In this document: positions 1-8,848 of the stretch, in pieces | Layout of the letters: each line of letters opens with the position of its first letter | Position numbering within the stretch: the first letter of the stretch is position 1 | Assembly: GCA_038826135.1 (NCBI GenBank) | Contig: JAWBON010000025.1 | Location: forward strand, 1 to 8,848 | Length of the DNA stretch: 8,848 nt | Direction: 5' to 3' | Source: Candidatus Odinarchaeota archaeon | Lineage (GTDB): Archaea > Asgardarchaeota > Odinarchaeia > Odinarchaeales > Odinarchaeaceae | Notes under the pieces: generated by a model | The model's input: the letters and a program-made list of their open reading frames with translations, nothing else | The model's database searches: none | Told to the model about the DNA's origin: nothing | Translations under genes and position numbers: made by a program

Positions 1-1
1 T

Positions 2-400
2 GTGCTATTAGGTGTTATGGGTGGGAGAAACTCGGAGGGCGAAGATTTCCCAGGTGATGAAATGAACAGTGTTGTAGTTGTAGGTGTACCGTACGCTAAA
101 CCGAATCCGAGTGTTAAGGCTTCGATAAGATATTTTGAAGAACAGTTCCCTGGTAAGGGCCACGAGTACGGTTATGTTATACCTTCTATGAGAAGGGCGG
201 CGCAGGCAGGTGGTAGAGTTATTAGGCGGTTGACTGATCGAGGGGCGATAATATTTTTAGATTGGCGTTTTAAACAGGAAAACTGTTTGAAGTATTTTCC
301 AAACTGGTTGAAAGACAACATTGAAATTATACCAGATGAGGCAGGTCTTCTAAAATCAAAGATAAGTTATTTTTTCAAGCAAGGGGGGGTTAAAAGTTAG
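2..400 (+). CDS. xpd: XPD/Rad3/DinG-family SF2 helicase, C-terminal part (5'-truncated by window edge)
   Basis: Helicase_C_2-type motifs GGRNSEGEDFPGD, VVVVGVPY and QAGGRVIRRLTDRGAIIFLDWRF; frame is open from the window start; TAG at 398-400. Confidence 0.85.
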   Translation: MLLGVMGGRNSEGEDFPGDEMNSVVVVGVPYAKPNPSVKASIRYFEEQFPGKGHEYGYVIPSMRRAAQAGGRVIRRLTDRGAIIFLDWRFKQENCLKYFPNWLKDNIEIIPDEAGLLKSKISYFFKQGGVKS

Positions 401-1082
401 AATAGGGATAATTTCAGACATACACTCCAATCTACACGCTTTAAAAACAGTTTTTGATGGATTAGAAAATGTAGACGCGATTATATTTTCAGGGGATATA
501 GTAGGTTACGGTGCTTCTCCGAATGAGGTTATTGATATATTAAAGGATATGAAGCCACGGATGTGTGTTTTAGGCAACCATGATTACGCGTGTTTAAAAA
601 ACGATTTCAGATGGTTTAATGAATTAGCCGCACAGTCTCTGATCTGGACTAAGCGCGTGATTAAACGCGAAAATCTGGATTATATTAGTAAACTACCGTT
701 ATCTGAAACACGGGATTTTGAAGGAGTTAGAGTATATGTCACACATGGCAGCCCAGTAGATAATTTATACGATTATGTTTATCAGGAGCAGGGAAGAGAC
801 TGGAGGAGGTTCTTTAAGATAACTGAAAGTGATATAATAATTTTAGGCCACACTCATATACCTATGATTATAAAATTAAAAGAAAAATATATAATAAACC
901 CCGGTAGCGTAGGTCAGCCGAGGGATGGTAACCCAGCCGCCAGTTACTGTGTTTTAAATATCAATCGCAATGTGAGTGTGGAGTTGAAAAGAGTTAATTA
1001 CGATATTGATAAAAGCGCTGAAGAAATATTAGATGAGGGTTTACCTACTTTCCTAGCTGAGAGATTATATACGGGGATATGA
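396..1082 (+). CDS. Calcineurin-like metallophosphoesterase, about 228 aa; start inferred at GTT 396, upstream of the ORF-track ATG 549
   Basis: The frame upstream of 549 is open and encodes (V)RIGIISDIHSN and GDIVGYG, the first two metal-binding motifs. GNHD, THGSP, GHTH and NPGSVGQPRDG follow. No in-frame ATG/GTG/TTG lies between the stop at 363-365 and position 549. Exact start codon uncertain. Confidence 0.85.
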   Translation, partial: VRIGIISDIHSNLHALKTVFDGLENVDAIIFSGDIVGYGASPNEVIDILKDMKPRMCVLGNHDYACLKNDFRWFNELAAQSLIWTKRVIKRENLDYISKLPLSETRDFEGVRVYVTHGSPVDNLYDYVYQEQGRDWRRFFKITESDIIILGHTHIPMIIKLKEKYIINPGSVGQPRDGNPAASYCVLNINRNVSVELKRVNYDIDKSAEEILDEGLPTFLAERLYTGI

Positions 1083-1085
1083 AAG

Positions 1086-1790
1086 ATGCCTAATATAAGT
1101 GGTAGTTGTATACCGACAGGGCTTCCCGGCTTAGATGCTTTTTTAAACGGGGGTTTAACTCCTGGTAAACTATATCATATTTTCGGAGCTTCAGGTAGTG
1201 GAAAAACAACTTTAGCTCTTCAAACTGTTAAAAATGATTTAGATATAGGGGGGCGTGTTATTTGGGTTGAGACTGAGAGAAAGAATTTCTTAAAGAGACT
1301 TAGCACCATGATGTTGATTGAAGATTTTGAAAAGAAACTTTCAGATATCATTGTTTTCCCAGTTTCAGATTTTAAGCAGCAGGGTGTGCTGGTGAATAAA
1401 CTCGCTGATTTTATAACGCATAGAATAAATCTGGTGGTGTTCGACACCATTACACATCTTTACAGGGGTTCGCTGCAGGAGAAGGAGGATAATATTAAAT
1501 TAAATAAGGAGATTAACAGGCAGATCGCTCTTGTTAAATCTGTATGTATAACGAAGAATATAACATGCATTATGGTTAACCACGTGAGGTTGCAAATCAA
1601 CAGTGAAGGGTTTAAAACAGAACCAGTAGCTTGTAAGATAATCACATACTGGTCTGATTTCAACATAGAGTTAACTAACTTGAATAGTGAACGAAAAAAA
1701 TTAAATATTGTTTCGAAAGAAGGAGATAAGAGGCTTAGCTTAATTTATGAATTAACGTCTAAAGGTGTTGAGCAGGTAAGTCGAATATAA
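1086..1790 (+). CDS. radB: RadB-like RecA-superfamily ATPase (RadA paralog without the N-terminal domain)
   Basis: IPTGLPGLDAFLNGGL, Walker A GASGSGKT, Walker B LVVFDT, MVNHV; 234 aa; GGGG SD at 1073-1076. The euryarchaeal RadB KHR motif is not evident, so the symbol is tentative. Confidence 0.7.
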   Translation: MPNISGSCIPTGLPGLDAFLNGGLTPGKLYHIFGASGSGKTTLALQTVKNDLDIGGRVIWVETERKNFLKRLSTMMLIEDFEKKLSDIIVFPVSDFKQQGVLVNKLADFITHRINLVVFDTITHLYRGSLQEKEDNIKLNKEINRQIALVKSVCITKNITCIMVNHVRLQINSEGFKTEPVACKIITYWSDFNIELTNLNSERKKLNIVSKEGDKRLSLIYELTSKGVEQVSRI

Positions 1791-1803
1791 ATGGTGTTTA
1801 GTT

Positions 1804-2397
1804 ATGGGAGATGTTTTCAGCGAGTTTGCAATTATGCTGTTCCTAGCAGTGTATTATGTGATACCAGCATATGTAGCAAACGGTTTAGCTGTTGTCACAG
1901 GGGGAGGAACCCCTATAGATTTAGGGAGAAATTTCAGAGATGGGAGGAGGATATTCGGTGACGGAAAAACGATAAGAGGTTTTACAGGAGGAGTTATTTG
2001 CGGTTTTTTAGTGGGTTTGATTCAAATGATTATAGCCCCCAATCTTAACGGTTTTATACAGCAATTAATCACCGTTTATGATTTAAACCCGGCTATATCG
2101 TTCAGCGCCGAGGTGATTATTCACACCCCTCCTTTAAGAGCTTTTTTACTAGCCTTAGGCGGTTTAACAGGTGATCTCGTAGGCTCATTTATTAAAAGAA
2201 GACTTAATCTTGAGAGGGGGAGACCGGCCCCCCTTATAGATCAGCTTGACTTCATATGCTTTGCATTACTATTCAGCTATTTTATTTCGCCAATATCCTG
2301 GGAATATATTGTTATTTTAATAGTTTTAACACCTATCATTCATTTAATAGCGAATATAGCAGCTTACTGGTTAAAGCTTAAAAATGTTCCATGGTAA
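1804..2397 (+). CDS. carS: CDP-2,3-bis-(O-geranylgeranyl)-sn-glycerol (CDP-archaeol) synthase
   Basis: Signature segments PAYVANGLAVVTGGGTPIDLGRNFRDGRRIFGDGKTIRGF and GDLVGSFIKRR...RGRPAPLIDQLDF; multiple TM segments; GGTG SD at 1793-1796. Confidence 0.93.
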   Translation: MGDVFSEFAIMLFLAVYYVIPAYVANGLAVVTGGGTPIDLGRNFRDGRRIFGDGKTIRGFTGGVICGFLVGLIQMIIAPNLNGFIQQLITVYDLNPAISFSAEVIIHTPPLRAFLLALGGLTGDLVGSFIKRRLNLERGRPAPLIDQLDFICFALLFSYFISPISWEYIVILIVLTPIIHLIANIAAYWLKLKNVPW

Positions 2398-2402
2398 TTT
2401 AG

Positions 2403-2831
2403 CTAGCTTAACTTAAATATGGCTAGTGCTTGAAGACCTGCGAACGCTATTATTATAAGAGCTAAGCCGGCTATGATCAACGCATAAGCGTAGCTTGGAT
2501 TATAAACGTTTTTCGCACTCTCATACATGGACATGAAGCCTATGAAGCCGAGAAACATTAACAGGGATGCTGCTAAACCTTCTAAAAGAAATTGCTCATC
2601 TATACCGCCGCCTAAAGATGCGGTGAATATTAATACAGGTGTGCCGGATGAAGTTTGACCTACAGCTATAGGCTGGTGCACGATATCGTAGATTCCTCCA
2701 GCTAGAAGGAAATATATTAAGAATATGATTACTATAAACCAGAATGTTCGAGACGGCGCCTTAGGTAATTTTAAAACCGGTTTCGAGAGTTTCGTTTTAA
2801 TTTTTCTCCAAATTTTCGATAGTTGATTCAT
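2403..2831 (-). CDS. OSTC/DC2-like (OST3/OST6 family membrane region) oligosaccharyltransferase accessory subunit, 142 aa, 3 TM
   Basis: YFLLAGGIYDIVHQPIAVG and QFLLEGLAASLLMFLGFIGF resemble eukaryotic OSTC (recalled as [20 protein letters not shown] and [20 protein letters not shown]); no thioredoxin domain; GGTG SD 5 nt before ATG. Confidence 0.8.
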   Translation of the reverse strand: MNQLSKIWRKIKTKLSKPVLKLPKAPSRTFWFIVIIFLIYFLLAGGIYDIVHQPIAVGQTSSGTPVLIFTASLGGGIDEQFLLEGLAASLLMFLGFIGFMSMYESAKNVYNPSYAYALIIAGLALIIIAFAGLQALAIFKLS

Positions 2832-3026
2832 GAAAGCACCGTTAAAGATTTGTATTTTATTTGAATATTTTTTGAATAATAAACGATTTTATTTTTATAG
2901 ATTTACATGAATATTTATATTTTTGTGTAAAATTAGAGTTGTCACATTAAAAGTACAATTATTCACCTTCACGCTTATATTCTCAGCAATGTTTTGAAGT
3001 GTTAATTAATTAGGAAGCGTTTAGCA

Positions 3027-3058
3027 TTTATAAGCTAGGGCGGTTTTAATATTTATAG
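3027..3058 (+). promoter_or_regulatory. Candidate TATA boxes for radA (TTTATAAG 3027-3034; TTTATAG 3052-3058)
   Basis: TATA-like motifs in the divergent OSTC/radA intergenic region, upstream of the radA SD; which one is used is unknown. Confidence 0.4.
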
Positions 3059-3090
3059 CCTGTGAGAATAAATCATACAAGAGTAGAGTC

Positions 3091-3097
3091 AGGAGGG
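3091..3097 (+). promoter_or_regulatory. Shine-Dalgarno AGGAGGG for radA
   Basis: Strong SD followed after 7 nt by in-frame ATT CCT AAA AAA (M-P-K-K). Confidence 0.7.
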
Positions 3098-3104
3098 AAA
3101 TCTA

Positions 3105-4130
3105 ATTCCTAAAAAAGAAGAGCTTATAGAGGATGAGAAACTCGAATTTGAGGATCTAGAGAACTTAGAAGAGGAAGAGGAGGAGCCTGCGGCTCCCAGC
3201 GAGTTAACTCAGTTGACAGGTGTAGGGCCATCGATAGCTAAAAGACTTGCAGAGTCAGGGTATAACAGTGTTGAAGCTGTCGCTGTCACTACAGCTGATG
3301 AATTAGCTGCAGCTGTAGACGTTGGTAAATCAACAGCTCAGAAAATCATCGAATCTGCAAGAGAGCTTTTAAAAATAGGTTTCGAAACAGCGGATAACGT
3401 ATATGAGAAGCGGAAGAATATAGGGAGAATTACAACAGGCTCTAAGAATTTAGACAGTCTTATCGGCGGGGGTGTGGAGACACAATCTATAACTGAGGTT
3501 TTCGGACCTTTTAGATCAGGTAAGACCCAGTTGGCTCATCAGCTGTCAGTTTTTGTACAGTTACCTGTTGATAAAGGTGGGTTGAACGGTAAAGCATTAT
3601 ATATTGACTGTGAAGGAACTTTCAGACCTGAGAGAATAGTGCAGATGGCTGCAGCTGTTGACTTAGATCCTAAAATCGCTCTTAAAAATATCTGGTGTGC
3701 GAGGGCTTATAATTCAGATCATCAGATGCTACTGTGTCAACAGGCTAGTGAGCTTATTAAAAAGGAGAATCTTAAATTAATTGTTATCGACAGTATAATG
3801 AGCCATTTCAGAGCCGAATACATAGGTAGAGAGATGTTAGCTAGAAGACAGCAGAAATTAAATAAGCATCTACACATGTTAGAAAGAACCGCTGACATAG
3901 AGAATGTGGCTATTTTAATCACCAATCAAGTTATGGCTAAACCGGACACATTCTTCGGGGACCCCACTGAGCCTGTAGGCGGGCACGTACTGGCGCATGT
4001 TCCCCAGACAAGACTTTATCTGAGAAGAAGTAAGGGTAACAGGCGGATATGCAGATTAGTTGATTCACCGTGGATGCCTGAGGGTGAGGCTGTTTTTATT
4101 ATAACAGCTGAAGGTATAAGGGATCCCTAG
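3105..4130 (+). CDS. radA: DNA repair and recombination protein RadA, about 341 aa; start inferred at ATT 3105 (ORF track starts at TTG 3213, inside the first HhH motif)
   Basis: Hh[13 protein letters not shown], polymerisation motif GFETA, Walker [22 protein letters not shown], Walker B LIVIDS, GGHVLAH, RLVDSP; no intein. The frame is open from 3087 with no NTG codon before 3213. Confidence 0.95.
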
Positions 4131-4786
4131 GATTTACACTGGAATATTAGAAAGTTCAAAGTCTCCCATAAAAGTTTTCTCTGCCTCTCCCGGATTAATT
4201 TAAAACTGTTTCTTTCAAATATTTTTTTAACTAAGTTCACTCCGCTTAGATTAGAGTAGGCGATTTGAATATACCCTCTTTTAAATAAATATTTTTTAGC
4301 ATCTTTCACAAATCTGCTTATAAGATTCTCAGGGGATCTGTTAAGCCAAGCTTGCTGTATTAAGTTTTTAGGTTCACCTCTTAGATACGGGGGGTTGAAT
4401 ATTATTGTGTTAAATTTTTCATTTTTTAAAGCTGAGAAAAACTCGCTTTGATAAACTTTTATTTTATCTTTTAAACCGTTCAGATTCACGTTTACTCGAC
4501 AGCAACGAACAGCCATATGGTTTACGTCAACGGCTACTACATTTCTAACTTTATCAGCTATTTGAACAGCTATATATCCTGAGCCTGCCCCCATGTCTAA
4601 AACAGACCAGTCTGGTTTAAAAATCATGTTCTCCACTATGAACTTAGATGTGAAAGCGTATTTAGGGTTGAAAACCTCATTTGTGAGATAGAATTTTTTC
4701 CCGTCGATCACGTATACTCCGGGTTTTATCCGCGCGTGTAAGAGTTCTAATAACTTAGAGGATATTTTAGTTTTGAGCAGGGACAA
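4127..4786 (-). CDS. HemK/PrmC-family class I SAM-dependent methyltransferase (NPPY type)
   Basis: Motif [10 protein letters not shown], acidic VDVN, motif IV FNPPY. Start is GTG 4792 or, better spaced from GGCGGTG, TTG 4786. Its stop shares the CTAG at 4127-4130 with the radA stop. Confidence 0.8.
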
Positions 4787-4796
4787 AAACACCGCC

Positions 4797-6050
4797 TTAA
4801 GCGAGCGTTACTTCGATTTCCTCACCGAGGATTTCTTTAAGCTTCTCGGCTAGGGTTTTTAAATCTCTGTCTATTTTACCTTCTAGATTTTGGATCAGAG
4901 TTTCTATCTGGTCAGCGACTACTTTTTTATCGGCAAGCTGTTTTTCTATCTCCTCTATTTTAGATATTATAATCTCGGATTCTTCTATCAAACCTTTTTC
5001 AGCGATGATTGTTTTCAACTTTTCTTTTAATTCAATTGAAGCTTTAGCTTTAACATACAGTTCATCTAAAAATTCATCCCCTAATATTCTGCTGATTTGT
5101 TTAATAGCTCTGTCAGCTCTATCCTGTTTTAATTCCAGCTCATTGTCTAGGAGACTTCGCTGAAGAACTTTCAAAATCTGTTTCAACGCAGGTAACCCTT
5201 CTGTTTCAGATATGAAGGTGTTAAATGGCTCTGATATGTATTTATCAATCGTGTTTCTCTGCTCAGCTGTTAAATCAGCAAGCGCTTTAGATGAACTCTT
5301 AGTTAGTTTCGCTAAAGGTTTAAGAACAGGGTTTATTAGCATATTGAAGCTACGCCGAATATTATTTAACTCTTCATCAGCTTTCATATGCTCTTTCTGT
5401 AAACCTGTAGTCTTGAACTTTAAGTAGTTGTCTTCTTCAGTTTTAAGCTGTTTTTCTATTTCACATATTTCAATTTTAACTGATTCAAATTTATCTTGAA
5501 GATTTTTTTTCTCTTTTACTGATTCGATAAGCATGTTAGCCGAGTCGATTATTTTATCAACCCGTTCAATCTCCTTGTATTCTTTGAGTAGAAATTGATT
5601 GGTTTTATCAACCAGTTCGGCTAGTTTACGGATGTTGAAGTCTAAATCTTTAAGCTCTGTTTTAAACCAGGGAGTCATTTTAGGCACGAGCTTGCGACCA
5701 AGCTCGTTAATATTTAGAAAAAAATTTTTTACCTCGCTGTTAAGATTCATTAAACTATTATAGCTGCAGTTTTCATCAATCTTGATTTTATTAAGGTATT
5801 CTAGTATACTGTTACTTAGTTTTTCAGAGGCTTTAACAGCTAATTCATGGCTTTTAACATCTCCCTCCATTGTTTTAAACGCTTCCCGGCCTTTGCTTGT
5901 TAAAAATTTCTCAGCTGAGAGTTTTACCTGCCCTATTAAATCAATGATTTTCTGTTTACTTAACTGGGCTTTCACACGAAGGGGAGAGTAGCGTTTATCG
6001 TTTTTCTTATTAACATAGTCTTTAACCTCATCCAGCCTTATTTTAATCAT
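4797..6050 (-). CDS. Hypothetical all-helical/coiled-coil protein, about 417 aa
   Basis: Long K/E/L-rich heptad stretches flanking a central helical segment; no Walker A, no TM segment. ATG 6050 overlaps the end of dys and lies 6 nt after GAGCGTG (alternative start GTG 6059). Confidence 0.75.
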   Translation of the reverse strand: MIKIRLDEVKDYVNKKNDKRYSPLRVKAQLSKQKIIDLIGQVKLSAEKFLTSKGREAFKTMEGDVKSHELAVKASEKLSNSILEYLNKIKIDENCSYNSLMNLNSEVKNFFLNINELGRKLVPKMTPWFKTELKDLDFNIRKLAELVDKTNQFLLKEYKEIERVDKIIDSANMLIESVKEKKNLQDKFESVKIEICEIEKQLKTEEDNYLKFKTTGLQKEHMKADEELNNIRRSFNMLINPVLKPLAKLTKSSSKALADLTAEQRNTIDKYISEPFNTFISETEGLPALKQILKVLQRSLLDNELELKQDRADRAIKQISRILGDEFLDELYVKAKASIELKEKLKTIIAEKGLIEESEIIISKIEEIEKQLADKKVVADQIETLIQNLEGKIDRDLKTLAEKLKEILGEEIEVTLA

Positions 6051-7008
6051 TTTTTTCACGCTCAGTTTTCGATAAGCGTTCTTTAACAGCTGCTACAATT
6101 ATAGGAAGAACTATTGTCGCGTCAGCGATTAAATCCACCCAAGGGGCTTCACTTTTAATTTTACCCCATGATTGAGCTTCTCCAAGCGAGGCGCCGCTTA
6201 AACCACCAGGTTCAGGTCTGTCCATAGTTATCTGGATAGCGTAGTCGAATCCTCTTCCAGTGATCAGCATAGTCTGTAATATATGGTTTTTAGGAACACC
6301 GCCTCCGACTGATATGACGGCTGCGCGCTTAGATTCATAGGCCATGTCAATCATTTTTTGAATGTCTTTAAGAACATCCACTACTAGTGGTTTCCGCTGA
6401 CGGAAAAGCCATAGTTGAAGGCCTAGTATAGAATCTGTTATAGCCGGGCAGAAGACTGGGATGTTTTTTTCAACAGCGTTTTTTACTATAGAGTTCTCGT
6501 CGGTAAGGTGTCTTCCTATTTCCCATATTAATTCATACACTGCTATGCCTTTTTCACTTTTAACAGGATCTATTTCGCCAAGTATCCTTTGAATATTTTT
6601 CTCAAAATTTACGAACTCCCTGTTTCTCACATATATATCGTATATTCTGTTTATTCCAAGCCTGTGAAGATGAATATCACTGTAAGTTTTTGAGAGCCGG
6701 ATATGATGTCCGCCGAAGGCTTCAATAAGATCATGGGTTAAATTAGCCCCTGTTGTAACTATCGCGTTAATGTAATCTTCTCTCATCAAATCAACTACAA
6801 CTTTCCGCATACCAGCCGGTACTAGTGCGCCAGCTAAGCCTAAAAATCTTAAAGCTTCTTTATCAGACGCTATTTTCTCTAAAATATTCGCGGCTTCGCT
6901 GAGACGGCCTGCACCGAAAGCCCCGGATCTTTCAAATTGAAGCATTAACTCGTTTAATGACATCCCTGTTTTAATATTAATTGGGTGAACGAATCTTTCC
7001 TGATCCAT
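6043..7008 (-). CDS. dys: Deoxyhypusine synthase (aIF5A modification)
   Basis: FLGLAGALVPAGMR, IVTTGANLTHDLIE, NRIYD, FCPAITDSILG, GGGVPKNH and GGLSGASLGEAQSWGKI with the catalytic Lys of SWGK; GGGG SD 6 nt upstream of ATG. Confidence 0.95.
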   Translation of the reverse strand: MDQERFVHPINIKTGMSLNELMLQFERSGAFGAGRLSEAANILEKIASDKEALRFLGLAGALVPAGMRKVVVDLMREDYINAIVTTGANLTHDLIEAFGGHHIRLSKTYSDIHLHRLGINRIYDIYVRNREFVNFEKNIQRILGEIDPVKSEKGIAVYELIWEIGRHLTDENSIVKNAVEKNIPVFCPAITDSILGLQLWLFRQRKPLVVDVLKDIQKMIDMAYESKRAAVISVGGGVPKNHILQTMLITGRGFDYAIQITMDRPEPGGLSGASLGEAQSWGKIKSEAPWVDLIADATIVLPIIVAAVKERLSKTEREKND

Positions 7009-7092
7009 TTACATCCCCTTAATTTTATTGTTGAATCTGATTTAAAGATGTTATCCATATCGAGTTTTAAGGTGGGTGGTTGTGGAATAGAA

Positions 7093-7105
7093 GTTATCAG
7101 ATAAC
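7093..7105. promoter_or_regulatory. Perfect inverted repeat GTTATC-A-GATAAC, candidate transcription-factor site
   Basis: 6-1-6 palindrome read directly, 7 nt upstream of the TATA box in the divergent dys/tRNA intergenic region. Confidence 0.35.
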
Positions 7106-7112
7106 GGTTAGA

Positions 7113-7120
7113 TTTATATA
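7113..7120 (+). promoter_or_regulatory. TATA box TTTATATA of the tRNA gene
   Basis: Consensus archaeal TATA 33-40 nt upstream of mature tRNA position 1. Confidence 0.65.
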
Positions 7121-7167
7121 ATAATGGGTTTTTTATGAGTATTGATTAATATAGCGGGGTGGGGTAG

Positions 7168-7192
7168 GCTACCGTTAATAAGGTGGGCCTAT
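7168..7192 (+). other. tRNA intron 1, position 15/16, 25 nt
   Basis: hBHBh': TG(7160-61)/CA(7194-95); central helix GGGT(7162-65)/GCCT(7187-90) with two G:U pairs; bulges AG|G and AT|T; outer helix CTACC/GGTGG (5 bp). Confidence 0.8.
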
Positions 7193-7199
7193 TCAGGAG

Positions 7200-7213
7200 A
7201 CCTTTGGCTTGAA
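7200..7213 (+). other. tRNA intron 2, position 20a/21, 14 nt
   Basis: Central helix CAGG(7194-97)/CTTG(7208-11); bulges AG|A and AA|A; outer helix CC/GG closing a TTT loop. Confidence 0.82.
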
Positions 7214-7230
7214 ATCCCGCGGGGCTCATA

Positions 7231-7247
7231 AAGAGAGCCCTGGAGAA
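7231..7247 (+). other. tRNA intron 3, canonical position 37/38, 17 nt (relaxed BHB)
   Basis: Removal restores CTCATA|ACCCCG. Central helix CTCA/GGAG has one A.G mismatch; bulges TA|A and AA|A; outer helix only AG/CT. Confidence 0.85.
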
Positions 7248-7255
7248 ACCCCGAG

Positions 7256-7281
7256 ACAAGCACGAATAGTACTTGCGGGAA
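7256..7281 (+). other. tRNA intron 4, position 45/46, 26 nt
   Basis: Perfect central helix CCCG(7250-53)/CGGG(7276-79); bulges AG|A and AA|A; outer helix CAAG/CTTG. Confidence 0.88.
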
Positions 7282-7307
7282 ATCGATGGTTCAAATCCAT
7301 CCCCCGC

Positions 7308-7337
7308 ACAGAATTATAGAACATGATTCTGGGGGAT
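7308..7337 (+). other. tRNA intron 5, position 71/72 in the acceptor stem, 30 nt
   Basis: Central helix CCCC(7302-05)/GGGG(7332-35); bulges GC|A and AT|T; 9-bp outer helix CAGAATTAT/ATGATTCTG. Removal gives CCCCGC|TACCA, restoring U72, A73 and CCA. Confidence 0.85.
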
Positions 7338-7367
7338 TACCAATGTCTCCTAAGTGGCGTATGCCAA

Positions 7368-7389
7368 CCCCGCTACCAATCCCCTGCTA
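7368..7389 (+). repeat. Two tandem downstream copies of the intron-less tRNA 3' end
   Basis: 7368-7380 CCCCGCTACCAAT equals spliced 7302-7307 + 7338-7344 (13/13). 7379-7389 ATCCCCTGCTA equals mature positions 63-73 with one substitution (10/11). Confidence 0.8.
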
Positions 7390-7393
7390 AAGA

Positions 7394-7402
7394 TTCTTTT
7401 TT
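7394..7402 (+). terminator. Oligo-T terminator candidate (TTCTTTTTT) for the tRNA transcript
   Basis: First T-run downstream of the tRNA; lies after the 3'-end repeats and before the convergent DUF35 stop at 7415. Confidence 0.5.
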
Positions 7403-7414
7403 AGAAAATTGTTT

Positions 7415-7822
7415 TCACATCACAGGGCGGAATTTGAAACCGTAGTGTATAACACCGTTCTCCCCGTCATCGTAGATTCTGCGTATGACGGCTTCTACAG
7501 GCATACCTATCTCTAACTTATCTACATCACAATCTGTTATTTGAGATAATACTTTAACACCGTTCTCTAGTTTGACTATAGCTATCGCATAGGGAACATA
7601 TATCTCGTATTTTAAAGGTGCCTGTCTAATGATTGTAAAAGATTCGATAACACCCTTCCTGGGTAGCGCTATTTTCTCAAGATTTTTAGATTTACAATTA
7701 TTACATACTGTTTTAGGTGGGAAGTATATATGATTGCAGGATAGGCATTTAGAAGCTTCTAGACGATAGTGTTGGGGTATTTCTCTCCATAATTTCGGAA
7801 CTCTTAATTCACTCGTGTTCAC
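7415..7822 (-). CDS. DUF35-family Zn-ribbon/OB-fold protein (thiolase partner)
   Basis: WREIPQHYRLEASKCLSCNHIYFPPKTVCNNC (CxxC...CxxC), then OB-fold ESFTIIR..PYAIAIVKLENGVKVLSQI..KLEIGMPVEAVIR; GTG overlaps the thiolase TGA. Confidence 0.92.
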   Translation of the reverse strand: MNTSELRVPKLWREIPQHYRLEASKCLSCNHIYFPPKTVCNNCKSKNLEKIALPRKGVIESFTIIRQAPLKYEIYVPYAIAIVKLENGVKVLSQITDCDVDKLEIGMPVEAVIRRIYDDGENGVIHYGFKFRPVM

Positions 7823-8847
7823 ACCCTCCTTAAAATTTGAATAGTTGAATTTGACCCGGCTCCGCTTAATGTTTGACTTAACCCTATTACAGGATTCGAG
7901 TCTATTTTCAGCTGCGCGTCGCCTCTTAATGTTAAAGCAATCTCAGCTGTCTGGTAGACGCCTGTTGCTCCTACAGGATGGCCTCTAGCTTTCAATCCGC
8001 CACTGATATTTACTGGTTTACCACCGTTCTTCGAGAAATAGCCTTCCTTTAACAGTTTCGCAGCTTCACCTCGCCTAGCGAAGCCTAGTTCCTCTAATGC
8101 CATTAAACCGTAAATAGTGTATGAGTCGAATATTTCAGCTACTTGAATATCTTCAGGTTTTATTTTAGCCATTTGATATGCTTTTTCAGCAGCTATTCTT
8201 ATTGATTTAAAGTCTAAGAGATCTTCTCTTTGAGTTAAACCTAGTGAATCTGAGGCTTGACCTATCCCTGAGATTTGAATAGGGGTGTCGGTTATTTTTT
8301 TAGCTTTTTCTAAGGGGCAGAGTATTAGGGCGGCAGCCCCGTCACCTAAAGGCGCGCAGTTCATTAATGTGATCGGGTCGGCTATAGGTCTAGCGTTAAT
8401 AATAGAGTCGATTGTCACTTCGAAGCGTAGCTGAGCGTAGGGATTGCTTACAGCGTTTTTATGGTCCTGTTGGGCTAGTAAAGCTATATCTTCAACACTT
8501 ACATTATATTTATGCATGTACAGTCTCATGACTAGTGCGGCTGCACCTTCAGGGGATAGGCCTTGAATAGTTTCATATTCATGGAATAACCCTAATGAAA
8601 TTATCGACTCAGCTTCGGCGGAGATAGCTTCAGACATTTTTTCAACGCCACCTACTAGAACGAAATCATGTGAGCCTGATGCGACATCGTTGAAGGCTGC
8701 GATTATAGCGCTGCCGCCTGAAGACTCACCTGTCTCTATTCTAGTCGCTGGGATATTGTTAAAACCAGCGAAGTCAACTAGCAGTGATGAAAGATTCTTC
8801 TGATGGTTAAATTCGTCAGCTGCCATATTACCTATGTAAGCTGCTTC
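7819..8847 (-). CDS. SCP2-type thiolase-fold protein (acetyl-CoA acetyltransferase-like), 5' end outside the window, catalytic motifs substituted
   Basis: Frame continues past ATG 8826 to the window edge (EAAYIGNMA). Motifs VGGVEKMS, CAPLGDGAAALIL, NISGGLKARGHPVGATG; ETGESSG at the nucleophile site and FDSY at the HDxF site. Confidence 0.88.
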   Translation of the reverse strand, partial: EAAYIGNMAADEFNHQKNLSSLLVDFAGFNNIPATRIETGESSGGSAIIAAFNDVASGSHDFVLVGGVEKMSEAISAEAESIISLGLFHEYETIQGLSPEGAAALVMRLYMHKYNVSVEDIALLAQQDHKNAVSNPYAQLRFEVTIDSIINARPIADPITLMNCAPLGDGAAALILCPLEKAKKITDTPIQISGIGQASDSLGLTQREDLLDFKSIRIAAEKAYQMAKIKPEDIQVAEIFDSYTIYGLMALEELGFARRGEAAKLLKEGYFSKNGGKPVNISGGLKARGHPVGATGVYQTAEIALTLRGDAQLKIDSNPVIGLSQTLSGAGSNSTIQILRRV

Positions 8848-8848
8848 A

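What the first reader, a model, noticed from the sequence alone, without database searches (positions are those of the whole stretch)
7153..7342. Initiator tRNA-Met gene interrupted by five BHB introns, with exons as short as 5, 7 and 8 nt
Seen in sequence: removing 7168-7192, 7200-7213, 7231-7247, 7256-7281 and 7308-7337 gives an exact 78-nt archaeal initiator tRNA, and all ten cut sites fall at the 2|1 position of 3-nt bulges flanking 4-bp helices. Introns make up 112 of the 190 nt. Established: archaeal splicing endonuclease cuts BHB motifs, and multi-intron tRNAs occur mainly in Thermoproteales, where I recall a maximum of about three per gene. Inference: five introns may be unprecedented, standard tRNA finders would miss or truncate this gene, and an essential tRNA here depends on five splicing events.
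Basis: partly seen in the sequence, partly recalled or inferred. Interest (0 to 1): 0.95.

Follow-up and report, generated by a model that had tools for sequence, protein, structure and literature searches.

The report
Five-intron initiator tRNA gene, Odinarchaeia
The only gene for the tRNA that starts protein synthesis in this Odinarchaeia (Asgard) archaeon is cut into six pieces of 5 to 26 bases by five short enzyme-spliced introns; the gene is real and conserved, and common tRNA finders miss it, but equally fragmented Asgard tRNA genes were reported in 2024-2026, so it is an extreme member of a known kind.

Summary
Removing 7168-7192, 7200-7213, 7231-7247, 7256-7281 and 7308-7337 leaves a 78-nt tRNA-Met(CAU) with initiator marks (A1:U72, three G:C pairs closing the anticodon stem, encoded CCA). 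It is 76/78 identical to intronless initiator tRNA genes of other Asgard archaea, and the two differences form one compensatory T-stem pair. The cut sites set by that homology coincide with bulge-helix-bulge (BHB) cut positions. Four central helices are 4/4 paired; the canonical 37/38 intron has 3/4.

The window belongs to an Odinarchaeia MAG. The same gene sits in synteny in five other Odinarchaeia species. Exons are 78/78 identical everywhere, introns are 56-91% identical with compensatory stem changes, and a sister family has a sixth intron at 59/60. It is single-copy, also in a closed relative. Two EndA paralogues (alpha/beta type) and RtcB are present. ARAGORN and the Rfam tRNA model miss it.

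"Unprecedented" does not hold. An October 2026 preprint reports up to five intervening sequences per gene in other Asgard families, and this scan had already flagged this gene in other Odinarchaeia genomes.

The parts
7113..7121 (+). TATA-box-like element TTTATATAA, centred about 36 nt before the mature 5' end (inferred promoter, implying a 5' leader of roughly 10 nt)
   Evidence: Read from the sequence. Conserved in the three other genomes of the genus. Not tested experimentally.
7153..7167 (+). Exon 1, 15 nt: tRNA positions 1-15 (acceptor 5' strand, D-stem 5' strand, A14 G15)
   Evidence: Identical in six Odinarchaeia species. Contiguous with exon 2 in ten other Asgard genomes.
7168..7192 (+). 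Intron 1, 25 nt, at 15/16
   Evidence: BHB: H GGGU/GCCU 4/4 (two G.U), bulges AG|G and AU|U, h' 5 bp. Local BHB fold -9.1 kcal/mol. Three h' pairs show changes on both sides across species.
7193..7199 (+). Exon 2, 7 nt (UCAGGAG): D-loop 16-20a including G18 G19
   Evidence: Invariant in six species. The same D-loop is uninterrupted in other Asgard tRNAi genes.
7200..7213 (+). Intron 2, 14 nt, at 20a/21
   Evidence: BHB: H CAGG/CUUG 4/4, bulges AG|A and AA|A, h' 2 bp with a 3-nt loop. Weak on its own at +0.5 kcal/mol. The G.U in H becomes G-C in the sister family.
7214..7230 (+). Exon 3, 17 nt: positions 21-37, including anticodon CAU
   Evidence: Invariant in six species.
7231..7247 (+). Intron 3, 17 nt, at the canonical 37/38 position
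   Evidence: Relaxed BHB: H CUCA/GGAG 3/4 (A35.G), bulges UA|A and AA|A, h' 2 bp. The outer helix is the 5-bp anticodon stem. H is 4/4 (CUCA/UGAG) in the sister family. The boundary is ambiguous by +/-1 nt here but unambiguous in the sister family.
7248..7255 (+). Exon 4, 8 nt: positions 38-45
   Evidence: Invariant in six species.
7256..7281 (+). Intron 4, 26 nt, at 45/46
   Evidence: BHB: H CCCG/CGGG 4/4, bulges AG|A and AA|A, h' 4 bp. The local MFE equals the BHB. One h' pair switches G-C to C-G in the sister family. H uses positions 40-43, so it excludes the anticodon stem.
7282..7307 (+). Exon 5, 26 nt: positions 46-71 (T arm and most of the acceptor 3' strand)
   Evidence: Invariant in the genus. 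Split once more at 59/60 in the sister family.
7308..7337 (+). Intron 5, 30 nt, at 71/72 in the acceptor stem
   Evidence: BHB: H CCCC/GGGG 4/4, bulges GC|A and AU|U, h' 9 bp. Local MFE equals the BHB at -13.3 kcal/mol. Two A-U pairs become G-C in the sister family. Its removal creates U72, A73 and the CCA end.
7338..7342 (+). Exon 6, 5 nt (UACCA): U72, A73, CCA
   Evidence: Invariant in six species.
7343..7378 (+). Conserved 3' trailer. GUCUCCU (7345-7351) is complementary to AGGAGAC (7195-7201). A second copy of CCCCGCUACCA (7368-7378) repeats the tRNA's own 3' end
   Evidence: Conserved in the four genomes of the genus and absent from the sister family. The MFE fold of 7145-7400 pairs both segments with exon 2 and the acceptor 5' strand. 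Function unknown. A 66-nt intron that used this second copy has no BHB in any register.
7394..7402 (+). Oligo-T run (TTCTTTTTT), candidate archaeal terminator
   Evidence: Read from the sequence. Inference only.

Best explanation
This is the functional, single-copy initiator tRNA-Met gene of an Odinarchaeia (Asgard) archaeon, interrupted by five protein-spliced (BHB) introns at 15/16, 20a/21, 37/38, 45/46 and 71/72. Inferred mechanism: one transcript runs from a TATA-like box to an oligo-T stretch. Each intron folds with the exon bases just 5' of it into a bulge-helix-bulge. A heterotetrameric (alpha-beta)2-type EndA cuts after the second base of each 3-nt bulge. RtcB joins the six exons, RNase P and 3' trimming finish the ends, and the CCA end is encoded. 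The helix of BHB 4 uses positions 40-43, which are also the 3' strand of the anticodon stem that BHB 3 needs. Introns 3 and 4 therefore cannot be presented in the same fold, which implies an order of removal or alternating conformers. BHBs 2 and 3 are weak alone and probably depend on context. Shown here: the gene anatomy, the motifs, conservation and covariation, single-copy status, and presence of the enzymes. Inferred: transcription limits, actual splicing and its order.
For: The spliced 78-mer is tRNA-Met(cat) by ARAGORN and folds into a cloverleaf. It is 76/78 identical to intronless Asgard tRNAi genes, which score 62.5 bits with Rfam tRNA, and the two differences are the two sides of one T-stem pair. 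Ten other Asgard genomes have exon 1, exon 2 and the start of exon 3 contiguous. All junctions coincide with BHB cut positions, with H 4/4 in four introns and 3/4 in one, far above shuffles. Six Odinarchaeia species carry the gene next to the deoxyhypusine synthase gene. Exons are 78/78 identical in all 15 pairs, while introns are 82-91% identical within genera and 56-61% between families, much like the flanks. In the BHB structure 92.4% of cells pair against 22-54% when partners are slid, and six pairs change on both sides. There is one locus only in this 93%-complete MAG and in a closed 1.4-Mb relative. Two EndA paralogues of about 190 aa are present. One matches the Aeropyrum pernix endonuclease chain 3P1Z_B at 1e-43 over its full length and has YxDLR...HSPF...RKK motifs; the other lacks the His. 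RtcB is present. PMC5829648 assigns Asgard archaea the (alpha-beta)2 EndA with the L1 loop that gives broad specificity. Heavy interruption is genome-wide: 28 of 34 resolved tRNA genes have introns.
Against: Intron 3 has a mismatch in its central helix, and BHBs 2 and 3 are not stable alone (+0.5 and +1.8 kcal/mol). Whole-precursor MFE folds show BHBs 4 and 5 but not 2 and 3 in register. With relaxed BHB rules other D-arm splice solutions exist. The assembly is 93% complete, so a second copy cannot be excluded in this strain itself. The EndA subunit roles and the L1 loop were not examined structurally.
Confidence: 0.88

Rival explanations
1. A four-intron gene. One 38-nt intron (7168-7205) replaces introns 1 and 2, exon 2 is not used, and part of 'intron 2' (GGCUUGAA) serves as the D-loop.
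For: My intron-aware search also returns this solution: H GGGU/ACCU 4/4, h' 2 bp, and an acceptable cloverleaf.
Against: Ten other Asgard genomes carry GGGGTAG-TCAGGAG-A uninterrupted, and the full intronless genes match the five-intron product at 76/78. TCAGGAG is invariant in six species, whereas GGCTTGAA changes to GGCCTGAA in the sister family; that change turns a G.U of BHB 2 into G-C. In the sister family the alternative helix drops to 3/4 (read from the sequences). The alternative D-loop has its two G's in the wrong place.
Confidence: 0.03
2. A decaying or unspliced pseudogene. The working initiator tRNA is encoded elsewhere, for example in the 7% of the genome that was not assembled.
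For: The MAG is 93% complete, and no RNA data are available.
Against: There are zero exon substitutions across two families while introns and flanks diverge to 56-61%. BHB stems change in a compensatory way. The closed relative has one locus only; its second 12-mer hit lies inside an open reading frame. No other tRNAi-like sequence exists in this assembly.
Confidence: 0.03
3. Only four introns are removed. The 71/72 element stays or the transcript ends before it, giving a tRNA with A1.A72 and a CCA added after transcription.
For: The four-intron product passes a 6/7 acceptor-stem filter.
Against: BHB 5 is the strongest motif: -13.3 kcal/mol, MFE identical to the BHB, CCCC/GGGG plus 9 bp. It has two compensatory pairs. 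Its removal restores the A1:U72, A73 and CCA seen in intronless Asgard tRNAi genes, and UACCA is invariant in six species.
Confidence: 0.03

Closest known systems
[quoted passage not shown] 2024, PMC11291895); Freyr-, Jordi- and Atabeyarchaeaceae (bioRxiv 10.64898/2026.10.13.758758)
   Same: Same phylum and same kind of intron: short, BHB-bounded, often in the D arm and at other non-canonical sites. Most genes are interrupted. Up to five intervening sequences in one gene are reported, and standard annotation misses many.
   Different: A different class (Odinarchaeia), which the preprint's main text does not mention. Here the gene is the single initiator tRNA. A sister family has six introns. 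The gene is missed entirely by ARAGORN and Rfam. Whether tRNAscan-SE detects it could not be tested; the preprint's census only sees genes that tRNAscan-SE detects.
Multiple-intron tRNA genes of Thermoproteales (Sugahara 2008 as cited in PMC8450103; e.g. Pyrobaculum calidifontis, 71 introns in 46 genes)
   Same: BHB introns at canonical and non-canonical positions, removed by (alpha-beta)2 EndA with broad specificity. The genome-wide load is similar (at least 1.5 per resolved gene here, against 1.54).
   Different: The stated maximum there is three per gene. It is a different phylum. No sign of intron copies elsewhere in this genome was found, unlike the intron transposition proposed for Thermoproteales.
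Nuclear tRNA genes of the red alga Cyanidioschyzon merolae with up to three ectopic BHB introns (PMC3728597)
   Same: Several BHB introns per gene, including in the D arm and T loop. Ordered removal was shown experimentally, with the 37/38 intron last. That is a precedent for the order inferred here from the clash between BHB 3 and BHB 4.
   Different: A eukaryote, at most three introns, and supported by RNA evidence, which is lacking here.
Intronless initiator tRNA-Met genes of other Asgard archaea (loci L094, L096)
   Same: 76/78 identical to the spliced product, with the same D-loop, anticodon arm and acceptor stem.
   Different: No introns. Other Asgard tRNAi genes seen here have 0-3 introns at partly different positions.

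Membership tests
Archaeal BHB (EndA-spliced) tRNA intron | Central 4-bp helix flanked by two 3-nt bulges on opposite strands, with the cut after the second bulge base | tested here: met
   Introns 1, 2, 4 and 5 have H 4/4 and 3-nt bulges with the cut at 2|1. Intron 3 has H 3/4 (relaxed) here and 4/4 in the sister family. Shuffles rarely reach this.
Archaeal BHB (EndA-spliced) tRNA intron | At least one flanking helix (h exonic or h' intronic) | tested here: met
   h' is 5, 2, 2, 4 and 9 bp. The exonic helix h is 2 bp for intron 1 and 5 bp (the anticodon stem) for intron 3.
Archaeal BHB (EndA-spliced) tRNA intron | Excision at the motif's cut sites yields an exact mature tRNA | tested here: met
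   The 78-mer is tRNA-Met(cat) and is 76/78 identical to intronless homologues.
Archaeal BHB (EndA-spliced) tRNA intron | Structure maintained in evolution while the sequence drifts | tested here: met
   92.4% of cells pair against 22-54% when slid, and six pairs have double changes. Introns are 56-61% identical between families against 100% for exons.
Archaeal BHB (EndA-spliced) tRNA intron | Splicing endonuclease of a broad-specificity type, and an RNA ligase, encoded in the genome | tested here: met
   Two EndA paralogues are present. One is catalytic-like and matches 3P1Z_B at 1e-43; the other lacks the His. RtcB is present. The L1 loop was not examined; PMC5829648 reports it for Asgard EndA.
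Archaeal BHB (EndA-spliced) tRNA intron | Spliced RNA and excised (circular) introns observed | not testable with these tools
Archaeal initiator tRNA-Met | Anticodon CAU, A1:U72, three consecutive G:C pairs (29-31:39-41), standard cloverleaf | tested here: met
   Read from the ARAGORN drawing and the MFE cloverleaf. A1:U72 exists only after intron 5 is removed.
Archaeal initiator tRNA-Met | Orthology with recognised tRNAi genes | tested here: met
   76/78 identical to L096 and 75/78 to L094, both called tRNA-Met(cat) by ARAGORN and scoring 62.5 bits with RF00005.
Split (trans-spliced) or permuted tRNA gene | Exons on separate loci or in permuted order | tested here: not met
   All six exons are colinear on one strand within 190 nt.
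tRNA pseudogene | Relaxed constraint on exon sequence, with a functional copy elsewhere | tested here: not met
   No exon substitution in six species. A single locus in the closed relative.

The most novel reading that the evidence does not exclude
The Odinarchaeia initiator tRNA gene (five introns in this genus, six in the sister family) would be the most fragmented cis-spliced tRNA gene lineage documented. It would also be more than a passive accumulation of introns. Splicing would follow an obligatory order, because BHB 4 and the anticodon stem needed by BHB 3 exclude each other. The genus-specific 3' trailer repeats the tRNA's own 3' end and is complementary to exon 2. It would act in cis as a surrogate acceptor strand or folding guide, holding the precursor together while the true acceptor 3' strand is locked in BHB 5. 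The supply of the one initiator tRNA would then be gated by EndA activity.
Probability: 0.2. Interest if true: 0.7.

Novelty: new member of a known kind. Interest (0 to 1): 0.5.

Why it matters
An essential, single-copy tRNA is invisible to ARAGORN and to the Rfam tRNA model in every Odinarchaeia genome examined. "Missing tRNA" calls and tRNA-based quality measures for these genomes may therefore be wrong; PMC5829648 already noted incomplete tRNA sets in Asgard genomes. The gene adds Odinarchaeia to the intron-rich Asgard lineages. It also offers a clean comparative series for one orthologous gene: 0-3 introns in other Asgard archaea, five in one genus, six in its sister family. With ten cut sites, two weak motifs and one built-in structural conflict, it is a demanding natural substrate for studying EndA specificity and splicing order.

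Tried and rejected
1. ARAGORN (with introns allowed) and Rfam at gathering score found nothing in the window. Rfam in E-value mode gave a 17.9-bit, wrongly aligned tRNA hit.
2. I looked for a second tRNAi gene. BLAST of the spliced product and an anticodon-arm search of the own genome found only this locus. A C74 hit lies in what looks like coding sequence. A second 12-mer hit in the closed relative lies inside an open frame.
3. A long 66-nt 3' intron using the downstream copy of CCCCGCTACCA has no BHB in any of eight registers. The discriminator base of that copy varies within the genus. Rejected.
4. The single 38-nt D-arm intron is rejected by homology.
5. GC-island scanning to locate hidden tRNA genes was not discriminating, giving 1213 islands. 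I replaced it with my own intron-aware cloverleaf search.
6. BLAST of the five introns against the genome found no related copies, so there is no support for recent intron transposition.
8. No supplementary files are held for PMC5829648, so I could not see which Odinarchaeota LCB_4 tRNAs that study failed to predict.

Full report
**What is in the sequence.**
- Window 7153-7342 (+) was read directly. Joining the six proposed exons (15, 7, 17, 8, 26 and 5 nt) gives a 78-nt sequence.
- ARAGORN calls this product tRNA-Met(cat) with a complete cloverleaf, and its minimum-energy fold is the cloverleaf.
- It has A1:U72, G29-G31:C39-C41, A73 and an encoded CCA, which are the initiator marks.
- The unspliced locus is not found by ARAGORN with introns allowed, by Rfam at gathering score, or by a whole-genome RF00005 search at E <= 1. 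With permissive filters Rfam gives only a mis-aligned 17.9-bit hit.

**Organism.**
- The window is contig C25 of a 1.26-Mb, 105-contig, 38% GC MAG that is 93% complete.
- The neighbouring deoxyhypusine synthase is 83% and 81% identical to those of two Candidatus Odinarchaeota/Odinarchaeia MAGs.
- The window also encodes RadA, CDP-archaeol synthase and an OST3/OST6-like protein.
- This is an Asgard archaeon of the class Odinarchaeia, not a member of the Thermoproteales.

**Independent proof of the spliced product.**
- Ten other Asgard genomes contain exon 1, exon 2 and the start of exon 3 as one uninterrupted string.
- Two of them (L094, L096) have fully intronless tRNAi genes. Rfam scores these at 62.5 bits and ARAGORN calls them tRNA-Met(cat).
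- The spliced product is 76/78 identical to L096. The two differences are the two sides of one T-stem pair, A-U against G-C.
- Homology therefore fixes every junction. Introns 1 and 5 are unambiguous here. Introns 2, 3 and 4 are ambiguous by one base here, and introns 3 and 4 are settled by relatives in which the flanking bases differ (read).

**The motifs.**
- At those junctions, an alignment-free check shows a 4/4 central helix, two 3-nt bulges cut 2|1 and an inner stem of 2-9 bp for introns 1, 2, 4 and 5.
- Intron 3, at the canonical 37/38 site, has 3/4 pairs (A35.G) with the anticodon stem as outer helix. In the sister family it is 4/4.
- Shuffling each intron in place reaches the observed quality in 6e-4, 5e-3, 4e-3, 5e-5 and <5e-5 of trials.
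- The local energies differ widely. BHB 5 is -13.3, BHB 1 is -9.1 and BHB 4 is -5.4 kcal/mol for the BHB itself (-8.5 for its MFE, which keeps the BHB and adds a 2-bp extension of the inner stem). BHBs 2 and 3 are about +1 kcal/mol on their own.
- The helix of BHB 4 uses positions 40-43, the same bases that form the anticodon stem on which BHB 3 relies. The two cannot coexist, which suggests ordered or alternating processing (inference). Ordered removal with the 37/38 intron last was shown experimentally in C. merolae (PMC3728597).

**Conservation.**
- The class holds seven species genomes. Six carry the gene, and in every locus where the flanks were fetched it lies next to the deoxyhypusine synthase gene.
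- The four genomes of this genus, one of them a closed 1.4-Mb chromosome, have five introns at the same sites. Two genomes of the sister family have these five plus a 30-nt intron at 59/60 (TTCA/TGAA helix, with the T stem as outer helix).
- Exons are 78/78 identical in all 15 pairs. Introns are 82-91% identical within genera and 56-61% between families, similar to the flanks.
- On the alignment the five BHB hairpins pair in 92.4% of cells against 22-54% when partners are slid by 1-3 columns. Six pairs show changes on both sides.
- None of the relatives' genes is found by ARAGORN or Rfam.

**Copy number and machinery.**
- No other tRNAi-like sequence exists in this assembly. The closed relative has one locus, and a second 12-mer match there lies inside an ORF.
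- The genome encodes two EndA paralogues of about 190 aa. One matches the Aeropyrum pernix endonuclease chain 3P1Z_B at 1e-43 and keeps Tyr/His/Lys-type motifs. The other lacks the His. This fits an (alpha-beta)2 enzyme.
- PMC5829648 assigns that enzyme type, with the broad-specificity L1 loop, to Asgard archaea, and notes that their tRNA sets could not be completed. RtcB is present.

**Genome context.**
- I wrote an intron-aware cloverleaf search and validated every spliced product with ARAGORN.
- It resolved 34 tRNA genes: 6 without introns, 10 with one, 16 with two, tRNA-Leu(UAG) with four, and this gene with five.
- That is at least 1.5 introns per gene, and about seven loci remain unresolved.
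- Several ARAGORN calls on the raw genome (three "Stop-tta", one "SeC") are mis-readings of two-intron or one-intron genes.

**Novelty.**
- The tRNAscan-SE 2.0 paper states that archaeal tRNA genes contain up to three introns (PMC8450103).
- Valentin-Alvarado et al. 2024 (PMC11291895) found 92-95% of tRNA genes interrupted in Atabeyarchaeia and Freyarchaeia.
- A preprint of October 2026 (10.64898/2026.10.13.758758) reports up to five intervening sequences in a single gene in three Asgard families. Its main text does not mention Odinarchaeia.
- Earlier notes of this scan had already flagged this same gene in other Odinarchaeia genomes, its six-intron form, and five-intron tRNAi genes in DPANN archaea. 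I re-tested only the Odinarchaeia claims.
- Five introns is therefore not unprecedented. This is an extreme, well-supported member of a known kind.

**Limits.**
- tRNAscan-SE and SPLITS were not available.
- The promoter, terminator, splicing order and any role of the conserved trailer are inferences.

Noticed in passing
window 7343-7378: The 3' trailer holds an 11-nt direct repeat of the tRNA's own 3' end (CCCCGCTACCA, 7368-7378) and GTCTCCT (7345-7351), which is complementary to the exon 2/intron 2 junction. Both are conserved in the four genomes of the genus and absent from the sister family. The MFE fold of 7145-7400 pairs them with the acceptor 5' strand and with exon 2. By my estimate an 11-mer repeat is unlikely by chance (about 1e-3), while a single 7-mer complement is not (about 0.3). 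It could be an integration or duplication remnant, or a folding aid acting in cis.
   Followed up: partly
L085 and L086 (genomes G002, G003), tRNAi locus: The sister Odinarchaeia family has a sixth, 30-nt intron at 59/60 in the T loop of the same gene (seven exons). Its BHB is of the hBH type: a TTCA/TGAA-type helix (TGAG, with one G.U, in G003) with the T stem as outer helix.
   Followed up: yes
G000 contig C75:2840-3018 (+): tRNA-Leu(UAG) with four introns, found only with relaxed BHB rules; the spliced product is validated by ARAGORN. ARAGORN on the raw DNA calls this region tRNA-Ile with a 328-nt intron.
   Followed up: partly
G000 contig C66:2350-2480 (-): A hidden tRNA-like gene that no tool found. 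It begins GGCCGGGGTGGGGTAG, ends CCCCGGCCCCA, and has an apparent 22-nt BHB intron at 53/54 plus further inserts. My search did not resolve it.
   Followed up: partly
G000 contigs C7:2249-2380, C60:6106-6220, C75:347-471, C45:293-381: ARAGORN's three 'tRNA-Stop(tta)' calls and its 'tRNA-SeC(tca)' call are mis-readings. The first three genes are two-intron Lys(UUU), Gln(UUG) and Glu(UUC), and the fourth is a one-intron Arg(UCG).
   Followed up: yes
G000 contig C16:2586-5357 (+): The RtcB Pfam match is split after model position 50 by about 470 codons within one 995-aa open frame. This looks like an intein-sized insertion.
   Followed up: no
G000 contigs C72:2-247 and C48:1-135: The catalytic-type EndA paralogue is cut by contig ends in this MAG. 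Its orthologue in the closed relative (L104) is a complete 188-aa gene.
   Followed up: partly
L093-L102 (other Asgard genomes): The tRNAi genes of other Asgard lineages carry 0-3 introns at varied sites (D loop 20a/21, 37/38 or nearby, the variable region, the T loop). This one orthologous gene records repeated intron gain.
   Followed up: partly
window 2403-2831 (-) and 4797-6059 (-): A 142-aa OST3/OST6-family protein, a family otherwise known from the eukaryotic oligosaccharyltransferase complex, and a 420-aa ORF with no Pfam match.
   Followed up: no
same genome, other contigs (earlier scan notes): First-stage notes report BHB-type introns inside several protein-coding genes of this genome (gatA, citG, gcvPA, a UPF0147 gene, an adenosine-kinase-family gene and one further gene). 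I did not check them.
   Followed up: no

Follow-up and report, generated by a model that had tools for sequence, protein, structure and literature searches.

In archaea, nested pre-tRNA introns are arranged such that the last BHB forms only after the others have been removed, according to the sections of PMC3978253 and PMC3728597 that summarize Sugahara 2007 and Tocchini-Valentini 2009. In Cyanidioschyzon merolae, the order of removal from multi-intron tRNAs follows motif stability, and the 37/38 motif, which has the weaker fold, is always last (PMC3728597). Intron-rich tRNA genes with several non-canonical introns have also been reported in Atabeyarchaeia and Freyarchaeia, with up to four introns per gene in the available part of the table of PMC11291895; this number and the three given in PMC4033280 are the largest intron counts per tRNA gene reported in these sources. 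Our literature search, outside which several primary papers lie, returned no description of an intron that hides its own BHB with a strand taking the place of the 3′ anticodon strand. In the papers searched, tRNA introns that leave in a set order are described, and a built-in self-lock is not.

The locus analyzed here is a five-intron initiator tRNA (tRNA-iMet) gene of a Candidatus Odinarchaeota archaeon, for which we predict that intron 4 leaves before intron 3. With the nested introns, as far as the sections cited above describe them, it shares BHB introns, presumed removal by EndA, and an order, which is required there and predicted here. Unlike the nested introns of the Thermofilum pendens type in those sections, the bases of the intron-3 and intron-4 motifs (BHB3 and BHB4) are contiguous in the primary transcript, and the cost of BHB3 does not fall on intron-4 removal; the order would thus be a folding bias caused by a competing helix, whereas that of nested introns is a covalent dependence. 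The gene would resemble the C. merolae system more closely in its independent BHBs, an order set by accessibility, and a late 37/38 intron, all of which are predicted in silico here. It differs in that it is an archaeal gene with five introns in which an 8-base intron strand makes the weak substrate, whereas no masking strand is described in C. merolae (PMC3728597). The Atabeyarchaeia and Freyarchaeia genes are similar as Asgard multi-intron tRNAs, and no analysis of removal order or of a masking helix was found in the available text of PMC11291895.

The window is the whole stretch of 8,848 nucleotides that was analyzed (contig JAWBON010000025.1), and the features of the gene are the following:

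7113-7120, + strand: TATA-like box 5′ of the tRNA gene, with TTTATATA or a near match here in L001-L004 and L101; putative function
7153-7342, + strand: tRNA-iMet gene of six exons and five introns, from ARAGORN on the spliced product
7153-7167, + strand: exon 1, positions 1-15, from ARAGORN on the spliced product; identical in 8 Odinarchaeia genes
7168-7192, + strand: intron 1 (15/16), whose central strand GCCT also pairs, in a slipped register, with 7166-7169, hiding the BHB
7193-7199, + strand: exon 2, 7 nt, D loop
7200-7213, + strand: intron 2 (20a/21), a relaxed motif without an outer helix
7214-7230, + strand: exon 3, positions 21-37, with the anticodon CAT at 7227-7229
7220-7227, + strand: positions 27-34, the target of the intron-3 decoy
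7231-7247, + strand: intron 3 (37/38), a weak BHB with three central pairs plus an A35.G mismatch and a 2-bp inner helix
7235-7242, + strand: decoy strand GAGCCCTG within intron 3, with AGCC at 7236-7239
7248-7255, + strand: exon 4, positions 38-45, in which C40-G43 (7250-7253) pair in the anticodon stem and also in the intron-4 central helix
7256-7281, + strand: intron 4 (45/46), with a perfect central helix (CGGG at 7276-7279) and no outer helix
7282-7307, + strand: exon 5, positions 46-71
7308-7337, + strand: intron 5 (71/72)
7338-7342, + strand: exon 6 (U72, A73, CCA)
7345-7351, + strand: trailer element GTCTCCT, whose complement at 7195-7201 lies in exon 2 and the first bases of intron 2
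7367-7378, + strand: trailer copy of the acceptor 3′ strand, pairing 8/8 with positions 1-8
7397-7402, + strand: T-run, a likely terminator judging from its sequence

Removal of the introns at 15/16, 20a/21, 37/38, 45/46, and 71/72 restores a canonical tRNA. The spliced product, 78 nt long, folds into a cloverleaf that has A1-U72 and the initiator G-C pairs, and ARAGORN calls it tRNA-Met(CAT); the exons are identical across 8 genes. A spliced-alignment script found the same five junctions at 73 bits, with negative scores for control windows; ARAGORN and Rfam on the unspliced window gave no match at this locus. In the strict or relaxed BHB motif, whose two 3-nt bulges are each cut behind their second base, the 4-bp central helix is fully paired (4/4) in introns 1, 2, 4, and 5, and 3/4 paired in intron 3. 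For intron 3, junctions at 36/37 or 38/39 gave no better central helix on inspection, and a division into two tandem introns was rejected because they would be too short (9 and 8 nt). As the gene is single copy in the assembly and its exons are invariant, intron 3 must be cut. The T-run, as the likely terminator, would place the trailer inside the transcript.

The near group comprised the window gene and five five-intron orthologues (L002-L004, L101, and L102; six genes in total), and two six-intron genes (L005 and L006) represented the sister family. Two unrelated genes with 37/38 and 45/46 introns (L009 and L016) and a set of 68 distinct introns at 37/38, taken from initiator genes that lack a 45/46 intron, completed the sample, L090 and L092 counting as without this intron and L009 as with it. 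A metagenome scan for genes with both introns added one further locus only (L016), a 400-genome scan of the phylum added no lineage to those already sampled, and synteny was absent on the contigs of P0004 and P0005.

Several features of the sampled genes were observed in passing. The sister-family tRNA-iMet genes (G005:C63 and G004:C39) have the five introns found here and one in the T loop (59/60). The 45/46 introns of L016 and L009 each include a copied T arm, almost exact in L016, which points to a possible birth of the intron by local duplication. In the 30-nt initiator introns of L047, L077, and L089, which are of the Thorarchaeota type, nucleotides 1-16 make a perfect hairpin and a TGAG central helix, so that tandem introns at 37/38 are conceivable there. 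In L090 and L092 (Thermofilaceae), the initiator tRNA sequence ends after the T loop, which we take to be expected from the permuted tRNA-iMet known in Thermofilum pendens.

Using ViennaRNA, the free-energy cost of forcing each BHB was calculated in each intermediate at 37 and 65 °C (costs in kcal/mol throughout); such nearest-neighbour models take no account of tertiary structure, modifications, proteins, or the binding of the enzyme. The three pairings on which the original prediction was built were all found, namely, C40-G43 (7250-7253) with the intron-4 CGGG at 7276-7279 (4/4), 7221-7227 with 7235-7241 (7/7), and 7215-7220 with 7275-7280 (6/6). The pairing of the intron-3 helix stood as claimed and its length of 7 bp did not: since C27 (7220) also pairs with G7242, it is an 8-bp helix (7220-7227 with 7235-7242), seven of whose pairs are Watson-Crick. 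The helix exceeds chance, with 0.1-0.15% of shuffles of the intron's 10 middle bases attaining an 8-bp decoy. It is present in essentially the whole ensemble of each intermediate holding intron 3 (cost 0.0-0.3), and the modelled costs agree with the earlier proposal that intron 3 hides its own weak BHB.

The bases AGCC (7236-7239) have a role in the decoy fold only; with BHB3 formed, they would lie unpaired in a loop. None of the four differs among the six orthologues, whereas intron 3 does vary at its free positions 1, 4, and 17, and introns 1, 4, and 5 show almost unrestricted variation in their interiors. This conservation is suggestive only, the six orthologues being close kin with only four distinct intron-3 sequences; the exon side of the decoy is invariant, and therefore no compensatory change is demonstrable.

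With both introns present in the window, BHB4 cost 0.1-2.0 kcal/mol versus 7.0-10.9 for BHB3 (37 and 65 °C), and the gap was similar in all six near-group genes. The intron-4 motif is thus 6-11 kcal/mol more accessible than the intron-3 motif in the folding models, which makes removal of intron 4 before intron 3 likely. In a path model of all 32 intermediates, with rates proportional to Boltzmann accessibility, intron 4 preceded intron 3 in >99.9% of paths whatever the trailer assumption, and the order originally predicted was accordingly reproduced by the model (P above 0.999). We consider it probable that intron 4 leaves before intron 3 in most molecules. The mutation of GAGCCC that had been proposed as a check was run in silico: when AGCC was changed to AAAA or TAAT, the BHB3 cost fell to about 2-5 and roughly equalled that of BHB4 once the trailer was gone, so this four-base change largely abolished the modelled order bias. 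In these calculations, the 4-before-3 bias rests on the four bases AGCC at 7236-7239.

Concerning the whole precursor, introns 4 and 5 were open (0.4 and 0.5) and introns 1, 2, and 3 were masked (7.0, 8.7, and 7.8), and intron 1, not intron 3, was last in 50-70% of modelled paths at 37 °C. In the window, 7166-7169 pairs with 7187-7190 in the slipped register that hides the intron-1 BHB, and GCT, the first three bases of intron 1, is invariant in the six near orthologues. Other introns in this genome for which splicing is likewise required also had high BHB costs (eMet, 10.6; Arg-TCG, 8.3; Tyr, 8.2), and cost may therefore not track rate.

The enzyme that would act on these motifs was sought in the host genome (G000) and five relatives, each of which has two EndA paralogues. 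The host EndA alpha subunit aligns gap-free to A. pernix EndA across the specificity loop and keeps the K44 lysine, and the genome encodes an (alpha-beta)2-type endonuclease with an L1 loop, the type able to cut relaxed motifs. An (alpha-beta)2 EndA in Asgard archaea and the role of the specificity-loop lysine have been described (PMC5829648). The alpha-subunit gene is split over two overlapping contig ends (the starts of G000 C48 and C72), which is an assembly break and not two genes.

On balance, we lean towards the reading that intron 3 locks itself and that the anticodon intron is cut late, after intron 4, as the folding models predict. Judging from the order of the sequence, GAGCCCUG would fold back on positions 27-34 during transcription, as a local 8-bp hairpin formed before C39-G43 exist. 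This hairpin would hide the intron-3 BHB and, as a side effect, leave C40-G43 free for the CGGG of intron 4, so that the broad-specificity (alpha-beta)2 endonuclease would cut introns 4 and 5 early and intron 3 late, intron 5 being opened by the trailer and so presumably an early substrate. Loss of the competition from intron 4 would not release the lock. We infer that release in vivo is most likely once the other introns are gone, when the native L-shaped fold (D-stem/anticodon-stem stacking, G15-C48, G18/G19-T loop, and variable-loop contacts) and enzyme binding could pull C39-G43 onto C27-G31. Tertiary folding of the tRNA body and the binding of the enzyme, both of which lie outside the model, would most plausibly supply the missing 7-9 kcal/mol. 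Several tRNA tertiary contacts bridge the places where introns 1, 2, and 4 lie, and this is the only route by which a truly obligatory order could arise. The purpose of the lock may be, for example, to prevent an initiator tRNA that is still unfinished from forming a usable CAU anticodon arm.

The self-locking of intron 3 could be part of a larger design. The trailer at 7345-7351 masks the intron-2 motif, with a BHB2 cost of 5.8 with the trailer versus 0.5 without it (minimum-energy fold), and the match of the trailer strand to exon 2/intron 2 is conserved in the orthologues, reaching 10 bp in L102; this suggests that intron 2 waits for trailer removal. The precursor might then be a programmed lock cascade that begins with introns 4 and 5 open. 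Intron 2 would stay masked up to the removal of the trailer, intron 1 would be masked by the slipped helix, and intron 3 would be masked by the decoy up to the folding of the tRNA body. The last part to be freed would be the anticodon arm with its initiator G-C pairs, as a quality check on the initiator, in a design common to Thorarchaeota. We regard this wider proposal as tentative and rather doubtful.

That the decoy is a by-product without functional weight, the enzyme and the tertiary fold capturing both motifs in no fixed order, is an explanation with some basis in the constraints on these introns. Any intron at 37/38 needs a GAG-like sequence to pair with C32-C34, and pyrimidine runs readily pair with the G-rich initiator strand. 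In L078, which carries the identical 8-mer GAGCCCTG, and in L096, the GAGC that starts the decoy doubles as half of the intron's stem, and in the sister family, CTCTG, which is needed for the normal BHB, supplies five of the eight pairs; equally costly motifs are also found in many spliced introns. However, the shuffle rate of about 0.001 and the invariance of the four decoy-only bases argue against such a by-product, as does the near group, in which BHB3 was weakened (the A35.G mismatch) while the decoy was strengthened. The decoy strands of Thorarchaeota, moreover, vary mostly between G-C and G-U pairs, and we consider the by-product explanation unlikely. In favour of the self-lock, 17 of the 68 distinct initiator introns from genes lacking intron 4 carry an 8/8 decoy against positions 27-34; Thorarchaeota records account for 12 of these 17, and L078 with its identical 8-mer is one of the 17.

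The decoy may alternatively be kept mainly as a folding helper of intron 4, shielding the G-rich 27-31 so that C40-G43 finds CGGG, with the late removal of intron 3 as the price. Without the trailer, intron 3 dropped the BHB4 cost from 4.1 to 0.1, and only 0.3% of shuffled introns did as well as the real intron 3 (0.08). Eight distinct introns 3 from genes with a 45/46 intron were tested, and each lowered the BHB4 cost by 2-5 kcal/mol in its own gene with the other introns spliced and the trailer absent. The decoy is strongest in the intron-4-bearing lineage, and the trailer shows that the gene uses helper strands.

The host genome provides natural controls for this helper role. The spliced-alignment script recovered 40 tRNA genes, as computational parses, and doubtful class II and low-scoring parses were left out of the cost comparison. 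Six genes have an intron at 43/44 to 46/47 that invades the anticodon stem and no anticodon-arm intron, and the motifs of these lone variable-loop introns cost 1.6-6.3, bracketing unaided intron 4 (4.0). No comparable decoy was found in the seven other genes of the genome with 37/38 and variable-loop introns, which have 2-5 Watson-Crick pairs versus 7 here, and Thorarchaeota retain the decoy without intron 4. Thus, the decoy follows the initiator anticodon intron and not intron 4; a helper strand would co-occur with the intron it helps and be needed for its motif, and the decoy does neither. A folding helper as the main reason for the decoy consequently seems improbable, and the original suggestion of intron 3 as a needed guide for intron 4 is not supported by the same observations.

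Most of the approximately 40 tRNA genes in G000 carry one to four BHB introns, and ARAGORN misparses many of them. The elongator tRNA-Met (G000 C5:12808-12986, minus strand) has four introns, at 30/31, 37/38, 45/46, and 59/60.

The original prediction went further, with intron 4 as a block on intron 3 and the introns as mutual strand-exchange guides. BHB3 costs 6.7-10.9 kcal/mol with or without intron 4; without it, the cost in the window is still 6.7-10.0 and the decoy remains in the ensemble, so that no systematic rise is due to intron 4. The overlap at C40-G43 is real but involves only the outer helix of BHB3, the central helices of BHB3 and BHB4 being free of overlap, and the exclusion is not strict because the host enzyme must already cut motifs without an outer helix (introns 2, 4, and 5). 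Intron 4 was also said to free G10-U13 for intron 1; the BHB1 cost is 7.0 with or without intron 4, since its rival is its own slipped hairpin, and intron 4 is predicted to be gone before intron 1 in >98% of paths. The suspicion that the match of GCGGGA to the D-stem is partly a by-product of the repeated CCCG proved well founded, as the match is fully explained by the intron-4 motif: CGGG pairs with C40-G43, and the CCCG there is repeated at positions 23-26; the leading G closes the intron-4 stem, and the last A is the bulge base. In the orthologue L102, which has GAGGGA, the D-stem match is broken.

In the sister-family genes, both sites are occupied, with a perfect TGAG central helix and a near-canonical BHB3, and the BHB3 and BHB4 costs lie within about 2 kcal/mol, predicting no order; hence, the lock is not needed for such an architecture. 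Two genes of the host genome suit the idea of mutual exclusion better than tRNA-iMet does in the folding models: at 37 °C, with the variable-loop intron present, the 37/38 motif costs 9.5 rather than 2.9 in Pro-GGG (G000 C8:28780-28891) and 7.5 rather than 4.8 in Lys-TTT (G000 C7:2249-2380). An obligatory order through competition for C40-G43, with intron 3 helping 4 and 4 helping 1, is favoured by the C40-G43 overlap, the lower BHB4 cost given by intron 3 without the trailer, and the trailer's modelled help to intron 5 (BHB5 cost of 2.9 to 0.4 with the trailer), and intron-4 removal would become a true prerequisite if lock release needs tertiary contacts of positions 45-48, but with the trailer attached the intron-3 help largely vanishes (0.4 vs 0.4, window), and as loss of intron 4 does not unlock intron 3 or help intron 1, the decoy occurs without intron 4, and the sister genes are unordered, we find both "obligatory" and "mutual guides" unsupported and this mechanism very unlikely.

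If the self-locking of intron 3 is not borne out, the gene would be one more multi-intron tRNA with a likely but unremarkable splicing order. If it is true, some archaeal tRNA introns would carry sequence that times their own removal, which would give a concrete function to tRNA introns, whose function is an open question. The gene encodes the tRNA with which every protein begins, and its host belongs to the archaeal group closest to eukaryotes.

Follow-up and report, generated by a model that had tools for sequence, protein, structure and literature searches.

Can a tRNA gene be interrupted so close to its 3' end that splicing has to supply the last five nucleotides, and what would make the joining of so small an exon workable? 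The question is raised by contig C25 of a metagenome-assembled Candidatus Odinarchaeota genome (1.26 Mb, 38% GC), the whole 8,848-nt stretch that was analysed and that is called the window below. The RadA of this genome shares 95% identity with the RadA proteins of MAGs designated Candidatus Odinarchaeia/Odinarchaeota. The first-pass annotation had proposed a BHB intron at position 71/72 of an initiator tRNA gene. The 5' end of an Asgard initiator tRNA starts at position 7153, after which the tRNA pieces are interrupted by short inserts. With the compact initiator genes of other Asgard genomes as a guide, the exons were assigned as follows:

7153 to 7342, forward strand: initiator tRNA-Met gene with six exons and five introns, the joined exons being called by ARAGORN as a 78-nt tRNA-Met(CAT)
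7153 to 7167, forward strand: exon 1
7193 to 7199, forward strand: exon 2
7214 to 7230, forward strand: exon 3
7248 to 7255, forward strand: exon 4
7282 to 7307, forward strand: exon 5, with the 3' part of the variable loop, the T arm and acceptor positions 66-71 (CCCCGC)
7308 to 7337, forward strand: intron 5, 30 nt, at tRNA position 71/72 (between C71 and U72), placed by the BHB register and the spliced product
7338 to 7342, forward strand: exon 6, 5 nt, supplying U72, A73, C74, C75 and A76 (TACCA, invariant in 7/7 orthologues)

When the five introns were removed, ARAGORN returned a tRNA-Met(CAU) with a perfect full cloverleaf and the 3' end CCCCGC-UACCA. No tRNA was called in the unspliced gene by ARAGORN or by Rfam at the gathering score; at a permissive E-value, Rfam gave only a partial and mis-registered match. 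The spliced product shows the marks of an archaeal/eukaryotic-type initiator, namely the CAU anticodon, A1:U72, A73 and an anticodon stem whose base consists of three G-C pairs, and it ends in CCA. It equals the compact Asgard initiators except in the T stem and at one D-loop base, the latter being variable among those initiators as well. A1:U72 and A73 are invariant in the compact Asgard initiator genes compared, and both U72 and A73 of the spliced product come from exon 6. The junction C71|U72 A73 C C A is an exact fit to the 5' strand AGCGGGG. The splice junction is predicted as CCATCCCCCGC|UACCA, and the contiguous sequence CCATCCCCCGC+TACCA is absent from the genome. In each of five genomes, including the single-contig G002 and the six-contig G001, the initiator anticodon arm occurs once. 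A T-arm motif scan of this genome found that all other tRNA-like T arms lead into a contiguous acceptor strand and that most tRNA genes encode CCA. The six exons lie in tRNA order on a single strand and span 190 nt; the gene is therefore neither split nor permuted.

The tRNA gene lies between neighbours at 6043-7008 and 7415-8826, both on the reverse strand, and the flanking genes encode deoxyhypusine synthase and a thiolase plus DUF35-type OB-fold/zinc-ribbon pair. Upstream of the gene there is one candidate signal:

7113 to 7121, forward strand: TATA-like box TTTATATAA, about 36 nt upstream of A1 and conserved in the own-genus alignment

By its sequence and position this box may serve as the promoter, and with this spacing from A1 the 5' leader would be short.

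The 3' strand of the T stem (CCATC, 7297-7301) passes into that of the acceptor stem (CCCCGC, 7302-7307), and the next two bases are A7308 and C7309. Without splicing, A1 therefore faces A72 as a mismatch and no CCA follows, just as the first-pass annotation had read it. Applying the BHB rule of 3-nt bulges cut following the second base, we delimited the splice motif of intron 5 as follows:

7302 to 7305, forward strand: exon strand of the BHB central helix, C66-C69 (CCCC), paired 4/4 with 7332-7335 and invariant in seven orthologues
7306 to 7308, forward strand: 5' bulge GC^A, with the predicted cut after C7307 (C71); its third base is A here and U in the sister genus
7309 to 7331, forward strand: intron-internal hairpin with a 9-bp helix (7309-7317/7323-7331) and loop 7318-7322, from RNAfold and with compensatory changes
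7332 to 7335, forward strand: intron strand of the central helix, GGGG, paired with 7302-7305
7336 to 7338, forward strand: 3' bulge AU^U, with the predicted cut after U7337, in the BHB register

The motif thus has two 3-nt bulges on opposite strands (GC^A at 7306-08 and AU^U at 7336-38), and its intron-internal helix (h'), for which at least 2 bp are required, comprises eight Watson-Crick pairs and one G.U. The 9-bp helix had initially been taken for an outer helix; it is internal to the intron, and the exon-side helix (h) has 0 bp between 7301 and upstream bases and 7339 and downstream bases. The motif is therefore not of the strict hBHBh' type and belongs to the class HBh'. On its far side, the 3' bulge lacks a closing helix unless CCAA 7340-43 pairs with UUGG 7204-07, A7339 then being an extra unpaired base. 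Because the exon-side helix is missing, cleavage would rely on a broad-specificity enzyme, on stacking of the T stem or on the CCAA:UUGG pairing. HBh' motifs are canonical under published rules but need a broad-specificity enzyme (PMC4090602, PMC8450103, PMC11291895, bioRxiv 10.64898/2026.10.13.758758).

The genome encodes two EndA paralogues, one of which keeps a His-containing catalytic-type motif and the other of which (on C45) is without it. The gene for the catalytic-type paralogue is split over the end of C48 and the start of C72, and the translated ends overlap; the two contigs probably join at this gene. Judged from their sequences, the two paralogues would fit the heterotetrameric type known for relaxed motifs. 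RtcB, an RNase Z scoring above the family cut-off and a CCA-adding enzyme are also encoded. The RtcB gene (G000:C16:2586-5357) is one 995-aa open frame that carries an intein-like insert of approximately 470 residues behind RtcB profile position 50.

How readily could such a motif arise by chance? The strict core (4/4 central pairs and an inner helix of at least 5 bp) occurred in 77 of 400,000 random site pairs of this genome. A second copy of the mature 3' end lies at 7368-7378, and as a result eight different excisions would restore the tRNA 3' end and yield an identical mature sequence; only one of them, the 30-nt excision, has a BHB core.

Similar architectures were searched for in 400 Asgard genomes. 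The pattern CCCCCGC, a gap of 20-50 nt and then GGGGGNNTACCA was found in six of them, with 0 control matches. These six comprise 4/4 genomes of the own genus and two of the three of the sister genus, the third being 78% complete, and the 71/72 design is absent from about 394 other Asgard genomes. A metagenome contig (L031) added a third lineage, giving seven sequences in all; the other of the two metagenome matches (L030) lay inside GC-rich, tRNA-free sequence and was rejected as chance. All seven orthologues keep CCCC, GC^N, GGGG, A(A/U)^U and UACCA. The intron helix reads CAGAA.../...UUCUG in the own genus, CGGGA.../...UCCCG in the sister genus and CGAG.../...CUCG in L031, with compensatory A-U to G-C swaps at helix positions 2, 3 and 4 across the three lineages, which are related, so that their counts are not independent. 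On this body of sequence, chance is excluded as the origin of the 71/72 pattern by the random-site rate, the unique excision, the distribution and the conserved core with its compensation.

The comparison also altered the role that had been assigned to the intron. Splicing was originally said to create both A1:U72 and the CCA end. This holds for the own genus, and the part concerning the CCA end holds everywhere; in the sister genus (L005 and L006), however, the base after C71 is already U, so A1:U72 is present in the unspliced form and its creation is not the conserved purpose. By sequence, what is conserved is that the 3' exon alone always supplies A73 and CCA. The original view that splicing is needed to attach U72-A73-CCA through the 5-nt exon TACCA in the present gene is well founded on sequence and comparison. 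The other introns differ between the lineages: L005, L006 and L031 have an extra T-loop intron (after TTCAAA) that the own genus is without, and the variable-loop intron is missing from L031. The set of introns therefore changes from one close lineage to the next, whereas the 71/72 intron and the trailer are retained.

The trailer, which is conserved in 7/7 sequences, contains three elements, and a T run follows it:

7340 to 7351, forward strand: CCA-A of the 3' end followed by the trailer strand GUCUCCU, pairing with UUGG 7204-7207 (intron 2) and AGGAGAC 7195-7201
7355 to 7366, forward strand: trailer hairpin of 4 bp with loop GUAU, covarying between lineages as UGGC/GCCA, CCGG/CCGG and UUGGC/GCCAA
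7368 to 7378, forward strand: decoy copy of the mature 3' end, CCCCGCUACCA, found in 7/7 orthologues and conserved as CCCCGCU(A/G)CCA
7397 to 7402, forward strand: T6 run downstream of the decoy, read from sequence

The T6 run is likely to act as the transcription terminator, as far as its sequence indicates. Together with the preceding trailer base A7367, the decoy can base-pair with the precursor from U(-1) to U8. Its discriminator position is G in L002 and L003 of the own genus and that of UACCA is always A73, which identifies the copy as a decoy and not as the true end. The decoy is present in 7/7 genes with the 71/72 intron and absent from 7/7 Asgard initiator genes without that intron. 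Further downstream, CCCTGCT at 7382-7388 can pair with bases 1-7 through one G.U; it is unconserved in all relatives and probably due to chance.

In RNAfold minimum free energy (MFE) structures, the 5' acceptor strand pairs with the decoy in 6/6 genome orthologues, and in the four own-genus genes the intron 5 BHB adjoins the T arm while CCAA 7340-43 pairs with UUGG 7204-07. For the window precursor, the MFE structure is the decoy-plus-BHB conformer; its advantage over the native-acceptor conformer is 13 kcal/mol at 37 C and 9 kcal/mol at 70 C, and it is still favoured once introns 1-4 have been removed. The second contact of the trailer, drawn from the MFE folds of six orthologues, involves AGGAGAC 7195-7201, which consists of exon 2 bases 7195-7199 and the first two bases of intron 2. 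This pairing to the D-loop exon is GUCUCCU:AGGAGAC in the own genus, CGGUCUCUU:AGGAGACCG in the sister genus and GGGUCUCC:GGAGACCC in L031; the duplex lies at the same site in the three lineages, and intron 2 base 4 co-changes with its trailer partner. In shuffle tests, a duplex at the same site with the same energy arose in approximately 0.1-1.5% of cases per lineage, which is of moderate significance only, and the argument for the duplex accordingly rests on the shared target site in three lineages and one compensatory change. The trailer strand overlaps the central helix of the intron 2 BHB (CAGG 7194-97), so the two structures are mutually exclusive. Within window 7194-7213, intron 2 itself is 14 nt long, with cuts AG^A and AA^A, a central helix CAGG/CUUG, an inner helix of 2 bp only and a 3-nt loop.

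The two copies of the 3' strand allow other readings of the locus. The true 3' end could be the downstream copy CCCCGCUACCA at 7368-7378, with 66 nt removed in one piece and the upstream TACCA irrelevant. In the window, this copy matches a mature 3' end perfectly, and it is conserved in 7/7 orthologues, yet we consider the reading very unlikely: a 66-nt excision forms no BHB in any of its seven equivalent registers (0-2 of 4 central pairs and 0-3 inner-helix pairs), the G at the discriminator of the copy in L002 and L003 stands against the A73 that UACCA keeps in 7/7 sequences and that all compact Asgard initiators have, and a strict BHB and UACCA would be conserved without reason. tRNA 3' ends are a common target of integrases, which leave direct repeats there, and the two copies, 66 nt apart, resemble such repeats. 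The CCCCGC duplicates might accordingly be att-site repeats of an integrative element, with the intron as a decaying scar in a former initiator gene. Among the neighbours of the tRNA gene in the window, namely deoxyhypusine synthase and the thiolase/OB-fold pair, there is no integrase or mobile-element gene; moreover, the gene is the only initiator gene in each of five genomes, and its structure is conserved with covariation across three lineages, which argues against a decaying scar. The probability of this explanation is close to negligible; it is possible that an integration or duplication gave rise to the structure, which was later co-opted.

The remaining alternative leaves the intron in place: RNase Z would cut after position 73, CCA would be added and the tRNA would end in ...CCCCGCAC(CCA). 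Both RNase Z and the CCA-adding enzyme that this requires are encoded, and the unspliced acceptor strand of the sister genus (CCCCGCU-C) is nearly normal. The initiator would then carry A1.A72 in the own genus or A1:U72 with C73 in the sister genus, an outcome that we hold to be extremely improbable, as we do the unspliced end itself. A1:U72 and A73 would be destroyed in the own genus and in L031 despite their invariance in Asgard initiators, the conserved BHB core, the compensatory changes and the invariant UACCA would be unexplained, and, with the trailer present, the fold required by RNase Z, the native-acceptor conformer, is less stable by 9-13 kcal/mol. Very probably, then, 7308-7337 is a genuine archaeal BHB intron that interrupts a single initiator gene at C71/U72 and is spliced by EndA and RtcB, perhaps with assistance from the trailer. 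The 71/72 intron of the first-pass annotation thus gains a strict 4/4 core, a unique excision and seven orthologues, and on sequence and comparison it is well supported as a real intron, an unusual version of a type already known; cleavage and ligation at intron 5 are predicted from the same sequences.

If intron 5 is spliced in this manner, the pathway may run as follows. The trailer copy CCCCGCU would occupy the 5' acceptor strand and the GUCUCCU strand would clamp the D-loop exon, so that C66-C69 could pair with the intron GGGG instead of with G4-G7 and form the motif. This decoy conformer would expose the BHB and keep the tiny 3' exon tethered to the body of the tRNA for ligation. The splicing endonuclease would cut after C7307 and after U7337, and RtcB would join C71 to the 5-nt exon UACCA, the source of U72, the discriminator A73 and CCA. 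After ligation, the contiguous C66-U72 strand would take over the acceptor stem, and RNase Z would remove the trailer as the last step by cutting after the encoded CCA. We infer this order of steps. That splicing precedes final trailer removal had been argued before and is sound as logic, because the 3' exon would be lost if the unspliced form were cut at position 73. For the proposal that the intron gates initiator supply, the sequence and comparative evidence offers nothing in favour and nothing against.

The decoy probably explains how a 71/72 intron can work. Whether the trailer has two jobs, freeing C66-C69 for the BHB and tethering the 5-nt exon for ligation, is about an even call. In more general terms, we tentatively suggest, at somewhat below even chances, that a dedicated flank-encoded surrogate of the acceptor strand sequestered by the BHB, together with a D-loop-exon clamp, is what makes terminal acceptor-stem introns workable; conceivably, and with the same reserve, such an element would hold the partner strand, present the BHB and tether the 5-nt exon for RtcB.

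Published work on RNase Z offers a point of comparison. The archaeal enzyme cuts just after an encoded CCA, needs the acceptor stem and a mature 5' end, and accepts intron-containing precursors (PMC7479834). By analogy, this behaviour would fit trailer removal after splicing, and the specificity of the enzyme may explain why the decoy keeps NCCA. As in the CCA-encoding pre-tRNAs of that study (PMC7479834), most genes here encode CCA and RNase Z is present. In contrast to the published substrates, the precursor has two NCCA sites, one real and one decoy, and the real one would become a substrate only after splicing.

Non-canonical BHB introns, several per gene, are known from Thermoproteales and include a 3/4 acceptor-stem intron, and the archaeal tRNA intron positions listed in the reviews consulted span 3/4 to 59/60 (PMC4090602). 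Multi-intron tRNAs also occur in Asgard archaea (PMC11291895; bioRxiv 10.64898/2026.10.13.758758). The present gene resembles these cases in its several introns and in the two-paralogue EndA encoded in the genome, but differs in the 71/72 position, in a 5-nt 3' exon with U72, A73 and CCA, in the absence of the exon-side helix, and in a conserved trailer with predicted pairing to both the D-loop exon and the 5' acceptor strand. The nearest mechanistic analogue of the trailer, in terms of its predicted pairing, is found in split and permuted tRNAs. In the tRNA halves of Nanoarchaeum equitans and in the permuted tRNAiMet and tRNATyr of Thermofilum pendens, complementary flanks assemble the BHB (PMC3218864). 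There, a non-tRNA flank complementary to another part of the precursor gathers the pieces for BHB cutting and ligation (PMC3218864), as the trailer is predicted to do here; in both, an initiator tRNA is among the affected genes, and CCA is genome-encoded. Unlike those genes, the present one is collinear and probably gives one transcript; their flanks form a GC-rich helix adjoining the BHB, whereas the flank here is an acceptor-strand copy with a D-loop clamp, and their junctions lie at 37/38 or 59/60 rather than at 71/72.

The 71/72 intron and the trailer decoy are probably new. No report of either was found in the accessible literature, whose coverage leaves out the main intron catalogues (Marck and Grosjean 2003; Sugahara 2008). 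Introns near the tRNA 3' end are mentioned in the methods of tRNAscan-SE 2.0 (PMC8450103). An Asgard census refers to a small number of insertions in the acceptor stem but gives no details on them; it states that genes missed by tRNAscan-SE escape detection, as do insertions no more than a few bases from the gene end, and it mentions neither Odinarchaeia nor initiators (bioRxiv 10.64898/2026.10.13.758758). The closed-genome Odinarchaeum paper makes no mention of tRNAs. Because ARAGORN and Rfam miss the gene and the census is poor near gene ends, such genomes would be scored as lacking an initiator tRNA.

The sole initiator tRNA is predicted to be unfit for aminoacylation or aIF2 binding until the 5-nt exon has been spliced on, which would make EndA/RtcB splicing essential for all translation initiation in these Odinarchaeia. 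A 5-nt exon with no pairing of its own also stretches the known tolerance of BHB splicing, and it indicates a flank-encoded helper structure that is testable in vitro.

A related arrangement was observed in another Asgard family. The genome G032 contains an initiator tRNA (L018:1434-1591) with a BHB intron at 7/8, which has the central helix GCGG/CCGC, the inner helix CUACCC/GGGUAG and the bulges GG^A and AA^U; G041, of the same genus, has a compact initiator without the 7/8 intron. The 5' leader of the G032 gene carries a second AGCGGGG, 8 nt upstream, that pairs with the 3' acceptor strand in RNAfold, and the same helper solution may have arisen in mirror image in this lineage.

What the first reader, a model, noticed from the sequence alone, without database searches (positions are those of the whole stretch)
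7345..7389. 3' trailer carries two copies of the spliced tRNA 3' end, a possible decoy acceptor strand that enables intron 5 folding
Seen: ACCCCGCTA (7367-7375) is perfectly complementary to TAGCGGGGT (7152-7160, 9 bp), and CCCTGCT (7382-7388) can also pair with bases 1-7 using one G:U. Both lie upstream of the T-run at 7394-7402, so they are probably co-transcribed. The intron 5 BHB needs C66-C69 to pair with intron GGGG rather than with G4-G7. Inference: the trailer sequesters the 5' acceptor strand so the BHB can form, acting as a cis-encoded RNA chaperone. Caveat: AATCCCCT (7378-7385) can instead pair with GGGGGATT (7331-7338) and block the BHB, so this may be a two-state switch.
Basis: partly seen in the sequence, partly recalled or inferred. 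Interest (0 to 1): 0.75.

Follow-up and report, generated by a model that had tools for sequence, protein, structure and literature searches.

The report
Stand-in acceptor arm in tRNA trailer
Behind the only initiator tRNA gene of this hot-spring Asgard (Odinarchaeia) archaeon lies a conserved, structured tail that repeats the tRNA's own 3' end. It most likely pairs with the front of the unspliced precursor, so that an intron sitting one base from the end of the acceptor stem can be cut out and the last five bases joined on.

Summary
ACCCCGCTA (7367-7375) is the exact complement of 7152-7160. CCCCGCTACCAAT (7368-7380) repeats the spliced junction CCCCGC|TACCAAT.

The gene is the sole initiator tRNA-Met of an Odinarchaeia MAG. 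It has five BHB introns, and intron 5 (7308-7337, position 71/72) leaves a 5-nt 3' exon, UACCA.

The copy is not a chance match or a decaying scar. All seven known sequences with intron 5 (three deep lineages) keep the same trailer plan:
- a strand pairing with exon 2 and the start of intron 2, with one position fully compensatory;
- a 5-bp hairpin with compensatory changes;
- directly abutting it, CCCCGCU-N-CCA.

Sequence beyond that point is unrelated between lineages. Thirteen Asgard initiator genes without the intron lack the copy.

No BHB can splice onto the copy, and its "discriminator" is G in two species. The first UACCA is therefore the mature end.

Best reading (about 0.55): a surrogate acceptor arm that tethers the tiny 3' exon and keeps the 5' strand off C66-C71. 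The in-silico "decoy" effect is modest (1-3 kcal/mol). The second copy (7382-7388) and the proposed switch occur only in G000. No RNA data were available.

An earlier report of this scan (e1-5424752), on this same DNA, had already mentioned the helper trailer.

The parts
7153..7159 (+). 5' acceptor strand A1-G7 of the initiator tRNA. U-1 (7152) and U8 (7160) flank it. It is the partner of copy 2 in the precursor (helix A) and of C66-U72 in the mature tRNA.
   Evidence: I1.
7195..7204 (+). 5' strand of helix B: exon 2 AGGAGA plus the first nucleotides of intron 2. It contains the 5' splice site of intron 2.
   Evidence: I3, 10 nt, 90%; 7-10 bp in all 7 sequences; position 6 is U:A, G:C or C:G in the three lineages.
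7302..7307 (+). Native acceptor 3' strand C66-C71. C66-C69 form the central BHB helix with G7332-7335.
7308..7337 (+). Intron 5 (30 nt, position 71/72). Bulges are GC|A and AU|U; h' is CAGAAU / AUUCUG.
   Evidence: H of 4 bp and h' of 4-10 bp in all 7 sequences, exon-exon helix 0 bp; h' covaries at pairs 2, 3 and 4.
7338..7342 (+). 3' exon U72-A73-C74-C75-A76, invariant in all 7 sequences.
7342..7351 (+). Trailer strand of helix B (AAUGUCUCCU).
   Evidence: I3.
7354..7367 (+). Trailer hairpin UGGC GUAU GCCA. The closing position is a G.A mismatch in G000 and a full fifth pair in the other six sequences. It abuts copy 2 with no spacer.
7368..7378 (+). Copy 2: CCCCGCU (surrogate 66-72), then N73' (A here, G in G001 and G002), then CCA.
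7382..7388 (+). Degenerate third copy CCCTGCT, present only in G000. No evidence of function.
   Evidence: D2.
7394..7402 (+). T-run, the likely transcription stop downstream of copy 2.
   Evidence: T-rich tracts follow copy 2 in the relatives too ('post' column). Termination itself was not tested.

Best explanation
The 36-nt trailer (7343-7378) is a functional, cis-acting part of the initiator pre-tRNA: a surrogate acceptor arm.

Proposed mechanism (inferred, not shown):
1. In the unspliced transcript, CCCCGCU (7368-7374) pairs with A1-G7. The abutting 5-bp hairpin stacks on that helix, giving a 12-bp stack like the tRNA top half that ends in N-CCA.
2. The trailer segment just after the 3' exon pairs with exon 2 and the start of intron 2 (helix B).
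3. This keeps the 5' strand off C66-C71, so C66-C69 can form the central BHB helix with the intron's GGGG.
4. It prevents end-processing enzymes from treating the intron as a trailer.
5. It holds the 5-nt 3' exon (UACCA), which has no pairing of its own to the tRNA body, next to C71 for ligation after EndA cuts.
6. After ligation the real 66-72 strand replaces the surrogate and the trailer is trimmed back to the first CCA.

Shown here: the sequence features, their conservation and covariation, the BHB geometry, and the predicted pairings.
Inferred: co-transcription, the tether and protection roles, the strand swap, and the trimming.
For: Gene and essentiality:
- In-silico splicing gives a 78-nt tRNA-Met(CAT) with A1:U72 that matches other Asgard initiators.
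- It is the only initiator gene in G000 and in the one-contig relative G002.

Conservation:
- Four species of the genus keep the trailer up to CCAAT and then diverge completely.
- The second family of the order (G004, G005) and a third metagenomic lineage (L040) keep the same plan with different sequence.

Covariation:
- Hairpin pairs 1, 2 and 5 change on both sides: C:G to U:A, U:A to C:G, and C:G to A:U or G.U.
- Helix B position 6 is U:A, G:C or C:G in the three lineages.
- h' of intron 5 covaries at three pairs.

Geometry:
- The hairpin abuts copy 2 with no spacer in 6 of 7 sequences.
- 5 + 7 = 12 bp, followed by N-CCA.

Splicing logic:
- Only 71/72 to the first UACCA forms a BHB.
- The exon-exon helix is 0 bp in all 7, so nothing else holds the 3' exon.

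Folding:
- With the trailer, P(1-7:copy 2) is 0.87-1.0 and native pairing is 0.00.
- Without it, native pairing reaches 0.98 and the BHB helix is about 0.01.
- The trailer lowers the cost of forcing the BHB in all 7 sequences.

Association:
- 7 of 7 genes with intron 5 have the copy.
- 0 of 13 Asgard initiator genes without the intron have it.
- No intron-5 pattern without the copy was found in 400 Asgard genomes.

Enzymes: RNase P RNA, EndA subunits and RNase Z are all present.
Against: - There is no RNA evidence. Transcript ends, splicing order and the mature 3' end are all unobserved.
- All carriers form one clade (Odinarchaeia), so the intron-copy association counts as a single evolutionary event.
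- Helix A itself is invariant. Its pairing is therefore supported only by conservation, context and folding, not by covariation.
- The thermodynamic benefit for the BHB is modest (1-3 kcal/mol at 37 C; 0.1-0.8 at 70 C). In the window's genus, either helix alone suffices.
- In the second family and in L040 the BHB helix is still predicted at P below 0.1 with the trailer.
- After full splicing the model still strongly prefers the trailer-bound state (P 0.98). An unexplained release step is therefore needed.
- Helix B buries the 5' splice site of intron 2. This needs an ordered pathway that is not shown.
Confidence: 0.55

Rival explanations
1. Copy 2 is the real mature 3' end. Everything from C66 (7302) to the hairpin would then be removed, and the first CCCCGC...UACCA would be intronic.
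For: Copy 2 gives a perfect 7-bp acceptor stem plus N-CCA. It is the thermodynamically preferred partner of the 5' strand even after splicing. Its CCA is conserved.
Against: - No BHB can be drawn for any junction 65/66 to 71/72 onto copy 2 in any of the 7 sequences.
- Its discriminator is G in G001 and G002. By contrast, all 13 other Asgard initiators and the first UACCA have A73.
- The first UACCA and the 71/72 BHB are invariant or covarying. Intronic sequence would not need that.
- The acceptor helix would stack on a tetraloop hairpin instead of the T arm.
Confidence: 0.1
2. A non-functional scar: a leftover direct repeat of the tRNA 3' end, from an integrative element (att site) or a tandem duplication, now decaying.
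For: Direct repeats of tRNA 3' ends are the usual footprint of archaeal integrases (established knowledge). G000 has a further degenerate copy at 7379-7387 (D2). An earlier first-reader note (e1-5424754) proposed this.
Against: - The repeat is only 25-32 nt from the 3' exon, with no element between.
- The neighbours are deoxyhypusine synthase and a DUF35/thiolase pair; there is no integrase.
- The copy is kept letter for letter in three deep lineages, while the DNA just after it is unrelated.
- The adjacent hairpin and helix B show compensatory changes.

A duplication may still be how the element arose.
Confidence: 0.08
3. The trailer is functional but for another purpose. Candidates are ordering or quality control of intron removal (helix B masks the intron-2 splice site), stabilising the precursor at high temperature, or presenting a tRNA-like minihelix end to RNase P, RNase Z or the CCA enzyme. 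Under this rival it would not be needed for intron-5 splicing itself.
For: - Helix B covers the 5' splice site of intron 2, and its covariation involves intron-2 bases.
- N-CCA conservation is not needed for a simple decoy.
- The BHB cost without the trailer is only about 3 kcal/mol.
- RNase P and RNase Z are present.
Against: The element is found only together with intron 5. Its core is an exact copy of the strand that intron 5 interrupts. Other multi-intron tRNAs of G000 with intact T arms show no such trailer.
Confidence: 0.2

Closest known systems
Split tRNA genes of Nanoarchaeum equitans and Caldivirga (trans-splicing; Randau et al. 2005, as reviewed in PMC4090602)
   Same: Extra sequence outside the mature tRNA base-pairs to hold two exon-bearing pieces together, so that the splicing endonuclease and ligase can act.
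   Different: - Here the helper is in cis, on a single transcript.
- It is a copy of the tRNA's own acceptor 3' strand and pairs with mature tRNA sequence, not with another extension.
- It does not itself form the BHB.
Non-canonical BHB introns of multi-intron archaeal tRNAs (Thermoproteales, maximum three introns per PMC4033280; heavily interrupted Asgard tRNA genes, PMC11291895 and bioRxiv 10.64898/2026.10.13.758758)
   Same: Intron 5 is a relaxed HBh' motif with a 4-bp central helix and two 3-nt bulges. EndA subunit genes are present in the genome.
   Different: The position is 71/72, which leaves a 5-nt 3' exon with no exon-exon helix. A conserved helper structure sits in the trailer. None of the papers read describes such a helper, and the 2026 census only mentions a few acceptor-stem insertions.
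Permuted tRNA genes and pre-rRNA processing stems
   Same: Leader and trailer sequences pair to build the structure needed for endonuclease processing.
   Different: In those systems the leader-trailer helix carries the BHB and is cut. Here no BHB involves copy 2.
tRNA acceptor/T-arm minihelix and tRNA-like 3' ends (12-bp top half, N73, CCA; PMC4033280)
   Same: 7-bp helix A plus a 5-bp abutting hairpin gives 12 bp, followed by N-CCA.
   Different: The loop has 4-5 nt without the T-loop sequence. The helix is assembled from the two ends of a 230-nt precursor. Recognition by RNase P, RNase Z or the CCA enzyme was not tested.
att-site duplications of tRNA 3' ends left by archaeal integrative elements
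   Same: A direct repeat of the tRNA 3' end lies downstream of the gene.
   Different: There is no inserted element or integrase. The spacing is 25-32 nt. The repeat is conserved, with a covarying flanking structure, across three lineages.

Membership tests
Archaeal BHB intron (intron 5, the context of the finding) | 4-bp central helix flanked by two 3-nt bulges on opposite strands, with cleavage after the second bulge base | tested here: met
   CCCC / GGGG with bulges GC|A and AU|U in all 7 sequences.
Archaeal BHB intron (intron 5, the context of the finding) | Outer helices h (exon-exon) and h' (intron-intron) | tested here: inconclusive
   h' is 4-10 bp and covaries. h is 0 bp in all 7, so the motif is a relaxed HBh' rather than a strict hBHBh'.
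Archaeal BHB intron (intron 5, the context of the finding) | Splicing restores a canonical tRNA; the endonuclease is encoded | tested here: met
   ARAGORN calls the spliced product a 78-nt tRNA-Met(CAT). PF01974 hits on three contigs exceed the cut-off. Cleavage itself was not tested.
Integrase att-site duplication | Direct repeats of the tRNA 3' part flanking an integrated element with an integrase gene | tested here: not met
   Only 25 nt lie between the repeats. The neighbours are deoxyhypusine synthase, a DUF35-like protein and a thiolase.
Split / trans-spliced tRNA | Exons on separate transcription units, joined through complementary leader and trailer | tested here: not met
   One contiguous gene, 226 nt from A1 to the CCA of copy 2, behind one TATA-like box. 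An internal promoter was not specifically sought.
tRNA top-half minihelix mimic | 12-bp coaxial stack (7 + 5) with no spacer, then a single discriminator base and CCA | tested here: met
   5-bp hairpin abutting CCCCGCU-N-CCA in 6 of 7 sequences. G000 has 4 bp plus a G.A pair.
tRNA top-half minihelix mimic | T-loop (7 nt, UUCRANY) and recognition by RNase P, RNase Z or the CCA enzyme | tested here: not met
   The loops are GUAU, UUAU, UAAA and UUAUA. Enzyme recognition cannot be tested with these tools.

The most novel reading that the evidence does not exclude
Maturation of this initiator tRNA requires an obligatory acceptor-stem swap.
- The trailer builds a complete outer pseudo-cloverleaf: a surrogate acceptor helix, a T-arm-like hairpin with N-CCA, helix B in the place of the anticodon stem, and the intron-1 hairpin in the place of the D arm.
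- RNase P and the 3'-end enzymes would therefore handle the precursor as a tRNA, and would not cut inside intron 5, while the true acceptor 3' strand is still being spliced together.
- The real strand then displaces the surrogate.

This would be a cis-encoded RNA chaperone and tether of a kind not described for any tRNA.
Probability: 0.3. Interest if true: 0.8.

Novelty: new variant of a known kind. Interest (0 to 1): 0.6.

Why it matters
An intron one base from the end of the acceptor stem raises a problem that ordinary tRNA introns do not. The stem that the processing enzymes read cannot coexist with the splicing motif, and the 5-nt 3' exon has nothing to hold it in place once it is cut.

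A conserved surrogate acceptor arm in the trailer would be a simple RNA-only solution. It would show how Asgard archaea tolerate extreme fragmentation of an essential single-copy gene.

It would also extend the logic of split tRNAs (helper pairing outside the mature sequence) to a cis element.

It gives a clean testable prediction: A73, not G73, in species whose copy carries G.

Practically, it explains why tRNA finders miss the initiator gene here. It also warns annotators against taking the downstream copy for the 3' end.

Tried and rejected
- **RNA evidence.** No RNA holder was listed for the stretch. The one raw metatranscriptome run of a related study laid no reads, which is no test.
- **Standard finders.** ARAGORN and Rfam at gathering threshold find nothing in the window. 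The Rfam tRNA model gives only a partial hit of 17.9 bits.
- **Splicing onto copy 2.** No BHB exists for any register, and no outer helices exist for a cut at GC|U of copy 2.
- **Generalisation within G000.** A scan of all T arms found no other tRNA whose acceptor 3' strand is displaced downstream. The extra hits were a neighbouring tRNA or chance.
- **Phylum scan for the intron-5 pattern.** The 10 hits outside Odinarchaeia lack a T arm and are at the level of the reversed-pattern control.
- **Collection scans.** Three bacterial hits and L039 are chance matches.
- **MAFFT alignments.** They put the second family's trailer and the L040 hairpin out of register, so pairs were counted per sequence in a script.
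- **RNAalifold.** On my anchored alignment it paired the trailer UCUCC with intron 3 GGAGA instead of exon 2. That alternative is only 3-5 bp and is not conserved.
- **Shuffling copy 2.** This was uninformative because the shuffles stay C-rich. It was replaced by A-substitutions.
- **A C/D-box guide in the trailer.** No C or D boxes are seen by eye.
- **A second initiator gene.** The other CCCCGCTACCA sites in G002 and G005 lie in coding-like sequence without a T arm.

Full report
**1. What is there**

The window is part of one contig of a 1.26-Mb, 93%-complete archaeal MAG. Exact-pattern hits in public genomes name its relatives as Candidatus Odinarchaeia / Promethearchaeota, that is Asgard archaea. 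DNA holders of the stretch are hot-spring metagenomes.

Between a TATA-like box (about 7113-7121) and a T-run (7394-7402) lies a gene that ARAGORN and Rfam miss. I compared it with other Asgard initiator tRNAs found by ARAGORN in related loci. This gives six exons:

| Exon | Coordinates |
|---|---|
| 1 | 7153-7167 |
| 2 | 7193-7199 |
| 3 | 7214-7230 |
| 4 | 7248-7255 |
| 5 | 7282-7307 |
| 6 | 7338-7342 |

Joined, they form a 78-nt tRNA-Met(CAT). It has A1:U72, A73, three G:C pairs in the anticodon stem and an encoded CCA.

It is the only initiator gene in this assembly and in a one-contig relative, so it must work.

**2. The observation**

- 7367-7375 (ACCCCGCTA) is the exact reverse complement of 7152-7160.
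- The copy also repeats the spliced junction over 13 nt: CCCCGC|TACCAAT against 7368-7380.
- CCCCGCT[AG]CCA occurs once in the whole genome.
- The second "copy" (7382-7388) and the AATCCCC / GGGGATT pairing exist but are absent from every relative.

**3. Intron 5 and which CCA is the real end**

I tested every junction with the BHB rule: a 4-bp central helix, then two bulge bases before each cut.
- Only 71/72 joined to the first UACCA works. C66-C69 pair with G7332-7335, the bulges are GC|A and AU|U, and h' is CAGAAU / AUUCUG.
- This holds in all seven sequences, and h' covaries at three pairs.
- No register joins to copy 2.
- The base after copy 2's CCCCGCU is G in two species. The first UACCA and 13 other Asgard initiators all have A73.

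So the first UACCA is the mature end and copy 2 is trailer.

**4. The trailer is a conserved structure, not a scar**

Seven distinct sequences are available:
- four species of the window's genus (G000 to G003);
- two species of the second family of the order (G004, G005);
- one metagenomic contig from a third lineage (L040).

The intron sets differ between lineages. The second family has a sixth intron in the T loop. L040 lacks intron 4 and has its own T-loop intron. Yet all seven share the same plan after UACCA:

(a) **Helix B.** 0-5 nt downstream of the CCA, a strand pairs with exon 2 AGGAGA plus the first bases of intron 2.
- It is 7 bp in the genus, 10 bp in the second family and 9 bp in L040.
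- Position 6 reads U:A, G:C and C:G in the three lineages.

(b) **Spacer.** 2-6 nt.

(c) **Hairpin.** A 5-bp stem whose pairs 1, 2 and 5 change on both sides: CUGGC/GCCAG, CCGGA/UCCGG, UUGGC/GCCAA. G000 has a G.A closing pair.

(d) **Copy 2.** CCCCGCU-N-CCA follows the hairpin with no spacer.

Immediately after that the lineages are unrelated. The neighbours are housekeeping genes and there is no integrase.

The hairpin (5 bp) plus helix A (7 bp) gives the 12-bp length of a tRNA acceptor/T-arm stack, ending in N-CCA.

**5. Association with the intron**

- All 7 genes with intron 5 carry the element.
- None of 13 Asgard initiator genes with an uninterrupted acceptor strand has a second copy within 150 nt.
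- A scan of 400 Asgard genomes found the intron-5 pattern only in the two Odinarchaeial families. Every other hit was a chance match without a T arm.
- All carriers belong to one clade, so this is one evolutionary event, not seven.
- In G000 no other tRNA with an intact T arm has a displaced acceptor strand.

**6. Folding**

| Quantity | With trailer | Without trailer |
|---|---|---|
| P(5' strand : copy 2) | 0.87-1.0 | n/a |
| P(5' strand : C66-C71) | 0.00 | up to 0.98 |
| P(central BHB helix), genus, 37 C | 0.53-0.69 | about 0.01 |

- In the second family and L040 the BHB helix stays below 0.1 even with the trailer.
- Forcing the BHB costs about 3 kcal/mol without the trailer. With it the cost is 0.3-2.7 kcal/mol at 37 C.
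- At 70 C the saving is only 0.1-0.8 kcal/mol.
- In the genus, either helix A or helix B alone gives most of the saving.
- After all introns are removed in silico, the trailer-bound state is still strongly preferred.

**7. Mechanism**

It is not compelling on its own, and it does not explain helix B, the abutting hairpin or the conserved N-CCA.

Three points carry the argument:
- The exon-exon helix of intron 5 is 0 bp in every lineage. Once EndA has cut, UACCA is attached to the tRNA body only through the trailer's helices A and B. This is the same logic as the complementary extensions that hold split-tRNA halves together (PMC4090602).
- If A1-G7 paired with C66-C71 in the precursor, the acceptor/T-arm stack would present intron bases at positions 72 and 73. 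RNase Z, which the genome encodes, would then see intron bases there. Capturing the 5' strand in a surrogate arm that ends in N-CCA would avoid this. This step is inference.
- Helix B buries the 5' splice site of intron 2, and its covariation involves intron-2 bases. It therefore forms on RNA in which intron 2 is still present. This suggests an ordered pathway, which is not shown.

I therefore read the trailer as a surrogate acceptor arm and tether (confidence about 0.55). How the trailer is released and trimmed is open.

**8. Rivals**

| Rival | Confidence | Main evidence against |
|---|---|---|
| Copy 2 is the true 3' end | 0.1 | No BHB; G73 in two species; invariance of the first UACCA |
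| Inert att or duplication scar | 0.08 | Deep conservation and covariation; a duplication may still be the origin |
| Functional, but for ordering, quality control or end processing rather than intron-5 splicing | 0.2 | Not excluded; overlaps the best reading |

**9. Novelty and context**

- Heavily interrupted Asgard tRNA genes are published (PMC11291895; bioRxiv 10.64898/2026.10.13.758758). Incomplete tRNA sets in Asgard genomes, including Odinarchaeota LCB_4, were noted in 2018 (PMC5829648).
- None of the papers I read mentions a trailer copy of the acceptor strand.
- An earlier follow-up in this scan, on this same DNA (e1-5424752), already remarked that the 3' exon seems helped by a trailer that pairs with the front of the precursor. 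I reached the same view independently. I add the third lineage, the pair table, the BHB exclusion of copy 2, the G73 argument and the energy estimates.
- I class it as a new variant of a known kind: BHB intron processing with a helper pairing.

Noticed in passing
L006/L007 (G005, G004) and L040, aligned in A2/A3: Intron content of the same initiator gene differs between Odinarchaeial lineages. The second family has a sixth intron in the T loop (about 30 nt after TTCAAA). L040 lacks intron 4 and has a different T-loop intron. Six introns exceeds the maximum of three given in the 2014 review (PMC4033280).
   Followed up: partly
window 7132-7139 and 7225-7232: TTTATGAG upstream of the tRNA is a perfect complement of the anticodon loop CTCATAAA and is conserved in the genus. 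It probably lies upstream of the transcription start (TATA-like box at about 7113-7121), so it may be a promoter element rather than RNA structure.
   Followed up: no
window 7299-7305 / 7331-7337: In G000 only, ATCCCCC pairs with GGGGGAT over 7 bp. This extends the central BHB helix into the T stem and would swallow the 3' bulge. The relatives have GGGGGAA.
   Followed up: partly
G000 contig C25:11775-12131 (beyond the window's end): The archaeal RNase P RNA gene (191.5 bits) lies on the same contig, about 4.4 kb downstream of the initiator tRNA gene.
   Followed up: no
G000 genome-wide: ARAGORN reports 31 tRNAs, most with introns. They include three 'tRNA-Stop(tta)' calls and an Ile call with a 328-nt intron. 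These are probably multi-intron genes that were modelled wrongly, so the tRNA set needs a BHB-aware re-annotation.
   Followed up: no
L006 (G005) trailer: The G005 trailer has a U4 tract (TCTCTTTTCAG) between helix B and the hairpin. This could be a weak termination signal inside the element.
   Followed up: no
window 6043-7008 (-), 7415-8826 (-): The flanking genes are deoxyhypusine synthase upstream and a DUF35/ChsH2-like OB-fold protein plus a thiolase downstream (the archaeal acetoacetyl-CoA thiolase pair). Within the genus the downstream gene is syntenic.
   Followed up: partly
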